Of a stretch of DNA of 64,000 nt, positions 1 to 64,000 are shown piece by piece. Below the pieces are notes generated by a model. That model saw nothing but the letters and a program-made list of their open reading frames with translations, was not told the DNA's origin and made no database searches. Position 1 is the first letter of the stretch; the number at the start of each line of letters is the position of its first letter. The stretch is taken from assembly GCA_028713285.1 (NCBI GenBank), contig JAQTOP010000005.1:10682-74681 (forward strand), in the 5' to 3' direction. The translations under genes and the position numbers were made by a program. Origin of the DNA: Terrimicrobiaceae bacterium. Its GTDB lineage: Bacteria; Verrucomicrobiota; Verrucomicrobiia; Chthoniobacterales; JAATET01.

Positions 1-113
1 GTCACCTGGATGCGGCGCGGCCATCGCGGAGGCTGTTTCCTAAAGACCGAACAACTGACGTTTTATCGCGACGTTTTCGCGCCCGACTCGCTTTTGACGC
101 TACTCGGCGGCGC

Positions 114-839
114 GTGACTGGAGCCAATACCCGCATGGATGCCTCCCAAAAACTCGCAAATGCGTTCGACGCGCCGGAACTCGGGTTCGATCGATTGGCC
201 CCATGGTATGCCGCGCAGCTTCCCGCCGGCTCGGCGGTCACGGTGAAACAGCGCGCCTTTATGTCCATCGCGTGCGATGTGTGCGAACAAGCTTTGGGGG
301 GACAATTCGCGTTCCACGTGCGGGTGGCCCTGGAAAACGGCGCCACCCGGCAGGATGTGAAGGAAGCCGTCCTGCACATGGGCGTGTATGGCGCGTATCC
401 GAAATGCCTCGAAGCGGTGATCCGGATCAAGGAGCTTTACGCGAGCTTCGATGCGCTGGGCCTCTTTCCCACCGGCGAGGCGACCAGCCATCCCAAGCCC
501 GACATCAACTGGGTGCTGGATACCGGCGTGCGCGAGCAACTCATCGCCTTCGATCCGCAATACGGCGATCTCGTCTCGCGGATGGCCGGTGAGATCTGGG
601 GCCGCCCGGGTCTGCTGCCCATCGAGCGCGCCTACATGTCGCTCGCCGCCGACATTTGCGGCGAGTCCTTGAGCCCGGCGGGTCCGCTGCCCTTCCATGC
701 CAATTTGTGCCTGCAAAACGGCGTCAGCCGCGCGCAATTGAGCGACCTCGTGATGTCTCTGGCTCTCGATGTCGGCGCCCTGCGCGCCTGGCGCGCCCTC
801 GAGTCGCTCGACGCCCTGTTCGCCCGGTCGCCCGCCTGA
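114..839 (+). CDS. Carboxymuconolactone decarboxylase (AhpD-like) family protein with two tandem CMD-type domains
   Basis: The 241-aa ORF contains two repeated segments typical of CMD/AhpD-fold proteins: '...RAFMSIACDVCEQALGGQFAFHVRVALENGATRQDVKEAVLHMGVYGAYPKCLEA' and '...RAYMSLAADICGESL...FHANLCLQNGVSRAQLSDLVMSLALDVG'. Confidence 0.75.
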   Translation: MTGANTRMDASQKLANAFDAPELGFDRLAPWYAAQLPAGSAVTVKQRAFMSIACDVCEQALGGQFAFHVRVALENGATRQDVKEAVLHMGVYGAYPKCLEAVIRIKELYASFDALGLFPTGEATSHPKPDINWVLDTGVREQLIAFDPQYGDLVSRMAGEIWGRPGLLPIERAYMSLAADICGESLSPAGPLPFHANLCLQNGVSRAQLSDLVMSLALDVGALRAWRALESLDALFARSPA

Positions 840-850
840 GCTTTCGGGCT

Positions 851-1624
851 CTACGTGCGGATCACGGTGATCTTCACGGGAGTGGAATTCCCGCCCGGCC
901 CTCGCGCGATCACGGTGATCAGATTTTTGCCCGGCTTGAGCGCCGCGATAAAATGCCAGCTCGTGCTGCCGGTGGCGGGCTTGAATGCGCCTCTGCGGCC
1001 GACCCGGAATTTCACGCTCGTCACGATCCCCTTCGCCTTGCCGCGAATGACGAGTTTTTCCTTTTCCGTCGTCACTTCGCTCGGCCCCCTGATCGTCACC
1101 TTGGGAGCGGACGGGGTGGAGGAATTGACGCCGAAATTCATCGGCGACATCGCGGCGACCGTGAACGTGGTGGGGGTGGGCGGATTGAAGGCGCGATTGA
1201 GAGAATTCGTGCCATCCAGCGGGAGCTGTCCGGCCGTGAAAGTGAGCGTGTTGACGCCGGCGTAATCCAGCGTGTCTCCATTGACGTTGAAGAAATTATT
1301 CTTGCCCAGGTTGAAATCCGCAGGCGGCACACCAGGCAGCGCGAAATATCCCGGAGTCGCCAGGAGGAGATGCCGTCCGGCGGTGCTGCCGCTGAGGTTG
1401 CCGCCGAACGTGAAGGTATTCGTCGAACTCTTGAACGTGTGCCCTGCAAGCAAATCCTCGTCCGGGCTGTTGGTCGTCAATTCGACATACTGGACCGTTC
1501 CCGTCGCGTCGGAATAGACCTCGATGATCTGCCAGAGGTGGAAGGTTGCACGGGCCGGCGAAAGCGCGGCAGCCGCCAGCAAGGTGGAGAGCAGAATGCC
1601 CCGGAGCTTGGCTCGATGGATCAC
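851..1624 (-). CDS. Secreted hypothetical protein (signal peptide, beta-rich, Ig-like C-terminal region)
   Basis: Track ORF is 851..1801. An in-frame GTG at 1624 gives 'VIHRAKLRGILLSTLLAAAALSPARA', a classic signal peptide. The remainder is rich in T/N/G/F. I recognise no family. The start position is inferred. Confidence 0.6.
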   Translation of the reverse strand: MIHRAKLRGILLSTLLAAAALSPARATFHLWQIIEVYSDATGTVQYVELTTNSPDEDLLAGHTFKSSTNTFTFGGNLSGSTAGRHLLLATPGYFALPGVPPADFNLGKNNFFNVNGDTLDYAGVNTLTFTAGQLPLDGTNSLNRAFNPPTPTTFTVAAMSPMNFGVNSSTPSAPKVTIRGPSEVTTEKEKLVIRGKAKGIVTSVKFRVGRRGAFKPATGSTSWHFIAALKPGKNLITVIARGPGGNSTPVKITVIRT

Positions 1625-1946
1625 GGCGAACCATCGCTCGCTAACGGGCGCGGTCAAAAAAAAGTTTCTCCTGGTTGGGAAATTCTTGGGACGGCAATTC
1701 CCAAGGACGGCGCCAATGAGGACCGGGATCGCGCACATCCGAAGGCCCAGGGAAGCTGCCCCCCCGGGTTGCTCGCCTCGCCTTTCCGTGCCAGACCACA
1801 TGCCGGCCGGCCTTGTTCGACCGGCTCAAAGGCGCATTTGAGATTCTCCTCTCCGGATGTCTGCGCTATTGCACCAAGGCGCCGGGAGGAATCGCGAATC
1901 CCCTTTCGCTTCGTCCTTCGACGGCACTCCTTCAGGAAAGAATCCG

Positions 1947-3398
1947 ATGAAACGCCTCTCCATTCTCTACATCGGCATGCTCGCGGCAGTGAGTATTTCG
2001 ATCCTGTGGATATTGCACGTCGGCTCGTCCCTTCCGGCTCCGCCCGGAAAAATCTCGCAGGTCCCCGCCGCGGAAGCCGCCCACGGGCCGGCCGAGGGTT
2101 CCGCGGCGGCGGCCATGGTCGCCGGAGTGGTGCGGAATTTCGACACGCCCCTGAGCCATCTCTTCCTCCAGTTGCTCGTCATTATCGCCGCTTCGCGGTT
2201 GATGGGGCGCGTCTTTACGAGCTTTGGGCAACCTGCGGTCGTCGGCGAAATGGTGATGGGCATTCTTCTCGGCCCTTCGCTGTTCGGATGGCTGTCGCCG
2301 GGCGCGTTCGGATTCGTTTTTCCCGCCAGCTCGTTTGGCACGCTCAAGCTTCTGAGCCAGATCGGAGTCTGCCTTTTCATGTTCGCCGTCGGCATGGAGT
2401 TGAACGTCCGCCAGGTGCGGACCAAGGCACGGACCGCCATCGTGGTGAGCCACGCCAGCATTGTGATCCCCTACCTGCTCGGCGTCATTCTCGCCTGCTT
2501 CCTGTTCAGCCACCTCGCCGCCCCCGGCGCCACGTTCACGGCCTTCGCGCTATTCCTGGGCATTTCGATGAGCATCACCGCCTTTCCCGTGCTGGCGCGC
2601 ATCCTGCAGGAACGCGGACTATCCCAAACCTTGCTCGGAAGCACGGCGATTACCTGCGCGGCGGTGGACGACGTGACCGCCTGGTGCATCCTGGCCTTCG
2701 TCGTATCGATTGCGCGCGCGACGAGCCTCGGGAGCTCGGCCTTGAGCCTGCTCCTCGTGCTCGCCTTCTTCGCGCTGATGGTCTGGGGCGTGAAGCGGCT
2801 TCTGCCGATCTGCATCGGCAGGCGCAACCTCTCCGCGGACCATCCCTCGCGCGGCACGCTGGCGGTCGTCATCTGCGTGGTGATCGCGTCGGCGCTGGGC
2901 ACCGAGGCGATCGGGATTCACGCGCTGTTCGGCGCATTTCTGGCCGGAGCCATCATGCCCGACACCGAGGGCTTCCGGCAAAAACTCGGCATGCGCATCG
3001 AGAACTTCAGCTCCGTGCTGCTGCTTCCGCTCTTCTTCGCCTTCACCGGCCTGCGGACGCAAATCGGTCTGCTCAACGACCTCCAGGGCTGGCTGATCTG
3101 CCTGTTGATCATCGTCGTGGCCACTTTGGGAAAACTCGGCGGCAGCGCCCTGACGGCGCGCCTCACCGGCATGAACTGGCGCGATTCCCTGCAACTCGGA
3201 GCGCTGATGAATACCCGCGGGCTGATGGAGCTCATCGCGCTGAACATCGGTTACGACATGGGCATCCTCTCCGCCCGAATTTTCACGATGCTCGTGATCA
3301 TGGCGCTCGTCACGACGATGATGACCGGTCCCTTGCTCACCCTCTTCGGCCGAAGCCAGCCAGCCTTCGGATCCGGCCCGGAACCGGCGCATTCGTGA
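1947..3398 (+). CDS. Cation:proton antiporter (CPA2 / Kef-type Na+/H+ exchanger family)
   Basis: Polytopic membrane protein with multiple hydrophobic helices, for example 'LLVIIAASRLMGRVFTSFGQPAVVGEMVMGILLGPSLFG' and 'GMELNVRQV'. The ATG at 1947 (MKRLSILY...) is the likely start inside track ORF 1857..3398. Confidence 0.85.
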   Translation: MKRLSILYIGMLAAVSISILWILHVGSSLPAPPGKISQVPAAEAAHGPAEGSAAAAMVAGVVRNFDTPLSHLFLQLLVIIAASRLMGRVFTSFGQPAVVGEMVMGILLGPSLFGWLSPGAFGFVFPASSFGTLKLLSQIGVCLFMFAVGMELNVRQVRTKARTAIVVSHASIVIPYLLGVILACFLFSHLAAPGATFTAFALFLGISMSITAFPVLARILQERGLSQTLLGSTAITCAAVDDVTAWCILAFVVSIARATSLGSSALSLLLVLAFFALMVWGVKRLLPICIGRRNLSADHPSRGTLAVVICVVIASALGTEAIGIHALFGAFLAGAIMPDTEGFRQKLGMRIENFSSVLLLPLFFAFTGLRTQIGLLNDLQGWLICLLIIVVATLGKLGGSALTARLTGMNWRDSLQLGALMNTRGLMELIALNIGYDMGILSARIFTMLVIMALVTTMMTGPLLTLFGRSQPAFGSGPEPAHS

Positions 3399-3507
3399 AT
3401 CCGCGAATTCCGAGGCAAGGATGCGGTTGGAACTCGCGACAAACGTTCCTTGCGGGATCGGCGTTTTGCCGTGGCCGCGCTAAGCGAGATCGATGATTGG
3501 CTTCCGG

Positions 3508-3893
3508 TCAAGATTGCAGGAACGGATTGAGCAGCCTCACGCCACTGCGGGCAAAATCCTTCGTGTTGCGGGTGCAAAGGGTAAGATCGTGGACTAACGC
3601 CGTGGCTGCAAGCAGCCCGTCCACATCCGGCAGCTTTTGATCGACGCAGAGTCGCCCCCAGCGATCCGCCACGCGATCATCAACTGCGAGAACACGGTCG
3701 CTGAAATGTTGGGTGAGCGGGGTCAGCCATTTTTCGAGTGCCTTTGCCTTTTTCGGATCGGCTTTGCGAGCCAGCTCGATCCCCCGACGCATTTCACCGA
3801 CGACGAGGACGCTGGTGAGGAGTGCTTCGTCAGGCGCACCATCAAACCACGCTACGAGCGCGGGATGAGCGCGCGTTCCTTTGCAAAATTATT
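3508..3893 (-). pseudogene. vapC: 5'-truncated PIN-domain (VapC-type) toxin remnant
   Basis: ORF 3508..3792 encodes the C-terminal two thirds of a PIN toxin ('...LLAATALVHDLTLCTRNTKDFARSGVRLLNPF'). My manual translation upstream in the same frame continues as PIN-like sequence ('KGTRAHPALVAWFDGAPDEALLTSVLVVGE') up to the tRNA. The N-terminal 'LLDTNV'-type acidic segment, a start codon and a vapB partner are all missing. Confidence 0.6.
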
Positions 3894-3969
3894 TGGTGGA
3901 GCCTAGGGGAATCGAACCCCTGACCTCCTCAATGCCATTGAGGCGCTCTACCAACTGAGCTAAGACCCC
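3894..3969 (-). tRNA. tRNA-Ala (anticodon GGC), CCA encoded
   Basis: The reverse complement reads GGGGTCTTAGCTCAGTTGGTAGAGCGCCTCAATGGCATTGAGGAGGTCAGGGGTTCGATTCCCCTAGGCTCCACCA. It folds as a cloverleaf with a CCTCA/TGAGG anticodon stem and loop ATGGCAT. The G3:U70 identity pair and the GTTCGATTC T-loop are present. Confidence 0.9.
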
Positions 3970-4022
3970 GCGAAAGGTGAGAAGGGAGCGTATCGGCCCG
4001 GGGGCGAAACGCAAGCGGGAGT

Positions 4023-5606
4023 TTAGTGCGCCGGCGCCGGTTGGTCTCGCGGGTGCGGATCGTTTCGCGGGAGCAGGAACGTGAGCGGAATGACGAGCAG
4101 GATGCCCGCCGCCATGAGGTAGAAAATCTCGATGTAGGAGAGCATGCCCGCCTGCCGCTGCACCATGGTGTAAATCATTCCGAGCGCTTGATTGGCGGAA
4201 TCGGCGCCGTGGCCGGAAAACATCGCGCCGATGTGCCGGAGCGCGATCTGCGTCTGCGGATCGTAGCTCGAGACGTGTTCCACCATGCGCGATTGATGGA
4301 ACTGCGAACGCTGGGCGAGGAGCGTGCTCGAGACGGCGATGCCGACGCTGCCGCCGAGATTGCGGGCGAGATTGATAAGGGCGGCGGCATTGGCATTTTT
4401 GCCCGGCGGCAATTTCAGATAGGCGCTTTGCATGATCGGGATGAACAGGAACGCCAGCCCGAGCGTCTGGAAGACTCGGCCCCACACCGCCTGGTCGAAT
4501 GTCGTGCCAAGGCTGAACGTGCTGCCCATGAAATAGAGCGAAGCGGCCTCCATCAGCAGGCCGGCGATGACGAGATGGCGGGCCTGGAACCGATGCACGA
4601 AGAAGCCGCCGACGAGGGGCATCATGAAAATCATCACGATGCCGCCGGCCGTCAGCGCCATGCCGGATTGCTGCGCGGTGTAGCCGAGCAACTGCTGCAG
4701 GAACTGCGGCATCAGCACGGTCGTGCCAAACAGCACGAACCCGAGCGCGAACATCGCGAGAAACGACGCGAAAAAGCTCGGCACCTTGAGCAATGCGATA
4801 TCTACCATCGGATTTTTTTGCCGCAGCTCCCACCAAACGAGCGCGACGAGCGAGACGCCGGAGATGACGGCCATGGCGGTGATGAAATTCGATGCGAACC
4901 AATCCAGCCGCTGGCCCCGGTCCACAAACATTTCGAGACACCCGATGCCGAGCACGGTGAGCGCGAAGCCGGGCCAGTCCACACGAAATCCCCTGGCCTT
5001 GAAGACACGCGTGCGTTCGATGCGGGCCGCATCGGGTTCGTAAACGAATGCGGCGGTGAGAAAGAGCGAGACGATGCCGACCGGGATGTTGATCAGGAAA
5101 ATCCAGTGCCAGCTGTAGTTGTCCGTGATCCAGCCGCCGAGCGTCGGGCCGATGGCGGGCGCGAACACGACGGCGAGTCCGTAAACGGAGAAGGCCATCC
5201 CGCGCTTCTCCGCAGGGAAGAGGTCGGCCAGCATCGCCTGCACGACGGGGACCATCCCCGCGCCTCCCACGCCCTGCAGCACGCGAAAGAACACGAGCCA
5301 CCCGAGACTCGGCGCGAGGCCGCAGAGCAGCGAGCTGATGGTGAAAATCGCCACGCACACCATGAAGAACCGCTTCAGGCCGAAGACCGTGCCGAACCAG
5401 CCGCTAATCGGCATCATGATCGCGTTCGTGACGAGGTAGCTCGTGAGCACCCATGTGGCCTCATCGAGGCTGGAGGCGAGCCCGCCGGCGATGTGGCTGA
5501 GCGAGACGTTGGCCACGCTGGTGTCGAGCACTTCCATGAACGTCGCCATCGAAATGATGATGGTGACGAACCAGGGATTGATGGCGGGACGAATGGCCGG
5601 CGGCAT
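4023..5606 (-). CDS. emrB: MFS transporter, DHA2 (EmrB/QacA, 14-TMS) multidrug efflux family
   Basis: 527-aa protein with 'FMEVLDTSVANVSLSHIAGGL', 'GLKRFFMVCVAIFTISSLLCGLAPSLGWLVFFRVLQGVGGAGMVP' and many TM helices. It lies directly downstream of a HlyD-family gene. Confidence 0.9.
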   Translation of the reverse strand: MPPAIRPAINPWFVTIIISMATFMEVLDTSVANVSLSHIAGGLASSLDEATWVLTSYLVTNAIMMPISGWFGTVFGLKRFFMVCVAIFTISSLLCGLAPSLGWLVFFRVLQGVGGAGMVPVVQAMLADLFPAEKRGMAFSVYGLAVVFAPAIGPTLGGWITDNYSWHWIFLINIPVGIVSLFLTAAFVYEPDAARIERTRVFKARGFRVDWPGFALTVLGIGCLEMFVDRGQRLDWFASNFITAMAVISGVSLVALVWWELRQKNPMVDIALLKVPSFFASFLAMFALGFVLFGTTVLMPQFLQQLLGYTAQQSGMALTAGGIVMIFMMPLVGGFFVHRFQARHLVIAGLLMEAASLYFMGSTFSLGTTFDQAVWGRVFQTLGLAFLFIPIMQSAYLKLPPGKNANAAALINLARNLGGSVGIAVSSTLLAQRSQFHQSRMVEHVSSYDPQTQIALRHIGAMFSGHGADSANQALGMIYTMVQRQAGMLSYIEIFYLMAAGILLVIPLTFLLPRNDPHPRDQPAPAH

Positions 5607-5632
5607 GGAATCTCGCGGCAGCGCTGGGCGGG

Positions 5633-6727
5633 CTACTTCGCGCTGACGTGAATCGTCGGCACGACGGACATCCCCGGCGAGAGAAGCGGGGCGTCCTTCG
5701 GGAGCGCATCGAGCACGATCTTCAACGGCACGCGCTGGACGACCTTCACATAATTGCCGGTCGCGTTTTCCGCAGGCAGCAGGCTGAAGCGCGAGCCGGT
5801 TCCCGATTGAATGCTGTCCACCCGGCCGTGGAATTTGAGCGAGGGGTAGGCATCGACCTTGATGTCCACCGGCTGGCCCGGGCGGACTTTGTCAAGCTGG
5901 GTTTCCTTGAAATTCGCCACGACCCACACCTCGGGCGGCACGATGGCGAGGAGCGCGGCGCCCGTCTGCACGTAGCTGCCGGGCTCGACGCTCTTGCGGG
6001 TCACGCGACCGGTCTCGGGCGCCTCGATGCGCGTGTAGGAGAGTCGCAGTCGCGCGGCATCGAGCAGCGCCTTCGCCTGGGCGACCTGGGCGTCGGCGGC
6101 GTTCACCTGGGCGGCCGCGACCTTCACGGCGGATTCGGCGGAGAATGCAACCTGTTGCTTGCTGTCGAGCGCCGCCTTCGTCGAGAGCGCCTGCGCCTGG
6201 GCATTGTCGTATTCGCGCTGGGCGATGGCACCGCTCTGGCGGAGCTGGACGCTGCGGGCGAGCTCCTTGGTCGCGTTGTCGGCGCTCGCCTGCGCCTGGG
6301 AAATGTCGGCTCGCTTTTCGGACAGGTCGGCGTCCGTCGCGGCAAGCTGCGCCCGGGCCTGGACGAGCTTGGCCTCGCAGGAGGCGAGATTCGCCCTGGC
6401 CGTTTCGAGGATCACCTGTTCGTTAAGGGGATCGAGTTCCACCAGCAGATCGCCCCGCTTCACAAGCTGGTTGTCGCTTACAAGGACGCGGTTCACCCGC
6501 TCGGAAATCTGCGGGCTGATCGAGATGATGTGCGCCTCGATAAACGCATCGTCCGTCGAGATTTTTCCGCGGTTTGCGACGTAAACCGCGAGGCCGCCAA
6601 CGATGGCGATTGCGAGCAGACCCGCGATGAGCGGCTTCCTGCCCGGCCTGGCGGGACCCGCCGGCGGGAGGACATCGGGCGGCCCGGACACGGAAAAATT
6701 TTCAGCGAGATTCGGCGAGGTGCTCAT
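5633..6727 (-). CDS. emrA: HlyD-family membrane fusion protein (EmrA-like)
   Basis: Single N-terminal TM helix (LIAGLLAIAIVGGLAVYV), a long coiled-coil region rich in A/Q, and C-terminal beta-barrel motifs ('YTRIEAPETGRVTRKSVEPGSYVQ', 'VVQRVPLKIVLD'). The ATG at 6727 (MSTSPNL...) is the likely start. It overlaps the tetR stop. Confidence 0.85.
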   Translation of the reverse strand: MSTSPNLAENFSVSGPPDVLPPAGPARPGRKPLIAGLLAIAIVGGLAVYVANRGKISTDDAFIEAHIISISPQISERVNRVLVSDNQLVKRGDLLVELDPLNEQVILETARANLASCEAKLVQARAQLAATDADLSEKRADISQAQASADNATKELARSVQLRQSGAIAQREYDNAQAQALSTKAALDSKQQVAFSAESAVKVAAAQVNAADAQVAQAKALLDAARLRLSYTRIEAPETGRVTRKSVEPGSYVQTGAALLAIVPPEVWVVANFKETQLDKVRPGQPVDIKVDAYPSLKFHGRVDSIQSGTGSRFSLLPAENATGNYVKVVQRVPLKIVLDALPKDAPLLSPGMSVVPTIHVSAK

Positions 6728-7358
6728 GGTGCAGGGATTTGCCGGGGAGGTTGCGGATGGCGGCGAGCGAGAAGTCCGTGATGTGGCGCGCCAGGCGGTC
6801 CACCAACGCATCGCGGCCCAGCAGGTCCGGGAAGAATGACTGAATGATCGGTCGGTTCTGGCGGTAAAACACGCACTGGCCGAGCACGCTCGTCGTGATG
6901 TAGTCGAGCTGCTCCGCGTCGAAACGTCCGCCTCCCAGCTCGCTCAACACGCCCGAAATCCACCGGCAGTTGGGCCGAAAAACTTCGTCGATCAAATGCC
7001 GGAGCATGGGCGTGGGTTCCGCCATTTCGCGCGCCATGAGCTGGCCGTGCCACCTCGGACGGCGCGGATCGAGGAATCGCGACAGCAGCGCATGGACAAA
7101 ATGGTGGAGCCGATCCTCGGGGGGCAGCGCGCCGGCATCCTCGGGCCTGAGCGTGCAGGCGGCCTTGTGCGCATGGAGGAGAGTCGCGGAATACAACTCC
7201 TCCTTGTCGCGGAAGTAATAATTCACCGCCGCCACGTTCACGCCCGCCCGCCGCGTGATCTCGCGAATCGTGGCGGCGCGGAAACCGTGCTCGGCGAAGA
7301 CTTCGCCGGCGGCCTCGATCAGCCGCGCGCGCGGCCCGGTCTCCTCTGTCGTGCTCAT
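6702..7358 (-). CDS. TetR/AcrR family transcriptional regulator
   Basis: N-terminal HTH 'RARLIEAAGEVFAEHGFRAATIREITRRAGVNVAAVNYYFRDKEELY'. It is first in the tetR-emrA-emrB operon. The likely start is MSTTEE at 7358. Confidence 0.85.
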   Translation of the reverse strand: MSTTEETGPRARLIEAAGEVFAEHGFRAATIREITRRAGVNVAAVNYYFRDKEELYSATLLHAHKAACTLRPEDAGALPPEDRLHHFVHALLSRFLDPRRPRWHGQLMAREMAEPTPMLRHLIDEVFRPNCRWISGVLSELGGGRFDAEQLDYITTSVLGQCVFYRQNRPIIQSFFPDLLGRDALVDRLARHITDFSLAAIRNLPGKSLHHEHLAESR

Positions 7359-7391
7359 GGCGCGGAAGTTAGCACGCGATACAGACGTTTC

Positions 7392-7403
7392 AAACAATTG
7401 TTT
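7392..7403. promoter_or_regulatory. Perfect 12-bp palindrome AAACAATTGTTT, candidate TetR operator
   Basis: Read directly in the AT-rich tetR/pqqA divergent intergenic region. It sits about 34 bp upstream of the tetR ATG (7358) and about 80 bp upstream of pqqA. The assignment to TetR is inference. Confidence 0.3.
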
Positions 7404-7483
7404 TATGTGGGGCGGGATCGTTTCGACTCCCGGAGAAAAATCATTTGCGGCGAGGCAAAATGTGCCTAGTTTCCGGCAGCCCT

Positions 7484-7570
7484 ATGAAAACGAAGCGCAT
7501 CTGGACCGCCCCAAAACTCAAGGACATCCCGATTTTCTTCGAGGTCTCGCTCTACGCCGGCACGCGCTAG
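7484..7570 (+). CDS. pqqA: Coenzyme PQQ precursor peptide PqqA (28 aa)
   Basis: Not in the ORF track because it is too short. Manual translation gives MKTKRIWTAPKLKDIPIFFEVSLYAGTR* with the conserved E-x-x-x-Y (EVSLY) crosslink motif and the W-x-x-P N-terminal motif. It ends 4 nt before pqqB. Confidence 0.85.
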   Translation: MKTKRIWTAPKLKDIPIFFEVSLYAGTR

Positions 7571-7574
7571 CGCC

Positions 7575-8465
7575 TTGCTCGAGGTCCTCGTTCTCGGCAC
7601 CGCGGCGGGCGGCGGCTTTCCGCAATGGAACTGCGCCTGCGCGAACTGCCGCCTTGCCCGTTCCGGCATCCTGCCGCATCGGATGCAAAGCTCGCTCGCG
7701 ATTTCCGGCAACGGGCGCGATTGGCATCTCGTCAATGCGTCCCTCGATATCGCGCGGCAGATCGAACATTTCATCCGGCCCAGCGTGGGTTCCGGGGCGG
7801 CCGCGCGGCAGTCGCCGATTCGCAGCGTGTTTCTCACCAACGCCGATCTCGATCACACGCTCGGCCTCTTCCAGCTTCGCGAAGGCGGGCAGATCGACGT
7901 GACGGCGCCCGCCGCGGTGCGCGACAGCCTGGAGCGCGGCCTGTCGCTGGGCCGCGTGCTCGGGGCTTACGGCGGCATCGAGTGGCGGCTCGCGCACACG
8001 GACTGGCGGACGATCGACGATTCCGGTCTCGAGGCTTGCGCCGTGCCGCTGACGGGTGGGAAACCGCCGCGCTATGCGCTGGATGCTATCTCCGGCGCGC
8101 AGTCGGTGGGCTATTTGTTCCGGGGCGGCGGCGCGACGGTGGGCATTTTTCCCGACGTCGCCTGCATCGACGCCGCGCTGACCGACTCGCTGGCGCAATG
8201 CGACCGCTGCTGGTTCGACGGCACATTCTGGGGCGAGGACGAAATGGCGACGCTTACCGGACGCACGGCCGCCGACATGGGGCATGTGCCGATCAGCGGC
8301 GCGGAGGGCAGCCTCACCGCGCTGGGCGCCCTTGGTGAGCAGCGCGCGGCCTACCTGCACATCAACAACACAAATCCGATCCTGCGCACCGACTCCGCCG
8401 AGCGGCGCGCCGTCGAGACCGCGGGCGTGCGGGTTGCCGAGGACGGGGAGCATTTTGCATTCTAG
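7575..8465 (+). CDS. pqqB: Pyrroloquinoline quinone biosynthesis protein PqqB (metallo-beta-lactamase fold)
   Basis: 'LVLGTAAGGGFPQWNCACANCRLAR' is the characteristic PqqB N-terminus. Uses a TTG start. Position is between pqqA and pqqC. Confidence 0.9.
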   Translation: MLEVLVLGTAAGGGFPQWNCACANCRLARSGILPHRMQSSLAISGNGRDWHLVNASLDIARQIEHFIRPSVGSGAAARQSPIRSVFLTNADLDHTLGLFQLREGGQIDVTAPAAVRDSLERGLSLGRVLGAYGGIEWRLAHTDWRTIDDSGLEACAVPLTGGKPPRYALDAISGAQSVGYLFRGGGATVGIFPDVACIDAALTDSLAQCDRCWFDGTFWGEDEMATLTGRTAADMGHVPISGAEGSLTALGALGEQRAAYLHINNTNPILRTDSAERRAVETAGVRVAEDGEHFAF

Positions 8466-8469
8466 TGCC

Positions 8470-9156
8470 ATGACGTCCGAGGAATTTCCGGCGGCGCTGC
8501 GCGCGGTGGGCGAGCGGGGCTACCACCATCTGCATCCCTTTCACGTGCGCATGAATGCCGGCGAACTCTCGCCCGGCGAGATTCGCACCTGGGTCGCGAA
8601 TCGCTTTTATTATCAACGGAGCATTCCGCTCAAGGACGCCGCGATTTTGAGCAATTGTTCCGAGCGGGACGTGCGCCGGGTCTGGCTGCACCGCATCGTC
8701 GATCACGACGGCGCGGAAGGCGTCGAAGACAGGGCTGGCGGCATTGAGGCGTGGCTGCGGCTGGCGGAGGGCTGCGGACTCGAGCGGGGGAGCGTGCTGG
8801 CCGGCGAGGGGTTGCTGCCTGGCGTGCGCTTCGCGGTGGATGCCTACGTCAATTTCGCCCGCACGCAGCCGTGGCAGATCGCCGTGGCGTCGTCGCTTAC
8901 GGAACTCTTCGCGCCCGATCTCATGGCCGAGCGGTTGGCGGCATTTCGGTGCCACTACACGTGGGTGCCCGATTGGGCGTTCGATTATTTTCAAAGCCGC
9001 GTCACGCAGGCGCGGGTGGACTCGGAGGAGGCGCTCAGCCTCACGCTGCGCTGGTGCGATACGCCGGAGCTGCGCCGGCGGGCGGTGGGCGCGCTGCGAT
9101 TCAAATGCGACGTCCTCTGGTCCTTGCTCGACGCCATCGCCGCCCATGCCTGCTGA
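8470..9156 (+). CDS. pqqC: Pyrroloquinoline-quinone synthase PqqC
   Basis: 'YHHLHPFHVRMNAGELSPGEIRTWVANRFYYQRSIPLKDAAILSNC' is the PqqC signature region. The ATG at 8470 lies inside track ORF 8284..9156. Confidence 0.9.
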   Translation: MTSEEFPAALRAVGERGYHHLHPFHVRMNAGELSPGEIRTWVANRFYYQRSIPLKDAAILSNCSERDVRRVWLHRIVDHDGAEGVEDRAGGIEAWLRLAEGCGLERGSVLAGEGLLPGVRFAVDAYVNFARTQPWQIAVASSLTELFAPDLMAERLAAFRCHYTWVPDWAFDYFQSRVTQARVDSEEALSLTLRWCDTPELRRRAVGALRFKCDVLWSLLDAIAAHAC

Positions 9157-9427
9157 TTCCCAACGCCCCAGGCTCGCTCCGCACGTGCGGCGGCAACTCG
9201 ACCGCCTGACCAGAGCGCCGATGCTGCTGCATCCCGAGGGCGCGGTGGAATTGAGCGAGACCGCCGACGCCATTGTGCGGCTCTGCAATGGAAACCGCAC
9301 CATCGATGAGATCGCCGCCGCCCTTGCCGCGGAATACGAGGCCGAGCCCGGGGAGCTGCGCGGCGAAGTGACGGAATTCCTTGCCGTCCTCGCGGAACGC
9401 GGCCTGCTGGCGGAGGATGGGGCATGA
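9146..9427 (+). CDS. pqqD: PQQ biosynthesis peptide chaperone PqqD
   Basis: 93-aa product '...PMLLHPEGAVELSETADAIVRLCNGNRTIDEIAAALAAEYEAEPGELRGEVTEFLAVLAERGLL'. It overlaps the pqqC stop and the pqqE start. Confidence 0.85.
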   Translation: MPADSQRPRLAPHVRRQLDRLTRAPMLLHPEGAVELSETADAIVRLCNGNRTIDEIAAALAAEYEAEPGELRGEVTEFLAVLAERGLLAEDGA

Positions 9428-10494
9428 GCGCACCGCGGCCATACGGTCTGCTGGCCGAGCTGACCCACTGGTGCCCGTTGAGCTGCCCCTATTGTTCGAA
9501 TCCCCTCGAGCTCGCCGCGCGCCGCGATGAGCTGCCCGCGGAGACGTGGGTGCGCGTGCTTGCGCAGGCTGCGGAGCTGGGAGTGGTGCAGGTCGGGTTT
9601 TCCGGCGGTGAGCCTCTGCTTTATCGCGATCTGCCGCGACTCGTCGCCACGGCGCGGGCGGAAGGCATGTATTCCAATCTCATCACGAGCGGCGTCGGCC
9701 TGGATGCCGGGCGAATCGCCGAGTTGCGCGGCGAAGGCCTCGACGCCGTGCAGATCAGCCTGCAAGCGGATGAAGCGTCGCTCGGCGACGAGGTGGCCGG
9801 CGCTGCGGCGCATGCGCGCAAGCTCGTTGCGGCGCGCGCGGTCGTCGAATCCGGCCTCCCGCTCGGCCTCAATGTCGTGCTGCACCGCCGCAACATCGAC
9901 CGCCTCGAGGCGATCATCGCGCTGGCCGCATCCCTCGGCGCGATGCGGCTGGAACTCGCGAACACGCAATTCTACGGCTGGGCGTTTCGCAACCGCGCGG
10001 CGCTGATTCCCACTCGCGATCAGGTCCTGCGCGCCGAACGGATCGCCGCCCGCGAAGCCGCGCGATTCGCCGGGCGCATGCAGGTGATCTACGTGCTGCC
10101 CGATTACCATGAGCGGCGTCCGAAGCCCTGCCTGCATGGATGGGGCGCCCGTTCCCTCACCGTGAATCCGCGCGGCGACGCGCTGCCGTGCCAGGCGGCG
10201 AATGCGATTCCCGGTCTCGCATTCGACAACGTGCGCGCACACAGCCTCGCGTGGATCTGGCGCGAAGGCGATGCTTTCAACCGCTTTCGCGGATTCGACT
10301 GGATGCCCGAGCCGTGCCGGAGCTGCCCGGAGCGCGAGCGGGACTTCGGAGGCTGCCGTTGCCAGGCCGCGCTCCTCGCCGGCGACGCCGCGCGCACCGA
10401 TCCGGTATGCGAATTCTCGCCGGATCGACCGCTCGTCGATGCGTTGCTCGCCGACGCCGCCCGGAATGAGGCGGCGTGGACCTATCGCGGCTGA
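9424..10494 (+). CDS. pqqE: PQQ biosynthesis radical SAM/SPASM enzyme PqqE
   Basis: Radical SAM motif 'CPLSCPYCSN' at the N-terminus, and a C-terminal SPASM-type Cys cluster ('CLHGWGARSLTVNPRGDALPC', 'CRSCPERERDFGGCRCQA'). Confidence 0.9.
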   Translation: MSAPRPYGLLAELTHWCPLSCPYCSNPLELAARRDELPAETWVRVLAQAAELGVVQVGFSGGEPLLYRDLPRLVATARAEGMYSNLITSGVGLDAGRIAELRGEGLDAVQISLQADEASLGDEVAGAAAHARKLVAARAVVESGLPLGLNVVLHRRNIDRLEAIIALAASLGAMRLELANTQFYGWAFRNRAALIPTRDQVLRAERIAAREAARFAGRMQVIYVLPDYHERRPKPCLHGWGARSLTVNPRGDALPCQAANAIPGLAFDNVRAHSLAWIWREGDAFNRFRGFDWMPEPCRSCPERERDFGGCRCQAALLAGDAARTDPVCEFSPDRPLVDALLADAARNEAAWTYRG

Positions 10495-10498
10495 CCGT

Positions 10499-10939
10499 TC
10501 AGTGCGTCGCGGCGACCTCCGCAGCGGTGGTGACTTCCGTCGCGCCGCCGTAGCGCTGGCGGACGAACGTGACGACCGCCGCGATCTCGGCGTCGGACAA
10601 GCCTGCGGTCGCCGGCATGATCCCGCCAAACTTTTTTCCATTCACGACGCTGGTATTCCGCATTCCGTCCACGATGGCGGCGATCAAGGCCCGGGGATGG
10701 TCCCGCACCATTGCCGAGCCGATCAATGGGGGCGCCGCCTGGCTGTCCGCGCCATTGAAATGGCACATGGCGCAGCTCTGCTCGTAGAGAGCCGCGCCGT
10801 CCGCCGGGGCATTGTCCGATGAGACGGTCGAAGCGCGCGGCGGCGGCGAGCAGGCCGCAAGCGTCAAAACGGCGAGCGCGTATTGCGCGGCCAGCGCGGA
10901 TTGCTTAGCATCGGCCTTCAAGCATGAGAGCCAGGTCAT
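10499..10939 (-). CDS. Class I c-type cytochrome, probable lipoprotein
   Basis: Heme-binding CAMCH motif, a distal 'GGIMP' Met ligand region, and a lipobox-like 'LTLAAC'. It is convergent with pqqE and divergent from the PQQ sugar dehydrogenase. Confidence 0.8.
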   Translation of the reverse strand: MTWLSCLKADAKQSALAAQYALAVLTLAACSPPPRASTVSSDNAPADGAALYEQSCAMCHFNGADSQAAPPLIGSAMVRDHPRALIAAIVDGMRNTSVVNGKKFGGIMPATAGLSDAEIAAVVTFVRQRYGGATEVTTAAEVAATH

Positions 10940-12066
10940 TAGTCTTTGGAACCGTCGGGATGTTGCTGAGCGCGGGATGGCTCGGTGCGCAGCAGCCGGA
11001 AGTCATCGCGTCGGAAAGGGCGCGATTCAAGATCGAAGTGTTGGCCGATGGGCTCGACCATCCGTGGGGCATGGTGAAGCTTCCGGACGGGCGATTCCTC
11101 GTCACCGAACGGCCCGGAAGGCTGCGCGTGATTGCGGGCGGCAAGCTCCTGCCGGAGCCGATCAAGGGCATCCCGCCGGTATTCGCGCGCGGGCAGGGCG
11201 GCCTGCTCGATATTCAGCTCCACCCCGACTACGCGAAAAACGGCTGGATTTATCTTTCGCTCGCCGATCCGCAGGGTGACAAGGGGCTCACCAAGGTCAT
11301 TCGCGGTCGGATCAAGGACGGCGTGTGGGTCGATCAGCAAACCATCTTCCAGGCGCCTGCGGATCAATACGTCCCGGGAGGCAATCACTTCGGCTGCCGC
11401 ATGCAGTTCGACGGCAAGGGGTTTCTTTTCTTTTCGGTCGGCGAGCGCGGGGATGTCACCACGCCGGCGAACAACGCGCAAAAGCTTACGAACGTCAAAG
11501 GCAAGATTCACCGCCTTCGCGACGACGGCAAGGTGCCGATGGACAATCCATTTTACAAGACGCCTGGCGCGACGCAGTCCATCTGGAGCTGGGGCCATCG
11601 GAATCCGCAAGGGCTGCATTTCGACCGCTACGGCACGCTTTGGGAGGCGGAGCACGGACCGCGCGGCGGCGATGAATTGAACGTCATCCGCAAGGGGCTG
11701 AACTACGGCTGGCCCCTCGTGACGTTCGGCATAAACTACAGCGGAACTCCGATTACCGACAAAACTTCCGCCCCCGGCATGGAGTCGCCGGTGATCCATT
11801 GGACGCCTTCCATTGCGGTGGGGGGAATCGACTTCTACCACGGCAGCGAGTTCCCGGCGTGGAATGGCAATCTCTTCGCGACGGCTCTCGCTCACCAGAA
11901 ACTCGTGCGCATGGAAATCGACGCGTCGAATCATGTGACGCACCAGGAAATTCTGCTCGAAAAGACGGGCCGCATGCGCGACATCCGATGCTACGACGAC
12001 GGCTCCCTTTATCTCATCTACGACGATCCCGGAAAGATCGTGCGGCTCGTGCCGGCTGGCGGCTGA
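10924..12066 (+). CDS. PQQ-dependent sugar dehydrogenase (soluble glucose/sorbosone dehydrogenase, YliI-like beta-propeller)
   Basis: 'LDHPWGMVKLPDGRFLVTERPGRLRVI', 'GQGGLLDIQLHPDY', 'HFGCRMQFDGKGFLFFSVGERGD', 'WSWGHRNPQGLHFD...LWEAEHGPRGGDELN' and 'NYGWP' are hallmark sGDH-family blocks. An alternative start at 10960 would remove the 16-nt overlap with the cytochrome gene. Confidence 0.85.
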   Translation: MRARSLVFGTVGMLLSAGWLGAQQPEVIASERARFKIEVLADGLDHPWGMVKLPDGRFLVTERPGRLRVIAGGKLLPEPIKGIPPVFARGQGGLLDIQLHPDYAKNGWIYLSLADPQGDKGLTKVIRGRIKDGVWVDQQTIFQAPADQYVPGGNHFGCRMQFDGKGFLFFSVGERGDVTTPANNAQKLTNVKGKIHRLRDDGKVPMDNPFYKTPGATQSIWSWGHRNPQGLHFDRYGTLWEAEHGPRGGDELNVIRKGLNYGWPLVTFGINYSGTPITDKTSAPGMESPVIHWTPSIAVGGIDFYHGSEFPAWNGNLFATALAHQKLVRMEIDASNHVTHQEILLEKTGRMRDIRCYDDGSLYLIYDDPGKIVRLVPAGG

Positions 12067-12084
12067 ACACCCTTCGACGATGGA

Positions 12085-12606
12085 CTATTGCTTTTTTCCG
12101 GTGAAGGAAATGTTCAGCACACTGCGGATGAAAGGAAACGTCCGGGTGAGCGTCCCGCTGACGGTCAGGCCCGTTGCCGTGGCGTGCAATTTGGCGGACA
12201 GACCCGCCGTGCCGGAGTAAAGTGGGCCGGACCCGGTGAGGGTGCCCTTCTTGCCGCTGGCGGTTGCGCGGCCCGCGCCCGTCACCGTTCCGAGGATCAA
12301 GTTGCTCACCGTGAATTTGGCATTGCCATTGGACACCGACCTGGCGGAGCCGTTGATCGCGCTGCCGAGGAACGAAGTCTTCAACGTGAGCGTGGCCTTG
12401 TTGCCGGGTCCCGCGGTGATCTTGACCGTCGCCTTGCCCGCGTAGCTCTTTCCGTCCGAGTCCGCGCTTTTCCACTGGCCGGCATACGTGCCTGCGAGGG
12501 CACTCCAATCCGCCCGCGCGGACGATGCCAGCCCGAGTAATGAACTGAGAATCGCCGCAAAGAACGCGACGCGAAAATCGATCCGCCGATGATTCATAAG
12601 CCACAC
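12085..12606 (-). CDS. Secreted hypothetical protein (G/T/S-rich beta protein)
   Basis: Signal peptide 'FRVAFFAAILSSLLGLASSARA'. No family recognised. The codon bias matches neighbouring genes. Confidence 0.55.
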   Translation of the reverse strand: MWLMNHRRIDFRVAFFAAILSSLLGLASSARADWSALAGTYAGQWKSADSDGKSYAGKATVKITAGPGNKATLTLKTSFLGSAINGSARSVSNGNAKFTVSNLILGTVTGAGRATASGKKGTLTGSGPLYSGTAGLSAKLHATATGLTVSGTLTRTFPFIRSVLNISFTGKKQ

Positions 12607-12743
12607 GGTAGGGCGACCGGTTAGCTGGTCAAGCGAAAGGCGACGCTGTCGGCCCGCGGCTGATTTGCGAATTGAAATATGGCGGAATTGTCACATGATG
12701 CTGCATTCGTGCGGTCCGGATTTCGGTCCGCCCGTGAGGAATC

Positions 12744-13283
12744 ATGCTCAAGCCGCTACCATTTACCGATTCGCTCCTGCGCGCGCTCAGCGCCCTGGTG
12801 CCGGACCTCCGTGTGCAGATCGCGACCTCCACGCTGCTCCGCGGTGAGACCGCCAAGGGCCGCTACGACATCCGGCTCTCCGATGACGGACGCGAGTTGC
12901 GCACCTCGTTCGTTGCGAAAGGCCGCAACCCGCTCAAACAAAGCAAGCTGCTCCTGCGCGCGCCGCTCGGAGACGCCGAGGCGATCCAGGCGCACGCCGT
13001 CGTGATCCGTGAAAACGAGCATAGCCTGCCGTGGATCCACCGTGCGCACGACCCGAAACTTGGCGATGAAATCGTGACCGTGAAGCCTTTCGGCGACGAC
13101 GCGAACGGGCCAGTCGTCGCAGTGCGCACGAGCGCGCTTACCGGCTTCGTTTCCCTCGAGGTGCAGAACGCTCGTGAAATGAGTCCCGCCGAGGCGCGGC
13201 TCGTCGCGAAGGCGCTGGCGAAGGCTGCGAAGTTTGCCGCCGCGAGCCGGGCTGAACCGGTCGCGCTCTCCGAGGCCGCCTAA
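12744..13283 (+). CDS. Hypothetical protein
   Basis: 179-aa ORF with protein-like composition. It is convergent with fcl and overlaps it by 4 nt. No recognisable motif. Confidence 0.5.
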   Translation: MLKPLPFTDSLLRALSALVPDLRVQIATSTLLRGETAKGRYDIRLSDDGRELRTSFVAKGRNPLKQSKLLLRAPLGDAEAIQAHAVVIRENEHSLPWIHRAHDPKLGDEIVTVKPFGDDANGPVVAVRTSALTGFVSLEVQNAREMSPAEARLVAKALAKAAKFAAASRAEPVALSEAA

Positions 13284-14221
13284 CCGCCGGTCGGCTCGAC
13301 GTTCTCGAGATACCACGCATACGCGCCTGCGATCCCCTCGCGAAGCGGCACGCGGGGACGCCACCCGAGCCCGAAGAGCTTTGTCATATCGAGCAGTTTG
13401 CGCGGCGTTCCGTCGGGTTTCGTCGTGTCGAACTCTAGCGCCCCGCCGAAGCCGATCACGTCGCACACCGTCTCCGCCAGTTCGCGGATCGTCACGTCCT
13501 CGCCGCAACCGATATTCACGATTTCCGGCGAGTCATAATTCTGGAGGAGGAAGTAACAGGCGTCGGCGAGATCATCGACGTGGAGGAATTCGCGCCTCGG
13601 CGTGCCCGTGCCCCAGATCGGCACGGTCGCTGCGCCGGACTGTTTTGCGAGGTGGACCTTGCGAATGAGGGCCGGCAGCACATGCGAGGTGCGCAGGTCG
13701 AAGTTGTCGTTCGGCCCGTAGAGATTCGTGGGCATGCCGCTGATAAAATTGCACCCATACTCGCGAGCGTAGGCCTGGCACAGTTTGACTCCCGCGATTT
13801 TCGCGAGGGCATACGGCTCGTTGGTCGGCTCGAGGATGCCGGTGAGCAGCGCGCTCTCGGGAATCGGCTGCGGCGCGAATTTCGGATAAATGCACGAGCT
13901 GCCGAGGAAGAGCAGTTTGCGCACGTCGAACTCGTTCGCCGCGGAGATGAGATTGTTTTGAATCTGCAAGTTCTCGAGCAGGAATTCGACGGGCTGCTCA
14001 TGGTTCGCAACGATGCCGCCGACCTTTGCCGCCGCGACCACCACGACCGCCGGTCGCTCTGCTTCGTAAAACGCACTCACAGCGTCTGCGTCCAATAAAT
14101 CCAGCTCCGCGCGGGATCGGAAGAGGATTTTCGCGAAGCCCTCGGCCTGCAGCTTTCGCACCATCGCGCTGCCGACCATTCCCCGGTGCCCCGCGACGTA
14201 AATAGCCTCGTTTTTCTCCAT
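13280..14221 (-). CDS. fcl: GDP-L-fucose synthase (GDP-4-keto-6-deoxy-D-mannose epimerase/reductase)
   Basis: 'IYVAGHRGMVGSA', 'VVVAAAKVGGIVANHEQPVEFLLENLQIQNNLI', 'KLLFLGSSCIYPKFAPQPIPE' and 'NEPYALAKIAG' are classic Fcl/WcaG blocks. The start at MEKNE (14221) lies inside track ORF 13280..14263. Confidence 0.9.
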   Translation of the reverse strand: MEKNEAIYVAGHRGMVGSAMVRKLQAEGFAKILFRSRAELDLLDADAVSAFYEAERPAVVVVAAAKVGGIVANHEQPVEFLLENLQIQNNLISAANEFDVRKLLFLGSSCIYPKFAPQPIPESALLTGILEPTNEPYALAKIAGVKLCQAYAREYGCNFISGMPTNLYGPNDNFDLRTSHVLPALIRKVHLAKQSGAATVPIWGTGTPRREFLHVDDLADACYFLLQNYDSPEIVNIGCGEDVTIRELAETVCDVIGFGGALEFDTTKPDGTPRKLLDMTKLFGLGWRPRVPLREGIAGAYAWYLENVEPTGG

Positions 14222-14253
14222 GCGCGCCGTATGCTGCCGATTCGTTCGCACCT

Positions 14254-15120
14254 GTGAAAGCAAAACGACTCGCCGTTCTCAAGACTTACAAGCTCTTTAT
14301 CGGCGGCGCCTTTCCCCGCAGCGAAAGCGGCCGCGTCCTCCCCGCGCGCGGCACCGATGGCAAAACGCCGCTTGGCAACTATGCCCATGCCTCGCGCAAG
14401 GATTTCCGCGACGCCGTCGCGAAGGCCCGCGCCGCCCAGCCGAAATGGGCCTCCGCTAGCGCCTACCTGCGCGGCCAGATTCTCTATCGCGCCGCCGAGC
14501 TGCTCGAATGCCGCCGCGCGGAACTCGAGTTCGAATTGCGCCGCGCCGCGGGCGGGGACGCCGCCGGCGAAGTCACGGCCGCCATCGACCGGCTCGTCCA
14601 CTATGCCGGCTGGACCGACAAATACGGTCAGGTCTTCTCGGCGGTGAATCCGGTCGCCTCGCCGCACTTCAACTTCACGTTCCCCGAGCCGACCGGCGTC
14701 GTCGGCGTCGTCTGCCCCGACGCGCCGCCCCTGCTCGCGCTCGCCGGCCTCATCGCGCCGGCGATCCTGTCGGGCAATGCGGTCGTCGCGCTCGCCTCGG
14801 AACGGCATCCGCTGCCCGCGGTGACCTTCGCGGAAATCCTCGCCACGAGCGACGTGCCCGGCGGTGTCGTGAACATTCTCACCGGCATGCGGGCCGAACT
14901 CGCGCCGCAATTCGCCGACCACATGGACGTGAATGCGGTGATCGACGGCGCGGGCGACGAGGCCATTGGCAGGACGCTGCAGGCCGGCGGAGCGCTGAAT
15001 CTCAAGCGCTACGCCGATCACTCGCTCGCGCCGCGCGAGTGGATGGAAACGCCGGGAAATCCGTATTGGATCCTCGACTCGGTCGAAATGAAGACCGTCT
15101 GGCACCCGATGGGTGTCTGA
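14254..15120 (+). CDS. Aldehyde dehydrogenase-like protein, cofactor-binding domain only (catalytic domain absent)
   Basis: 'KLFIGGAFPRSESG', 'AVAKARAAQPKW', 'RGQILYRAAELLE' and 'EPTGVVGVVCPDAPPLLALAGLIAPAILSGNAVV' match the N-terminal half of ALDHs. At 288 aa the protein ends without the ELGGK Glu or the catalytic Cys blocks. Confidence 0.7.
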   Translation: MKAKRLAVLKTYKLFIGGAFPRSESGRVLPARGTDGKTPLGNYAHASRKDFRDAVAKARAAQPKWASASAYLRGQILYRAAELLECRRAELEFELRRAAGGDAAGEVTAAIDRLVHYAGWTDKYGQVFSAVNPVASPHFNFTFPEPTGVVGVVCPDAPPLLALAGLIAPAILSGNAVVALASERHPLPAVTFAEILATSDVPGGVVNILTGMRAELAPQFADHMDVNAVIDGAGDEAIGRTLQAGGALNLKRYADHSLAPREWMETPGNPYWILDSVEMKTVWHPMGV

Positions 15121-15132
15121 CGACCGTGAATC

Positions 15133-16293
15133 GTGACGGGTGAATCCGAACGCCGAGCCCTCCTCCTCGTCCTCGACAGCGTCGGCTGTGGTTACGCGCC
15201 GGACGCGGCGGCCTATGGCGACGAAGGCGCGAACACGCTCGGCCACATTCTCGAACGCCGGCCGCAGCCGAGGCTGTCCGCGCTCGAGTCCCTGGGCCTG
15301 CACCAGGCGCTGACCCTCGCGCGCGGCGAAACGCCCTGCTCGCTGCCGCTCGTTGGCGCGGTCGGCGCGCTCACCGAGCGCTCCGCGGGCAAGGATACGA
15401 CGACCGGCCACTGGGAACTCGCCGGCGCGATAATCGACGAAGCCTTCGCGACATTCGAGCGATTCCCGGATGCACTGGTGCGCGCCATTGAAGCCGAGGC
15501 CGGCGTGGAATTCATCGGGAACCGCGCCGCGAGCGGCACCGCGATTCTCGACGCGCTCGGTCCCGAGCATGTCGCAACGGGCCGACCGATCCTTTACACC
15601 TCCGCCGATTCGGTGCTGCAAATCGCCGCGCACGAGGAGGTCATTCCCATCGACCGGCTCTACGAAATCTGCCGCATCGCGCGGCGGCATTGCGACGCGT
15701 GGCGGATCGGACGCGTGATCGCCCGTCCGTTTCTTTCCGACGAAGGCGATTTCAGACGGACCGCCCACCGGCGCGACTTTTCCCTGGCGCCGCCGCGCAC
15801 CGTGCTGAACGCGCTTGATGATGCCGGCGTGTCGGTGATCGGCGTTGGGAAAATTTCCGACATCTTCGCCGGCAGCGGCATCACCGGGTCGCATCCAACG
15901 AAATCGAATGCCGCCGGCATGGCGGCCATCGAGCGGCTCTGGATGGAACGGCGGGGCGGGCTCATCTTCGCGAATCTCGTCGATTTCGACATGCACTTCG
16001 GACATCGTCGCGACGTGGAAGGCTATGCGCGGGCGCTCGAAGAGTTCGACCGGTGGCTGGGAGCATTTCTGCCGCGGGTCGAGGCGGGGGATCTCGTGCT
16101 GATCACGGCGGATCACGGCAATGACCCCACCTGGAGCGGGACGGACCACACGCGCGAACGCGTTCCGGTTTTCATGCTGCCCTCGGCGCCGTCCCTGCTC
16201 GGCGTGCGCGATACCTTTGCCGACGTCGCGGCGACTCTGGCTGCGCATTTCGGCCTTCCCCCGTGGCCGTGCGGTCATACGCTGACGCCGTGA
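15133..16293 (+). CDS. deoB: Phosphopentomutase
   Basis: 'LLVLDSVGCGYAPDAAAYGDEGANTLGHI', 'GKDTTTGHWELAG', 'FANLVDFDMHFGHRRD' and 'ITADHGNDPT' are canonical DeoB metal and active-site blocks. Confidence 0.9.
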   Translation: MTGESERRALLLVLDSVGCGYAPDAAAYGDEGANTLGHILERRPQPRLSALESLGLHQALTLARGETPCSLPLVGAVGALTERSAGKDTTTGHWELAGAIIDEAFATFERFPDALVRAIEAEAGVEFIGNRAASGTAILDALGPEHVATGRPILYTSADSVLQIAAHEEVIPIDRLYEICRIARRHCDAWRIGRVIARPFLSDEGDFRRTAHRRDFSLAPPRTVLNALDDAGVSVIGVGKISDIFAGSGITGSHPTKSNAAGMAAIERLWMERRGGLIFANLVDFDMHFGHRRDVEGYARALEEFDRWLGAFLPRVEAGDLVLITADHGNDPTWSGTDHTRERVPVFMLPSAPSLLGVRDTFADVAATLAAHFGLPPWPCGHTLTP

Positions 16294-16904
16294 ACCGCTG
16301 TCCCTGGAGCGGGGCCGATCCCGCGAACATTCGCTATCACGACGAGGAATGGGGCGTGCCTGCGCACGACGACCGGCATCTGTTTGAAATGCTCATCCTC
16401 GAGGGCGCCCAGGCCGGCCTGAGCTGGCTCACGATCCTGCGCAAGCGCGAGAATTACCGCCGCGCGTTTTTCGGCTTCGACGCGTCGCGCATTGCGAAAT
16501 TCACCGAGCGCGACATCGCCCGCTGCCTGGCGGACCCCGGTATCGTCCGCAATCGTCTCAAGATTCAGTCCGCTGTGATCAACGCGCGCGGCTATCTCGC
16601 CGTCGTCGAGGAATTCGGCTCGTTCGACAGCTACCTGTGGCGCTTCGTGGACGGCTCGCCGATTCAGAATGCATTCCGCTCGATGCAGGATGTGCCCGCA
16701 TGCACGGCGGAATCCGACGCGATGGCGAAGGATTTGAAGCGGCGCAGCTTCAAGTTCGTCGGCTCGACGATCTGCTACGCGTTCATGCAGGCCGTCGGGA
16801 TGGTGAACGATCATCTCGTGACCTGCCCGCGCTGGAAGCCGCTCGGCGGCCGCCGCCACATAAAAAAAGCCGCCCCTCGCGAGGGCGGCTCTTTTTTGAA
16901 TTGA
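16290..16904 (+). CDS. tag: DNA-3-methyladenine glycosylase I
   Basis: 'RCPWSGADPANIRYHDEEWGVPAHDDRHLFEMLILEGAQAGLSWLTILRKRENYRRAF' is the Tag signature. The GTG at 16290 overlaps the deoB stop (GTGA). The last ~20 codons run through a terminator hairpin, so the true C-terminus is uncertain. Confidence 0.85.
   Translation: MNRCPWSGADPANIRYHDEEWGVPAHDDRHLFEMLILEGAQAGLSWLTILRKRENYRRAFFGFDASRIAKFTERDIARCLADPGIVRNRLKIQSAVINARGYLAVVEEFGSFDSYLWRFVDGSPIQNAFRSMQDVPACTAESDAMAKDLKRRSFKFVGSTICYAFMQAVGMVNDHLVTCPRWKPLGGRRHIKKAAPREGGSFLN
16862..16897. terminator. Bidirectional rho-independent terminator between convergent tag and aminotransferase genes
   Basis: The sequence AAAAAAA-GCCGCCC-ctcgcga-GGGCGGC-TCTTTTTT forms a 7-bp GC stem flanked by an A-tract and a T-tract. 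Confidence 0.6.
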
Positions 16905-16917
16905 GCGCGAGCGGAAC

Positions 16918-18081
16918 CTACAGCGTCTTGGCGAACTCCTCGATGCGGTCGATGCCCTTCTTGATCATGTCCATGCTCGTCGCGTAGCTCAGGCGGATTG
17001 TGCGGTCGTCGCCAAAGGCGATGCCGGGCACGACGGCGACGTTGGCCTTGCTGAGCAGGCGGTCGGCGAAGTTCGTCGAGTTCAGACCGAGCGCGTTGAT
17101 ATTCGCGAGCACGTAGAACGCGCCGAGCGGCTTGACCGCGGTGATGCCGTTAATCGCGTTCAGGCGGCCATGCATGTAGGCCCGCCGGATGTTGAATTCC
17201 TCGCGCATGTCGGCGACGCATTGCTGGTCGCCCTTGAGCGCGGCGAGGCCTCCCTTTTGGGCAAAGGAGCAGGGGTTCGACGTGCTGTGGCTCTGCATCG
17301 AGTCGATGGCCCTGGCAATGGCCTCGGGCGCCCCGAGGTAGCCGAGACGCCAGCCGGTCATCGCGTAGGCTTTGCTGAAACCGTTGACGGTGATGGTGAG
17401 GTCGTAGGCCTCGGGCGTAAGCGAGCCGATGCTTACGTGCTCGGTCTCATCATAGACGAGCTTCTCGTAGATCTCGTCGGAGAGGATGTAAATCTCCTCC
17501 TCGGCGGCGACCTCGGAAATGGCGCGCAGCTCTTCGCGCGTATAGACCGAGCCGGTCGGGTTGCCCGGCGAATTGAGGATGATCATCTTTGTCTTCGGCG
17601 TCATCGCATCCTCAAACTGCGCGGCGGTGATCTTCCAATCGTTCTCCTCGGAGGTGGCGACAAACACGGGTTCTGCACCCGCGAGCCGGACCATCTCCGG
17701 ATAGCTCAACCAGTAGGGTGCGGGGATGATGACTTCGTCGCCGGGATCGCAAACGGCCATGATCGCGTTGTAACACGACTGCTTGGCGCCGTTGCTGACG
17801 ATGATCTGGCTGGGCTTGTATTCCAGCTTGTTGTCGGCGGCGAATTTTTTGGCAATGGCTTCGCGCAGCTCGGGGACGCCGGAGCTGGGCGTGTATTTGG
17901 TGAAGCCGGCATCGAGCGCGGCCTGGGCGGCGGCCTTGATGTGGTCGGGGGTGTCGAAGTCGGGCTCGCCGGCGCCGAAGCCGCAGACGTCGATGCCTTC
18001 GGCCTTCATCGCCTTCGCCTTGCTGTCGATGGCGAGCGTGAGGGACGGGGTGAGGGTTTCTACACGAGAGGAGAGTTGCAT
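16918..18081 (-). CDS. Pyridoxal phosphate-dependent aminotransferase, class I (aspartate aminotransferase-like)
   Basis: 'LAIDSKAKAMKAEGIDVCGFGAGEPDFDTP', 'YTPSSGVPELREAIAKKF' and 'NGFSKAYAMTGWRLGY' (PLP-Lys SKxxxMTGWR motif). Confidence 0.9.
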   Translation of the reverse strand: MQLSSRVETLTPSLTLAIDSKAKAMKAEGIDVCGFGAGEPDFDTPDHIKAAAQAALDAGFTKYTPSSGVPELREAIAKKFAADNKLEYKPSQIIVSNGAKQSCYNAIMAVCDPGDEVIIPAPYWLSYPEMVRLAGAEPVFVATSEENDWKITAAQFEDAMTPKTKMIILNSPGNPTGSVYTREELRAISEVAAEEEIYILSDEIYEKLVYDETEHVSIGSLTPEAYDLTITVNGFSKAYAMTGWRLGYLGAPEAIARAIDSMQSHSTSNPCSFAQKGGLAALKGDQQCVADMREEFNIRRAYMHGRLNAINGITAVKPLGAFYVLANINALGLNSTNFADRLLSKANVAVVPGIAFGDDRTIRLSYATSMDMIKKGIDRIEEFAKTL

Positions 18082-18122
18082 GGATGGAATTCGGGCGGGT
18101 TGGTTTCGGTGTGGGGTCGAGG

Positions 18123-19307
18123 CTACCGGCGGTCGAAATGAGATTCAACCAGCGGTTTGAGATTGTTTTCTGAAATGCGGATGATGTCCATTTCGCGGCG
18201 GGCGTTGCCGGGCGAGTCGGATGCATGCGCGGCGTTGACCATGATCGTCTGGCCGAATTCGCGCCGGATCGTGCCGAACGGGGCCTTCGACGGATCGGTG
18301 GGGCCGAGCACCTCGCGAATCTTTTTCACCGCGTCGATGCCTTCGTAAATAACGGCCACGCACTTCTCCGTTCCCGGGGCGTCGCGCCGCCCGGGCGGGC
18401 ACTGGCTCGGGCGCGCGCCCGACATGAACTGGACGATGCTCTCCCAATGCGCGCTGCCCGCGATGGGGCCGAGCAGGTCGCCGAGCTTCGCCTCGGCATC
18501 GTCGCCCACCGGGCAGCCAAGCTCCTCCTCGATCGCGAGCCGCGAGCGCCGGCCGGTCGGCTCGCGCATCACGTCCTCGAGCACCTCGCGCACGGGACCG
18601 TAGAATTCCTCCGCCTGCGCGACGCTCATGTGATGGACCTTGAAGCCGATGATCGAAAGGCCGGTGCGCGAAAAAAGATCGAGCACGCCGCCGGGCCGGG
18701 CATTGGGGAAGCGGAAATTGTCGGGCTTGATGAGGACGAGCGTTTTCTGGACCTCCGCTCCCGCCGGGTAAGGGACGATGTTTTCGAGAATGCCCCCGTC
18801 GCTGTCGGAATGGCGCGCCCAGAGCCGCAGGTCGGCTTCCGCCGTCTCACGATTCGGCGCGGCCAGCACGGCCGGCTCGAAATAGCGGACGTCTTCGCAC
18901 GGCCCCGACGCGTCGCCATCGGTGATGTAGTCGCCGTAGGTGTCGCGGATCGTCTCGCCGGTCGTCCGCTCATGCACGATGTGGCCCGCGACGTTCAGCA
19001 CCTTGTTCACGGCGTCTTCTCCGCGCAGGACGAGCAGCAGCGCGCGCCGGCGCCGACCATCGGGATTCGGCGCGAGGTTTTTACGGACGTATTCGCGAAT
19101 GAGTTCCTGCGTGCGGCGGTGGCGGGGCTCGGTCGCGGTGACGATGGATTGCGCGTATTCCTCGATGAGTTCGCGGCTCGCGGCGAACATCCGGCCGGCG
19201 GCCAGCTCGAGGCCGGAGCGGGAGAGCAGCCGCGAAAGGATGCCGCCAGTGCGCGATTTGCGAATCGAGTAGGGCGTGAGGATTACGTATGCGAGCTCTG
19301 CGGACAT
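18123..19307 (-). CDS. Tandem nucleoside-diphosphate-kinase-like protein (degenerate N-terminal NDK fold plus catalytic C-terminal NDK domain with an insertion)
   Basis: The C-terminal half has 'KTLVLIKPDNF...GGVLDLFSRTGLSIIGFKVHHMSVAQAEEFY', 'GPTDPSKAPFGTIRREFG' and 'NAAHASDSPGNARREMDI' (active-site His). The N-terminal half ('AYVILTPYSIRKSRTGGILSRLL') is NDK-like but lacks the HxSD motif. The start is ambiguous (19307 or 19358). Confidence 0.7.
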   Translation of the reverse strand: MSAELAYVILTPYSIRKSRTGGILSRLLSRSGLELAAGRMFAASRELIEEYAQSIVTATEPRHRRTQELIREYVRKNLAPNPDGRRRRALLLVLRGEDAVNKVLNVAGHIVHERTTGETIRDTYGDYITDGDASGPCEDVRYFEPAVLAAPNRETAEADLRLWARHSDSDGGILENIVPYPAGAEVQKTLVLIKPDNFRFPNARPGGVLDLFSRTGLSIIGFKVHHMSVAQAEEFYGPVREVLEDVMREPTGRRSRLAIEEELGCPVGDDAEAKLGDLLGPIAGSAHWESIVQFMSGARPSQCPPGRRDAPGTEKCVAVIYEGIDAVKKIREVLGPTDPSKAPFGTIRREFGQTIMVNAAHASDSPGNARREMDIIRISENNLKPLVESHFDRR

Positions 19308-19414
19308 TCGGTTTGCCAGGACCCGCGCGAGAGGCGGGGCATCCGAGCGGACGGGCAACCTATCGGCGGCCTCGGAGACCCGTCAATTCGCTTTTTGCCG
19401 GGGCGCGAGACCGG

Positions 19415-19831
19415 CTAATGGCGCAGCAGCTTCCAGAAATAGCGGAGCGAGGGCGACGCGTCGCGCGGCAGGGTGGTGTGGTATTCCACCAGCTCGATCT
19501 CGCGCGGTTTCGCTTCCAACGTGTCGCGCGCGTGCAGCGTCACGCGAAAGAGGAATGTGATGTTCCGCTTTTCGGGCCGGTCGAAGAGCGCCGTCTGGCA
19601 GGCAAAGATCACGCGGGCTCCGGTCTCCTCGCGAATCTCGCGCTTGAGCCCGGCTTCGACGCTCTCGCTCGCCATCACCTTGCCGCCCGGCAGCGTCCAG
19701 AACTTGCGCCCCCGCTGTTGCTTGACCATCAGCACCGCGCCGTGGGCATCTTCGGCCCAGCCCATGGCGGATACTTCCTTCCCGCCACGCAATACGCCCT
19801 GCTTGACCGGTATTTTTTTCCCTGCTGGCAC
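19415..19831 (-). CDS. NUDIX hydrolase
   Basis: Nudix box 'GGKVMASESVEAGLKREIREETG' (Gx5Ex7REUxEExGU). Confidence 0.85.
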   Translation of the reverse strand: MPAGKKIPVKQGVLRGGKEVSAMGWAEDAHGAVLMVKQQRGRKFWTLPGGKVMASESVEAGLKREIREETGARVIFACQTALFDRPEKRNITFLFRVTLHARDTLEAKPREIELVEYHTTLPRDASPSLRYFWKLLRH

Positions 19832-19895
19832 TACGCTGGAGCAATAGGAACGTCCGCGGCGTTCGACAATGTTTTTTGATCGGCGCGGCCGCGGG

Positions 19896-20633
19896 CTACG
19901 AGGCGGACTTGTAGCGCTCGCCCGCGTGGTCCCAGTCGATCACGTTCCACCACGCGGCGATGTAGTCCGCACGTTTGTTCTGCTGCTTGAGGTAGTAGGC
20001 ATGCTCCCACACATCGATGCCCAGCACCGGGAACCTGCCCTCCGAAAGCGGGCTGTCCTGATTCGCAGTGGATTCGATCTCGAGTTTGCCGTCGTCGCGA
20101 ACGAGCCATGTCCATCCGCTGCCGAAGACGAGGCCGGCCTCGGCGGAAAATTTCTTTTTGAATTCCTCGAAGCTGCCGAAGTTCTGCTTGATTGCCTCCG
20201 CCAGCGCGCCGGTGGGCTCGCCGCCGCCGCCTTTTTTCAGCATCGGCCACCAGATCGAGTGGTTGTAATGGCCGCCGCCCTGGTTGCGGACCGCCTTGCG
20301 GATTTTTACGGGCACGGCATCGAGGTCCTTGATCAATTCCTCGACAGGCTTCTGGCCAATGTCGGGGTAGTCGGCCACGGCGACGTTGAGTTTCGCGACG
20401 TAGGCGGCGTGGTGCTTGTCGTGGTGGATGCGCATCGTTTCCGCGTCGATGTGGGGCTCGAAGGCGTCGTATGGATAGGGAAGATCCGGCAGCTTGTATG
20501 GACCGGTCGGTGCGGGCGTGGAGCTGGCTGCCGCGGGCTCGGCGGCCTGTGCGGCCCAATTCGGTATGGCAGGAATGGCGAGCGTGGCGCTGGCCGCAAG
20601 GGCGTTGCGAATGGCATTTCGGCGGGTGATCAT
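19896..20633 (-). CDS. Fe/Mn superoxide dismutase with twin-arginine (Tat) signal peptide
   Basis: The Tat signal '[22 protein letters not shown]' is followed by '[32 protein letters not shown]' and 'DVWEHAYYL', the canonical SOD metal ligand blocks. The start at 20633 lies inside track ORF 19896..20720. Confidence 0.9.
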
Positions 20634-20894
20634 GGAAAGGAGTTCGGCTGATGTTGCGTTCGTGGATTGGTCAGGAAAAACGGAAGTTCCAAAGAGTATG
20701 TCGACTTTGAACGGACGCAAACCCGTTGTCGTCGCTGCAACGAAGCGCTGGCAGCATCAACTTCCCGGCCCGACTCGCGCCAACTGATGCGACAAGAATC
20801 GGTCGCTCTCCCGCAAGAATTGAGTTGAAATCAATGCACGGTCCGATATCATTTTATCAATCCCCCCTCTCTTCACCCCCACAAATCAGATCCC

Positions 20895-23800
20895 ATGAAG
20901 CCCTCACTTCGTCGTAGTCCCCGCGTCCGTACCTTTTGCCTGCTCGCAGCCGCGACACTGGCCGCCATCGGCGCCCAAGCCGCCCCGCCGTACATCTATT
21001 GGAATGGCGCGGGAACGGGCTGGGACCTCGCTGCAGATTGGTCCACGTCCGCGAATGCGGCGACGCCCAATCCGCTGGCGGTTCCGGGATCTGGCGATAT
21101 TGCGGTTTTCGTCGCCAGCAACATCACCACGGCCCAGACAATCAATCTGAATGGCCCGCAGTCCGCTCTCGGATTGGTTTTTGGCAACAGGGAAAATGTG
21201 GCAGCCTCGGCAGTGACTCTTCAGGGCGGCGGCACCAACCAGACGCTCAGCCTCGGTGCGAGCGGCATTCAATCGATTCCAAATGCTCTCGGTGCCGTGA
21301 CCATCGGTTCGACGACGGCGGGTCAAGCGGTGAACATCTCGCTCACCGCCAGTCAAACGTGGACGAACCTCAACAATTTGGGTCTTAATATCGTAAACAA
21401 CGTCAGCAGCACGGCGCCCGGCACCACCCTTACGATTAACAGCTTTTCAAATGTCGGCGGCACGACGTTCAGCGGGGTGATTAGCGACGGGACGGGGACC
21501 ACGGCTTTGACGATCGTCAACGGAAACACCACAGCGACTGGCAATGTCACCCTCACGGGCGCGAATACCTACACCGGCGCGACAACGATCAAGGAGGGCA
21601 CGGTCCTGCTGGATTTTTCCAATGCGACCGCGCCGGTCACGAACATCATCGGATCTTCATCGGCGCTTGTCTTGGGCGGCGGAACGACATTCAACAGCGC
21701 AGGCACGGCCAACAACCCGATTTTGAGCATTACGGGTAAATCCGGCCTCGCGAACAGTCAGACGTTTAACGGCACGACCCTCCATGCCGGTTCGTCAACG
21801 TTCACTTTCACTCAGAATTCCGCCGCTTCGCTGAGCGCATCGCTCGGTGCGATAGTCCGTAATGGCAACGCCACGTTGAACTTCAGTCTCCTGCCTACGT
21901 CCGGCGCCATCTCCACCACGAATACGAACGACGCCACCGGGATCCTGGGGGCATGGGCCACGACGGGTGCCAATGCGACGTTGAACTACGCGACCGTCAC
22001 GGGAGGGAACATTGTCGCCTACACCGGAGCGACCGTGGATAACACCGGAACCCTTGCCGGCCTGACGAGCGCGACCACGAACTATACCACCAGCTCATCC
22101 GCGATTACGCTTGGCGCCAACGCGACGGCGAATACGTTGCAATTCACGGGTGGCGCCGCGGGTGGGACTCTCGCCCTCGGGGCAAACACGCTCACCCTGA
22201 ATGGCTGGCTGTCTGCCCTTACTGGTGCGACGACCAATTTGTCGATCACCTCGACCGGAGCCGGCGCCATCGTCATCGGGGCCAATAAGGAGCTGGTTTT
22301 CGTCCTGAGCAACAATTCGGTCTTCAATAACGCGCCGATCGTGGACAATCCAGGCGGCGCTTCGGGGATCACCTTCAATGGGGGGGCCAATAACCTGGTC
22401 CTGACCGGTGTCAGCACCTATACGGGTACGACCAGCATCAATAGTGGTATTCTGGTGGCAAACGCTGCGGAAGTGGCGGGGGTCTCCGGCGCATTTGGGA
22501 ACGGGGGAAACATTACTTTCAATGGCGGCCAACTGACGTATGGAGTAAATGCAGCGGCAGCGGACTATTCCAGTAGGATCAAGAATAGCGCGAGCGCGAT
22601 CTCGCTGGGCCTCGGCGGCAATGGAAATAACATCATTTGGAATTCAGCGGTCGATAGCACAAATACCGGCGGCCTGGTTATCAACTCCGGCGGTTTCGCC
22701 AAGCTCACTCTGAACGGCGCCAACAGCTTCACCGGCAATACCCTGGTCGTCGGTAACAGCTATGTGGAAGTTGGCAACAAGTCCGCTTTTGGAAGCAGCA
22801 GCAATCTCGTTATCGTCAACACTGCGGCACACTTCTCGGCCAATACCGACTTGACGGGTGCGAACGCGATTCCCAATAGCTTTCAGGTTCTGTCCGGTCT
22901 CCTCAATTTTCAGGGCTCCCACAGTATTGAGGTCACCGGAAGCATCGGGCATTTTCCGGGGCAGGCAACCCGTGCCATATCCAATGACATCTCTGGAGGC
23001 AGCAGCCTCATCCTTTCCGGAACAATCGATCTTTCGGCCACGACCAGTAACGCCAATACTTTATTCATTTTTGGCAGCGGCGTGACGAACATCACCGGGA
23101 GCATTCTTAATGGCGTCGCGGGAACCACGAACGCCACTAGTATTAGCTATGTTGGCACTGGCACTCTGGTCCTTGGCGGGACGAATGCCTATACGGGTTC
23201 CACCTTCGTCGGTCCGAATAACGGCACAGTGGAGCTCGATTTTTCAGCGCCCACTGCGCCGACGACCAACATCATCGCGAGCGGCCCCGGGACGATTCAA
23301 TTGGGCGGCAGCACCCTGAATCTGACCGGCAAGGCGGGCTTGGATAACAGTCAGGCCACCTCTGCCACCGTGGTTAATTCCGGGGCGTCGTCGCTCGTTC
23401 TGGCGCCAGGCGCAGGCGGCCATGTCCTTTACACTGGCGGTGGTTTCAACCGTCAGAACGGGGGCACCCTGGACATCACTCTGAGCGGAACATCGGATAA
23501 CACGCTCAATGGAGTCACCACCACTTCGACTAATGACGCAGGCGGAATTCTCAAGGGCTTCACCGTTGGCCGGAACGATTGGGCGACCAACGGCACGAAT
23601 GTGAGTGGCGGCAGCGTAATCGCCTATTCGGGTTACACCGATCAAAATGACGTGACGCAGTGGACCAATCCCGTCCAGAATATCACCAATACCACGACCG
23701 GAGCATTCACCGGATCCCTTGCGGGCGCCGCAACCATCAATACATTGCGCTTTGATAGCAATGTGGCGGGCGGGCCCAATCTGGGTGGGCAGGTTCTCAC

Positions 23801-25406
23801 CGTAACGGACGGAATCTTGATTACCGGCAATGTCAGTAGCAAGGCATTGACGATCAATAATGGCACGCTCCAATCGGGTGCCGCGGCTGCGGATTTGATC
23901 GTTATCAATCGCGGATCCGGTGCCACAACGCTCGACATCGGCGCCACAATCGCTGATAACGGCGCAAGTCCCACTCCGTTTGTGAAATCGGGCGAGGGGC
24001 TCGTTACGCTCAGCGGTGCGAATACTTATACCGGCCAGACGATTGTGACGCAGGGTGTGCTCAAGGCTGAGGACGGCGTCAGTCTGCCATCGGCCAGCAA
24101 TCTCCTTCTCAAGGGCGGTGTGTTGGGCATTTCGACTGATTTCACCCGGACGATTGGCACCAACCCGGGGAACGTGCAGTTCGGGGGCGGTAGCGGCGGA
24201 TTTGCCGCATACGGCGGGACTCACACAGTGACAATCGGCATCGGATTGCAGGTGAACTGGAGAACGGGACTCCTGGCCAACGGTTCGACGCTCATTCTTG
24301 GCGACAGCAGTGCGGATGGAATGGTTGATTTCGTCAATCCGATCGAACTGGATCAAGCCACCCGGACCGTGCAGGCGAACAACGGCTCCGCACCTATTGA
24401 TGCGAAACTGAGCGGCGTGATCTCCAGCAATTCCAACACCGGTCTTACCAAAACGGGTACCGGAACCCTGTGGCTGAGCGCCGCGAATACATTTGTAGGC
24501 GCATTGACGGTGAAAGAGGGAACCCTCACTGAAAATGGCACGGGAACGCTCAACAATTTCGTCTCGGTCATCGTGGATGGAGCGACCGCCGTCTTCGACC
24601 TCGGTGCCGATCATAATCAGAATAGCAGTGCGGGCTCAGCGGTCGTGACTCTGGACAACGGCGGCAGCATCACCGGGACGGGTACTTCGTCCGTGATCGG
24701 ACGGAGCTTCGATGTAAGAAGCGGATCGGTGAGCGCGATCCTTGCGGGTGGAGCGACTTTAACAAAAACTACGAGCGGCACCGTTACCCTCTCCGGTGCG
24801 AACACCTATACCGGGGCGACCACGGTTAATGCGGGCGTTCTGGCAATCAATGGCAGTTCTGCGAGTGCCGTCACGGTGAATGCAGGCACACTCCGCGGAA
24901 CGGGCTCAACCAACGCCGCCGTCGCGGTGACCATCGGAAATGGAACCGGCAGTAATGATGCAATCATCGCGCCGGGTAACAGCGTGGGGACTTTCACCGT
25001 GGGCGGTCCGCTTACGCTCAATTCCGATGCGCAATATAAGTTCGAACTGAACAGCACGACGGGCCTCGCGGATAAAATCATTGCAAACGGAGTGACGATC
25101 ACGGGAGCCACGTTCAACTTCACGGACCTTGCGCTGGGCAGCGGCATCACTATCGGAACGGTATTCACTATCATCGACAATACTGGCGCGGGTCCGATGG
25201 GGACCTTCAGCAATCTTGCGAATGGGGGAAGCTTCAACAGCGGCAATTACCATTATGTGGCAAATTACTCGGGTGGCGACGGCAACGACCTCACCCTCAC
25301 AGCCACGGCGGTTCCCGAGCCGAGCGTCGCTTCCGCACTCGGTTTCACCGGACTGCTTGCGATCTGTGTGCTGGTGCTCCGCCGCCGGCACGCGCAGGTC
25401 GCCTAG
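20895..25406 (+). CDS. Giant surface protein: autotransporter-associated beta-strand repeats with C-terminal PEP-CTERM sorting anchor
   Basis: Signal peptide 'CLLAAATLAAIGAQA'. The repeat 'L(T/S)GANTYTG(A/Q)T(T/I)...G(T/V)L' recurs at least 7 times. The C-terminus 'VPEPSVASALGFTGLLAICVLVLRRRHAQVA' is a VPEP motif followed by a TM helix and a basic tail. Confidence 0.85.
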   Translation: MKPSLRRSPRVRTFCLLAAATLAAIGAQAAPPYIYWNGAGTGWDLAADWSTSANAATPNPLAVPGSGDIAVFVASNITTAQTINLNGPQSALGLVFGNRENVAASAVTLQGGGTNQTLSLGASGIQSIPNALGAVTIGSTTAGQAVNISLTASQTWTNLNNLGLNIVNNVSSTAPGTTLTINSFSNVGGTTFSGVISDGTGTTALTIVNGNTTATGNVTLTGANTYTGATTIKEGTVLLDFSNATAPVTNIIGSSSALVLGGGTTFNSAGTANNPILSITGKSGLANSQTFNGTTLHAGSSTFTFTQNSAASLSASLGAIVRNGNATLNFSLLPTSGAISTTNTNDATGILGAWATTGANATLNYATVTGGNIVAYTGATVDNTGTLAGLTSATTNYTTSSSAITLGANATANTLQFTGGAAGGTLALGANTLTLNGWLSALTGATTNLSITSTGAGAIVIGANKELVFVLSNNSVFNNAPIVDNPGGASGITFNGGANNLVLTGVSTYTGTTSINSGILVANAAEVAGVSGAFGNGGNITFNGGQLTYGVNAAAADYSSRIKNSASAISLGLGGNGNNIIWNSAVDSTNTGGLVINSGGFAKLTLNGANSFTGNTLVVGNSYVEVGNKSAFGSSSNLVIVNTAAHFSANTDLTGANAIPNSFQVLSGLLNFQGSHSIEVTGSIGHFPGQATRAISNDISGGSSLILSGTIDLSATTSNANTLFIFGSGVTNITGSILNGVAGTTNATSISYVGTGTLVLGGTNAYTGSTFVGPNNGTVELDFSAPTAPTTNIIASGPGTIQLGGSTLNLTGKAGLDNSQATSATVVNSGASSLVLAPGAGGHVLYTGGGFNRQNGGTLDITLSGTSDNTLNGVTTTSTNDAGGILKGFTVGRNDWATNGTNVSGGSVIAYSGYTDQNDVTQWTNPVQNITNTTTGAFTGSLAGAATINTLRFDSNVAGGPNLGGQVLTVTDGILITGNVSSKALTINNGTLQSGAAAADLIVINRGSGATTLDIGATIADNGASPTPFVKSGEGLVTLSGANTYTGQTIVTQGVLKAEDGVSLPSASNLLLKGGVLGISTDFTRTIGTNPGNVQFGGGSGGFAAYGGTHTVTIGIGLQVNWRTGLLANGSTLILGDSSADGMVDFVNPIELDQATRTVQANNGSAPIDAKLSGVISSNSNTGLTKTGTGTLWLSAANTFVGALTVKEGTLTENGTGTLNNFVSVIVDGATAVFDLGADHNQNSSAGSAVVTLDNGGSITGTGTSSVIGRSFDVRSGSVSAILAGGATLTKTTSGTVTLSGANTYTGATTVNAGVLAINGSSASAVTVNAGTLRGTGSTNAAVAVTIGNGTGSNDAIIAPGNSVGTFTVGGPLTLNSDAQYKFELNSTTGLADKIIANGVTITGATFNFTDLALGSGITIGTVFTIIDNTGAGPMGTFSNLANGGSFNSGNYHYVANYSGGDGNDLTLTATAVPEPSVASALGFTGLLAICVLVLRRRHAQVA

Positions 25407-25426
25407 ACAGAGGCCGGCATCGATTC

Positions 25427-25468
25427 GAAAACCCCGGGACGGATATCCTTCCGCCCGGGGTTTTTCTT
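25427..25468. terminator. Rho-independent terminator (usable from both strands) between the PEP-CTERM gene and prmA
   Basis: The sequence AAAACCCCGGGaCGGA-tatcc-TTCCGCCCGGGGTTTTTCTT forms a GC-rich stem with one bulge, flanked by an A-tract and a T-tract. Confidence 0.55.
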
Positions 25469-25498
25469 CGAATGGTTGCCGGCGCAGGGATTCGCGGT

Positions 25499-26380
25499 CT
25501 ATTTCCGCTTCAACCGCCCCGCGGACCATCTGCCTCGCACGACGGTGCGCTCGACAACGAATCCGATCTCGCCAAAAGCAGCGAGGACCTCCGGCAATTG
25601 CGGCCGCAGCACTCCGGAAAAAAGCAGCCAGCCGCCGCGCTTTGTCGCTCGACGGAGCACGGGCGCGGCTTTTACGAGCAGGTCGCTGAAGAGATTTGCC
25701 ATGACGATTTCGACCGGCGAGGCTGGAGCCCATTTCAAGATGTCCGCGGCGCTGATCCGCACCGCCCGCGTTTTGTTTGCGCGGGCGTTCGCCTTCGCGA
25801 TGCGCACGCAGACAGGGTCGTAATCGAAGGCATCCACCTCCACCGCACCCAGCGCGGCGGCGGCGATCGCGAGGATTCCCGTGCCTGTGCCGGCGTCGAT
25901 CGCGCGCCAGCCGGGACGAAGCCCCTTCGCGAGATCGCAGAGCATGCGCAGGCAGCTTGCGGTGGTGGCGTGGTCGCCGGTGCCGAAGGCCATGCCCGCC
26001 GGCACCAGGAGGTCCGCATGGCCGGCGCGAGGCTGCCGCGCGGCGAAGGTCGAGGCGTCGCCATGGATCGTAATCCGCCCGCGAATGCGAAGGGGCTTGC
26101 GCGGCCGGCCTGGATCGCCGATCCAATTGCGCGCTCGCGTCAGTTTGCCGCCAAAATCTTTCACGAGCCTGCGGGCGGTGCGCTCCTCGACGTATGCCTC
26201 GATGCGCACGCTGCGCGAGCCCGGCCAGCCGATGAAAACGGCGCGTCCGGGCCCGAGAAACTGCAAGCGCTCGGCCCACGCGTCCTCCCACTTTTCCGAC
26301 GTCAGCCGGCTCCAGCGCCACAGCCCGGAAGCGCCCGGCGGGGCGGGGTTGCGAGTCGATGGATTCTCCATGCGTTTCAT
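25499..26380 (-). CDS. prmA: Ribosomal protein L11 methyltransferase
   Basis: 'PAGMAFGTGDHATTASCLRML' and 'AIDAGTGTGILAIAAAALGA' (SAM motif I) are PrmA hallmarks. The likely start is MKRMENPS at 26380 (or 26371) inside track ORF 25499..26674. Confidence 0.85.
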   Translation of the reverse strand: MKRMENPSTRNPAPPGASGLWRWSRLTSEKWEDAWAERLQFLGPGRAVFIGWPGSRSVRIEAYVEERTARRLVKDFGGKLTRARNWIGDPGRPRKPLRIRGRITIHGDASTFAARQPRAGHADLLVPAGMAFGTGDHATTASCLRMLCDLAKGLRPGWRAIDAGTGTGILAIAAAALGAVEVDAFDYDPVCVRIAKANARANKTRAVRISAADILKWAPASPVEIVMANLFSDLLVKAAPVLRRATKRGGWLLFSGVLRPQLPEVLAAFGEIGFVVERTVVRGRWSAGRLKRK

Positions 26381-26395
26381 GGTAAAACGATTGCC

Positions 26396-27526
26396 GTGTC
26401 CCAAAGCAATCCCGCCCGTCTGATCGTCGCCGCGAGCGAGTCGAATGCCGACCAGCTCTATGCCACGGGTTTTCATGCGCCCGATGCGTTCGCATTCGTC
26501 GAATCGGGCGGGCGCACCGCCATTTTGCTGAGCAATCTGGAAATTGATCGTGGCCGAAAACAGGCGCGCGTCGATGCCGTGGAGGCCTATGCCGACTACG
26601 AAGCGCTGGTGCGCCGCAGGAAAAAAGCCGAGCCGCAATTTGCGGAGGTGATCGCCGCATTCGCGAAGCGCCACAAGGCCGCGCGCCCGCTCGTGCCATC
26701 GGATTTCCCAGCGGGACTCGCGGGCCTATTGGCGAAATTGGGCGTCGCCGTGCGACCGGTCGAAGGCCATTTCTGGCCGCGTCGCGAAGTCAAGACGGCG
26801 GAGGAAATCCGCGCAATCGCGGCGGCGAGCCGCATCACGGAGACCGGACTGGACCGGGCGGTGGAAATCCTCCGGGCGAGCCGCATTCGCAAGGACAGGC
26901 GGCTCGAATGGGCCGGCGCGGTGCTCACCTCCGAACGCCTGCGCGCTGAGGCGGAGTCGGCGATGCTTTTCGCAGGCGGGTTCGCAATGAACAACTCGAT
27001 CGTCGCCGGCGGCGGGCAGGCGTGCGACCCGCATGAGCGCGGGCACGGGCCGCTCAAGGCGCACGAGCTGATCATTCTCGATATTTTTCCGCGGTCCGCG
27101 AAGAGCGGCTTCTATGGCGATCTCACGCGCACGGTCGTGCGCGGGCGGGCGGGCGAGGCGCAGCGGCAGATGTGGACCACCTGCCTCGAGGGGCAGCGCC
27201 GGGCTTTGAAGGCGCTTCGACCTGGTTCGGAGGGGAAGGCGATCCAGGACGCCATTCGCGAATTCTTTACGGAAAGCGGTTACCCGACGGAACAGCGCAA
27301 GGGCCGCTGGCAGGGATTCTTCCACGGGCTCGGGCACGGCCTCGGGCTCGATCTTCACGAGGAGCCGCGCATCGCGCGCACGACGCTGAGACCGGGGCAG
27401 GTGTTCACGGTCGAGCCGGGAATTTATGTTCCCGGCATCGGGGGCGTGCGGCATGAGGATGTCGTGGCGATCACGGCGGGCGGCCATCGCGTGCTCAGCC
27501 GATTCCCGAAACCGCTGGAAATCTGA
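26396..27526 (+). CDS. M24-family metallopeptidase (Xaa-Pro aminopeptidase/dipeptidase-like)
   Basis: C-terminal pita-bread fold blocks 'ILDIFPRSAKSGFYGDLTRT', 'HGLGHGLGLDLHEEP' and 'FTVEPGIYVPGIGGVRHEDVV'. Only the last ~376 codons of track ORF 25472..27526 are coding. The start (GTG 26396) is inferred. Confidence 0.8.
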   Translation: MSQSNPARLIVAASESNADQLYATGFHAPDAFAFVESGGRTAILLSNLEIDRGRKQARVDAVEAYADYEALVRRRKKAEPQFAEVIAAFAKRHKAARPLVPSDFPAGLAGLLAKLGVAVRPVEGHFWPRREVKTAEEIRAIAAASRITETGLDRAVEILRASRIRKDRRLEWAGAVLTSERLRAEAESAMLFAGGFAMNNSIVAGGGQACDPHERGHGPLKAHELIILDIFPRSAKSGFYGDLTRTVVRGRAGEAQRQMWTTCLEGQRRALKALRPGSEGKAIQDAIREFFTESGYPTEQRKGRWQGFFHGLGHGLGLDLHEEPRIARTTLRPGQVFTVEPGIYVPGIGGVRHEDVVAITAGGHRVLSRFPKPLEI

Positions 27527-27530
27527 CCCC

Positions 27531-28259
27531 GTGGCCGCCTCGCAACCGATCGATGAACCGGGTCAGGATGCCGCGCAGGTAAAGGCGTTCTTCGACCAGT
27601 GGGCGATCTACCGCAAGGTGCTCGAGTTCGATTATCTGCATCATCGCGCGGCGTATGCGGCCATTGGACGGGCGCTTGAGGAGCTTCCGCATCCGTTCTC
27701 GTTCCTGGACCTGGGCGCCGGGGATGCCGAATGCACTGTCGGCGCGCTGGCGGGAAAACCCCTCACGCGCTACGAGGCGGTCGATCTCTCGGCGGTCGCA
27801 TTGCGACTTGCCCGGAAACGCGCGGAGATGCTGCCGTGCGTGAAAAATTTCGTGCAGGCGGATTTCGTCGAGCACGTCCGCGCTTCGCGGGAGACATTCG
27901 ACGTCGTGTTCATCGGCCTGTCGTTCCACCACCTGCCGCAGGCGCACAAGCGCTCCTTCCTGCCGGAATTACGGCGGCTCGTCGCGCCGGGTGGACGGTT
28001 GATTGTCTATGAACCCATCCGGCGGGCGGGAGAGTCGCGCGAGGAAGCGCTCGCGCGCTGGTGGGAAGTGGCTCGCGCGACCTGGACGGCGCTCGCTCCG
28101 GACGAACTCGAGAAGGCGCGCGACCACGTGTTCGGCAATGACTACCCCGAGTCGGTCGATGCGTATGCCGGTTTGTTTTCCGAGGCGGGATTTGCCCGGC
28201 CGCGCGTGCTGTTCACCGATCCCGATGCGCTTTACGCCGGATTCGAGGCGGGCGTGTAG
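27531..28259 (+). CDS. Class I SAM-dependent methyltransferase
   Basis: Motif I 'FLDLGAGDAECT' and post-I/II 'FDVVFIGLSFHHL...LVAPGGRLIVYE'. The GTG start at 27531 follows the M24 peptidase stop. Confidence 0.7.
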   Translation: MAASQPIDEPGQDAAQVKAFFDQWAIYRKVLEFDYLHHRAAYAAIGRALEELPHPFSFLDLGAGDAECTVGALAGKPLTRYEAVDLSAVALRLARKRAEMLPCVKNFVQADFVEHVRASRETFDVVFIGLSFHHLPQAHKRSFLPELRRLVAPGGRLIVYEPIRRAGESREEALARWWEVARATWTALAPDELEKARDHVFGNDYPESVDAYAGLFSEAGFARPRVLFTDPDALYAGFEAGV

Positions 28260-28327
28260 CCGGTTTCGCTTGCGTTGAACGGGCTGGCGGGGATGGTTGT
28301 CATAAGTCCCAACAAATTTTTGCGCAT

Positions 28328-29029
28328 ATGATGCTTTGGATTCTTTTGATCGGTGTGCCCCTGCTGCTCGGCCTCATCGCGCAGGCGAAGGTTTCGTCGG
28401 CATTCAACAAATGGAAAAACGTTCGGGCCAGTTCCGGCGTGACCGGCGCGGAGGCCGCGCGGAAAATCCTGCGCGCCGCGAATATCAACGACGTCGATGT
28501 CGTGGAAATCAACGACATGCTCGGCGACCATTACGACCCGACGAAGAAGGTGCTCTGCCTTTCGTCCGACGTCTATAACACCCCGTCGGTCGCCGCGCTT
28601 GGCATCGCGGCGCACGAGGTGGGCCACGCCATTCAGCATGCGAAGGCCTACGCGCCGCTCCAGATGCGGATGGCGGTCGTTCCGGCGACGATGTTCGTGT
28701 CGCGTGCCCTGCCGATCCTCATTCTCGCAGGCTTCATTCTGCCCGCGATTCTGCATCTGCCCGGGATGATGTATCAGGTGATCGTGCTCGTCGCGATCTG
28801 CTACGGCGTCCTCGCGGTGTTCCAGTTGATCACGCTGCCGGTCGAGTTCGACGCGTCGCGCCGCGCCAAGATCATCCTCGGCCAGATGGGGCTCGTGCAG
28901 CCCGGCGCTGAAGCGGCGGGCGTGAACAACGTGCTGGATTCCGCCGCGCTCACCTACCTTGCGGCCTTCGTGGCAGTGCTTGGCCAGTTGCTTTACTGGG
29001 TGTTGATTTTGATGGGCAATCGCCGGTGA
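28328..29029 (+). CDS. Membrane zinc metallopeptidase (YugP / Zn_peptidase_2 family)
   Basis: 'GDHYDPTKKVLCLS...VYNTPSVAALGIAAHEVGHAIQH' (HExxH) plus N- and C-terminal TM helices and 'LPVEFDASRRA'. Confidence 0.8.
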   Translation: MMLWILLIGVPLLLGLIAQAKVSSAFNKWKNVRASSGVTGAEAARKILRAANINDVDVVEINDMLGDHYDPTKKVLCLSSDVYNTPSVAALGIAAHEVGHAIQHAKAYAPLQMRMAVVPATMFVSRALPILILAGFILPAILHLPGMMYQVIVLVAICYGVLAVFQLITLPVEFDASRRAKIILGQMGLVQPGAEAAGVNNVLDSAALTYLAAFVAVLGQLLYWVLILMGNRR

Positions 29030-29838
29030 GCAGGGCCTCCGGGCCGCCGGTTGTCCTGACCATCGCCGGCTCCGACAACTCCGGCGGCGCGGGGCTGCAG
29101 GCGGACTTGAAGACGATCACGGCGCTCGGCGGCTATGCGCTAACAGCGGTGACGTGCGTGGTGGCCGAGGTGCCGGGAAAGGTTTCGATGATCCAGCCGG
29201 TCCGCGCGGCGGTCGTGGCGGAGCAGGTGCGGCTGTGCTTCGCGGCCTTCCCGGTCGGCGCGGTGAAAACGGGGATGCTGCACTCGGCGGCGATCATCGA
29301 AGCGGTGATCGATGCGCTGCTGGCGGCTGCGGCGCGCAGCGGGACGAAGCCGGCACTGGTGGTCGATCCCGTGATGGTCGCCTCGAGCGGCGATCTTTTG
29401 CTCAAGCCTTCGGCCGTGCTTGCCTGCCGCAGACATCTGCTGCCGCTCGCCACGCTCGTCACACCGAACCTCAACGAACTCGAGGTGCTCGCGGGCAGGC
29501 GCATTGCGAACCTCCGCGAGATGGAGGCGGCCGGCGCGAAACTCGCCGCTGAATTCGGAGCGGCTTTCCTTCTGAAGGGTGGCCACTTGCGCGGGCGCGA
29601 GGCCGTCGATGTGCTGGTGGAGCCGGGCGGGCGCGGCGAGCGATTCGTTGCGCCCTTCATTCGGGGCGCGGATCCCCATGGCACCGGATGCACGTATTCG
29701 GCGGCGATTGCGACCGGCCTGGCGCGCGGCGCTTCGCTGTGCGAGGCGGTGGGCGGCGCAAAGGAATTCATCACGCGAGCCATCGCACGGCGGCACCGTT
29801 GGGGGAGCACGGAAATCCTCGCGCATGACAGACCTTGA
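29026..29838 (+). CDS. thiD: Hydroxymethylpyrimidine/phosphomethylpyrimidine kinase
   Basis: 'VLTIAGSDNSGGAGLQADLKT', 'VKTGML', 'VVDPVMVASSGD', 'VTPNLNELEVL' and 'GTGCTYSAAIATGLARG'. Confidence 0.9.
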   Translation: MSRASGPPVVLTIAGSDNSGGAGLQADLKTITALGGYALTAVTCVVAEVPGKVSMIQPVRAAVVAEQVRLCFAAFPVGAVKTGMLHSAAIIEAVIDALLAAAARSGTKPALVVDPVMVASSGDLLLKPSAVLACRRHLLPLATLVTPNLNELEVLAGRRIANLREMEAAGAKLAAEFGAAFLLKGGHLRGREAVDVLVEPGGRGERFVAPFIRGADPHGTGCTYSAAIATGLARGASLCEAVGGAKEFITRAIARRHRWGSTEILAHDRP

Positions 29839-29871
29839 CGGGCTTGCGGAAACCCATCTCGGTCATCTGTT

Positions 29872-30522
29872 TTACAAGCCGGGATTTTCCAGCTTGGTGC
29901 CGGTTTCGAATTCCTTGGGAATCGTCGCTCCGGATTGGGCGCCGGCGGGATCCCACCAAATGCGGGCGATCCTTTGCCAGGTCGTCGCTTCGTAGGGGAA
30001 TGCCGTGCCTGCCTTGAGTTTGTTTCGCAGGGAGCGCCGGACCTCGTAGGGTGAGTGGGCGTGGTCGGAGTCCTTCAGGTCCGGTGCGTAGAGCAGGAAA
30101 TTGCCGGGAAACTGCCACTCGAATTTGAAGAAGCCGTATTTGCCGAGCGTCGATGATCCTGTGGTCTGATCCTCAAACGAGAGGTAGTAGCGCGAGTCCA
30201 CCCGGGAGATCCAGCCGAGGAACTTCGATGTCTCCGCGGGCTTCTTGCTGAAGTCGCGATAATAAATGACGTAGTGATTCGCGTCGAGCGGGAGCACCGC
30301 AATCCGCTGGATGCTGTAATCCTCCGGCTTGAGAACCACGCCAGGTTTGGGTTTCCCCGGTGGAGGCTCACGAAACTCGAAGACGCCCAGCAGGCGGGTG
30401 TCGATGTTCGGCGATGTCACCGCATGGGGACTCGTGAGCGGAAAGTCGAGCAGGCAGCCTGCAAGGCAGAGTGGCAGCAGTGCGAGCAGGAGCAGCGCGA
30501 GCGGGTTGCGAGGCATATTCAT
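29872..30522 (-). CDS. Hypothetical lipoprotein
   Basis: Lipobox 'LLLALLPLCLAGC' follows MNMPRNPL (30522). It lies downstream of glgC on the same strand. No family recognised. Confidence 0.55.
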   Translation of the reverse strand: MNMPRNPLALLLLALLPLCLAGCLLDFPLTSPHAVTSPNIDTRLLGVFEFREPPPGKPKPGVVLKPEDYSIQRIAVLPLDANHYVIYYRDFSKKPAETSKFLGWISRVDSRYYLSFEDQTTGSSTLGKYGFFKFEWQFPGNFLLYAPDLKDSDHAHSPYEVRRSLRNKLKAGTAFPYEATTWQRIARIWWDPAGAQSGATIPKEFETGTKLENPGL

Positions 30523-30566
30523 TTTCGGCCGGCCGGCGGGGCGCCGGTCAGCCGCGAGCACTCTCG

Positions 30567-31859
30567 TCAAATCCATGTGCCCGGAGCAATCACGGAGTTC
30601 TTTGGAATCACCACAATGCCGTCGCGCACGTAGTAACCGTTGCCGTCGGCGTCCTGGGACTTGCCTTCGGGGGTGATCACGACGCCGTCGCCGATGCGGG
30701 CGTTCTTGTCGATGATGGCATGGTCGATGATGCAATTCGCCCCGATGCCGATGGGCGGCGCGCCGACGGGAGCGTCATGCACGTCATCTTCGTAAAAGTC
30801 GGCGCCCATGAGAATCGTGTTTTTTACGGTCGAACCGGAACGGATGATGCTGCGGATGCCGACCAGGCAGCGCTCGAGCTTCGCATCGAGAATATGGCTC
30901 CCGTCGGAGATGATGGCGCGGTCAATCGTGCTGCCGCGCACAATGCTCGCCGGCAGGAATCGCGGCTGCGTGTAGGTCGGGCGGCCGGCGACGTAGAATC
31001 GGTAGGCCGGGTTCTCGTCGGCGAGATTGAGATTCGCCTCGAAGAATGCACGGATCGTGCCGATGTCCTCCCAGTAGCCCTGGAAAATGTAGGCATCGAC
31101 CTTCAATCGGTCGATGGCGCCGGGAATCACGTTTTTCCCGAAATCGACGAGGTCGTTGTCGAGGCAATCGATCAGCACGTCGCGGTTGAAGACGTAGATG
31201 CCCATCGAGGCTTGAAAAAGTTTCGCGCCGGGCGCCTGGCCGATGGTCTCGAGCAGGTCCGGCGGAATGCGCAGCGACTCCTGCATCGCGGGATCCTTCG
31301 GTTTCTCGACGAACCGGATGATGCGCCGTTGCTCGTCGGTCTGCATGATTCCGAAGTCGTGCGCCACGGCGCCGTCCACCGGGATGGTCGCGATGGTGAG
31401 ATCCGACTTCGTCTCGATGTGCTGCCGCAGGATGTCGCGGTAATCCATGCGGTAGAGCTGGTCGCCGCTCAGGACGATGAAGTAATCCCACGGCCGCTGC
31501 AGGAAATAGCGCATGTTCTGCCGCACCGCGTCGGCCGTTCCCTGATACCAGTGGGAGCCTTCGGGCGTCTGCTGCGCGGCGAGGATTTCCACGAAGCTCG
31601 GCGAAAAATGGTCGAACTTATACGTCGCGTTGATGTGGCTGTGCAGCGACGTGCTGTTGAACTGCGTGAGCACATACATGCCGCGGATGCCGGAGTTCAG
31701 GCAATTGCTGATCGGGATATCGACGAGGCGATACTTGCCGCCTAGCGGCACCGCGGGTTTCGCACGTTCCTTGGTGAGCGGAAAGAGTCTCGTGCCCGCG
31801 CCGCCGCCCATGATGATGGCGAGGGTGCGGCTGGCAGGGGGAATCAAGGGCACGCTCAT
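30567..31859 (-). CDS. glgC: Glucose-1-phosphate adenylyltransferase
   Basis: 'AIIMGGGAGTRLFPLTKERAKPAVPLGGKYRLVDIPISNCLNSG', 'WYQGTADAV' and 'FVEKP', plus a C-terminal left-handed beta-helix. The likely start is the M at 31859. Confidence 0.9.
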   Translation of the reverse strand: MSVPLIPPASRTLAIIMGGGAGTRLFPLTKERAKPAVPLGGKYRLVDIPISNCLNSGIRGMYVLTQFNSTSLHSHINATYKFDHFSPSFVEILAAQQTPEGSHWYQGTADAVRQNMRYFLQRPWDYFIVLSGDQLYRMDYRDILRQHIETKSDLTIATIPVDGAVAHDFGIMQTDEQRRIIRFVEKPKDPAMQESLRIPPDLLETIGQAPGAKLFQASMGIYVFNRDVLIDCLDNDLVDFGKNVIPGAIDRLKVDAYIFQGYWEDIGTIRAFFEANLNLADENPAYRFYVAGRPTYTQPRFLPASIVRGSTIDRAIISDGSHILDAKLERCLVGIRSIIRSGSTVKNTILMGADFYEDDVHDAPVGAPPIGIGANCIIDHAIIDKNARIGDGVVITPEGKSQDADGNGYYVRDGIVVIPKNSVIAPGTWI

Positions 31860-32031
31860 GGGCTGGACGAAGGGAAAATCGGGAGTCAGCTTCATTCTGC
31901 CCACGCCCGTTCGCTTTGTCAGCACTGCATTTCCGGGGAACGCAATCTGCCTGCGCGATACACCGCGCCGCGCAGGGCGCCGAAATTAAATCGGTGTAAA
32001 TCCGGCCAATCTGTGGATCATCTCGAGATTC

Positions 32032-33879
32032 ATGTGTGGCATCGTTGGTTACGTCGGCAGGGCCGAGGCTCCCCGGGCGCTACTTCAGGGGTTGAGGCGG
32101 CTGGAGTATCGGGGGTATGACTCGGCGGGCATTGCCACGCTGAATGGCGCGGGCATTGCCGTCCGCAAATCGGTTGGGCGGATCGCCGATCTCGAGCGCC
32201 TCGTCGCCGAGAAGCCGATCCACGGACACACCGGCATCTGCCACACGCGCTGGGCGACGCACGGGGCGGTCACGCAGGAGAACGCACATCCGCACTTCGA
32301 TCAATCGGGCCGCCTCGCCATCGTCCACAATGGAGTGATCGAGAATTACCTCGATCTCCGCGCCGCGCTCGAGGAGGAGGGCCACGTCTTCCGTTCGCAA
32401 ACGGATACCGAAGTCCTCGCGCATCTCGTCGGCCGGGAGTTCGACCGGCAGCCGGCGCACACCAAGGGCGCCCTCGTCGAGGCCCTTCGCACCGCGCTCG
32501 GGCAGGTGATCGGCACGTATGGCATCGCGATGATCCATCAGGATGTGCCCGGCGTGCTCATCGGCGCGCGCCGCGGCAGCCCGCTCGTGCTCGGCATCGG
32601 CAAGGGGGAGAACCTCCTTGCCAGCGATGCCGCCGCCATGGTGAGCCACACCCGCGACGTGGTCTATTTGAAGGACTACGAACTCGCCGCCCTCGACGCC
32701 GACGGCTTCCAGATCACCACCCTCCAGGGCGATGGCGCGGGCTACGAGATCAGCCAGGTCGAATACACCGAGAAGGACGTCAGCAAGGGCGACTACCCGC
32801 ACTACATGCTCAAGGAAATCTTCGAGCAATCGGGCACCGTGCGCGACGCGATGCGCGGGCGGCTTGTCCTCGACGAAGCGACGGCCAAGCTCGGCGGACT
32901 CGAAATGTCCAATGCCGAGCTGCGCGACGTCGAGCGGGTCGTCATCACCGGCTGCGGCACGGCGCTCCACGCCGGCATGGTGGGCGAATACATGATCGAA
33001 ACCCTTGCGCACATCCCGGTGGAGTGCGAATTCGCGAGCGAGCTGCGCTACCGCAATCTGCCGCTGCCGAAGGACACCCTCGTCTTCGCCATCAGCCAGA
33101 GCGGCGAGACCGCCGACACGCTCGCCGCGCTCCGCGAGAGCCAGCGCAAGGGGCACCGCACCCTCGGCATCTGCAACAACGTCGGCTCGACCATCGCCCG
33201 CGAGAGCGACGGCGGAGTTTACATGCACGCCGGACCGGAGATCGGCGTCGCCGCGACGAAATCCTTCACCTCGCAGCTCGTCGTCCAGGCCCTCATCGCG
33301 CTGCTGCTGGGGCGCCTCACGCACCTCTCGCACAGCGAGGGGCTCAACATCATCCGCGAACTCGACAAGCTGCCGGACAAAGTGGCGAAGGCCCTCGAAC
33401 TCAACGACGAGATCGCCCGCATCGCCAGGAAGTATGCGCAGGCGAAGGTGATGCTCTTCATGGGCCGGCAGTTCAACTACCCGATCGCCCTCGAGGGCGC
33501 GCTCAAGGTCAAGGAGACCAGCTACATCGCGGCCTCCGCCCACCCGAGCGCGGAGTTGAAGCACGGCGTGATCGCGCTCATTGACGAGGCGACACCCTCG
33601 GTTTTCATCGCGCCGCGCGACGCGGTCTTCGAAAAAAACCTCAGCAACATCGAGGAAGTGAAGGCGCGCAAGGGTCCGGTGATCGCCATCGGCACCGAGG
33701 GCGACGACCACCTCGGCCACGTCGCGGACGACGTGATCCTGGTCCCCGAGGCCCCGGATTTCCTCACCCCGATTCTGACGGTGCTCCCCCTGCAGCTCCT
33801 CGCCTATCACATCGCCGTCGAACTCGGCCGCGACGTGGACAAACCGCGCAACCTCGCAAAGAGCGTTACGGTCGAGTAG
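32032..33879 (+). CDS. glmS: Glutamine--fructose-6-phosphate aminotransferase (isomerizing)
   Basis: N-terminal nucleophile 'MCGIVGY', then 'RLEYRGYDSAG', 'HTRWATHG' and SIS domains 'ISQSGETADT'. The C-terminal 'AKSVTVE' is canonical. Confidence 0.95.
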   Translation: MCGIVGYVGRAEAPRALLQGLRRLEYRGYDSAGIATLNGAGIAVRKSVGRIADLERLVAEKPIHGHTGICHTRWATHGAVTQENAHPHFDQSGRLAIVHNGVIENYLDLRAALEEEGHVFRSQTDTEVLAHLVGREFDRQPAHTKGALVEALRTALGQVIGTYGIAMIHQDVPGVLIGARRGSPLVLGIGKGENLLASDAAAMVSHTRDVVYLKDYELAALDADGFQITTLQGDGAGYEISQVEYTEKDVSKGDYPHYMLKEIFEQSGTVRDAMRGRLVLDEATAKLGGLEMSNAELRDVERVVITGCGTALHAGMVGEYMIETLAHIPVECEFASELRYRNLPLPKDTLVFAISQSGETADTLAALRESQRKGHRTLGICNNVGSTIARESDGGVYMHAGPEIGVAATKSFTSQLVVQALIALLLGRLTHLSHSEGLNIIRELDKLPDKVAKALELNDEIARIARKYAQAKVMLFMGRQFNYPIALEGALKVKETSYIAASAHPSAELKHGVIALIDEATPSVFIAPRDAVFEKNLSNIEEVKARKGPVIAIGTEGDDHLGHVADDVILVPEAPDFLTPILTVLPLQLLAYHIAVELGRDVDKPRNLAKSVTVE

Positions 33880-33909
33880 GGCGACTGCGGAGCTTGGTGA
33901 ACGAAGGTC

Positions 33910-34467
33910 TTGCTCGATTTCGCGCGCAGCCCAGCGGTTGACTTTCCGGCGCGACCGTTTCAAGCGCTCCTGCGAAGGGACACTCGTAACCGCTACGCGC
34001 TCTTCGCGAAGAAGGCCGATGGCGAGGGCTTCCCGCAGGTCGCGAAGCTCTTCCGGGCCGCCGCTGCGGCGGAGGCCATCCACCGGGAAACGCACAAGGC
34101 GGCCATCGTTGAACTTGGGGGGCGGATCGAAAACTTCCAACTCGCCGAGGTGGTTCCCGCCAGCACGGCAGAGAACCTTCGCGCGGCAATCAAGGGCGAA
34201 ACGTACGAACGCGACACGATGTATCCGGAATTTCTCAAAGCCGCGAAAGCGGACGAGGCGACCGCCGCGATCCGCAGCTTCACCTTCGCTGTGACCGCAG
34301 AGAAGGAGCATGCGAAGCTTTACCAGCAGGCGCTCGACCAGCTCGGGAAGAACCCGCCAGCCGACTATTTTGTGTGCCAGGTGTGCGGAATGACCCTCAC
34401 CGCGCTGCCCGCAAAGCGCTGTCCGTCCTGCCGGGCCAGTCGCGACGAATACAAACAAATCACTTGA
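33910..34467 (+). CDS. Rubrerythrin (diiron four-helix bundle plus C-terminal rubredoxin-like CxxC...CxxC)
   Basis: 'RNRYALFAKKADGEGF', 'AEAIH', 'GETYERDTMYP', 'AEKEH' and 'CQVCG...CPSC'. The 5' end is uncertain. The track start is TTG, and the first Glu ligand is absent in this frame (see finding). Confidence 0.8.
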   Translation: MLDFARSPAVDFPARPFQALLRRDTRNRYALFAKKADGEGFPQVAKLFRAAAAAEAIHRETHKAAIVELGGRIENFQLAEVVPASTAENLRAAIKGETYERDTMYPEFLKAAKADEATAAIRSFTFAVTAEKEHAKLYQQALDQLGKNPPADYFVCQVCGMTLTALPAKRCPSCRASRDEYKQIT

Positions 34468-34476
34468 GGCAATCCG

Positions 34477-34653
34477 ATGTTTCCGCTCCCGAACCCACTG
34501 CACCCCGCCATCGTTCACTTCCCCATCGTGCTGATTCTATTCGGCACGGTGGTGGCGGTGACCGCGGTCTTCCTTCGACGCTGGTTTCTGCCCTGGGTGG
34601 CCGCGGACCTGCTGGTATGCGGCGCGGCGGGCGCCCTCGCCGCGACGTGGTGA
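34477..34653 (+). pseudogene. Truncated DUF2231-like membrane protein fragment (58 codons)
   Basis: Manual translation gives MFPLPNPLHPAIVHFPIVLILFGTVVAVTAVFLRRWFLPWVAADLLVCGAAGALAATW*. The 'LHPxxVHFPI' motif and two TM helices match the N-terminus of DUF2231 proteins, which are normally about 3 times longer. Not in the ORF track. Confidence 0.45.
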
Positions 34654-34662
34654 AGGCCGGAC

Positions 34663-34974
34663 ATGAGCAGCCTCCTCCGCATCGCCGATCTGGAAATTGA
34701 TCTCCGCTCGCGCATCGTCAAAAGAGTCGGACACGAAATCGCGCTGACCAATCGCGAATTTTCATTGCTCGAAACGCTCGCCGAAGCGTCACCGCGCCAT
34801 GTCACAAAGACGACTCTCGTCGAGCGGGCGTGGGATCAATACTTCGACTCCGGGACGAACGTGCTGAACGTTTACATCAGCTACCTGCGAAAGAAAATCG
34901 ATCTGCCCGGGCTGCCGCCGTTGCTCCACACGGTGCGCGGAATCGGCTTCGCGCTCCGGGAGAGCAGAGAGTGA
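34663..34974 (+). CDS. OmpR/PhoB-type winged-helix DNA-binding domain protein lacking a receiver domain
   Basis: The 103-aa product starts exactly at the effector domain ('LRIADLEIDLRSRIVKRVGHEIALTNREFSLLETL...NVLNVYISYLRKKID...LHTVRGIGFAL'). There is no REC domain or phospho-Asp region upstream. It overlaps the downstream kinase-like gene (GTGA). Confidence 0.7.
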   Translation: MSSLLRIADLEIDLRSRIVKRVGHEIALTNREFSLLETLAEASPRHVTKTTLVERAWDQYFDSGTNVLNVYISYLRKKIDLPGLPPLLHTVRGIGFALRESRE

Positions 34975-35990
34975 ACTTCCGGCTGCGCATCGCCGCGTGG
35001 TTCGGCCTTACGCTGGTGGCCCTCGTCGGTCTCCTGATCGTCACCGCGCATCGCCATCTGGATCAGGAACTCCGGCAGGAAAAGTGGGAGCGCTCGCACC
35101 CAAACTTCCCCGATTGGGTGCTCCACGGCAGCTTCACCGACGCGGAGATTCAGGACATTCTTGGCGAGATGATGCAGGTGTGGATCGCCGTGGGCATCCC
35201 CAGCCTGATCGTCGCCCTCGCGGTCGGCTACTGGCTTGCCGAGCGTTCGATCCGACCGATCCGCCTGATCAACCGCCAGCTTTCCGCAATCAAAACCAGC
35301 GCCCTCGGGACCGGCGTCGCGTTGTCCGAAAAGGATCCGGTGCTCGCCGATCTCGTCCGTCATATCAACGCGCTCCTGCATCGCGTGGGAGTGGACTACG
35401 AACAAATGGCTGGCTTCTCCTCGAAGGTCGCCGACGAACTTCGCACGCCGCTGATGCTCCTTCGCATGAAGGTTGACCAATCCGCTCTGCTTCTGCCTGC
35501 CGGCCTCGCCGAGGAAATGCAAAGTGAGCTTTCCCGGCTCTCCAGGTTCGTTGAGCGCTCTCTGGTCGCCGCCAAAGCGGAGAGCGGACATCTGGGCGTG
35601 GACCTTCGGGCCGTGGATATGTTCTGCATTCTCGAAGACATGCAGGAGGGCTACGCGGTGCTCGCGGCGGAGCGGGGGGTTGATTGGTCCTGGCAGGTCC
35701 GGGGCCCTCTGCCAGTCGTCACCGATGCGGACCATCTGCGCCAGATTCTCCACAACGTGCTCGGCAACGCCGTGCGCTACGCCGCATCCCGGATTCGCGT
35801 GCGAGCGGCCGCACGCGGCGATGGCGTCGCGCTGGTGATCGCCAACGACACCAATCCCGCTTCGATGGCCACGCCGGGCATCGGGCTCGGCCTTCGCCTC
35901 GTTCGGGGCCTTTGCGAGGCGACGCAGATTCGATTCTCCGTTCGGTCGCGCGACCGATTCTTCGCCTGCCGTCTCGTTCTTCGCGATTGA
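34971..35990 (+). CDS. Histidine-kinase-like sensor protein with H-box His replaced by Asp (probable pseudokinase)
   Basis: Two TM helices plus a HAMP-like linker. The HisKA block reads 'FSSKVADELRTPLMLL' where the consensus is SHELRTPL. The N-box 'LRQILHNVLGNAVRYA' is retained, G1 is degenerate ('IANDTNP'), and G2 is 'GIGLGL'. Confidence 0.75.
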   Translation: MNFRLRIAAWFGLTLVALVGLLIVTAHRHLDQELRQEKWERSHPNFPDWVLHGSFTDAEIQDILGEMMQVWIAVGIPSLIVALAVGYWLAERSIRPIRLINRQLSAIKTSALGTGVALSEKDPVLADLVRHINALLHRVGVDYEQMAGFSSKVADELRTPLMLLRMKVDQSALLLPAGLAEEMQSELSRLSRFVERSLVAAKAESGHLGVDLRAVDMFCILEDMQEGYAVLAAERGVDWSWQVRGPLPVVTDADHLRQILHNVLGNAVRYAASRIRVRAAARGDGVALVIANDTNPASMATPGIGLGLRLVRGLCEATQIRFSVRSRDRFFACRLVLRD

Positions 35991-36010
35991 TCTCGTCCCT
36001 GGAGCCGGGC

Positions 36011-36535
36011 TCACCCGCCGTCCGAGGAGAGGTAGAGCAGGTCGAGGGCCTGGAGGGTCGTTTTATCGAGGCGGCCGGTGGTTTTGAAACGGTTCGCCTG
36101 CTGATACGCGCGCAGGGCCTCCGTGAGCGCGGGGGCGGGCATGCCGTTGGCGGGGCCGTTGTAGAAACCGAGCAGTTTCAAATTTTGCTGCGCCTTTTTC
36201 ACGGTGCGCACCTGGAAGTCCGGCGGCGCATTCAGGTAGGGGCCGCCGACAAAAATATCCGCGAGCGCGACGGCGGGATCGACCGGGGCGGGGGCGGGCT
36301 GCGTCTTGATGCCAAGCGCGTTGAGCGTGGCGGGGTTCAGCTCGCCGGTGACGCGCAACTTCTGCGCGACTTGAAACCGTCGCACGCCGGCGGCCGTCTG
36401 GCTGCCCCACGCGCCATCGGCGGCGCCGTCGTAATAGCCGAGACGCGTGAGCTTCGTCTGCACGGCGCGGACCAGATCGTCGGCGCATGCCGTGCCGGCC
36501 ACGAGGACGAGGGCGAGAATGAGGAAGCGTTTCAT
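36011..36535 (-). CDS. Secreted protein with two peptidoglycan-binding (PG_binding_1) repeats
   Basis: Signal peptide 'MKRFLILALVLVAGTACA'. Repeats 'VQTKLTRLGYYDGAADGAWGSQTAAGVRRFQ...LRVTGELN' and 'AQQNLKLLGFYNGPANGMPAPALTEALRAYQQANRFKTTGRLD'. Confidence 0.75.
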   Translation of the reverse strand: MKRFLILALVLVAGTACADDLVRAVQTKLTRLGYYDGAADGAWGSQTAAGVRRFQVAQKLRVTGELNPATLNALGIKTQPAPAPVDPAVALADIFVGGPYLNAPPDFQVRTVKKAQQNLKLLGFYNGPANGMPAPALTEALRAYQQANRFKTTGRLDKTTLQALDLLYLSSDGG

Positions 36536-36598
36536 CGGTTGGAATCTAACCGCGAGTCGCGCGAAGAGCATGAAGTTTATTGGGAACCGCGGCGCGCT

Positions 36599-37714
36599 CT
36601 ACACGTTGAAACGGAATTCCATCACATCGCCGTCCGCCACGACGTATTCCTTGCCCTCGATGCGCAGGCGGCCGGATTCGCGGGCCTTTACCTGCGAGCC
36701 GAATTTCGCCAGTTCGTCAAACGCGACCGTCTCCGCCGCGATGAACCCGCGCTCGAAGTCGCTGTGAATCACGCCCGCCGCGGCGGGGGCCTTGTCGCCG
36801 GCGTGGATCGTCCATGCGCGGGATTCCTTCGGCCCGGTCGTAAAGTAGGTGCGCAGGCCGAGCAGGTGATAGGCGGCGCGGATGAGCAGGCCCACGCCGG
36901 AGTCGTCCACGCCGAGGCCGGCGAGAAACTCCTTCGCTTCCTCGGGCGGAAGCTCGGCCAGCTCGCTCTCGATCTGCGCGCTGATGACGACCGCCTCGCT
37001 GCCGAGGTGATCGGCCGCGAATTTCTTCACCGCGCGGACGTGCTGCGCGGCGGCGGACTCGCCGTCGAGATTCGCGAGGTCGTCCTCGCGCACGTTGCAG
37101 GCGAAGAGCGTGGGCTTCGCGCTGAGGAGGAAAAACTCGCGCAGGATGCGCTGCTCTTCGTCGGAGAGTTCGATGGTCAGGGCGGGCTTGCCGGAGTCGA
37201 GAGGGGGCAGGAGTTTTTCGACGAGGGCGAGTTCGGCCTTCGCGGCTTTGTCGCCCATGCGGACGCCTTTTTGCAGGCGCTCGGCGCGCTTCTTGAGCGC
37301 TGCGAGGTCGGCGAGAATGAGTTCGGTATTGATGATCTCGATGTCGCGCACGGGATCGACCGTGCCGGAGACGTGGTGAATGTCCTCATCCTCGAAGCAC
37401 CGCACGACCTGCACGACCGCATCGACTTCGCGAATGTGGCTGAGGAATTGATTCCCGAGTCCCTCGCCCTCGCTTGCGCCGCGCACGAGACCCGCGATAT
37501 CGACGAACTCGATGGCCGCGGGCAGCGTGCGCTCGGACTTGCTCAGTTTTGCGAGCGCATCGAGGCGCTCGTCCGGGACGTTCACGATGCCGACATTCGG
37601 CTCGATGGTGCAGAAGGGGAAATTGGCGGCCGCCGCCTTGCGTGTGCGGGTGAGCGCGTTGAAGAGGGTGGACTTCCCGACGTTCGGCAGACCCACGATT
37701 CCGGCTTTGAGCAT
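36599..37714 (-). CDS. ychF: Redox-regulated ribosome-binding ATPase YchF
   Basis: 'KAGIVGLPNVGKSTLFNALT', 'NFPFCTIEPNVG' and 'FVDIAGLVRGASEGEGLGNQFL', with a C-terminal TGS-like 'RIEGKEYVVADGDVMEFRFNV'. Confidence 0.95.
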   Translation of the reverse strand: MLKAGIVGLPNVGKSTLFNALTRTRKAAAANFPFCTIEPNVGIVNVPDERLDALAKLSKSERTLPAAIEFVDIAGLVRGASEGEGLGNQFLSHIREVDAVVQVVRCFEDEDIHHVSGTVDPVRDIEIINTELILADLAALKKRAERLQKGVRMGDKAAKAELALVEKLLPPLDSGKPALTIELSDEEQRILREFFLLSAKPTLFACNVREDDLANLDGESAAAQHVRAVKKFAADHLGSEAVVISAQIESELAELPPEEAKEFLAGLGVDDSGVGLLIRAAYHLLGLRTYFTTGPKESRAWTIHAGDKAPAAAGVIHSDFERGFIAAETVAFDELAKFGSQVKARESGRLRIEGKEYVVADGDVMEFRFNV

Positions 37715-37824
37715 AGATCCGAGAGCTTATTGGGGAGGACGGGATTTGGAAACCATGAAGGGCATTGACGTCACGGCCAAAAAATCTCTCCCACCTTCCG
37801 TGCCCTTCATGCTCTTCATGGGAC

Positions 37825-38562
37825 ATGAAATTGACCGAAATCGTCGCGTATCTGGATGCGGAGCTTCGCACGGCGGAGATCCAGGACTATCCGAACGCGC
37901 ATAATGGCCTGCAGTTGGAGAATGGCGATTCGGTCACACGCGTCGCGTGCGCAGTGGATGCGTGCGAGGCGGTCATCGACGCGGCCTGCGAGGCGAGGGC
38001 GGATTTATTGATCGTGCATCATGGACTGCTGTGGGCCGGAGCGCAGCGAATCGAGGGGGCGCATTATCGCAAGCTCAAGCGCGCGATCGACGCGGGTCTC
38101 GCGATCTACAGCTCGCACCTCCCGCTCGACCGGCACCCGCGCCTCGGCAACAACGCGCTGCTCGCGAAGGCGCTGGGCGTCGGCAAAACCGCTTCGTTTC
38201 TCGAAATCGGCGTCGAGGCGAGAGTGAACCTCACGCTGTCGGTGCTGATCGACCGCGTCGAGCGAGCGGTGGGCGGGCCCGCGCATCTCGCGCCGGGCGG
38301 TCCGGAGCGCGTGCGGCGGCTTGGCATCGTGACGGGCGGCGCCGGCGGCGAGATCGCGAAGGCGGCGGACGCGGGAGTGGACACGTTTCTCACGGGCGAA
38401 GGGCCGCATTGGTCTTACACGGCGGCGGAGGAGTTGGGCGTGAATTTGATCTACGCGGGCCACTACGCGACCGAGACTTTCGGCGTGAAGGCACTGGGCG
38501 CGGAGCTGGAAAAAAAGTTTGGACTGCCGTGGGTGTTCGTCGATCACCCCAGCGGGCTTTAG
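37825..38562 (+). CDS. Nif3-like dinuclear metal center protein (GTP cyclohydrolase 1 type 2 homolog)
   Basis: 'NGLQLEN', 'DLLIVHHGLLW', 'IYSSHLPLDRHP..GNN' and 'DTFLTGEGPHW...AGHYATE'. Confidence 0.85.
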   Translation: MKLTEIVAYLDAELRTAEIQDYPNAHNGLQLENGDSVTRVACAVDACEAVIDAACEARADLLIVHHGLLWAGAQRIEGAHYRKLKRAIDAGLAIYSSHLPLDRHPRLGNNALLAKALGVGKTASFLEIGVEARVNLTLSVLIDRVERAVGGPAHLAPGGPERVRRLGIVTGGAGGEIAKAADAGVDTFLTGEGPHWSYTAAEELGVNLIYAGHYATETFGVKALGAELEKKFGLPWVFVDHPSGL

Positions 38563-39320
38563 ATGGCCGGCATGACGTTTCCGCCGCATACCGGGATGTA
38601 GGCGCCAGAGATGAAGCTCGCCAGGTCGGAAGCGAGGAAGGCCACGACATTCGCGATCTCCTGATCCGTGCCCCGGCGTTTGAGCGGAACTTTCTCTTGG
38701 TAGGTCTGCTGGTGCTCGGTGCCAGACTCGCGGTATTTGTCGCTGATCATCCAGCCGGGCGCGACTTGGTTTACCGTGATCTGGTGCTCGCCGATTTCCT
38801 TCGCCAGCACGCGCAGCACGCCGTCCATGCCGCGCTTGCCCGAAACGTAAGCCGACTGGCTCGGGAAATTTTGCATCGCGCATTCCGTATTGATCGCGAT
38901 CACGCGCCCCGAGCCGCTTGCGATCATGGCGGGGACGAAGGCTTTCGCCATCAGGACATTTTGCAGGACACAGGTCCGAAACTGGCTTTCGTAATCTTCA
39001 ATGCCCTGATCGAGCACCGATACCCAGGAGTATTGAGCCACCGCGTTCGTGACGATGATGTCCGCGGCGCCCAACTGATCGCTCACTGCATCCCGCATTT
39101 TGAAAACGGAGGATTTGTCCGTGATGTCCGCCTGGATGGCAATCGCCCGCCCGCCGCCTGCAACGAGTTCCTCCCGCAGTTCGCGGGCTTTGGTTTCGTT
39201 TTGGAGGTAGTGAATTGCCACGCCGGCACCGCAAGCAGCGAGGGTGCGGGCCATGACCCGCCCAAGCTCGCCGGTTGCCCCGGTAACGACGGCGACTTTT
39301 CCCGAAAGATCGATTTTCAT
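38559..39320 (-). CDS. SDR-family oxidoreductase (3-oxoacyl-ACP reductase-like)
   Basis: 'GKVAVVTGATGELG' (TGxxxGxG), 'NAVA', a catalytic 'S...YVSGK' region, and 'ISGAYIPVCGG'. It lies immediately downstream of, and co-directional with, the 676-aa unassigned gene. Confidence 0.85.
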   Translation of the reverse strand: MKIDLSGKVAVVTGATGELGRVMARTLAACGAGVAIHYLQNETKARELREELVAGGGRAIAIQADITDKSSVFKMRDAVSDQLGAADIIVTNAVAQYSWVSVLDQGIEDYESQFRTCVLQNVLMAKAFVPAMIASGSGRVIAINTECAMQNFPSQSAYVSGKRGMDGVLRVLAKEIGEHQITVNQVAPGWMISDKYRESGTEHQQTYQEKVPLKRRGTDQEIANVVAFLASDLASFISGAYIPVCGGNVMPAI

Positions 39321-39334
39321 GATTGAACCCAAAA

Positions 39335-41365
39335 TTAGCCTTTCTCACGATCGCCAACAAAACCAACGGCGCTTCCTGTGCCCCAGTTGGCCTCGATTTT
39401 TGGCCAGGGAAAATACGACGGGACCGAGGCCCACGGACCGGTAAGAAAAGGAAAGTCGGCATCTGTAAGCCCGTCGATGCTGACCCGGGTATCCTGGGAG
39501 ACGGGAAGGCCGTTGATCAGCGCGTACCGGGGTGTGATACTGCCAGGGGTCCAGGAGGTCTCCAGTTCCAGAGCCGGGCGCTGCGCGCTGGCGGGGCGGC
39601 GATAACGCGTGCGGCGCGTCATCCAGAAATAGTCCGTGAAGAGGCCTGAGGATAATGACTCGATGAAGGCGGCGAGGGACGGATATTCGTCGATGCTTGC
39701 GTGCTCGGCAACGAAACCGCCGAAGACGTTTCGCAGTTCCGCGCAGGTGAACGTGCGAGCAGGGCCTTCGTAAAACGTGCTGCGGAGCACTTCGTAGTTA
39801 TTGATTTTTTCCAGCGTGATTTTCACCGTTTGCGGCTCGGGCAGGAACGCGAGCGGACGGACGGCGATGAGAAGCCGCCCGCGACGGCAGCCCACCCACT
39901 CGCCGTGCGCGACTTCGCCCGACCAGGATTCGCAGGACCGTTTTCCGATGCGGATTTCGTCGGCACCGGCGAAATGCGACGGAAAAATCACCATGTCATT
40001 CAATCGGGTGAGCGGCTGTGGCGGCTGGCCCGCTTCAAAACCGCCCAGGGCCGGTTTGGGAGTCGTCAAAACGAGCGCCGTGGGGCCGGATTGCAGCGTG
40101 ATGAGGTTGGCTTTGGAGCCGAGATTGTCCTGTTCGCCTGAGTTGGAATAGAGGAGGCCATCCGGGCCGGTCGCGGTTTCGATCGTGCCCGGCACCTCCT
40201 CGTTGATGGTGAATTTATGATAGACCGTGCCGACGTCCTTGAAGGACTTGACCTCCGAGGTGCGTTTGTAGGTGGCGACATAATGGGCTGTCTGTTCCAG
40301 GAACCACGGAGTCGAGGAGGTCCCGACAGTAAAGTCCGGCTGCAAAAAGGTCTCGATGCGAATCGGGCGCGCCGGAAAATCCAGCCCCATTCCGCCCGCC
40401 TCCGCGGTGGCCACTGCCTGGAAGGGATAGTTCTTGCGGGCGAACAGTTCCAGGACGCGGGCCGAGGGATGATAGGTTCCGGTGGCATACCAGCATTTCT
40501 CGCTAAGGTTAAATGGAAGATCGCCCTTGTGATGAAGCACCAGGCCGGAACCGGGGTTGAACAATTCCATCGGCGAGGGCCTGACGATGTCCCCCAGCAC
40601 GAACCAAAGCAGGGTGGAAATGCCCGAGGCGTGCGCAAGGGTGTCGATATTATAGGCTCGGGAATAGGGACCAGCCAGAACGCCCATTTCCGGATGAAAC
40701 CTCGCCGCCAGATCCAGCCAGATGCGTTCCTCGATGCCCGCCGCCAGTTCCCTCGCTTCGGGATTCTCGGCATAGTGGGCAATTTTTCCAATCGCCGCGA
40801 GCGTGGCCGCGGAATACGTCGGGGAATTCCATTCGCTGTAAACCCCACGCCGGTAGAGCATGTTGCGAAGCTGACGCAAATTCCAGAGCCCGTGCTCCAC
40901 GGCCTCCGGGTTGTCCAGCAACTCGCCGCCAAGGATCAGGCCCATGGAGGCCTTGGCCGGCATGTTGTCGTTGCCGCCGTGGAATTGATAGTCGGGCCGC
41001 CGGTTCCCCGGCTGGAAGGCAAAGCCATACCGCACCAATTCCTCGAGCTTTTCCCTCACGGCATGGGACATTTTTTCGCGATACACCCTCAAAAGAACCG
41101 CGGCGATGTTGGTATGGAAAATGTCGTAGGGCGCGGGATTCTCCCAGCCCATGTGGGAGATCATCGTATCCCCCGTGAGGATGATCGCATCGGCCAGATC
41201 GTCCAAGCCCTGGTCGTAGAGTCCGCAGCAGATCCAGTAGCGCTCCCTCACCTCTGCCGGCAGGGAATCGGCCGCCCAGTTGCCCGCGGCATCATACCAA
41301 GTTTGCGCCGCGATGACGGCTCGATTTAGAAAAAGCTGAGATCTGCTGGCGAATGTCGAATTCAT
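39335..41365 (-). CDS. Uncharacterised 676-aa protein, paralog A (no family assignable from memory; no signal peptide seen)
   Basis: Long uninterrupted ORF in lower-GC DNA. It shows full-length similarity to the product of 44579..46621, for example 'FHGGNDNMPAKASMGLILGGELL...WNSPTYSAATLAAIGKIAHY...GPYSRAYNID' against 'FHGANDNMPMMASLGLILAGEAL...FNSSTYSAVTLSSAAQIATY...GPQARAYSVD'. Confidence 0.8.
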   Translation of the reverse strand: MNSTFASRSQLFLNRAVIAAQTWYDAAGNWAADSLPAEVRERYWICCGLYDQGLDDLADAIILTGDTMISHMGWENPAPYDIFHTNIAAVLLRVYREKMSHAVREKLEELVRYGFAFQPGNRRPDYQFHGGNDNMPAKASMGLILGGELLDNPEAVEHGLWNLRQLRNMLYRRGVYSEWNSPTYSAATLAAIGKIAHYAENPEARELAAGIEERIWLDLAARFHPEMGVLAGPYSRAYNIDTLAHASGISTLLWFVLGDIVRPSPMELFNPGSGLVLHHKGDLPFNLSEKCWYATGTYHPSARVLELFARKNYPFQAVATAEAGGMGLDFPARPIRIETFLQPDFTVGTSSTPWFLEQTAHYVATYKRTSEVKSFKDVGTVYHKFTINEEVPGTIETATGPDGLLYSNSGEQDNLGSKANLITLQSGPTALVLTTPKPALGGFEAGQPPQPLTRLNDMVIFPSHFAGADEIRIGKRSCESWSGEVAHGEWVGCRRGRLLIAVRPLAFLPEPQTVKITLEKINNYEVLRSTFYEGPARTFTCAELRNVFGGFVAEHASIDEYPSLAAFIESLSSGLFTDYFWMTRRTRYRRPASAQRPALELETSWTPGSITPRYALINGLPVSQDTRVSIDGLTDADFPFLTGPWASVPSYFPWPKIEANWGTGSAVGFVGDREKG

Positions 41366-41600
41366 TGGTGGGAAGGGGTTGAAACTAGAACGGCAGGGGA
41401 ACGGATCAAGATGAAATCACCCTCCCGCCCGGAATGGGTCATTCTCGAGTCTGCACCCGGGATTTTGCCATTGAAGTTGAAGGGAAAATGTTGTCCATGA
41501 TTGGGGCGAAGGGCTCATTGACCATTTAGCTGGCGGATTTCGCCAACTCCCCATACCCTTAAACCTCCTCAGACGAGAAGATTGTCATCAAGTCTGGCCC
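41366..41600. promoter_or_regulatory. Divergent promoter region between paralog A/SDR operon and GH2 operon
   Basis: 235-bp non-coding, comparatively AT-rich spacer between divergently oriented genes. I could not pin down a specific -35/-10 or operator. Confidence 0.4.
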
Positions 41601-43445
41601 TTGTACCCCATGACGCCAACCCCATCCCTCTTTACGCACAACCGAACCGGACTCAGCCTCGACGGCATTTGGAAATTCTGCCCCGACCCCATGCAGCGCT
41701 GCCGCCAGCAAAGGTGGTGGGAGAATCCTTCCAAACAAAATTCGGTCTTCCCCTGTTGGGATCCTGAGGGATTGTGGGAGATTCAAGTTCCTTCCACTTG
41801 GAAGAAGCAGTTCAAGGCGCTGGAGTGGTATGATGGGCATGCGGTTTATTACAGGACTTTCAATAAACCGAAAGAGATACCGTCGTCCTATGAGGCTTTT
41901 CTGGTTTTTGACGGGATTGTTTATGCCTCCGAGGTATTTCTCAATGGCCAGAAGATGGGCGAACACGGCTGGGGATATTCCCAGTTCGCAGTTCGAGTGA
42001 CCGAAACCCTTCAGGAACGCAACGAACTCTTCGTGCTGGTCGAGAACGTCCCCTCGCTGCAGCGAGCCCCCGGAGTACGATTTGACTGGTGCAATGATGG
42101 CGGAATCATCAACGGCGTGAAGCTGGTTTTCGTCCCACGCACATTCATCCAGAATTTCAAAGTCAGCACCGTGCTCTCGCAGGATGCGGTGTCGCTGGAA
42201 TTCGATCTATTCCTTGCATCGCGGGATGCGGCGGCTTGCGAAGAGGTGACGATTGAAATTCCTGAATTGAAGCTAAGTGCCACCGTGAAGGCGGAAGCCG
42301 GCAAGGTCGCCTCGCACAAATTCAGAGTCTCGAAGAACGACGTGAAGCTTTGGTGCCCTGAGAACCCAAAGTTATACGACGTGAAGCTATCGACGCGAAA
42401 TGAGGCCATAGGTGATGAGATTGGCTTCCGCGAAATCAAAACCAAAGGCCACGAAATCCTGCTCAACGGGGAGCCCATCCGACTCTATGGCTTGTGTGTG
42501 CACTCGGAATTCCCCGACACGGGCCGCACGGCCACAGTTGAAAACATCCGAAAGATGGTCGGGAAAGCCGGGGAACTCGGGGTGAACTTCCTGCGTTGCG
42601 CTCATTACCCCTACGCGGAGATATTCGGACGGGAGATGGATCGCGCCGGACTGCTTTGGTGGGAGGAGGTTCCGGTTTATTGGATACCGGCCATTAAGGA
42701 GGAGGAAGTTTCGTCCTTGGTGCTGGGGATGCTGGAGGAAACGATCCGTCGAGATTGGAACCGCTCGAGTCTCATCATGTGGTCGATTTCCAATGAGTGC
42801 TGCTATCGCGACCCCAAGAACCCGATGGATAATAATTATGACTATTGGTTCAAGGCGGCCAGGTTGGTGCGGAAACTCGATCCTACCCGACTGCTGACCT
42901 GTGCGGAATCGGGCAATATCGTTTCCACCAGCACCGCCTGGTCTCCCACGAAGGGAGATGAGTTTACCGGGGTGGGCAAGCCGCAAGTGGAGGAAAACCA
43001 CCGCCCCATGCACACGGATGAATTATACACCCTCTTCGATGTCCTGGCCGCCAATCTTTATGTCGCGAATCCCGGCGAGGAAGCGGTGCTTTATCCGAGG
43101 TTTGTGCGTCTGCTTTCGCCATATAACAAACCGCTCATGCTGAGTGAGTTTGGCTCCATGTCCCTGTTGGGAGCGAAGGTTCCGGATGACGTGCTCGGGA
43201 GCGAGGCTCGCCACGCTTTGATGATTGAAAAGGCCTATGATGTTTTCAAGGAACTGCCGGAAATCACCGGTTATTGTCCCTGGGTTTTGCTCGATGGACG
43301 CGCTCCGATTCATTGGAGATGGTATAATCTGGGAACTGGATTGTTCCGTTACGGATTCCTCAATGAAAACTGGGAGCCCAAGCAGGCGTTCTTCGCCCTG
43401 AAAAAGGGAATCGACCAGGTGAAAAACCATTTCAAGCAATCCTAG
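41601..43445 (+). CDS. Glycoside hydrolase family 2-like enzyme (beta-glucuronidase/beta-galactosidase fold)
   Basis: N-terminal sugar-binding jelly-roll ('LDGIWKF', 'WYDGHAVYYRTF', 'FLVFDGIVYASEVFLNGQKMGEH') and a TIM barrel ('NFLRCAHYPY'). Acid/base 'WSISNECC' (NE) and nucleophile 'MLSEFGS' (E) are retained. Confidence 0.8.
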   Translation: MYPMTPTPSLFTHNRTGLSLDGIWKFCPDPMQRCRQQRWWENPSKQNSVFPCWDPEGLWEIQVPSTWKKQFKALEWYDGHAVYYRTFNKPKEIPSSYEAFLVFDGIVYASEVFLNGQKMGEHGWGYSQFAVRVTETLQERNELFVLVENVPSLQRAPGVRFDWCNDGGIINGVKLVFVPRTFIQNFKVSTVLSQDAVSLEFDLFLASRDAAACEEVTIEIPELKLSATVKAEAGKVASHKFRVSKNDVKLWCPENPKLYDVKLSTRNEAIGDEIGFREIKTKGHEILLNGEPIRLYGLCVHSEFPDTGRTATVENIRKMVGKAGELGVNFLRCAHYPYAEIFGREMDRAGLLWWEEVPVYWIPAIKEEEVSSLVLGMLEETIRRDWNRSSLIMWSISNECCYRDPKNPMDNNYDYWFKAARLVRKLDPTRLLTCAESGNIVSTSTAWSPTKGDEFTGVGKPQVEENHRPMHTDELYTLFDVLAANLYVANPGEEAVLYPRFVRLLSPYNKPLMLSEFGSMSLLGAKVPDDVLGSEARHALMIEKAYDVFKELPEITGYCPWVLLDGRAPIHWRWYNLGTGLFRYGFLNENWEPKQAFFALKKGIDQVKNHFKQS

Positions 43446-43479
43446 AACCGCATAGCCTCTCCATTTCCCACCCTAAATT

Positions 43480-44529
43480 ATGTCCGCTCCCACTCCCAAC
43501 AAAATCCCCATTGCAATTGTCGGTCTGAACTTCGGCCGCTGGATCGTCGCGGATCGCGACAAACCGGAGGGGCTGGGAAAATATTTTGAACTGGTGTCCG
43601 TATGCGATCTCGACCCGGCGCGAGCGCATGACATTGCGACCAAAGCCGGTGTTCCGGCCTGCACGAATCTCGACGAGATTTTGACGAATCCGAAAATCCC
43701 GGTGGTCGGGATATTTACCAGCCCGTCCGGCCGGTCGGATCTGATCCGCAAGGCAATCCGCGCCGGAAAGGACGTGATGACGACGAAGCCCTTTGAGACC
43801 GACGCCGAAAAGGCGGGGGCATTGCTGGAGGAAGCCCGGGCGCTGGGCCGCGTGGTGCATCTCAATTCGCCGGGGCCTCTTGTGCCGCCCGATCTGCAAC
43901 GCATTGAAGAATGGCGCGAGCAGTATCAACTGGGTCGTCCAATTGGCGGACGGGCGGAGGTGTATGCGAGCTATCGCGAGAAGGCCAATGGCAGCTGGTA
44001 TGACGATCCGGACAAATGCGCGGTGGCGCCGATTTTCCGGCTCGGAATTTATGTGATCAACGATCTGGTGCGGCTCTTTGGCGAGGCGGAATCGGCGCAA
44101 GTGCTGAAATCGAGGATCTTTACGGAACGTCCGACGCCGGATAACGCGCAGTTGGGAATCCTGTTCAAGAGCGGTGCGGTGGCGAGCGTCTTCGCCTCGT
44201 TTTGCATCGACGACGGCCAGCCCTACGCGAGCTCGACGACTTTGCATTTCGAGAACGGTACGATCTACCGCAACGTGGGGCGGCTGGCTTTCGGCGGCGG
44301 ACCGAAAGCCCCGACGAAGGTTCATGTGGTCGCGCGTCGGAACGGGGAGCCCGTGATCGAATCGGCGGAATATGCCAATGGCAGCGGCGAGTATCAGTGG
44401 GAGGCATTTTATCGCGCCATTCACGGCGAGAAGTTGGAAACGCCCCGCGAAGTGGTCATCGGAGGATTGCGCATCATCGCGGCAATGGCGCGGGCAGAGA
44501 AATCGGGTGCGACCGAGCCGGTGCGGTGA
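43480..44529 (+). CDS. Gfo/Idh/MocA-family NAD(P)-dependent oxidoreductase
   Basis: Rossmann N-terminus 'IPIAIVGLNFGRWI', 'ELVSVCDLDPARA', 'DVMTTKPF' (EKP-like motif) and a C-terminal alpha/beta dimerisation domain. Confidence 0.85.
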   Translation: MSAPTPNKIPIAIVGLNFGRWIVADRDKPEGLGKYFELVSVCDLDPARAHDIATKAGVPACTNLDEILTNPKIPVVGIFTSPSGRSDLIRKAIRAGKDVMTTKPFETDAEKAGALLEEARALGRVVHLNSPGPLVPPDLQRIEEWREQYQLGRPIGGRAEVYASYREKANGSWYDDPDKCAVAPIFRLGIYVINDLVRLFGEAESAQVLKSRIFTERPTPDNAQLGILFKSGAVASVFASFCIDDGQPYASSTTLHFENGTIYRNVGRLAFGGGPKAPTKVHVVARRNGEPVIESAEYANGSGEYQWEAFYRAIHGEKLETPREVVIGGLRIIAAMARAEKSGATEPVR

Positions 44530-44578
44530 CTCCGTTTCGGCCAGGGCCGACGCCGACTCGAACAAACGGGAAAACATT

Positions 44579-46621
44579 GTGAAGTGGACAGTCGAATCAC
44601 AAAACGCGAGGCGAGGGGCGTTTTACTCCAAAACTCGCGAACATTTGCATGAGGTGGTGGACGAAAATGGGGTCGGAAAGATTCCGCAGTTCAATCCGCC
44701 CTGGCGCGAGCCGGTTTGGATCCTTCCGGCGCTCTATACCGGGCCGCAAGAGTTTATCGACATCGCCAACAAAATGGTGGCGCGTTATCACGACCCGTTT
44801 GCCCCGGACGGAAAAAGCGCGAAAGCTTTCAACATTTTTCAGACCAATCATTTCTCCCATCTTTTGCATCGTTTTGGCGGCCATCTGACGCCTCCGGCGC
44901 GCGAAGTGATGACCTGGCAGGCCGAACAAGCGTGCAAGACGTTGCGCGGATCGGGCCAGCCGGACACGAAATTCCACGGTGCCAACGACAACATGCCCAT
45001 GATGGCTTCGCTGGGATTGATCCTGGCGGGCGAGGCGTTGGGCAATGAACGGGCCATCGAGCAAGGGATATGGAATCTGAACCAATTCCGGCGGCTTTTG
45101 TCGCGCGCGGCGTGGGCGTCGGAATTCAATTCCTCCACTTATTCCGCCGTGACGCTTTCTTCAGCGGCCCAGATCGCGACCTATTCGCGCGACGCGGGCA
45201 TCCGGCAATTGGCGCGGCAGATCGAGCACCGGCTCTGGGCGGAAATATTGCTGCATTACCATCCGGGCACTTTCTGCCAGGCCGGGCCACAGGCGCGGGC
45301 CTATTCGGTCGATCAAGCCGGCCACAACCATTCCGTGCAGGCACTGCTCTGGATGGTCTTTGGCGAGGAATCGACCGGACGCAATATCCTGGACAGTTAT
45401 TTCAACCCGGACGGCACGGAGGTGGTCCATTTCGAGGGAACGTATTTCCAGAACATCGCGGAGTATTGCCACTTCATGGACGCGGACTTTCAAGTGCCGG
45501 AGGAGTTGGCGGACCTGATCGTTCGCCGTCAATATCCGGCCCGGCTTCGCGGACGGGCGGAGATCATGGGCCGCTGTGAAAACATGGCGGCGGAAGGCCA
45601 GACCTGCACTTATATGGAGGAGGATTTTTCGCTTGGCAGCCTGAACGGCCCGTGGGTTGACGGTTCGCAGACGTTGAGCCTTTTCCTTACTTTCAAGCGA
45701 ATCGCGCGCCCTGAAGCGTGGCGCGACGCGGCGACGGCGTTTTTGAAATACATGGCGGACGACGTGAAGATGGGCGCGAAGGACCGCTCCGCGGATGGCA
45801 AATACGAGAGCGACCGGTTCATCCGCAACCTGGGCTGGTTTTACACCATCCAGAAAGACAACGTCGTGGCGGTGCTGGCGACTCCGAATTTGAAGGCTGC
45901 GCCATCGCCAACGAGCGCCTTGAAGTTGAAAGTCGTCTTTCCCGCGCATTATGGACGCATCTCCCGAAGCGTCATCGGCGACGGGCCGGTGATGGATGGC
46001 GCCGCGGGCGAGAGCGCCGAAGTCGTTCCGGTTTCCATCGAAGCAGGCCAGGTGTTCGTTCATCTCCAGCCGCTTCTTCCGACCAGCCTGCCTCGCGCGG
46101 CGGCGGTGCGGTTCGTGCGGGAGAATGAATACGAGGTTTTGGAGCTGATCAACTATGAAGGCCCTGAACGTGCCTTCAGCCGAACTGAACTTGCCCGGGC
46201 CTTGAATGGCCTGGTGATGACCGTGAAGGCAAAAAAGGAATTCGACTCGCTGGAGGAATTTCACACAAAAATGTCGCGCTCGCTCGTCACCGACTACTTC
46301 AGCCACGAACACCGGTTTTTCCTGTTCCAACGGGAGGACGTGGAATTCGACGTGCTCTATTCTCCCGATCCTTTCGGCGCCCAGACCGAGGCCATCGATG
46401 GACGGCACGTGCCGCGGCCGATTTTTCAGTCGAACCAAATCGACGTGGAGCGCCTTCCTTTCATGACTGGTCCGGTGGAGCGCAACCAGGCGTTCTTCCC
46501 TTGGGGAGATACGCTCGCCATGCCTCCGTGGCCAAATGCGTGGATGATCGGGTCGCGCGGATTGCCGGGCGAAGGAAATTATGCACGGCGAAACGACAAT
46601 CCCAACCTGGATTGTCTTTGA
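44579..46621 (+). CDS. Uncharacterised ~680-aa protein, paralog B
   Basis: Same family as 39335..41365 along the whole length, also in the C-terminal third ('YEVLELINYEGPERAF...LVTDYF' against 'YEVLRSTFYEGPARTF...LFTDYF'). The GTG at 44579 is the first plausible start after the upstream stop. The start is inferred. Confidence 0.75.
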   Translation: MKWTVESQNARRGAFYSKTREHLHEVVDENGVGKIPQFNPPWREPVWILPALYTGPQEFIDIANKMVARYHDPFAPDGKSAKAFNIFQTNHFSHLLHRFGGHLTPPAREVMTWQAEQACKTLRGSGQPDTKFHGANDNMPMMASLGLILAGEALGNERAIEQGIWNLNQFRRLLSRAAWASEFNSSTYSAVTLSSAAQIATYSRDAGIRQLARQIEHRLWAEILLHYHPGTFCQAGPQARAYSVDQAGHNHSVQALLWMVFGEESTGRNILDSYFNPDGTEVVHFEGTYFQNIAEYCHFMDADFQVPEELADLIVRRQYPARLRGRAEIMGRCENMAAEGQTCTYMEEDFSLGSLNGPWVDGSQTLSLFLTFKRIARPEAWRDAATAFLKYMADDVKMGAKDRSADGKYESDRFIRNLGWFYTIQKDNVVAVLATPNLKAAPSPTSALKLKVVFPAHYGRISRSVIGDGPVMDGAAGESAEVVPVSIEAGQVFVHLQPLLPTSLPRAAAVRFVRENEYEVLELINYEGPERAFSRTELARALNGLVMTVKAKKEFDSLEEFHTKMSRSLVTDYFSHEHRFFLFQREDVEFDVLYSPDPFGAQTEAIDGRHVPRPIFQSNQIDVERLPFMTGPVERNQAFFPWGDTLAMPPWPNAWMIGSRGLPGEGNYARRNDNPNLDCL

Positions 46622-46700
46622 AAACGAGTGTTCGACAGACCTTCAGGATCCTTGAGTCCAGGGCATGCCCGAATCGATCGTCCGTAACAGAGGTCAGGCG

Positions 46701-47531
46701 ATGAATTCCAGGTTGGACATTGATATTTCATTCTGCTGGCCGATTGCCGAATCCGTGACGCCCGAGGAAGGGTTGGCGCGTTTGCGGGAGGCTGGTTTTG
46801 AAGGGATCGAACTCTGGCCCCCGTCTCTGGAGAAATTTGGCGCGCAACGCTGGGCCACCGCGCTGGAGGCCACCGGAATGCGCTGTTTCCAACTTTGTCC
46901 GTATTTTGATTTTGTGCATGGGCCGGAGCGCATCGAGCAGAGCCGGGCGGATCTCCTGGCGTATCTGGAGGCGGCGGAGGCGATGAAATGCGAGCGGCTG
47001 CGCGTCTTTACGGGCCCCCCCTGGGGAGAGGGGGTGGTCGGCGCGTCCGAAGCGACGGAGGAACAGTGGCAGGCCGCCATCGAGGGATTGCGCGAGTTTT
47101 GTGATGTGGCGGCGCAGCGCGGGGTGGAGCTTTGTTTGGAATGCCACGAAGGCAGTCTGATGGAAGACGCCCCCTCTGCGCTGCGCATCTTGAATTCCGT
47201 GGATCGGAGCAATCTGACGGTCAATCTCCAGATTCCTTTTCCGAACGAGGACTGGAGAGTAAGCCTCGAAAAACTTGCGTCGCATACCACGCACATTCAT
47301 ATCCACAATTGGACGGAAGGGCCCGGCGCGGGGGAGCTGACTTTCCTCTCCGAGGGCGTATTCGATTGGCTTCCGGTGCTGGAGCGGATCCGCCGGGAGC
47401 GAAACCATGCGTCCCTGTGTTTGTCGATCGAACATGCGGATCATCATGGACGCCATGATCCCTGGGAGACCGCCCGCCGCGATGGACCATATTTGAGCCG
47501 GCTGCGGGGTGCATCATTACGCCCGGAGTAA
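46701..47531 (+). CDS. Sugar phosphate isomerase/epimerase (xylose isomerase-like TIM barrel, AP_endonuc_2 fold)
   Basis: 'AGFEGIELW', 'CERLRVFTGP', 'GVELCLECHEGSL' and 'HIHIHNW' are typical metal-ligand-bearing strands of this fold. Confidence 0.8.
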   Translation: MNSRLDIDISFCWPIAESVTPEEGLARLREAGFEGIELWPPSLEKFGAQRWATALEATGMRCFQLCPYFDFVHGPERIEQSRADLLAYLEAAEAMKCERLRVFTGPPWGEGVVGASEATEEQWQAAIEGLREFCDVAAQRGVELCLECHEGSLMEDAPSALRILNSVDRSNLTVNLQIPFPNEDWRVSLEKLASHTTHIHIHNWTEGPGAGELTFLSEGVFDWLPVLERIRRERNHASLCLSIEHADHHGRHDPWETARRDGPYLSRLRGASLRPE

Positions 47532-47897
47532 GCTCTGCCGGGTTGTCCGGCCGTCAAGGAAGGCCGAAGTATGTGCTAACTCGGAGGATCGCGGCGGGTG
47601 AATAGTCGTTTTCGGGCGGATGCAGAGCGTCGGACCGTGGATGAACGGAACCAGGTCACTCCGTCGCAGGCTTGCGGTTGTCTTCAGGCGTGTCGCAGCA
47701 GGGGGGATCGCCGGGATACGGGCCATTCGAAAGGAAGGATTTCGCCTCTTCCGGAAGTGCCGGCCGCCAGTTTCCGCCACTCAAACGCCGGGGCGCGCCA
47801 CATTTGTGAGCGGGGAGTCGCACCCTTTGCAGTCATCGCATCCCAGGCAGCTTGAGTATCGAGAGTATTGCTTGAAGTTGATTTTGCCGCAGACAGG

Positions 47898-48536
47898 ATG
47901 GTCGCCGTGAGTCCCTTGTCTTCGCGCATCCGCATGTTGAGGCTCCGGCAGCAGCGCACTTTGTCGGACGTTGCGAAGCGATGCGGGTTCACCGCCAGCC
48001 TTCTCTCCAAGATCGAGTCAGGGAAGACGTCCCCGCCGATTGCGACGCTTGCAAAGATCGCGGAAGCACTCGGGGTGGGCCTTGGGAACCTGCTTGATGG
48101 AAAACAGGACAGCTCGACGGTTCTGACCCTCGCCCAACATCGGGCGGTGAATTTGGCGACGGAGACGGATAAAGGATACGGTTTTCATCTCCTGGCCGCG
48201 GAGCGGGCGGATAAAATCATGCAGCCGTTCATTTTTGTCGCGGAACGCGGCAGGATCAAACCGGGCGTGATGGCCCATTGCGGGGAGGAGTTCGTCTATG
48301 TTCTGGAGGGCAGGATGCGATACAGCGTCGGCAAGATCACCTATTCACTTGGACCGGGCGACTCGCTCTATTTCAGCTCGGAGGAGGAACATGACCTCGA
48401 GCCCGTGACCGCAAAGGTCAAATATCTCGCGGTTTTTGTCGAACGGGTTCAGCCCGTGAAGAAGGCTTCGCCAACAACGAAAAGCAGGGCGCGGCGGCGG
48501 CGCGATCCGCCAGCATCGCCGGCCAGCCGGGCGTGA
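47898..48536 (+). CDS. XRE-family transcriptional regulator with C-terminal cupin domain
   Basis: HTH 'IRMLRLRQQRTLSDVAKRCGFTASLLSKIESGKTSPPIATLAKIAEALGV', then cupin 'HCGEEFVYVLEGRMRYSVGKITYSLGPGDSLYFSSEEEH'. The basic C-terminal tail is atypical. Confidence 0.8.
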   Translation: MVAVSPLSSRIRMLRLRQQRTLSDVAKRCGFTASLLSKIESGKTSPPIATLAKIAEALGVGLGNLLDGKQDSSTVLTLAQHRAVNLATETDKGYGFHLLAAERADKIMQPFIFVAERGRIKPGVMAHCGEEFVYVLEGRMRYSVGKITYSLGPGDSLYFSSEEEHDLEPVTAKVKYLAVFVERVQPVKKASPTTKSRARRRRDPPASPASRA

Positions 48537-48548
48537 GTTGCCCGGCGG

Positions 48549-51027
<2,479 letters not shown>

Positions 51028-51038
<11 letters not shown>

Positions 51039-52152
51039 CGGGTTCCTTGGTTGCCTCGGTTGGTTTCGGAATCGAGACTTTCGTCATGTCCGGTTCCGGA
51101 AGCTGTTTTAGTGTCGCGCGAATGAGGGCCGCCCGCAAGGCATCGCGTGCCTCGGCAGTCATTTTCTGGCCCTGGGCGCCCTTCTGCAAATGCGCGGGCT
51201 GCGTCTCGATGAACAACTCGTCGATCATCACGCGGGCGCTGTCGGGAAAAAGGCCGAGGTCGGTGCCGAGCTTGAGGACCGAGAGGAGGTTGAGAGCCTC
51301 CTTCGAGGTCATGCTGTGGGCGTTGCAGAGGATGCCGTAGGCGCGGCCGATCTGATCGAGCACGGTGGTCGCACGGCGCTCGACGAGGGCCTGTCGGGCG
51401 TTTTCTTCGTGCTCGACGATGTGGACGATGACTTCGTGGAGCCGGTCAATGATTTGCTCTTCGCTCTCACCGAGCGTGGTCTGGTTCGAGACCTGGAAGA
51501 GATTTCCCATGGCCTCCGTGCCTTCGCCATGGAGGCCGCGCACGGCAAGGCCGATCTTGTTTACCGAATTGATGATCTTGTTGATCTGATCGCTCATCAC
51601 GAGGCCGGGGAGGTGCAGCATGGCGGAAGCGCGCATGCCCGTGCCGACATTGGTGGGGCACGCGGTGAGGTAGCCGAGATTTTCGTGGTAGGCGAAGTCG
51701 AGCCGGGTCGCGAGCTCGGTGTCGCATCGATCGACCATCGCGTAGGCCTCGCGGAGCTGGAGCCCGCAACGAATGGCCTGCATGCGAAGGTGGTCTTCCT
51801 CGTTGATCATGAAACTGAGGGTCTGTTCCGCGTTCATGACGACGGCACTTCCCGCGCCCTTGGCGGCATGTTCGCGGCTGATCAGATGCCTTTCCACAAG
51901 CACCTGCCGTTCCAACGCGGTGAGCTCGGTGAGATTCTGCACGCAGGCGTCGTGCATCTCCGGCAACAATTCGATGGCGGGCCGGATCAACCCCAGCGTC
52001 TCGACGCGTTCGGCGCGTTTCGCCCAGCCGGGAAAGGCGGTGCGGGTGAGATTTCGTGCGAGGCGGATGCGGCTGCTCACGACGACCTGCCGGTGTGGGC
52101 CGTCGCCCGAGAGCCATTCCCCCGCATTTGAGATGATGCGGGAGAGCTTCAT
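51028..52152 (-). CDS. mcsB: Protein arginine kinase McsB (ATP:guanido phosphotransferase)
   Basis: 'VVVSSRIRLARNL', 'EEDHLRMQ', 'LGYLTACPTNVGTGMRASAMLHLPGL' and 'GEGTEA..NLFQVSNQ' are phosphagen-kinase catalytic blocks. Confidence 0.9.
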
Positions 52153-52640
52153 GGCGTGAGTTCGGTCTCGATCTGGCGGATCTGGTCGCGGAGATCGGCG
52201 GCTTCCTCGTATTTTTCGGTGGCCACGGCTTCGTCGAGGGTCATCTGGAGTGATTTCATTTTTGCGGCGAGTTCACGCCTGCGGGCGTGGCCGCCCGGGG
52301 CCTTTCCGACATGGGTCGTGCCCTTGTGCATGTTTGCGAGCATGCCGGCGAGACCGTCGGCGAACGTCGTGTAACATTCGCTGCAACCGAGGCGGCCGGT
52401 CTTCTTGAAGTCCGCCTGGGTGAAGCCGCAGACCGGGCATTTGTGCGCGGCAGGGCTCTTGTCCAATTGCTGCGCGGCGCCGAGGCCCAACAGCAGGTCC
52501 GCGAGCGCGAAGCCCGTGGGGTCGTTCACGCCCTTGGCTTTCGAGCACGCTTCGCAGAGATTCACCTTCTGCATCTTCCCCTCCACGATCTGCGTGAGGA
52601 AGACGCTCGCGTCCTTCTCGCCGCATACGTCGCACTGCAT
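52149..52640 (-). CDS. mcsA: McsA-like activator (zinc-ribbon CxxC pairs plus C-terminal UVR motif)
   Basis: 'MQCDVCGEK...LCEAC', 'CPVCG...LGCSECY', and UVR 'LDEAVATEKYEEAADLRDQIRQIE'. It overlaps the mcsB start by 4 nt. Confidence 0.85.
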   Translation of the reverse strand: MQCDVCGEKDASVFLTQIVEGKMQKVNLCEACSKAKGVNDPTGFALADLLLGLGAAQQLDKSPAAHKCPVCGFTQADFKKTGRLGCSECYTTFADGLAGMLANMHKGTTHVGKAPGGHARRRELAAKMKSLQMTLDEAVATEKYEEAADLRDQIRQIETELTP

Positions 52641-52642
52641 GC

Positions 52643-53512
52643 CTAATCAATCACCGTGCCGGTGGTCTGTGTCAACTCATGGAAGCGTGTCATCAGCCGC
52701 CGCGTGATCGGGCCGGGTCTGCCGTCGCCGATGGTTCGGCGGTCCAGCGTGACGACGGGAATCAGCTCCGCCGCCGTGCCGGTGAGGAAGCACTCGTCGG
52801 CGGTGAAGAGATCGTAGCGCGTGACGTCGGGTTCGCTGATCGGGATGCCGGCCTCGGCGGCCATTTCAAAGACGACGCCGCGCGTGACGCCCGCGAGCGC
52901 GCCCGAGGCGATGGGCGGCGTGAAAAGCCGGCCGCGCTTCACGAGAAAAATGTTATCGCCGGTGCATTCGGCGACGTAGCCCTGCTCGTTGAGCATGAGC
53001 CCCTCGCCGGCGCCGGCGTTGGCCGCCTCGATTTTTGCGAGGACGTTGTTGAGGTAATTCAACGACTTCACCATCGGGCTGAGCGCGCCGTGCGGGATGC
53101 GCCGCGTCGCGCAGGTCACGACCATGAGGCCGTTCTCGTAGTTGTCGGCGGGGTAGAGTGTGATCTTTGCCGCGATGATGATGATCGTCGCCTTCGGACA
53201 AAGCGCGGGATTCAGGCCGAGATCACCGTCGCCCCGGGTGACGACGAGGCGCACGTAGCCGTCGCGCAGCTCGTTGCGGCGGATGGTCTCGATCGTCGTC
53301 GCGATGAGCGCGGGTTTGTCGAGCGGGATGTCGAGGCAAATGGCGCGGGCGGAGTCGTAGAGGCGGTCGATGTGCTCCTCGAGGCGGAAGACGCGGCCAT
53401 TGTAAAAGCGGATGCCCTCGAAGACGCCGTCGCCGTAAAGCAGGCCGTGGTCGAATACCGAAACCTTCGCGTGTTCCTTCTCGTGGAACTCTCCATCTAT
53501 ATAAATCTTCAT
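52643..53512 (-). CDS. ilvE: Branched-chain amino acid aminotransferase (class IV PLP enzyme)
   Basis: 'HGLLYGDGVFEGIRFYNGRVFRLEEHIDRLYDSA', 'YVRLVVTRG', 'VKSLNYLNNVLAK' and 'ECTGDNIFLVK'. Confidence 0.9.
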   Translation of the reverse strand: MKIYIDGEFHEKEHAKVSVFDHGLLYGDGVFEGIRFYNGRVFRLEEHIDRLYDSARAICLDIPLDKPALIATTIETIRRNELRDGYVRLVVTRGDGDLGLNPALCPKATIIIIAAKITLYPADNYENGLMVVTCATRRIPHGALSPMVKSLNYLNNVLAKIEAANAGAGEGLMLNEQGYVAECTGDNIFLVKRGRLFTPPIASGALAGVTRGVVFEMAAEAGIPISEPDVTRYDLFTADECFLTGTAAELIPVVTLDRRTIGDGRPGPITRRLMTRFHELTQTTGTVID

Positions 53513-53582
53513 GCCGGTTGCATCCCGCGCCCTGCGGAGAGGGGAATATGCACACCGCCCGCGCGAGTGACAAGATTGGCCT

Positions 53583-56500
53583 TCATGCGTCCGCGCGCCG
53601 CGTGTAGGCGTGGAGCACGCGCGAGAGGGCGTCGCGCCGCAACGGCTTTGTGAGGTAGTCGTTCATTCCCGCTTCCATGCAGCGTTCGCGGTCGCCCAGC
53701 ATGGCATCGGCGGTGAGCGCGACGATGGCCAGCGGCGGATCGTTTGCGACCTCCAGAGAACGGATGTGGCGGGTGGCTTCCAGCCCGTCCATGCCCGGCA
53801 TTTGCACGTCCATCAGCACGAGATCGAACCGCTCGGAGGCCACCTTCTCGAAGCACTCGGCCGCGCTCGCGGCGGTGTCCGACTCCGCGCCGAGGTGATG
53901 CAGGAGGTGCGACGTGAGGCGGCGGTTGAGCGTGTTGTCGTCCACGATGAGGACGCGAGGCGGACGGCCGGTGAAATACTCGTCCGCATCGAGGGAGAAG
54001 AGTTCCACGTCGGGCGCGCCGGCATGGCCGGCTATCTGGTCCTCCGTGGGAAGGATCGCCGGCAGTTCGAGATAAAACGCAGCGCCCGGGGCGTCGCGAT
54101 CCTCGATCCCGAGATCGCCTCCGAGCAGCGTCGAGAGCCGCTTGCTGATCGCCAGCCCGAGCCCCGTGCCGCCGAATCGCCGCGTCGTCGAGGAATCCGC
54201 CTGCGTGAAAGGCTGGAACAGCCGCTCCCGTTGATCCGCGCGGATGCCGATGCCCGTGTCCGACACCACGATGCGAATGCGTCCCTCGGCCCGGTCACTG
54301 GCCGCGGGCAGGAAGGACGCGCTGACGACGACTCCTCCCTGGGAGGTGAATTTCACGGCATTTCCGACGAGGTTCACGAGAATCTGCCGCAGGCGCGATC
54401 CGTCGGAGAGGACATAGCGCGGCAGATCGGCGGCGATTTTCACGGCGAGGCTCAATCTCTTGCCCGTTGCGTGGGGCTGGTGGAGATCGAGCACTTCCCG
54501 AATGCATTGCGGCAGGTCGATGGCGCGGATTTCGACCTCCAAGCGGCCCGATTCGATTTTCGAAAAATCGAGGATGTCGTTGAGCAGCACCAGCAGCGCG
54601 TCGCCGCTGCCCTTGATCGTCTGGAGATAGTCGCGCTGTGTGTGGGTGAGCGAGGTGTCGAGCACCAGGTCCGCGAAGCCGAGCACGCTGTTGAGCGGCG
54701 TGCGGATCTCGTGGCTCATCATCGCGAGGAAGTTTCCCTTCGCGCGCCCCGCGGTCTCGGCGGCCTCTTTTTGCAGGAGGAGTTCCTGTTCGTAGGCGCG
54801 GTGCTGGGTGATGTCGAGCGAGGCGCCGCGATAGCCGATGATTTTGCCCGAGGAGTCGTAGCTGGGCACGCCACTCACGCTGATCCAAAGCAGCGAGCCG
54901 TCCGACCGTCGCACGCGATGCTCGAAATGTCGAAACGACATGCCGGCGCCGAAGATCGCTTCGGATTTCTCCCGCACCCCGGCCAGATCCTCCTCCGGCA
55001 CGAACTCAAACGGTGTGCGTCCCATCACGGCCTCCGGGTCCAGGCCCAGCACTTCGATCACACGGCGCGAGGCGTATGTGTAGCGATTCTCGCAATCGAC
55101 CTCCCAGATGAATTCGCCGATGGCCTCGCTCACGTCGCGAAACCGCTGCTCGCTCGCGATGAGCTGCGCCTGCGCATGCTTGGTCGATGAGATGTCGTAG
55201 CAGGCGATCAGCAGGACCTCCCGTTCCTGGAACAGGGCGTGCCGCAGGAAGACATCGCAATCGACCAGTGAGCCATCCAGTCGGACGAACTGCCACTCGA
55301 AGTGGCCGATTCCCGTCTCGAGCGCGGCAAGGACGTGATCCGACCAGCCCACGGCCGAGAGCCCCTGCGTGGGCTGGCGGCGCGGCCAGAGCGTCTGCAC
55401 CGGCTGGGCGAGCAGCGTCTCCCGGTCGGGCGCGCCGAACAATGCGACTGCCGCCGGGTTCGCATCCACGATCGAGTCGCCGTCGAAGGCCACGTGCGCG
55501 GTCGCGCTCTCGTCGAAAAACAACCGCAGCGTTTCCTCCGCCGTGAGATCAGTGAGCGCGCCCGCGAACTGGATACCCCCGGAGCCGGTCTGCACCGGTT
55601 GGTTGCGGTCGAGCACCCAAATCCACGAGTCATCGCTGCGATGCACGCGGTATTCGATTTGCATCGGGAGCGATTCGCGCGCCGCCTCGTCCAGCGCGGC
55701 CTCGTAGCGCAGGCGGTCGTCGGGGTGCAAGCGTTCGCACCAGGCCTCCCTGCTCTCGCCGTCCGGATCCGGAGGGAAGCCGAGCAAGGAAGCGGCGTTG
55801 CCCCGCCAGCGGAACCGATCCGCTCTCGGGTCGAACGTGTAAACCGCCTCGCCGAGCGACATGATGATCGCCTCCTCGGTGCGGTGCGTTTCCTCGAGTA
55901 ATTCCTGCGCCACCGCCGAGCGCTCGCGGATGCGGTGGACGACGAATGCCGACCCCGCGCCGGCGGCCACCGCCAGCAGGCAGGTGAGCAGGAGCGATTG
56001 CCGGATGCTCGCGATGCTGATTTGCAGGCGGTTCACGTCCGCTTCGATGCCGACCGCGCCGACCGGATGCTTCTCCGCGTCCAGGATCAACGCGAAGGCC
56101 GTGGTCTCGACGCCGTCGTTCGTGATCCATGGCGCGTCGCCGGCGGGCATCTGCCCGCCATGGAGATAATGCTTGAGCGCCTGGAGCGCGTGCGGCGGCA
56201 GCGGCCGCGTGGACGGAGCCTCGCCCGGCCTGCCGGTATCGACCCGCGTGAGCTTCTCGGTGTCATCGAGCGCGAAGGTGTAGATGCGCCGCACTTCCTC
56301 GCTGTTGTCGCGAATGAACTTGAGGCCTCCCACCTGCTGCTCGGCGATCGGCGCGCGCTGCGCTTCCGGGAGCCTTACAATCGTTTTCTGCGTGTCGGCG
56401 CTGAAGTGCCCGAACCGCACCGCCAGCTCCTCGACGTGCCGCTGAATGTCCGCGATCTTTTCGTCGCGCGCCCGCGCATATACGATCCAGGCGCCGAGGC

Positions 56501-56627
56501 TGATCGCCGCCGTCACGGCAAACCCAGCCAGCAAGGCATCACGCCACGGGACGATGGGACGCGGACTCGGCGCGGCTGGAGGCAGAGGTTTCTTCTTCTG
56601 AGTTGAAAAACGCACGGGACACGACAC
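53583..56627 (-). CDS. Hybrid sensor histidine kinase/response regulator with multiple PAS domains
   Basis: N-terminal TM/periplasmic region and at least 3 PAS-like segments. H-box 'MSHEIRTPLNSV', N-box 'LVNLVGNAVKFT', 'SDTGIGI' and 'GGTGLGLAI'. C-terminal REC 'VLIVDDN...DLVLMDVQMPGMDG...ALTA'. Confidence 0.9.
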   Translation of the reverse strand: MSCPVRFSTQKKKPLPPAAPSPRPIVPWRDALLAGFAVTAAISLGAWIVYARARDEKIADIQRHVEELAVRFGHFSADTQKTIVRLPEAQRAPIAEQQVGGLKFIRDNSEEVRRIYTFALDDTEKLTRVDTGRPGEAPSTRPLPPHALQALKHYLHGGQMPAGDAPWITNDGVETTAFALILDAEKHPVGAVGIEADVNRLQISIASIRQSLLLTCLLAVAAGAGSAFVVHRIRERSAVAQELLEETHRTEEAIIMSLGEAVYTFDPRADRFRWRGNAASLLGFPPDPDGESREAWCERLHPDDRLRYEAALDEAARESLPMQIEYRVHRSDDSWIWVLDRNQPVQTGSGGIQFAGALTDLTAEETLRLFFDESATAHVAFDGDSIVDANPAAVALFGAPDRETLLAQPVQTLWPRRQPTQGLSAVGWSDHVLAALETGIGHFEWQFVRLDGSLVDCDVFLRHALFQEREVLLIACYDISSTKHAQAQLIASEQRFRDVSEAIGEFIWEVDCENRYTYASRRVIEVLGLDPEAVMGRTPFEFVPEEDLAGVREKSEAIFGAGMSFRHFEHRVRRSDGSLLWISVSGVPSYDSSGKIIGYRGASLDITQHRAYEQELLLQKEAAETAGRAKGNFLAMMSHEIRTPLNSVLGFADLVLDTSLTHTQRDYLQTIKGSGDALLVLLNDILDFSKIESGRLEVEIRAIDLPQCIREVLDLHQPHATGKRLSLAVKIAADLPRYVLSDGSRLRQILVNLVGNAVKFTSQGGVVVSASFLPAASDRAEGRIRIVVSDTGIGIRADQRERLFQPFTQADSSTTRRFGGTGLGLAISKRLSTLLGGDLGIEDRDAPGAAFYLELPAILPTEDQIAGHAGAPDVELFSLDADEYFTGRPPRVLIVDDNTLNRRLTSHLLHHLGAESDTAASAAECFEKVASERFDLVLMDVQMPGMDGLEATRHIRSLEVANDPPLAIVALTADAMLGDRERCMEAGMNDYLTKPLRRDALSRVLHAYTRRADA

Positions 56628-56655
56628 ATGGTATCAGCCAGCCCGTCTTCTGGCC

Positions 56656-57807
56656 ATGAAATCCCAACTCCCTTCCTATCTCTGCGCCACTGCGCTCCTC
56701 ACCCTTTCCATCGCATTTGCCGAGGAGACTCCGACCATCACGATCCGCAAAAGCGACGCCATCAACCTCGCCATCGCCGGCATCGGCGGCGGCGAAGGAC
56801 CGGCGGTCGTCAAGGTCTTGCAGAACGACCTCGCGCTCGCCGGCGCGTTCAGCCTGGGCGAGGCGGCAAAAGCCTCCTACGTGGTCTCGGGCACGGCGTC
56901 GGGCGGCGGTCTGCAGGGGCAGGTGAAGGATCGGAGCGGCGGCGTGGTGCTGTCGAAGGGCTACTCCGGAGTGCCGCGCGCGGTGGCGCATCAATTTGCC
57001 GACGACATCGTCGCCACGCTCACCGGGCACCCCGGCATCGCCACTTCGAAGATCGCCTTCGTCTCCACCCGCTCGGGCCGCAAGGAAATCTACACCGCCG
57101 ACTACGATGGCGCGAACGTCCGCCAGCTCACGAACGACGGCGTCATCAGCGTCGCCCCCGCGCTCAGCGCCGACGGCTCGAAGCTCGCCTACACAGGCTA
57201 CCAGAGCGGCTACGCGGATATTTACCTCATCGAAATCGGGAGCGGCGCGCGCAACCGCATCGTTAAATTCCCGGGCACGAATTCCGGCGCCGCTTTCTCG
57301 CCCGACGGCGGACGCATCGCCTGCTCGATCAGCAAGGATGGTAATCCCGAGCTCTACGTCCTCGGCGCGAACGGCTCGGGCGCCCACCGCCTCACCCACA
57401 CGCGCGGCGTCGAGTCCTCGCCGTCGTGGTCGCCCGATGGCCGCGAGATCGTCTATTCATCGGATGAGAGCGGCAGTCCCCGCCTTTTCCGCATCGCTTC
57501 CGGCGGCGGCGTCGCGCAGGCCGTGCCCACCGGCTACAGTTTCTGCACCGAGCCGAGCTGGTCGCCCGACGGGAAAAAAATCGCGTTCACCGCGCGGCAG
57601 GGCGGCTTTTCCATCGGCGTTACCGACCTCGGGAGCGGGTCCACGCGCCTGCTGATCTCCGGGCAGGACGGAGTCTGGGGCGCCGACTCGCGGCATCTGC
57701 TTTTCAGCGACGGCGCATCGCTCCTGCTGCTCGATGCACAGAGCGGACGCAGCGTGCCGGTCGTCAGCGGCCTCGGGAAGGTCAGCGAGCCGACGTGGTC
57801 GCGGTGA
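56656..57807 (+). CDS. tolB: Tol-Pal system beta-propeller protein TolB
   Basis: Signal peptide, then an N-terminal TolB domain and repeated 'SPDG..IA(F/Y)' propeller blades ('IAFVSTRSGRKEIYTADYDG', 'FSPDGGRIACS', 'WSPDGREIVYSSDESG', 'WSPDGKKIAFT'). Confidence 0.85.
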   Translation: MKSQLPSYLCATALLTLSIAFAEETPTITIRKSDAINLAIAGIGGGEGPAVVKVLQNDLALAGAFSLGEAAKASYVVSGTASGGGLQGQVKDRSGGVVLSKGYSGVPRAVAHQFADDIVATLTGHPGIATSKIAFVSTRSGRKEIYTADYDGANVRQLTNDGVISVAPALSADGSKLAYTGYQSGYADIYLIEIGSGARNRIVKFPGTNSGAAFSPDGGRIACSISKDGNPELYVLGANGSGAHRLTHTRGVESSPSWSPDGREIVYSSDESGSPRLFRIASGGGVAQAVPTGYSFCTEPSWSPDGKKIAFTARQGGFSIGVTDLGSGSTRLLISGQDGVWGADSRHLLFSDGASLLLLDAQSGRSVPVVSGLGKVSEPTWSR

Positions 57808-57862
57808 AATTTTCCTGATTTCCTGATTTTCCTTGTTCGCGCTCCGGCCTTTAATGCCCGCC

Positions 57863-58372
57863 ATGAAGCAACCGTTCCTTCTCGCTCTCACCATCTGCAC
57901 GGCGCTCTCGCTCTCGTCCTGCGCCCTGTTCAAGAAGAAGGGCGGCGACACCGCCGGAGCGGACGGAGATTACGTGACGGGCACCCCGCTTCCCGACCGC
58001 GTCGAGGGCGCGAATTTCTTCGGCGGCACCGTGGACCGCAAGCAGTTCCAGCCCGTGTATTTTTCGTATGACAGCTTCACGGTTTCCGACTCCGAGCTTG
58101 CCAAGCTCGATCCCGTGGCTGGCGCGATGAAGGGCATGCCAAACGACATCATCATCGCCGGCTTCACGGACGACCGCGGCACCGAGGAATACAACCGCGG
58201 CCTCGGCGAGCGCCGCGCGCAGGCCGTCCGCGAGGCATTGATCGGCATGGGCGTCGCCGCCAGCCGCATCCAGACTGTGAGCTTCGGCGAGGAAATGCCC
58301 GCTGACACGGGCTCGAGCGAAGAGTCCTACGCCAAGAATCGCCGCGCCGAGTTCGGCGTGGTCAAGAAGTAA
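57863..58372 (+). CDS. pal: Peptidoglycan-associated lipoprotein (OmpA-family C-terminal domain)
   Basis: Lipobox 'ALSLSSC', then 'VYFSYDSFTV', 'IIAGFTDDRGTEEYNRGLGERRAQAVREAL' and 'SFGEE...NRRAEF'. Confidence 0.85.
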   Translation: MKQPFLLALTICTALSLSSCALFKKKGGDTAGADGDYVTGTPLPDRVEGANFFGGTVDRKQFQPVYFSYDSFTVSDSELAKLDPVAGAMKGMPNDIIIAGFTDDRGTEEYNRGLGERRAQAVREALIGMGVAASRIQTVSFGEEMPADTGSSEESYAKNRRAEFGVVKK

Positions 58373-58385
58373 CGGCGGGGCGTCT

Positions 58386-59573
58386 GTGGCCGTTCCGCTC
58401 CTCGACCTGACGCGGCAATACGCACAGGTCCGCGACGCCGTCCTGCGCGAGATCGATGCCGTCGTTGCCGCGCAGCAATTCATCCTCGGCCCGAAGGTCG
58501 ATGCCTTCGAGGCCGCGATGGCCGGGCGCATCGGCTGCGGCCATGCGGTCGGCATGTCCTCCGGCACGGATGCGCAGCTCGCGATCCTCATGGCGCTCGG
58601 CGTCGGCCCGGGCGACGCCGTCATCACCACGCCCTACACCTTCTTCGCGACGGCTGGCTGCATTCACCGCGTCGGCGCGGAGACCGTCTTCGTCGATATC
58701 GAGCCCGACGGGTGCAATCTCAGCCCCGCCCGGCTCGAGGAATGCCTGCGCGACCGCTGCCGGCGCGACGCCGACGGAGCCCTGCGCACGCCGCGAGGCA
58801 ACCGCGTGCGCCTGATCTGCCCGGTGCATCTGTTTGGCCTGTGCTGCGAGATGGACGCCATCGGCGGCCTTGCGGCCGAGTTCGACCTGCCGATTGTCGA
58901 GGACGCCGCGCAGGCCATCGGCGCGGAGTATCCCTCCCGCGACGGCGTGAAGCAGGCGGGCGCGATGGGGCACTCCGCGTATTTCAGTTTTTTCCCGGCG
59001 AAGAATCTCGGCGCCTTTGGCGATGCGGGCCTCGCGACGTGCCGCGACGCGGCGTTCGCGGACGAGTTGCGGCTCCTGCGCAACCACGGCATGGAGCAGC
59101 GCTACCACCATCGCAAAGTCGGCGGCAATTTCCGCATCGACGCCCTGCAGGCCGCGATCCTGCACGCCAAGCTGCCGTATCTCGCGGGCTGGAGCGGCGC
59201 CCGCCGCGACAATGCGGCGAAATACGCCGCCGCGTTCGAAGCCGCCGGCCTGCTCGAGTTTCTCACGCCGCCGGCCACGCCCTTTGCGGGGCGGGCCGCC
59301 GAGCACCACATTTTCCACCAATACGTCGTCCGCGCCGCCCGCCGCGACGCGCTCGCGCAGCACCTCGCCGCGCGCGGCATCGGCCACGGCATCTATTACC
59401 CCATTCCGCTGCACCTGCAGGAATGCTTCGCCTACCTCGGGTATCGCCCGGGAGATTTTCCAGAATCCGAACGCGCCGCCACCGAGACCATCGCGCTGCC
59501 GATCTTCCCGGAATTGACCGCGTCCGAGCAAGCCGAGGTCGTCGAGACGATCTCCGCCTTTTACGCGGGATAG
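58386..59573 (+). CDS. DegT/DnrJ/EryC1/StrS-family sugar aminotransferase
   Basis: 'PLLDLTRQYAQVRDAVLREID', 'FILGPKVDAFE', 'SSGTDA', 'FSFFPAKNLGAFGDAG' (PLP-Lys) and 'LRNHG'. Confidence 0.9.
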   Translation: MAVPLLDLTRQYAQVRDAVLREIDAVVAAQQFILGPKVDAFEAAMAGRIGCGHAVGMSSGTDAQLAILMALGVGPGDAVITTPYTFFATAGCIHRVGAETVFVDIEPDGCNLSPARLEECLRDRCRRDADGALRTPRGNRVRLICPVHLFGLCCEMDAIGGLAAEFDLPIVEDAAQAIGAEYPSRDGVKQAGAMGHSAYFSFFPAKNLGAFGDAGLATCRDAAFADELRLLRNHGMEQRYHHRKVGGNFRIDALQAAILHAKLPYLAGWSGARRDNAAKYAAAFEAAGLLEFLTPPATPFAGRAAEHHIFHQYVVRAARRDALAQHLAARGIGHGIYYPIPLHLQECFAYLGYRPGDFPESERAATETIALPIFPELTASEQAEVVETISAFYAG

Positions 59574-59592
59574 CCTCCGCCCGGGACGCACC

Positions 59593-60321
59593 TCAAATGG
59601 CGGCCGAAGTCCGCCGCGCCATCATCAAAAGAGAACAGCTTTGCGTGCGTTCGCGCCGCTCGCGCAACTCGGGCGAGATGCGATTCCACTCCTGCATGAC
59701 ATTATCCGGATTCGTCGCGTAGGCTGTGCGGAAGAGCGGTTCGCGCTCCTCGAGGACCTGCGCGGGATCGAAAGGCTCGAACGATTCGCTAGCGAGCGCG
59801 CTGCGATAGATCGCGAGGCGTTTGGGAGTGCCCTTGGGAAATCCCGGGGTGTCGCCGAGATAGGAATCGATGAGGTGAAACATCAGCCCGCCGGCCTTGA
59901 GGATGCGTGCGCAATCGCGGAAGAAATCGGCGAGCTGCGGCTGCGGCACGTGCTCGACGACCGAGACCGAGTAAACGATGTCGAACGACGAGGGTTCGAG
60001 AATCGGCGCGTATTGGCCGACCATCGCATGAATGTTGGTCACGCCCCGCACGGTGACTTCCCTCGTGGGGCCGTTGCCCACGCCGCGGAACGGCTCAATG
60101 TTCACGCAATCGTTTGTGGCGGCAATGACGGGCAGCAACCTGGATGCGCCGCCGCCGACCTCCGCGATACGCTGGCCGGAGAACGGTCGAAGAGTGTGAA
60201 ATGCCACGGCATCCTGAATCGTCTTCAAATGCCACGGCAATTTGCCCGACTCCCGAATCGGCTCGAGGATGCCCGAGTCCTCGATCTCCCAATACTCCCG
60301 TTTGGTAATGAACTTCAGCAC
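59593..60321 (-). CDS. Class I SAM-dependent methyltransferase
   Basis: Motif I 'IAEVGGGASR', 'FDIVYSVSVVEHV' and 'LKAGGLMFHLID'. Confidence 0.7.
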   Translation of the reverse strand: MLKFITKREYWEIEDSGILEPIRESGKLPWHLKTIQDAVAFHTLRPFSGQRIAEVGGGASRLLPVIAATNDCVNIEPFRGVGNGPTREVTVRGVTNIHAMVGQYAPILEPSSFDIVYSVSVVEHVPQPQLADFFRDCARILKAGGLMFHLIDSYLGDTPGFPKGTPKRLAIYRSALASESFEPFDPAQVLEEREPLFRTAYATNPDNVMQEWNRISPELRERRERTQSCSLLMMARRTSAAI

Positions 60322-60434
60322 GGCGGCGAAATATCTTTCGGAATCGCGTGAAGCAACGGCGTCCCAGCGTTAAGCCCGGCCCGACGACAAGAGATAATCT
60401 GCGCAAATCCGCGGACCACGATGCCGCATCCGCT

Positions 60435-60707
60435 CTACTTTCGACGCTTTAGGATCGCCACTCCCTTGGCGTTGATCTGAACGAGTTCCCAGCCTTCCGC
60501 GCCATTGCTGTTTAGCAGGCTCTCCAATTGCCTGTTATGCAAACCGGCATTCAGGACCCTGTATTCCCATTTCACCGATCCGGCATTGGCGCCGCAGGCA
60601 AACAGCAGCGTGAATACGCAGCCGGCGAACAAACTGGCAAAGAAGCGCCGCGAACCGATGCGCCCATTCGTCGAGAGAACCTGGCTGGGGTGGAGGTGTT
60701 TGTTCAT
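60435..60707 (-). CDS. Small membrane-anchored DUF4177-like protein
   Basis: The C-terminal 'WEYRVLNAG...LESLLNSNGAEGWELVQINAKGVAILKRR' resembles DUF4177, preceded by one hydrophobic helix. Only the last ~90 codons of track ORF 60435..61034 look coding. Confidence 0.5.
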   Translation of the reverse strand: MNKHLHPSQVLSTNGRIGSRRFFASLFAGCVFTLLFACGANAGSVKWEYRVLNAGLHNRQLESLLNSNGAEGWELVQINAKGVAILKRRK

Positions 60708-60861
60708 CGGTTTTGGCATGGAGCGCAAATCTGAACAACTTTGCGGCCCCGACGTCAAGCCCAGCCACCCCGATCGGCGAACAAGGTGCTGCGGATGCCA
60801 GCCGGTCGGTTCCGGGAACCGGCGTTTCGCTGCCGCGCATCGGCAGCAGGCTTTGGTCGGC

Positions 60862-61308
60862 TTATTGCTTTGCGGCGGCAAGCTTGGAAGCCAGAGTGCC
60901 TTCAAGATCGGGCAGGATGATCCGTCCCTCACCCGGCTCCCACGCCCACACCTTCGCTTGCGCGTCGGGCGACGATGCGGGAACGATAAAGAAGTTGCCG
61001 CCGGTGAATTTGTGTTCTTTCGCAAATGCCGCATCGGCAGGCTTGCCGTGCTCGTCGATGATCACGCGGATATATTCCTGAAGAGCCCGTCTTGGTTTTG
61101 GCTTGTTCAGGTAGGCCGTGACCTCTCCGCAATAAGGGCAGTCATTCCAGGTCGTCCAAACTAGAATGGGGAGCTTGGTTTCTTTCTGCAGTTCCATCGC
61201 CTTCTCATAACCCTTTGCTCCTTCAAACCAGCGGACGGGAAGCGTCGCGGCGAATGTGGTCCATGCGGCTGCGAGGAGAGCGACGATGATGATGGAGGCT
61301 TTCATCAT
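60862..61308 (-). CDS. Secreted thioredoxin-fold protein (CPYC motif)
   Basis: Signal peptide 'MKASIIIVALLAAAWTTFA', then 'KLPILVWTTWNDCPYCGEV', a thioredoxin-like CxxC site. Confidence 0.7.
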   Translation of the reverse strand: MMKASIIIVALLAAAWTTFAATLPVRWFEGAKGYEKAMELQKETKLPILVWTTWNDCPYCGEVTAYLNKPKPRRALQEYIRVIIDEHGKPADAAFAKEHKFTGGNFFIVPASSPDAQAKVWAWEPGEGRIILPDLEGTLASKLAAAKQ

Positions 61309-61440
61309 TTTCGATTCTGACGAAAGGTTTCTAAACATGTCAAGTTCAGCCAACCCGAAACGGGGCTGTCGAGGGAGGGCCGATCTTTAGCCTGGCTTTT
61401 ATACCTGCGATTGAGGAAGCGGGTCGGCGCCAAAATGATT

Positions 61441-61736
61441 TCATGGCTCCCAAACCTGCCGGATTTCAATCGCGTCGCCCGAATCCCGGGGCAACGTTGC
61501 GCCCATTTCACGAGTTTTTCTTTCGATTCGGCTTCGACCCTCCAATAGCCGCCGACCACTTCCTTGGCTTCAATGGAAAGGCCGTCGGTCACCGCCGGTT
61601 TGCCTGTTCCGAACGTGACGCGTGCGCCGGTGGTCAACGGACGCAGGCCGTCCATGGAGATGATTTTAACCGCCTTTCCCAATTCTTCATTGAACTTGTC
61701 CATTTCTTCACATTTTTGCGGATCGGGGATAAACCC
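61441..61736 (-). pseudogene. YciI-like (DGPF/YCII-related) protein gene, 5'-truncated and carrying a 1-nt frameshift near the 3' end
   Basis: 'EEMDKFNEELGKAVKIISMDGLRP...ARVTFGTGKPAVTDGLSIEAKEVVGGYWRVEAESKEKLVKWAQRCPG' matches the family. After the CCCCGGG run (61485..61491) the family C-terminus 'DSGDAIEIRQVWEP*' is found in another frame, ending at TGA 61443..61441. Confidence 0.55.
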
Positions 61737-61948
61737 GGAGTAAAGCACCGCGTAGGGGAAATATGGACAAGGCATCGCCGCACGTCCTCCTCGAACGGAC
61801 GCCAGCGAGTGGGAGCCTCGGAAACCTGACGGAACGCCGATTCGACACAGGCGATAAAGCGAAGCTCAAGACCCTCCTGACAACCGGCGTAGTAACGCGC
61901 CGCGTCCTCATACTCGTCGAGAGCCTCGGGCTGGAACTCATACCTCAT
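61737..61948 (-). pseudogene. ParE/RelE-family toxin remnant (frameshifted and 3'-truncated)
   Basis: The first ~60 codons 'MRYEFQPEALDEYEDAARYYAGCQEGLELRFIACVESAFRQVSEAPTRWRPFEEDVRRCLVH' are toxin-like. The expected 'FPYAVLYS' follows only after a 1-nt shift. The C-terminal 'H.rR.P.YW' part is absent. The rest of track ORF 61634..61948 is an out-of-frame read of the YciI-like gene. Confidence 0.6.
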
Positions 61949-62178
61949 CGGGCGACAGCGCGCCGAACGCGAGCAAGAGCCTCCTCGCTCGGAATGGTTT
62001 TGACGCGTCTGCTGCGAACGTCATCGCGGCGGCGCAAAGCCTCGGCTGCCCAAGGCTGCCGGATGTAGCCGTCCTCTGCCGGGTCAAGGCTCGCAACGAG
62101 ACGGTCATCGAGGAGCGCACGCGCCTCGCTTGGAAGGGACAGCGCCTCCTCTGCAATTTGTTCAACGGTCATGTTCAT
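61945..62178 (-). CDS. Addiction-module antitoxin (putative addiction module component family)
   Basis: 'MTVEQIAEEALSLPSEARALLDDRLVASLD...WAAEALRRRDDVRSRRVKTIPSEEALARVR' is the typical short antitoxin of this family. It overlaps the toxin start (ATGA). Confidence 0.65.
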   Translation of the reverse strand: MNMTVEQIAEEALSLPSEARALLDDRLVASLDPAEDGYIRQPWAAEALRRRDDVRSRRVKTIPSEEALARVRRAVAR

Positions 62179-62218
62179 GTGCGGAGAATACCGGGATTCT
62201 CTCGAGCTCAACTCAAAC

Positions 62219-62332
62219 CGCCAGAAGTCGAAAGTGAGGGTATTAGTGAAACACGTCTTCGCTTACATGGAAAACTCGATGAACTGGATTTATCTGCGGT
62301 GCATCGGGCTAAAACGAACGAAAGCACAATTG
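62219..62332 (+). mobile_element. IS5/IS4-type DDE transposase C-terminal remnant
   Basis: 'RQKSKVRVLVKHVFAYMENSMNWIYLRCIGLKRTKAQL' matches the conserved C-terminal block of IS5-family transposases (R.rVEHvFg.mK...g....RyrGL.k....). No upstream transposase body or inverted repeats were found. Confidence 0.45.
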
Positions 62333-62460
62333 TTAGGTGGACAGCCCCCGTTCGGCCAAAAAATCAACCCGGTATTCAATAGTTACGGCTTAGCACCATT
62401 CTGGGCTGACCCTTCTCCTTCTCCCCCGAATACTGTTATCCTTTCGGCTGGATTATATGC

Positions 62461-63594
62461 TCACCCGCGAACCTGGTTTGAAGCGTGTCGGATGACCGCC
62501 TCTTCGTTCAACTCATAGCCCAATCCGGGCCGCGTCGGCGGGGTAATCCATCCCGCCTTCCATTGCAGAGGCTCCGTAAGGATCTCGTTGTGAAAATCCA
62601 GCACGTTGTATTCCTGGATGAAAAAGTTCGTAGAGCAGGTGTCAACCTGTATGGAGGCGGCAAGCGAGAGCGGACCGCCATACATATGGGGTGCAATCAC
62701 GGCGTAGTGGCCGTCCGCCATGGCAGCGATTTTTTTTGTCTCCAGTATCCCGCCGCAACTGCTGGGATCCATTTGAAGAATGGAGGCGGCCTTTTTCTCC
62801 AAGACTTTGGTAAACTCGAATTTGGTCAGGAGCCGCTCGCCCGTTGAGATGGGAATGCTCGTAGCGCGGGCCACGCGCGCCAATTCGTCAATATTCTCTG
62901 TCTGCACCGGTTCCTCAAACCAGCCGAGTTCGTACGGTTCGAGCCGCTTGGCGTAGCGGATGGCGGTGTGGGTGTCGAACTGCCCATGGGTGCCGAGAAA
63001 AATGTCGCAGCGCGTGCCGACCGCCTGGCGAACGGCTTTGATAATGGATTCGACTTCGTCAAGCCGTCCTAGCATTTGATGGCTCTCGAAATGCCCGACC
63101 GGGTCGATTTTGATCCCCGTAAAACCGCGTTCAACCTGCGAGAGCGCGGCCTCGGCGATCTTGCTGGGATCTCCATTGTGGGGCCCCGGCAAATAGCTAT
63201 ATGACCGCAGTTTGTCCCATACCATGCCTCCGAGGAGGTTATAGACCGGTTGAGCTGCGGCCTTGCCAACGATGTCCCAGCAAGCCATTTCGATCGCACT
63301 GAATGCGGACGTGCTGATGGGGCCGGGCCGCCGTGAAGCGTGACCCTTGAGATAAAAATCATACCACAGCCTTTCGATGGCATAGGGTGATTTTCCAATC
63401 ACGAACTCTTGGACGATGTGCTTAAGATCCTCGACAAAAACAGCGGCGCGCCCATTGACGCCATGCCAGGCCCCATGCCAAGAACATTCGCCGAATCCAG
63501 CAATGCCTTCATCGGTGTTCAATTTCAGGAAGAGCCACTTCCGGCCCGTCTTGGGGACGTCGACAACATAGATGCAGTAGCCTGTGATTTTCAT
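62461..63594 (-). CDS. Enolase-superfamily enzyme (mandelate racemase/muconate lactonizing family; sugar-acid dehydratase-like)
   Basis: 'FLKLNTDEGIAGFGE', 'SAIEMACWDIVGKAAAQPVYNLLGG', 'KIDP', 'WFEEP' and 'PISTGERL' are capping-domain and barrel metal-ligand blocks. Confidence 0.9.
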   Translation of the reverse strand: MKITGYCIYVVDVPKTGRKWLFLKLNTDEGIAGFGECSWHGAWHGVNGRAAVFVEDLKHIVQEFVIGKSPYAIERLWYDFYLKGHASRRPGPISTSAFSAIEMACWDIVGKAAAQPVYNLLGGMVWDKLRSYSYLPGPHNGDPSKIAEAALSQVERGFTGIKIDPVGHFESHQMLGRLDEVESIIKAVRQAVGTRCDIFLGTHGQFDTHTAIRYAKRLEPYELGWFEEPVQTENIDELARVARATSIPISTGERLLTKFEFTKVLEKKAASILQMDPSSCGGILETKKIAAMADGHYAVIAPHMYGGPLSLAASIQVDTCSTNFFIQEYNVLDFHNEILTEPLQWKAGWITPPTRPGLGYELNEEAVIRHASNQVRG

Positions 63595-63608
63595 GAGCTT
63601 GTCCGGTG

Positions 63609-64000
63609 TTATGCTGCCCGCATGCCGAGTCCGCCGTCGATCGAAACGGTTTCGCCGGTGATATATTCATTGGTTACGAGCGCGAGTATCAGCTCGGCCA
63701 CCTGCTCCGGCGTGCCTTCAGAACGCAGGGGGATGCGCTGCTCAATGTTGCGCTGTTTTTGCTCCTCCGTCATGGCGGCATGGAACCGCGTGCGAATGAT
63801 GCCCGGCGCGACGCAATTGGCGCGGATCTTGGCGCGGGCAAACTCGCAAGCCAGCGCCCGCGTAAAATGCGGCAATGCCCCCTTGACAACTTGGTAAGCC
63901 ACATTGACCGGCAGTGACCGCAGCCCGGCAACGGACGACACCAGCACAATGGCGCCCCCCCCGCGACTTTGCATATGTGGCACCGCAGCTCTGCAGAGGT
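63609..64000 (-). CDS. SDR-family oxidoreductase, partial (N-terminus beyond window end)
   Basis: C-terminal half of an SDR: 'GGAIVLVSSVAGL', catalytic 'YQVVKGAL', 'IRANCVAPGIIRT' and 'TGETVSIDGG'. The reading frame stays open to the window edge. Confidence 0.8.
   Translation of the reverse strand, partial: LCRAAVPHMQSRGGGAIVLVSSVAGLRSLPVNVAYQVVKGALPHFTRALACEFARAKIRANCVAPGIIRTRFHAAMTEEQKQRNIEQRIPLRSEGTPEQVAELILALVTNEYITGETVSIDGGLGMRAA

Follow-up and report, generated by a model that had tools for sequence, protein, structure and literature searches.

We describe a seven-gene island of ~10 kb in a Terrimicrobiaceae genome (GCA_028713285.1, contig JAQTOP010000005.1). We give a probability of roughly one-half to the reading that it was acquired horizontally and serves cytoplasmic oligosaccharide catabolism, with a cleavage core (a GH2 enzyme plus two paralogous proteins) to which a keto-sugar module has been recruited. 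Coordinates below refer to the window, the whole 64,000-nucleotide stretch of this contig that was analyzed. Our reading draws on domain content and operon spacing, the predicted fold of the paralogs, the invariance of His, Tyr, and Arg residues in them, and their lack of signal peptides. It also draws on the co-localization of GH2 and paralog A genes, the adjacency of Gfo/Idh/MocA genes to the paralog family, the other neighbors of that family (including those in Cohnella), and the resemblances of the TIM barrel. Finally, we considered the small number of Gfo/Idh/MocA and AP_endonuc_2 genes genome-wide, the low GC and GC3 of the island, and the sparse occurrence of the paralog family.

Organization and origin of the island

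ORF calling and searches against Pfam and NCBIfam confirmed all seven genes, in the order and with the domains given in a preliminary description of this DNA. On the minus strand, a short-chain dehydrogenase/reductase (SDR) gene (38559–39332; 257 aa; Pfam adh_short_C2, 144 bits, 5.7e-42) adjoins that of paralog A (39335–41365; 676 aa; no family match). The stop of paralog A and the start of the SDR are 2–14 bp apart, and the two genes are translationally coupled. The plus strand carries GH2 (41601–43445; 614 aa; Pfam Glyco_hydro_2_N, Glyco_hydro_2, and Glyco_hydro_2_C), a Gfo/Idh/MocA protein (43480–44529; 349 aa; Pfam GFO_IDH_MocA, 60 bits, plus a C3 domain), paralog B (44579–46621; 680 aa; no family match), an AP_endonuc_2 TIM barrel of the xylose-isomerase-like, metal-dependent kind (46665–47531; 288 aa; Pfam AP_endonuc_2, 103.8 bits, 1.6e-29), and an XRE-cupin regulator (47868–48536; 222 aa; Pfam HTH_3 4e-13, Cupin_2 7e-11). 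Gaps of 34, 49, and 43 bp between plus-strand genes are consistent with a single operon. GTG 44579 is the most likely start codon of paralog B: the resulting 680 aa fits homologs of 680–695 aa. The ATG at 44372, which opens a longer ORF overlapping the Gfo/Idh/MocA gene, was rejected, and the deposited gene call (P0121, 585 aa) looks 5′-truncated.

The starts of paralog A (41365) and GH2 (a TTG at 41601) are separated by a divergent spacer (41366–41600) of exactly 235 bp, as originally described, and this layout would place both operon promoters within it. The spacer has a GC content of 52% and a direct repeat, GGATTT(T/C)GCCA, at 41460 and 41535; a search of its 235 bp for a consensus sigma-70 site found none.

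Housekeeping genes flank the island, with NIF3 and YchF at one end and ClpC, McsB, and McsA at the other; the island is lower than these flanks in GC (58.4% vs. 63.9–64.5%) and GC3 (66–75% vs. 79–87%). It was found in none of the seven congeneric genomes compared and was probably acquired horizontally. The earlier interpretation of the island as a coherent carbohydrate locus is supported, as is the observation that none of its genes encodes a transporter.

Two paralogs with a predicted lyase-type fold

Paralogs A and B are indeed related as proposed (30% identity over 625 residues, E=8e-85). They appear to represent old, separate clades of one family, that of paralog B having members 50%–73% identical in Phycisphaerae, Armatimonadota, Victivallales, and Verrucomicrobiota. 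Neither protein has a match in Pfam, NCBIfam, or the PDB, by sequence or profile, and profile methods gave no link from the family to any polysaccharide lyase (PL) or heparinase-like family. The family comprises at least 308 clusters (50% identity) at E≤1e-30, spread over several phyla, and occurs in three of 41 related genomes (this one included) and in 0 of 7 congeners. A crude regular-expression test detected no signal peptides in ~240 members, and we take this unannotated family to be probably cytoplasmic, as are the PL15 and PL17 oligo-alginate lyases.

The AlphaFold model of paralog A (pLDDT 94.7, pTM 0.94) predicts an N-terminal alpha/alpha toroid followed by a C-terminal beta-sandwich, which is the lyase-type domain order. 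Its best Foldseek matches, all at probability 1.0, are DS-epimerase 1, Alg17c (PL17), and PL8 lyases, which share this order; the likeness is nonetheless remote (TM 0.37–0.43, ~10% identity, RMSD 12–15 Å), with no HMM or profile-profile link, and the paralog family, unlike these lyases, is covered by no Pfam or NCBIfam model. Reference structures for the toroid/sandwich architecture include PL17 Alg17c (4ojz), the PL8 hyaluronate, chondroitin AC, and xanthan lyases, GAGase VII (8khw), and DS-epimerase 1 (6hzn).

Residues invariant in the family (paralog A numbering) are H129, N132, D133, N134, R172, E178, Y184, R214, H224, R236, Y238, and E322, with D578 also listed among the invariant acidic positions. 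Fifty-five residues separate the invariant His from the invariant Tyr, each located at the N-terminus of one of two successive helices, and the family also has several invariant Arg. In PL15, PL17, PL21, and DS-epimerase 1, the catalytic His and Tyr are likewise ~55 residues apart, and on residue spacing and secondary-structure position in the model, H129 and Y184 may be their counterparts. Paralog A is, on its model, a candidate glycan lyase or hydrolase. The preliminary description had cast the paralogs as suppliers of steps missing from an oxidation/elimination pathway, a role that the AlphaFold and Foldseek results speak against, given that they look like lyase-fold, bond-cleaving enzymes themselves.

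It is improbable, in our judgment, that the paralogs are instead retaining or inverting glycoside hydrolases whose freed monosaccharide is merely catabolized, in an IolG/IolE-like manner, by the Gfo/Idh/MocA, TIM-barrel, and SDR proteins. D133, E178, E322, and D578 could serve such enzymes, and toroid/sandwich hydrolases (GH127 and GH146) do occur among the weaker fold matches, but at TM 0.21–0.25 vs. 0.37–0.43 for the lyase/epimerase class, and the toroid-then-sandwich order is that of lyases. The neighbors of the family, mostly GH-type genes and sugar importers, and the weak likeness of the TIM barrel to the dehydratases IolE and AsbF would fit hydrolysis; that Gfo/Idh/MocA genes directly adjoin the family on the same strand in many lineages suggests a closer involvement than catabolism far downstream.

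The GH2 enzyme and the case for an acidic substrate

As claimed from the outset, GH2 keeps its acid/base (E399, in WSISNE) and nucleophile (E516, in LSEFG). Its best PDB match is AqGalA (7vqm, 2.8e-74), followed by gut GUS/GalAse enzymes, and it shares with this clade (7vqm, 6d89, 6d8k, 6ncy, 6d1n) three domains, E-values of ~1e-70 to 1e-74, and both catalytic Glu. It is thus a putative exo-glycosidase of the beta-glucuronidase/beta-galacturonidase clade. Where AqGalA has N-R-K, the carboxylate-binding N-x-K motif, the island enzyme has F-R-Y (F582-R-Y584), as does its 65% identical ortholog, and the 44% identical ortholog has G-L-Y. Given this replacement, a simple glucuronide may not be the substrate, and the case for an acidic substrate is weakened.

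This bears directly on a uronate-lyase route, which we consider unlikely. Here, the paralogs would cleave oligosaccharides of an acidic glycan (GAG-, alginate-, glucuronan-, or EPS-like) as exo-acting lyases, GH2 would take off terminal uronates, the TIM barrel would perform a ketol-isomerase step, and the SDR and/or Gfo/Idh/MocA protein would reduce 4-deoxy-5-keto-uronate, like DEH reductase or KduD. All of the nearest folds are uronate lyases or an epimerase, the lack of signal peptides is as for cytoplasmic PL15/PL17, Arg is invariant at many positions in the paralogs, and the coupling of the SDR with paralog A, the clade of GH2, and the GH88, GH20, and heparinase II/III-like neighbors in some loci of the family all suit this route. 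However, the GH2 motif is missing, profile comparisons show no homology between the paralogs and any PL family, the SDR, of a generic FabG-like type, was not found beside the family elsewhere, and KDG or uronate-catabolism genes (KduI, KdgK, KdgA) were not prominent among the neighbors.

Putative keto-sugar enzymes and the regulator

The Gfo/Idh/MocA product, with TKP where EKP is expected and an invariant Tyr191, appears to be an NAD(P)-dependent sugar dehydrogenase/reductase. Its subfamily has >1,400 members at E≤1e-40, and a profile search of the PDB gave generic matches only (1zh8, DgpA at 6e-12, GFOR). For this protein and the TIM barrel, scores against all curated NCBIfam equivalog models fell far below cut-off (LevoglcsnDh, 28 vs. 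650 bits; BT_2159_fam, 26.6 vs. 650; iolG, 36.9 vs. 355; iolE, 22.9 vs. 290).

The best PDB sequence match of the TIM barrel is AsbF, a 3-dehydroshikimate dehydratase (5.7e-10); no known eliminase was matched in that search. Its model, of moderate confidence (pLDDT 65.9, pTM 0.71), matches YcjR (top), ketose 3-epimerases, IolE, and AtOGE, with similar scores that do not discriminate among them. By sequence and modeled fold, it seems to resemble enzymes that enolize keto-sugars or keto-cyclitols, and we propose that it is an eliminase, dehydratase, or epimerase that enolizes a keto-sugar. The SDR is of the classical type (best PDB matches SiaM and FabG, 1e-34 to 1e-36) and is proposed to be a keto-sugar reductase. 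All three proteins probably handle keto-sugars. The XRE-cupin protein (nearest NCBIfam model PuuR, 48 bits vs. a cut-off of 211) likely regulates the island in response to a small molecule; it was not a conserved neighbor of the paralog family in the other loci compared.

The pairing of Gfo/Idh/MocA and AP_endonuc_2 (“sugar phosphate isomerase”) proteins in one operon, with a reductase nearby, recalls the 3-keto-glycoside pathways: AL/BT2156-2160 of Alistipes and Bacteroides and the P2B11 glucuronide cluster (bioRxiv 10.1101/2024.03.25.586180), LgdA/LgdB1 for levoglucosan (PMC7676230), and DgpA/DgpBC and AtOGE (PMC10628242). Escherichia coli YcjS/YcjR is counted among them, and YcjR, a 3-keto-glucoside 4-epimerase, is the top fold match noted above. 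In contrast to those systems, the island shows no orthology to them (27–28 bits against 650-bit cut-offs), it has one Gfo/Idh/MocA protein and one TIM barrel, a Pfam scan of its seven proteins found no DUF1080-type partner, the 680-aa, lyase-fold paralog B lies between the two members of its pair, and related loci do not conserve the pairing. The myo-inositol 2-dehydrogenase/2-keto-myo-inositol dehydratase pair IolG/IolE shares the two protein families, and, with AsbF, the oxidize/beta-eliminate logic; however, the island lacks other iol genes, misses the iolG and iolE cut-offs by a wide margin, and is made up of glycan-active enzymes around the pair.

These comparisons bear on the possibility, doubtful in our view, that the Gfo/Idh/MocA protein oxidizes a glycoside at C3, the TIM barrel cuts the glycosidic bond by beta-elimination, and the SDR reduces the keto-sugar, with LgdA/LgdB1, DgpA/DgpBC, and AL/BT2156-2160 as models and the paralogs as auxiliaries that hydrate, isomerize, or pre-process the glycan. 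In principle, the three proteins suffice for oxidation, elimination/hydration, and reduction, and YcjR and AtOGE are among the TIM-barrel matches. The 3.5-Mb genome has just 11 Gfo/Idh/MocA and 11 AP_endonuc_2 genes, so that one of each flanking paralog B in a tight operon is unlikely to be chance. Set against this are the cut-offs missed for the curated LgdA, BT_2159 family, and IolE models, the lack of a sequence match to an eliminase, the absence of DUF1080 and of a second TIM barrel from the seven proteins scanned, and the oddity of a 676-aa lyase-fold protein as a mere hydratase. The neighborhoods are divided: L087 and Cohnella loci carry an AP_endonuc_2 gene near a paralog-family member, but such partners are not generally conserved with the family, and three of four contexts of Gfo/Idh/MocA orthologs examined lack one.

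Conservation of the gene neighborhood

No other locus compared repeats the full seven-gene set. GH2 orthologs (65%, 55%, and 44% identical) adjoin paralog A orthologs at three independent loci (L088, L090, and L023, respectively). Of these, L090 shares the divergent GH2/paralog A layout and carries a paralog B ortholog (54%), 7 kb from that of paralog A. On present sequences, the co-inherited part is GH2 plus paralog A, joined by paralog B in one locus.

In 10 of 46 lineages (22%), a paralog-family gene has a Gfo/Idh/MocA gene as its immediate neighbor, on the same strand in 19 of 20 cases, vs. two to five lineages for each comparison slot of equal width further off. The adjacent proteins belong mostly to different subfamilies (mutual identity 20%–30%), suggesting a modest, family-level link with nonorthologous subfamilies; among loci with an ortholog of the island protein, L040 and L096 have a paralog-family member nearby and L095 and L097 do not. 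AP_endonuc_2 neighbors are rare and 18%–24% identical to the island TIM barrel, and no SDR gene was found beside a family member in 80 other loci. Synteny among orthologs thus largely fails for the oxidation/elimination route of the preliminary description and holds for GH2/paralog A; that route is only partly supported, by the flanking of paralog B, the recurrent Gfo/Idh/MocA adjacency, and the likeness of the TIM barrel to enolizing enzymes, whereas its TIM and SDR partners are not conserved.

Within 2.5 kb of paralog-family genes, the commonest neighbors are ABC sugar permeases (8), Gfo/Idh/MocA (7), GntR/LacI-type regulators (6), and SASA esterases (5), along with solute-binding proteins; GH20, GH88, GH95, and GDSL esterases also occur. 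In Cohnella endophytica, an ABC-transporter operon includes a family member along with five Gfo/Idh/MocA genes and a TIM barrel.

Proposed function

Several points count against our preferred reading of a cleavage core plus a recruited keto-sugar module, namely the remote fold likeness, missing PL profile link, F-R-Y in GH2, lack of prominent KDG/uronate-catabolism genes among family neighbors, modest nonorthologous Gfo/Idh/MocA link, nonconserved TIM and SDR partners, and lack of a transporter. The analysis shows which genes the island contains, that two of their products are paralogs, what class of fold these have, that they lack signal peptides, and which neighborhoods are conserved and which are not; from this, we infer a substrate class, reaction chemistry, and mode of regulation. 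The conserved core, glucuronidase-clade GH2 and the two ancient paralogs, would dismantle an imported oligosaccharide that probably bears acidic or other decorations, each enzyme acting on a different linkage. The paralogs may abstract a proton beside an electron-withdrawing group, either a uronate carboxylate or a ketone made by the neighboring Gfo/Idh/MocA enzyme, using H129 and Y184 as PL15, PL17, PL21, and DS-epimerase use their His and Tyr. In the locally recruited accessory module, the dehydrogenase would oxidize a hydroxyl group of a sugar to a ketone, the resulting keto-sugar would be enolized by the metal-dependent TIM barrel, leading to elimination, dehydration, or epimerization, and the SDR would reduce the product. 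This module could work either on the still uncleaved glycoside or on the sugar set free from it, and the XRE-cupin protein would sense a sugar or metabolite and control the divergent promoters.

Organization, flanks, and origin of the island

The ORF map and searches against Pfam and NCBIfam bore out the gene order and domains given in the preliminary description. The minus strand carries paralog A (39335-41365; 676 aa) and, 2-14 bp downstream of it, a gene for a classical SDR (38559-39332). A divergent spacer of 235 bp (41366-41600) separates paralog A from the plus-strand genes, which encode a three-domain GH2 enzyme (41601-43445), a Gfo/Idh/MocA oxidoreductase (43480-44529), paralog B (680 aa, most likely starting at GTG 44579), and an AP_endonuc_2 TIM barrel (46665-47531). 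These genes are separated by 34, 49, and 43 bp, a spacing consistent with a single operon. An XRE-HTH/cupin regulator (47868-48536, plus strand) lies 336 bp beyond the TIM barrel gene. For paralog B, a longer ATG-initiated ORF (44372-44578) shares ~160 nt with the 3' end of the Gfo gene, and the gene as called in the source annotation encodes 585 aa. We favor GTG 44579 because the 680 aa that it yields match the lengths of homologs (680-695 aa).

Scans for promoters, terminators, and operators returned nothing convincing except a short direct repeat in the spacer between the GH2 gene and paralog A. The two copies of GGATTT(T/C)GCCA, at 41460-41470 and 41535-41545, are 75 bp apart and may serve as two half-sites of an operator for the XRE-cupin protein or another regulator.

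The island sits among housekeeping genes, with NIF3 and YchF on one side and ClpC, McsB, and McsA on the other. As had been remarked from the sequence, there is no transporter gene within it. Its GC content is 58.4% (flanks, 63.9-64.5%) and GC3 is 66-75% (flanking genes, 79-87%). Paralogs A and B belong to an unannotated protein family ("the family" below) that was found in three of 41 related genomes, counting the source genome, and in none of seven congeners. The compositional shift and this patchy distribution point to horizontal acquisition of the island. We looked for the corresponding empty site in five congeners; NIF3 and ClpC are adjacent in none of them, and no clean insertion site was found.

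Sequence and distribution of the paralog family

Paralogs A and B align at 30% identity over 625 residues (E=8e-85), so their proposed paralogy holds. Neither matched a Pfam model, an NCBIfam model, or (by phmmer) a PDB sequence, a profile built from 57 family sequences also found no match in the PDB, and ten distant members likewise lack Pfam and NCBIfam domains, save for an N-terminal GNAT fusion in one. The family is thus absent from these public protein-family libraries. It is nonetheless large: scanning 1.84 billion representative proteins with an HMM recovered 1,691 clusters (50% identity) at E<=1e-3, 308 of them at E<=1e-30. Each paralog falls in its own well-populated clade of hypothetical proteins, with hosts in the Verrucomicrobiota, Armatimonadota, Lentisphaerota, Planctomycetota, and Paenibacillaceae (Cohnella, Paenibacillus). 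Full-text literature searches found nothing specific on the family or on the pairing of a lyase with a Gfo protein. By a crude test, no family member has a signal peptide, and the family is therefore predicted to be cytoplasmic.

The source genome (G000) also encodes two very distant relatives of the family, at G000:C103:15138-15437 (locus L003:976-2733) and C41:22870-23136 (locus L004). One is 585 aa long and the other at least 1,083 aa; they have an SE(Y)NSPTY-like motif in common and lack Pfam domains. The longer one carries a long Gly/Thr/Ala-rich N-terminal extension and is possibly secreted.

A lyase-like predicted fold

An AlphaFold2 model computed on the family alignment is very confident (pLDDT 94.7, pTM 0.94) and comprises an N-terminal alpha/alpha toroid (approximately residues 1-310; helices 5-309) and a C-terminal beta-sandwich (strands 315-668). 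This two-domain fold, in this order, is common to the toroid/beta-sandwich polysaccharide lyases (PLs) of families PL8, PL15, PL17, and PL21, although the family has no sequence membership in any described PL family (Pfam, NCBIfam, PDB profile, and hhalign comparisons). Foldseek matched the model to PDB entries with probability 1.0 for DS-epimerase 1, the PL17 oligo-alginate lyase Alg17c, and GAGase VII, and likewise for PL8 hyaluronate, chondroitin AC, and xanthan lyases, these lyase and epimerase matches being remote (TM only 0.37-0.43, ~10% identity). For hydrolases of GH127 and GH146, TM was lower (0.21-0.25). That the paralogs are instead a new GH family, with ordinary sugar catabolism downstream, is a reading that we regard as quite improbable given this ranking, remote as the lyase matches are.

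At least twelve residues are invariant across the 57 sequences (among them H129, N132, D133, N134, R172, E178, Y184, R214, H224, R236, Y238, and E322), and seven of them (H129, N132, N134, Y184, H224, R236, and Y238) are located at helix N-termini in the model. H129 and Y184, 55 residues from each other, each occupy the N-terminus of a helix, the two helices being consecutive. This spacing resembles that of the catalytic His and Tyr of PL15, PL17, PL21, and DS-epimerase 1 and is a lead to putative catalytic residues. The preliminary description had cast the two paralogs as suppliers of whatever step or steps the pathway lacked. Going by the model, they look more like candidate bond-cleaving enzymes of lyase fold than like fillers of missing steps.

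Genomic neighborhoods of the family

We compared 80 genome loci that contain family members, along with 12 loci from metagenomes or related genomes (locus identifiers beginning with L refer to these sets; genes in related loci were called with a simple custom caller). The complete seven-gene set recurs in none of the 80 loci by tblastn, nor in the 12 additional loci. What is conserved is the GH2 gene with paralog A, plus paralog B in one locus. In L088, the GH2 and paralog-A orthologs are 65% and 57% identical to those of the window; in L023 they are directly adjacent (44% and 55%); and in L090 they have the same divergent layout (55% and 59%), with a paralog-B ortholog (54%) 7 kb away. Tandem or multiple family copies occur at L014, L018, and L086.

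Synteny of orthologs had been named as one test of the proposed pathway, and the outcome is mixed. The linkage of the family to Gfo/Idh/MocA genes is real: such a gene lies within 350 bp of a family member in 10 of 46 lineages (60%-identity clusters that are not fully independent, the statistic being descriptive), on the same strand in 19 of 20 cases, compared with only two to five lineages for each equally wide slot farther away. Most of the adjacent Gfo proteins share only 20-30% identity with one another, so the association is at the level of the family. Orthologs of the island Gfo protein itself have a family member nearby at L040 and L096 and none at L095 and L097, and there is no AP_endonuc_2 gene at L095, L096, or L097. 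The TIM barrel and SDR, on the other hand, fail this test and are not conserved partners. An iterated HMM found AP_endonuc_2 genes near family members at only six loci (five from Cohnella/Paenibacillus, one a marginal match), and this domain is outside the top 25 neighbor families, so we rejected it as a general partner of the family. TIM barrels near family members, at L087 and the Cohnella/Paenibacillus loci only, are 18-24% identical to that of the window. SDR and XRE-cupin partners were found by phmmer in none of the 80 loci, which rules them out as conserved partners over the loci compared.

A Pfam tally of 119 neighbors within 2.5 kb of family members (one locus per lineage) included eight ABC permeases, seven Gfo/Idh/MocA proteins, six GntR/LacI-type regulators, five SASA esterases, and solute-binding proteins of the SBP_bac_8 (four) and SBP_bac_1 (two) types, as well as GH20, GH88, GH95, GH172, and GDSL esterases. 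One 813-aa family protein (P0402) has an N-terminal GNAT acetyltransferase domain fused to the family region; this fusion and the neighboring esterases (SASA and GDSL), GH20, and GlcNAc 2-epimerase are a hint of substrates that are acetylated or contain amino sugars.

Two further associations were observed. A nearly unannotated protein of ~1,200-1,450 aa adjoins family members in several phyla (L086:1438-5502, L087:1-3914, L088:3180-7223, L035:13219-17277, and L051:3-4301). It shows only faint matches to GH42M, BetaGal_ABD2, and GH2_N and may be another partner enzyme. In the most distant clade (L071-L084; Opitutaceae, Ignavibacteriota, and Bacteroidota), the family member is accompanied by two other proteins, one heparinase II/III-like (DUF4962) and the other unannotated, ~500 aa long, and observed at 14 loci. 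Alignments of the family and of the heparinase II/III-like neighbor are unrelated by hhalign (probability 0.1).

The GH2 enzyme and the uronate question

The GH2 protein has the Pfam N, middle, and C domains. Its closest PDB match is the beta-galacturonidase AqGalA (7vqm, 2.8e-74), followed by gut beta-glucuronidase/galacturonidase enzymes, and it matches that clade in architecture and in both catalytic Glu residues. Alignment with AqGalA and orthologs places these at E399 (acid/base) and E516 (nucleophile), in agreement with the initial reading that they are retained. This relationship would suit a uronate-lyase route followed by reduction of the keto-uronate product. In AqGalA, however, the uronate carboxylate is bound by an N-R-K motif (N-x-K), which is replaced by F582-R-Y584 in the island enzyme, and orthologs have F-R-Y (L088) or G-L-Y (L023) at this position. 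We consider the uronate route unlikely, if still worth keeping in mind.

Oxidoreductase, TIM barrel, and SDR compared with known pathways

The island Gfo protein has the family-level Pfam domain and belongs to a subfamily of >1,400 proteins (E<=1e-40) that has a TKP motif and in which Tyr191 is invariant. It has no close characterized relative; profile ranking against the PDB gave generic matches only, and those to DgpA reached just 5e-6 to 6e-12. The TIM barrel scores 103.8 bits to AP_endonuc_2, and its sole notable PDB sequence match is the dehydratase AsbF (5.7e-10). Its structural model, of moderate confidence (pLDDT 65.9), matches YcjR first and AtOGE 49th, at similar E-values and with no discrimination from ketose 3-epimerases and IolE; ranking it among known enzymes by fold was abandoned for these reasons. 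YcjR (a 3-keto-glucoside 4-epimerase), the ketose 3-epimerases, IolE, AtOGE, and AsbF use a metal site to enolize a keto compound. The SDR is a generic FabG-like enzyme. A second directly adjacent, same-strand pair of Gfo/Idh/MocA and AP_endonuc_2 genes occurs in the source genome at G000:C57:32597-33740.

The known systems with which the island can be compared are the 3-keto-glycoside oxidation/beta-elimination pathways ("3-keto systems"): the clusters AL/BT2156-2160 and P2B11 (bioRxiv 10.1101/2024.03.25.586180), Lgd (PMC7676230), Dgp and AtOGE (PMC10628242), and YcjS/YcjR. The island differs from 3-keto systems in several respects. Its Gfo protein is excluded by score from the characterized glycoside 3-dehydrogenase group (28 bits to LevoglcsnDh and 26.6 to BT_2159_fam, each with a cut-off of 650); none of the seven island proteins is, by Pfam, the hydratase partner (DUF1080 or a second TIM barrel); the SDR could only be a presumed stand-in for the second reductase; and relatives of the Gfo protein and TIM barrel lack the conserved co-localization of dehydrogenase and TIM lyase. 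Nor is the island equivalent to an inositol pathway: IolG and IolE equivalog models score 36.9 bits versus 355 (TIGR04380) and 22.9 versus 290 (TIGR04379), and other iol genes are absent nearby, the flanks being housekeeping genes. The oxidation and elimination route first proposed is partly supported, its logic being plausible and the Gfo linkage holding at the level of the family, but no island enzyme belongs to a characterized 3-keto group.

Gfo and AP_endonuc_2 genes number 11 each in the source genome, and their joint presence around paralog B is accordingly unlikely to be due to chance. In the reading that we favor, the GH2 enzyme and the paralogs would be the core that cleaves an imported oligosaccharide in the cytoplasm, with the Gfo protein, TIM barrel, and SDR as a keto-sugar module that would oxidize, then enolize (to eliminate, dehydrate, or epimerize), and finally reduce. 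The module is chemically coherent, particular to this island, and only loosely echoed elsewhere.

Implications

The confident lyase-like model, together with a genomic setting of Gfo/Idh/MocA dehydrogenases, sugar import systems, and a special subgroup of GH2, makes the family a candidate new carbohydrate-active enzyme family. A more specific reading, to which we assign a probability of only about 0.12, is that it constitutes a new class of "oxidation-primed" glycoside lyases that do not rely on a uronate carboxylate. The adjacent Gfo protein would install a ketone on a neutral sugar residue and so acidify a proton; the lyase-fold paralogs would abstract that proton, cleaving hydrolysis-resistant linkages of imported oligosaccharides; and the TIM barrel and SDR would recycle the keto or unsaturated product. 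If true, oxidation priming would join the worlds of polysaccharide lyases and 3-keto-glycosides.

Cultured carriers exist (Cohnella, Paenibacillus, Cerasicoccus, and Coraliomargarita), making the question directly testable. Assigning an activity to the family would give an annotation to hundreds of genes now labeled "hypothetical" in bacteria that degrade glycans in soil, freshwater, and the gut, and might account for the abundance of Gfo/Idh/MocA genes in such genomes.

What the first reader, a model, noticed from the sequence alone, without database searches (positions are those of the whole stretch)
39335..46621. Two full-length paralogs (676 and ~680 aa) of a protein family I cannot assign, bracketing a glycoside-processing gene set
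Seen directly:
- The products of 39335..41365 (-) and 44579..46621 (+) align along their entire length.
- The central block is 'DYQFHGGNDNMPAKASMGLILGGELLDNPEAVEHGLWNLRQLRNML...SEWNSPTYSAATLAAIGKIAHY...IEERIWLDLAARFHPEMGVLAGPYSRAYNID' against 'DTKFHGANDNMPMMASLGLILAGEALGNERAIEQGIWNLNQFRRLL...SEFNSSTYSAVTLSSAAQIATY...IEHRLWAEILLHYHPGTFCQAGPQARAYSVD'.
- The C-terminal blocks are 'YEVLRSTFYEGPARTF' against 'YEVLELINYEGPERAF', and 'TDYF'.
- Identity looks roughly 30-40% by eye, so this is an old duplication under selection and not a recent repeat.
- Neither protein has an obvious signal peptide.

Inference:
- The helix-rich N-terminal half followed by a beta-rich C-terminal half is reminiscent of (alpha/alpha)-toroid plus beta-sandwich polysaccharide lyases and some glycoside hydrolases.
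- I recognise no diagnostic motif of a characterised family.

Two diverged copies inside one sugar locus suggests either a hetero-oligomer or two sequential, related activities.
Basis: partly seen in the sequence, partly recalled or inferred. Interest (0 to 1): 0.7.

Follow-up and report, generated by a model that had tools for sequence, protein, structure and literature searches.

The report
Two paralogs of an uncharacterised lyase-fold family
The two ~680-residue proteins are real, anciently diverged paralogs of a large bacterial enzyme family with no name or database model, whose predicted fold is that of the toroid-plus-sandwich polysaccharide lyases, so they are good candidates for a new carbohydrate-active enzyme family, with chemistry and substrate still unknown.

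Summary
A (39335..41365, -, 676 aa) and B (44579..46621, +, 680 aa, GTG start) align over 625 residues at 30% identity (E 9e-85).

- **No known family by sequence.** Neither protein, nor any of about 135 relatives scanned, matches Pfam. A and B also have no NCBIfam hit, and no PDB sequence matches.
- **Fold.** AlphaFold2 models are very confident (pLDDT 95.6 and 95.9). Each has an N-terminal alpha/alpha toroid and a C-terminal beta-sandwich. Foldseek hits are almost all toroid-type polysaccharide lyases (PL8/12/15/17/21/33/35) and dermatan-sulfate epimerase. The similarity is remote (E 1e-7 to 1e-8, TM 0.3-0.46, ~10% identity).
- **Size and spread.** The superfamily holds about 1,768 clusters at 50% identity and at least 36 subfamilies. 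It occurs in PVC bacteria, Armatimonadota, Cohnella/Paenibacillus and Zobellia.
- **Conserved residues.** N134, E178, Y184 and R236 are invariant. Asn, Tyr and Arg echo the lyase active site. The canonical His is not clearly present; Glu sits at both of its usual linear positions.
- **Context.** All locus proteins look cytoplasmic. The recurrent neighbours are a glucuronidase-clade GH2 that lacks the N-x-K carboxylate motif, and Gfo/Idh/MocA oxidoreductases.
- **Pairing.** A and B share a locus in only 2 of 83 loci, so an obligate heteromer is unlikely.

My best guess is independent cytoplasmic lyase-like enzymes acting on acidic oligosaccharides (confidence ~0.4). A hydrolase is a serious rival.

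The parts
39335..41365 (-). Paralog A, 676 aa. It belongs to subfamily 'A' of an unnamed toroid + beta-sandwich family and is 100% identical to the NCBI hypothetical protein PHC88_01990 (Terrimicrobiaceae MAG).
   Evidence: AF2 pLDDT 95.6, pTM 0.95
40436..41365 (-). A residues 1-310: alpha/alpha toroid domain, about 14 helices.
   Evidence: DSSP of the AF2 model; coordinates checked
39338..40435 (-). A residues 311-676: antiparallel beta-sandwich region.
40958..40981 (-). A motif H129-G-G-N132-D133-N134-M-P at the N-cap of helix 134-149. N134 is invariant in 106 close and 71 distant relatives. It is the candidate carboxylate neutraliser.
40814..40852 (-). A loop R172...S-E178-W-N-S181-P-T-Y184. 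E178 and Y184 are invariant. Y184 sits at the N-cap of helix 184-198 and is the candidate general acid/base.
40643..40660 (-). A motif R236-A-Y238-N-I-D241. R236 is invariant and Y238 is kept in 65/71 distant relatives.
40400..40402 (-). A E322, in the first strand of the beta domain. It is invariant in close relatives and Glu/Asp in 63/71 distant ones. It occupies the linear position of the second catalytic His of PL12/15/17/21/35.
41366..41600 (.). 235-bp divergent intergenic region between A and the GH2 gene; presumed shared control region. The same divergent A/GH2 arrangement recurs in locus L001.
   Evidence: no convincing promoter consensus found
41601..43445 (+). GH2 glycosidase of the beta-glucuronidase/beta-galacturonidase clade. 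The catalytic Glu pair is kept, but the N-x-K carboxylate motif is replaced by F-R-Y. The true start may be the ATG at 41610.
43480..44529 (+). Gfo/Idh/MocA NAD(P)-dependent oxidoreductase, 349 aa.
44579..46621 (+). Paralog B, 680 aa, GTG start, subfamily 'B'. The equivalent residues are N136-D137-N138, E182, Y188, H228, R240, H284 and E328. The NCBI record starts it 95 codons too late (585 aa).
46665..47531 (+). Xylose-isomerase-like TIM barrel (AP_endonuc_2), 288 aa. Its closest solved relative is AsbF, a 3-dehydroshikimate dehydratase.
38559..39332 (-). SDR oxidoreductase, 257 aa. It lies immediately downstream of A, with a 2-bp gap between A's stop codon and the SDR start codon, so it is probably co-transcribed with A.
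47868..48536 (+). HTH_3 + cupin transcription regulator (PuuR-like architecture); likely the locus regulator.

Best explanation
A and B are two anciently diverged members of a large, unnamed bacterial enzyme superfamily. Its fold is an N-terminal alpha/alpha toroid followed by a C-terminal beta-sandwich. That is the architecture of the toroid-type polysaccharide lyases (PL8/12/15/17/21/33/35) and of dermatan-sulfate epimerase.

Shown:
- Homology of A and B, and the confident fold.
- Absence from Pfam, NCBIfam and PDB sequences.
- One conserved residue cluster on one face of the toroid.
- No signal peptides on any protein of the locus.
- Recurrent linkage to a particular GH2 subfamily and to Gfo/Idh/MocA oxidoreductases.
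- A and B are mostly found apart.

Inferred:
- Each protein is a stand-alone cytoplasmic enzyme that cleaves imported oligosaccharides. These are probably acidic and derived from O-acetylated glycans.
- The chemistry is lyase-type: Y184 acts as general acid/base at a uronate C5-H / C4-O bond, N134 (with N132) neutralises the carboxylate, and R236 with other conserved Arg residues binds the anion.
- A carboxylate (E178 and/or E322) takes over the role of the His used by known families.
- A and B share the chemistry but differ in subsite specificity. Fixed clade-specific differences include W481/W490/R494 in A against A/P/E in B.
- The GH2, Gfo/Idh/MocA, SDR and TIM-barrel enzymes trim and funnel the products.
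For: - Homology: 30% identity over 625 aa, E 9e-85.
- Models: pLDDT 95.6/pTM 0.95 for A and 95.9/0.94 for B, with helices to about residue 310 and strands after that.
- Foldseek against PDB: 17 of the top 20 hits for A, and all 25 top hits for B, are toroid lyases or DS-epimerase 1 (the other three for A are GH127 HypBA1 chains). They include 6hzn, Alg17c 4ojz/4nei, GAGase VII 8khw, PL8 1cb8/1n7n/2x03/2e22, heparinase II 3e7j, heparinase III 4fnv, PL33 8r71 and exoHep 6lja. Probability is 1.00 and E is 1e-7 to 2e-8. Against the viral library, only the PL23 lyase ODV-E66 appears.
- Conservation: N134, E178, Y184 and R236 are invariant in 106 close and 71 distant relatives. N132, D133, H224, Y238 and E/D322 are kept in 61-65 of 71. 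R40, R172 and R214 are kept in 56-59 of 71.
- Placement: these residues lie in three consecutive outer-to-inner helix connections (114-134, 173-184, 223-241), that is, on one face of the toroid.
- Spacing: N134 to Y184 is 50 residues. The Asn-to-Tyr spacing is 54-59 in PL8/12/15(exoHep)/17/35 and 63 in PL23 (Table 4 of PMC12088678).
- Location: no signal peptides anywhere in the locus. In Cohnella the A ortholog directly follows ABC sugar-transporter genes.
- Neighbours: GH2 of the same subfamily is adjacent in 9 of 83 loci and within 10 kb in 15-20. Gfo/Idh/MocA is adjacent in 10-13. Acetyl-esterases (GDSL, SASA, CE2) occur in about 19.
- Independence: A and B share a locus only in the window and in L001-3.
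- Specificity: clade-specific fixed differences between A and B.
Against: - The structural similarity is remote (TM 0.3-0.46, 7-12% identity).
- I could not superpose models, so the equivalence of N134/Y184/R236 with lyase catalytic residues rests on linear order and helix position only.
- No His is invariant. Glu sits where PL8/PL23 have His (E178, 6 residues before the Tyr). Glu/Asp (E322) or Gln (Q358) sits where PL12/15/17/21/35 have it.
- Two conserved carboxylates are what a glycoside hydrolase would show.
- No GH88 homolog is near any of the 88 close loci.
- The SDR and TIM-barrel partners of the window are not recurrent.
- The partner GH2 lacks the N-x-K uronate-carboxylate motif, which weakens the case for a uronate substrate.
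- Gfo/Idh/MocA genes are very numerous in these phyla, so part of that linkage may be background.
Confidence: 0.4

Rival explanations
1. A and B are glycoside hydrolases, or hydratases of an unsaturated or keto sugar, built on a lyase-like scaffold. E178 and E322 (possibly D133 or D241) would be the catalytic carboxylates. Y184, N134 and the Arg residues would only bind substrate.
For: E178 is invariant and E/D322 is kept in 63/71 distant members; D133 in 61/71 and D241 in 53/71. No invariant His is present. No unsaturated-uronyl hydrolase (GH88) is nearby. The partner GH2 lacks the uronate N-x-K motif. Weaker Foldseek hits to GH127/GH146 hydrolases, which have toroid-first architecture, exist.
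Against: All strong structural neighbours are lyases or epimerases, not hydrolases. The GH127/146 hits are poor (TM 0.21-0.27). Their Cys/Zn site has no counterpart, since no Cys is invariant. The invariant Asn/Tyr/Arg trio is the hallmark of the lyase clan.
Confidence: 0.27
2. A and B are not bond-cleaving enzymes. They would be epimerases or isomerases (C5 epimerisation like DS-epimerase), or an accessory step of an oxidative glycoside pathway run by the adjacent Gfo/Idh/MocA and TIM-barrel enzymes, of the 3-keto-glycoside elimination type.
For: DS-epimerase 1 (6hzn) is the top Foldseek hit for both A and B. Gfo/Idh/MocA is the most frequent enzymatic neighbour, adjacent in 10-13 of 83 loci. 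The window also has a sugar-phosphate-isomerase-like TIM barrel, and that pair defines the known oxidative pathway (bioRxiv 10.1101/2024.03.25.586180).
Against: The DS-epimerase hit is no better in TM than the lyase hits. The known oxidative pathway needs no toroid protein and uses DUF1080, which was not seen here. The window Gfo scores 26.6 bits against the BT_2159 model, whose cut-off is 650. The TIM barrel is not a recurrent neighbour. Gfo/Idh/MocA genes are so abundant in these phyla that some linkage is expected by chance.
Confidence: 0.13
3. A and B form an obligate hetero-oligomer, with one catalytic and one accessory subunit. This was one of the first reader's two options.
For: They lie 3.2 kb apart in one locus here. 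The same A-GH2...B combination recurs in one other lineage, L001 (A 59%, B 55% identity).
Against: Only 2 of 83 non-redundant loci carry both. In at least 5 MAGs they sit on different contigs. The Cohnella loci show only A, and the Victivallales MAGs recovered carry 2-4 B copies and no A-type. Both keep every invariant residue, so neither looks like a degenerate partner. Tandem A-A-A arrays also exist (L018).
Confidence: 0.05

Closest known systems
PL17 oligoalginate lyase Alg17c (4NEI/4OJZ) and PL15 exo-lyases (Atu3025 3A0O, exoHep 6LJA)
   Same: They share the two-domain toroid + beta-sandwich architecture and a size of about 700 aa. They act in exo fashion on oligosaccharides inside the cell envelope. 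An Asn sits at a helix N-cap, followed about 55 residues later by a Tyr at the N-cap of the next inner helix. Foldseek gives E 1e-7 with probability 1.0.
   Different: Identity is only about 10%, with no profile match. The His ~155-166 residues after the Tyr (His413 in PL17, His531/His555 in PL15) has no His counterpart; the family has E322/Q358 in that region. The first His (beside Asn201 in PL17, ~54 before the Tyr in PL15) is replaced by N-D-N. The substrate is unknown, and no alginate-pathway genes are nearby.
PL8 chondroitin AC / hyaluronate / xanthan lyases (1CB8, 1RWA, 1N7N, 2E22)
   Same: Same architecture. The linear order Asn ... (His) ... Tyr ... Arg resembles N134 ... E178 ... Y184 ... 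R236. The Arg position in PL8 is from my memory of the PL8 literature; the Asn, His and Tyr positions are from PMC12088678 Table 4.
   Different: Glu replaces the His that lies 9 residues before the Tyr. TM is 0.32-0.41. PL8 enzymes are secreted and endo-acting; A and B are cytoplasmic.
PL35 GAGases (8KHV/8KHW)
   Same: This is the best TM normalised to the target (0.44-0.46). PL35 has an Asn-Asn dyad (N191-N192) as neutraliser, comparable to N132-x-N134, and a Tyr 54 residues later.
   Different: His401/His397 is essential in PL35 and has no conserved His equivalent here. There is no sequence relationship.
Human dermatan-sulfate epimerase 1 (6HZN)
   Same: It is the top Foldseek hit for both paralogs (E 1.4e-7 and 2.4e-8). 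It uses lyase-type C5 proton abstraction on a uronate.
   Different: Identity is 10-11% and TM 0.39. It is a eukaryotic Golgi enzyme with His/Tyr/His catalysis.
GH127/GH146 beta-L-arabinofuranosidases (HypBA1 3WKX; DUF1680)
   Same: Toroid-first, beta-sandwich-after architecture, and cytoplasmic exo-enzymes.
   Different: The structural match is much weaker (TM 0.21-0.27, E 1e-4 to 1e-2). There is no DUF1680 Pfam hit and no conserved Cys for the Cys/Zn catalytic centre.

Membership tests
Toroid-type polysaccharide lyase clan (PL8/12/15/17/21/23/33/35/39) and DS-epimerase | N-terminal (alpha/alpha)n toroid followed by an antiparallel beta-sandwich domain | tested here: met
   AF2 models with pLDDT 95.6/95.9. 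Foldseek top hits are all or nearly all from this clan, with probability 1.0 and E 1e-7 to 2e-8, but TM is only 0.3-0.46.
Toroid-type polysaccharide lyase clan | Conserved Asn (or Asn/His) neutraliser and catalytic Tyr about 54-59 residues apart, at the N-termini of successive inner helices | tested here: inconclusive
   N134 and Y184 are invariant, 50 residues apart, and both sit at helix N-caps. This compares with Table 4 of PMC12088678.
Toroid-type polysaccharide lyase clan | Catalytic His acting as Bronsted base, either 8-9 residues before the Tyr (PL8/23) or 130-166 residues after it (PL12/15/17/21/35) | tested here: not met
   By linear position only, E178 (invariant) and E/D322 or Q358 occupy those places. 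H224 (63/71) and H278 (45/60) are conserved His residues at non-canonical positions and could still be spatially equivalent.
Toroid-type polysaccharide lyase clan | Sequence-profile membership of a described lyase domain (Lyase_8, Hepar_II_III, Alginate_lyase, DUF4962 and similar) or of a solved lyase | tested here: not met
   No Pfam hit in 66 close plus 71 distant members, apart from one marginal Alginate_lyase hit at E 0.0025. No NCBIfam hit. The family profile against PDB sequences gives nothing.
Toroid-type polysaccharide lyase clan | Beta-elimination producing a 4,5-unsaturated uronate | not testable with these tools
   This needs an enzyme assay (A232-235, MS or NMR of products).
Toroid-type polysaccharide lyase clan | Genomic linkage to downstream handling of unsaturated uronates (GH88/GH105, KduI/KduD, KDG kinase/aldolase) | tested here: not met
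   No GH88 homolog in 88 loci, by single-sequence phmmer, so this is a weak test. The window SDR is not KduD-like by NCBIfam. GH88 lies beside only the distant Zobellia member.
GH127/GH146 (DUF1680) | DUF1680 profile match and a Cys nucleophile with a Cys3-Glu zinc site | tested here: not met
   No Pfam hit. No invariant Cys in 106 sequences. Foldseek TM is 0.21-0.27.
Oxidative 3-keto-glycoside cleavage cluster (BT2156-2160 / AL1-4) | Gfo/Idh/MocA 3-dehydrogenase + sugar-phosphate-isomerase-like 1,2-lyase + DUF1080 lyase/hydratase | tested here: inconclusive
   Gfo/Idh/MocA and AP_endonuc_2 are present. However, the Gfo scores 26.6 bits against the BT_2159 model cut-off of 650. No DUF1080 was seen in the locus. 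The toroid family is not part of the described pathway.
GH2 beta-glucuronidases (applies to the neighbour gene, not to A/B) | N-x-K motif that binds the glucuronate carboxylate, plus the catalytic Glu pair | tested here: not met
   The Glu pair is kept (ISNE, LSEFG). The motif is NRK in 6D1N/7VQM/6D8K/6NCY and NKK in E. coli GUS. It is F-R-Y in the window protein and [KY]-R-H in its orthologs next to family members.

The most novel reading that the evidence does not exclude
A and B found two subfamilies of a new carbohydrate-active enzyme family. It would be a lyase-fold family in which carboxylates (E178, E322) replace the catalytic His of every known toroid lyase. That implies either a new variant of the beta-elimination mechanism or a lyase scaffold converted to hydrolysis. 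It would work with a dedicated glucuronidase-clade GH2 that has lost its carboxylate-binding Lys, possibly on modified uronates (for example amidated or esterified) from O-acetylated glycans.
Probability: 0.4. Interest if true: 0.65.

Novelty: new variant of a known kind. Interest (0 to 1): 0.5.

Why it matters
The superfamily is large, at about 1,768 clusters at 50% identity. It is common in glycan-degrading soil, freshwater, gut and marine bacteria: Verrucomicrobiota, Lentisphaerota, Planctomycetota, Armatimonadota, Paenibacillaceae and Zobellia. Yet it has no Pfam or NCBIfam model, no solved structure and no name.

It sits next to glycosidases, esterases and sugar transporters. It is therefore likely to be a missing step in the breakdown of some complex, probably acidic, polysaccharide. 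Characterising it could add a CAZy family and improve annotation of polysaccharide loci in PVC bacteria, where a large share of genes are 'hypothetical'. It could also show how the toroid-lyase active site works without its canonical histidine. It is not a new kind of biology, because the fold class and the general role are familiar.

Tried and rejected
- **Sequence families.** I searched Pfam, NCBIfam and PDB sequences with A, B, and profiles or sets of 66-106 relatives. Nothing came up beyond noise.
- **GH127/GH146 membership.** Rejected. There is no DUF1680 hit and no conserved Cys, and TM is poor.
- **Uronate evidence from the GH2.** The closest solved relatives are beta-glucuronidases/galacturonidases. 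The diagnostic N-x-K motif is absent, so I no longer count the GH2 as evidence for a uronate.
- **GH88 near family members.** None found in 88 loci (the first attempt, used a wrong reading frame).
- **Conservation of the window's SDR, TIM barrel and regulator near relatives.** Not recurrent.
- **Known oxidative 3-keto-glycoside pathway.** The Gfo is far below the BT_2159 cut-off and the toroid protein is not a component.
- **Third homolog search with distant representatives.** It only re-found 'hypothetical' proteins.
- **Literature searches** for a characterised member. None was found; two searches were swamped by irrelevant hits.
- **Promoter/terminator scan.** Not informative.
- **Viral structure library.** Only weak PL23 ODV-E66 hits.
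- **Antisense ORFs.** The 40217..41329 (+) ORF and others appear 'conserved' in 73 loci only because they shadow the real gene. They are artefacts.

Full report
**1. Observation**

A is 39335..41365 on the minus strand, with an ATG start and 676 aa. B lies in the 44372..46621 plus-strand ORF. The GTG at 44579 gives a 680-aa product.

The GTG start fits the gene layout, because the upstream Gfo/Idh/MocA gene ends at 44529. It also fits the ~685-aa length of B orthologs and the confident modelling of the first 95 residues. BLASTP of A against B gives 30% identity and 47% positives over 625 columns, with E 9e-85. All quoted peptide blocks are present.

**2. Source and locus**

A is 100% identical to 'hypothetical protein PHC88_01990' of a Terrimicrobiaceae (Verrucomicrobiota) MAG, on an 85,863-bp contig.

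Pfam and NCBIfam give this map:

| Coordinates | Strand | Gene |
|---|---|---|
| 38559..39332 | - | SDR, immediately downstream of A (2-bp gap between A's stop codon and the SDR start) |
| 39335..41365 | - | A |
| 41366..41600 | . | 235-bp divergent intergenic region |
| 41601..43445 | + | GH2 |
| 43480..44529 | + | Gfo/Idh/MocA |
| 44579..46621 | + | B |
| 46665..47531 | + | xylose-isomerase-like TIM barrel |
| 47868..48536 | + | HTH_3 + cupin regulator |

The flanks are housekeeping genes: NIF3, ychF, glmS and glgC upstream, and clpC and an McsB-like kinase downstream. None of the seven locus proteins has a signal peptide. The pathway is therefore cytoplasmic.

**3. No sequence-level family**

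- A and B have no Pfam or NCBIfam hit and no PDB sequence match.
- A profile of 106 relatives finds nothing among PDB sequences.
- None of 66 close relatives hits any Pfam model repeatedly.
- Of 71 distant relatives, one gives a marginal Alginate_lyase hit at E 0.0025 and one carries a GNAT fusion.
- Every source name is 'hypothetical protein'. A few UniRef labels read 'Alginate lyase domain-containing' or 'Heparinase II/III-like'.

**4. Family size and structure**

An exhaustive profile search of 1.84 billion representatives finds 1,768 clusters (at 50% identity) at E <= 1e-3. Of these, 961 are at <= 1e-10 and 329 at <= 1e-30.

In a sample of 357 full-length members there are at least 36 groups at 35% identity. 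A sits in a group of 107 (mean 56% identity to A, 31% to B). B sits in a group of 124 (58% to B, 31% to A). A third group, P0108-P0120, is roughly equidistant from both.

Carriers are Verrucomicrobiota, Lentisphaerota/Victivallales, Kiritimatiellia, Planctomycetota, Armatimonadota, Cohnella/Paenibacillus, and a few Acidobacteriota and Spirochaetes. Genomes often carry several copies. A distant branch occurs in Zobellia. The A/B split therefore predates the spread of both subfamilies across phyla.

**5. Fold**

AF2 with family alignments gives pLDDT 95.6 / pTM 0.95 for A and 95.9 / 0.94 for B. Each model has about 14 helices up to residue ~310, followed by a beta-rich region.

Foldseek against the PDB returns the toroid-type lyase clan:

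- DS-epimerase 1 (6hzn), which is top for both paralogs
- PL17 Alg17c
- PL35 GAGase VII
- PL8 chondroitin AC, hyaluronate and xanthan lyases
- PL21 heparinase II
- PL12 heparinase III
- PL33
- PL15 exoHep

All have probability 1.00 and E 1e-7 to 2e-8. But TM is only 0.30-0.46 and identity 7-12%. GH127/GH146 appear much lower (TM 0.21-0.27). The viral library gives only PL23 ODV-E66, weakly.

**6. Conserved residues**

Across 106 close relatives the invariant residues are W44, F83, G130, N132, D133, N134, P136, G147, R172, E178, Y184, R214, W216, H224, R236, G258 and E322, plus a few in the beta domain.

Across 71 distant representatives:

| Residue(s) | Conservation |
|---|---|
| N134, E178, Y184, R236 | 71/71 |
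| N132 | 65/71 |
| D133 | 61/71 |
| H224 | 63/71 |
| Y238 | 65/71 |
| E/D322 | 63/71 |
| H278 | 45 of 60 non-gap |
| R40, R172, R214 | 56-59/71 |

Mapped on the model's secondary structure, almost all of these lie in three consecutive connections from an outer helix to the next inner helix. These are residues 114-134, 173-184 and 223-241. They therefore sit on one face of the toroid, which is where toroid lyases and hydrolases have their cleft.

**7. Comparison with lyase catalytic residues**

Table 4 of PMC12088678 lists, for PL8/12/15/17/21/23/35:

- an Asn neutraliser (in some families Asn with His, or Arg, or Glu);
- a Tyr 54-59 residues later (63 in PL23);
- a His, either 8-9 residues before that Tyr (PL8, PL23) or 130-166 residues after it (PL12/15/17/21/35).

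Here N134 to Y184 is 50 residues. That fits, and both residues sit at helix N-caps two helices apart. At the two 'His' positions, however, the family has E178 (6 residues before the Tyr) and E322 (+138), or Q358. H224 and H278 are conserved histidines at non-canonical positions.

The Asn/Tyr/Arg part of the lyase signature is plausibly present. The His part is not shown. The four conserved arginines suggest an anionic substrate.

**8. Genomic context of relatives**

I fetched 80 loci from species-representative genomes, plus 8 via exact-protein look-ups and the window's own 30-kb region. After removing duplicates, 83 loci remained. I clustered ORFs without prior bias and annotated cluster representatives.

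| Neighbour | Loci of 83 | Notes |
|---|---|---|
| GntR/periplasmic-binding-type regulators | 25 | |
| Gfo/Idh/MocA | 19-21 | directly adjacent in 10-13 |
| GH2 | 15-20 | adjacent in 9, next to A-, B- and other-clade members |
| AraC regulators | 13 | |
| Pfam-less proteins of 1,100-1,300 aa | 11 + 11 + 8 | three clusters |
| GDSL/CE2/SASA esterases | ~19 | |
| Pectate-lyase-like beta-helix proteins | 5 | |
| URO-D-like proteins | 6 | |

In Cohnella/Paenibacillus an ABC sugar transporter lies immediately upstream of the A ortholog. It is followed by several Gfo/Idh/MocA genes, a CN-hydrolase and an AP_endonuc_2 protein.

The window's SDR, TIM barrel and regulator are not recurrent partners. 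No GH88 was found near close relatives. A GH88 does sit in the SusC/D locus of the distant Zobellia member, together with a GH95-like gene.

By a rough estimate, GH2 adjacency (11% of loci) is far above what gene frequency would give. Gfo/Idh/MocA adjacency is perhaps 4-5 fold above it. That estimate is my inference, not a computed background.

**9. The GH2 partner**

Its best solved relatives are the glucuronidase/galacturonidase group: 7vqm at E 2.8e-74, then 6d89, 6d8k, 6ncy and BuGUS-1 6d1n. The acid/base and nucleophile Glu residues are kept.

The N-x-K carboxylate-binding motif reads NRK in those structures and NKK in E. coli GUS. In the window protein it is F-R-Y. In the orthologs that sit beside family members in L001, L054, L058 and L062 it is [KY]-R-H. 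Only the GH2 in L049 has NRK.

This is a distinct, uncharacterised GH2 subfamily. It cannot be used as proof of a uronate substrate.

**10. Pairing of A and B**

Both types occur in one locus only in the window and in L001-3. In L001-3 the order is GH2 divergent from A, as in the window, with B 7 kb downstream (A 59%, B 55% identity).

In at least five MAGs both types are present on different contigs. The Victivallales MAGs recovered carry two to four B copies and no A-type locus. The Cohnella loci show only A. Termite-gut Verrucomicrobiales have A-A-A tandems.

Both subfamilies keep all invariant residues. They differ at 24 clade-fixed positions. These include a charge reversal and the loss of two Trp in a beta-domain hairpin: A has W481/W490/R494 where B has A/P/E. 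A also has H279 where B has F. This fits two independent enzymes with the same chemistry and different subsite specificity. It does not fit an obligate heteromer.

**11. Mechanism**

My best-supported reading (about 0.4) is as follows.

- A and B are cytoplasmic, stand-alone, lyase-type enzymes. They act on imported oligosaccharides that are probably acidic and derived from acetylated glycans.
- Y184 is the acid/base, N134/N132 the neutraliser and R236 the anion binder. A carboxylate stands in for the usual His.
- The GH2 and the redox and TIM-barrel enzymes process the products.

The main rival (about 0.27) is a hydrolase or hydratase that uses E178/E322 on a lyase-like scaffold. An epimerase, or an accessory role in a Gfo/Idh/MocA oxidative pathway, gets about 0.13. 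An obligate heteromer gets about 0.05. The fold, conservation and context are shown. The chemistry and the substrate are inferred.

**12. Novelty and verdict**

The family is unnamed and, as far as these libraries and the searchable literature show, uncharacterised. It belongs to a familiar structural and functional class, so I rate it a new variant of a known kind. It is a candidate new CAZy family with an atypical catalytic constellation.

Interest is about 0.5. It would be a solid target for enzyme discovery and would improve annotation of PVC and Armatimonadota glycan loci. It is not surprising in kind.

Noticed in passing
window 44579..46621 (+): The public NCBI annotation of paralog B (PHC88_02010, P0121) is 585 aa. 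It starts 95 codons downstream of the GTG at 44579. Orthologs are about 685 aa, and the missing N-terminus contains invariant residues (W47, F87 in B numbering) and confidently modelled helices. The deposited start is probably wrong.
   Followed up: yes
window 41601..43445 (+); also L001:7805-9751, L054:2801-4741, L058:2450-4354, L062:5866-7773: This is a GH2 subfamily related to gut beta-glucuronidases/galacturonidases. It keeps the catalytic Glu pair but has F-R-Y or [KY]-R-H in place of the N-x-K carboxylate-binding motif. It recurs next to the toroid family, so it is probably an uncharacterised specificity.
   Followed up: partly
window 40000..48000: GC content drops to 0.556-0.60 across the A-GH2-Gfo-B-TIM locus, against 0.62-0.67 in the flanks. 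This is compatible with horizontal acquisition of the locus. The closest B homolog (73%) is from a Phycisphaerae MAG.
   Followed up: no
window 40217..41329 (+) and 45161..46438 (-): Long ORFs antisense to A and B. The one opposite the family gene clusters across 73 loci only because it shadows the conserved real gene. It is an artefact, not a gene.
   Followed up: yes
L018:7015-13344; L022:3-3874; L028: Tandem arrays of two or three A-type paralogs (A-A-A) occur in Verrucomicrobiales MAGs (isolates Gx481_bin192 and Gx485_bin111). This shows local expansion of the family.
   Followed up: no
L043:3992-7447, L053:1785-5687, L034:2902-6465 (representatives): Three clusters of very large (1,100-1,300 aa) proteins with essentially no Pfam match lie next to family members in 8-11 loci each. 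They are usually co-directional with the family gene. They may be further unknown glycan-active components.
   Followed up: no
L004/L019 (Cohnella endophytica RBZM01000007.1, 111.8-133.9 kb): The A ortholog follows an ABC sugar transporter. After it come four or five Gfo/Idh/MocA genes, an 883-aa Pfam-less protein, a CN-hydrolase and an AP_endonuc_2 protein. An M20 peptidase and L-serine dehydratase subunits lie upstream. This hints at an amide-modified sugar substrate, possibly an amino-acid-amidated uronate. That is speculation.
   Followed up: no
L090 (Zobellia galactanivorans FP476056.1, 327-349 kb): A distant family member (CAZ94333.1, annotated 'hypothetical periplasmic protein') sits in a SusC/SusD polysaccharide utilisation locus. 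The locus also holds a GH95-like gene, an 859-aa Pfam-less protein, a 1,687-aa multidomain protein and, on the opposite strand, a GH88. This is a tractable model organism for testing the family.
   Followed up: partly
L056:12801-13976 and 5 other loci: URO-D-like (uroporphyrinogen-decarboxylase-fold, methyltransferase-type) proteins recur within 10 kb of family members. This may be related to O-methylated sugars.
   Followed up: no
window 48549..52152 (-): A ClpC-type AAA+ chaperone and an ATP:guanido phosphotransferase (McsB-like protein arginine kinase) lie directly downstream of the sugar locus in this verrucomicrobial MAG. They are unrelated to the finding.
   Followed up: no
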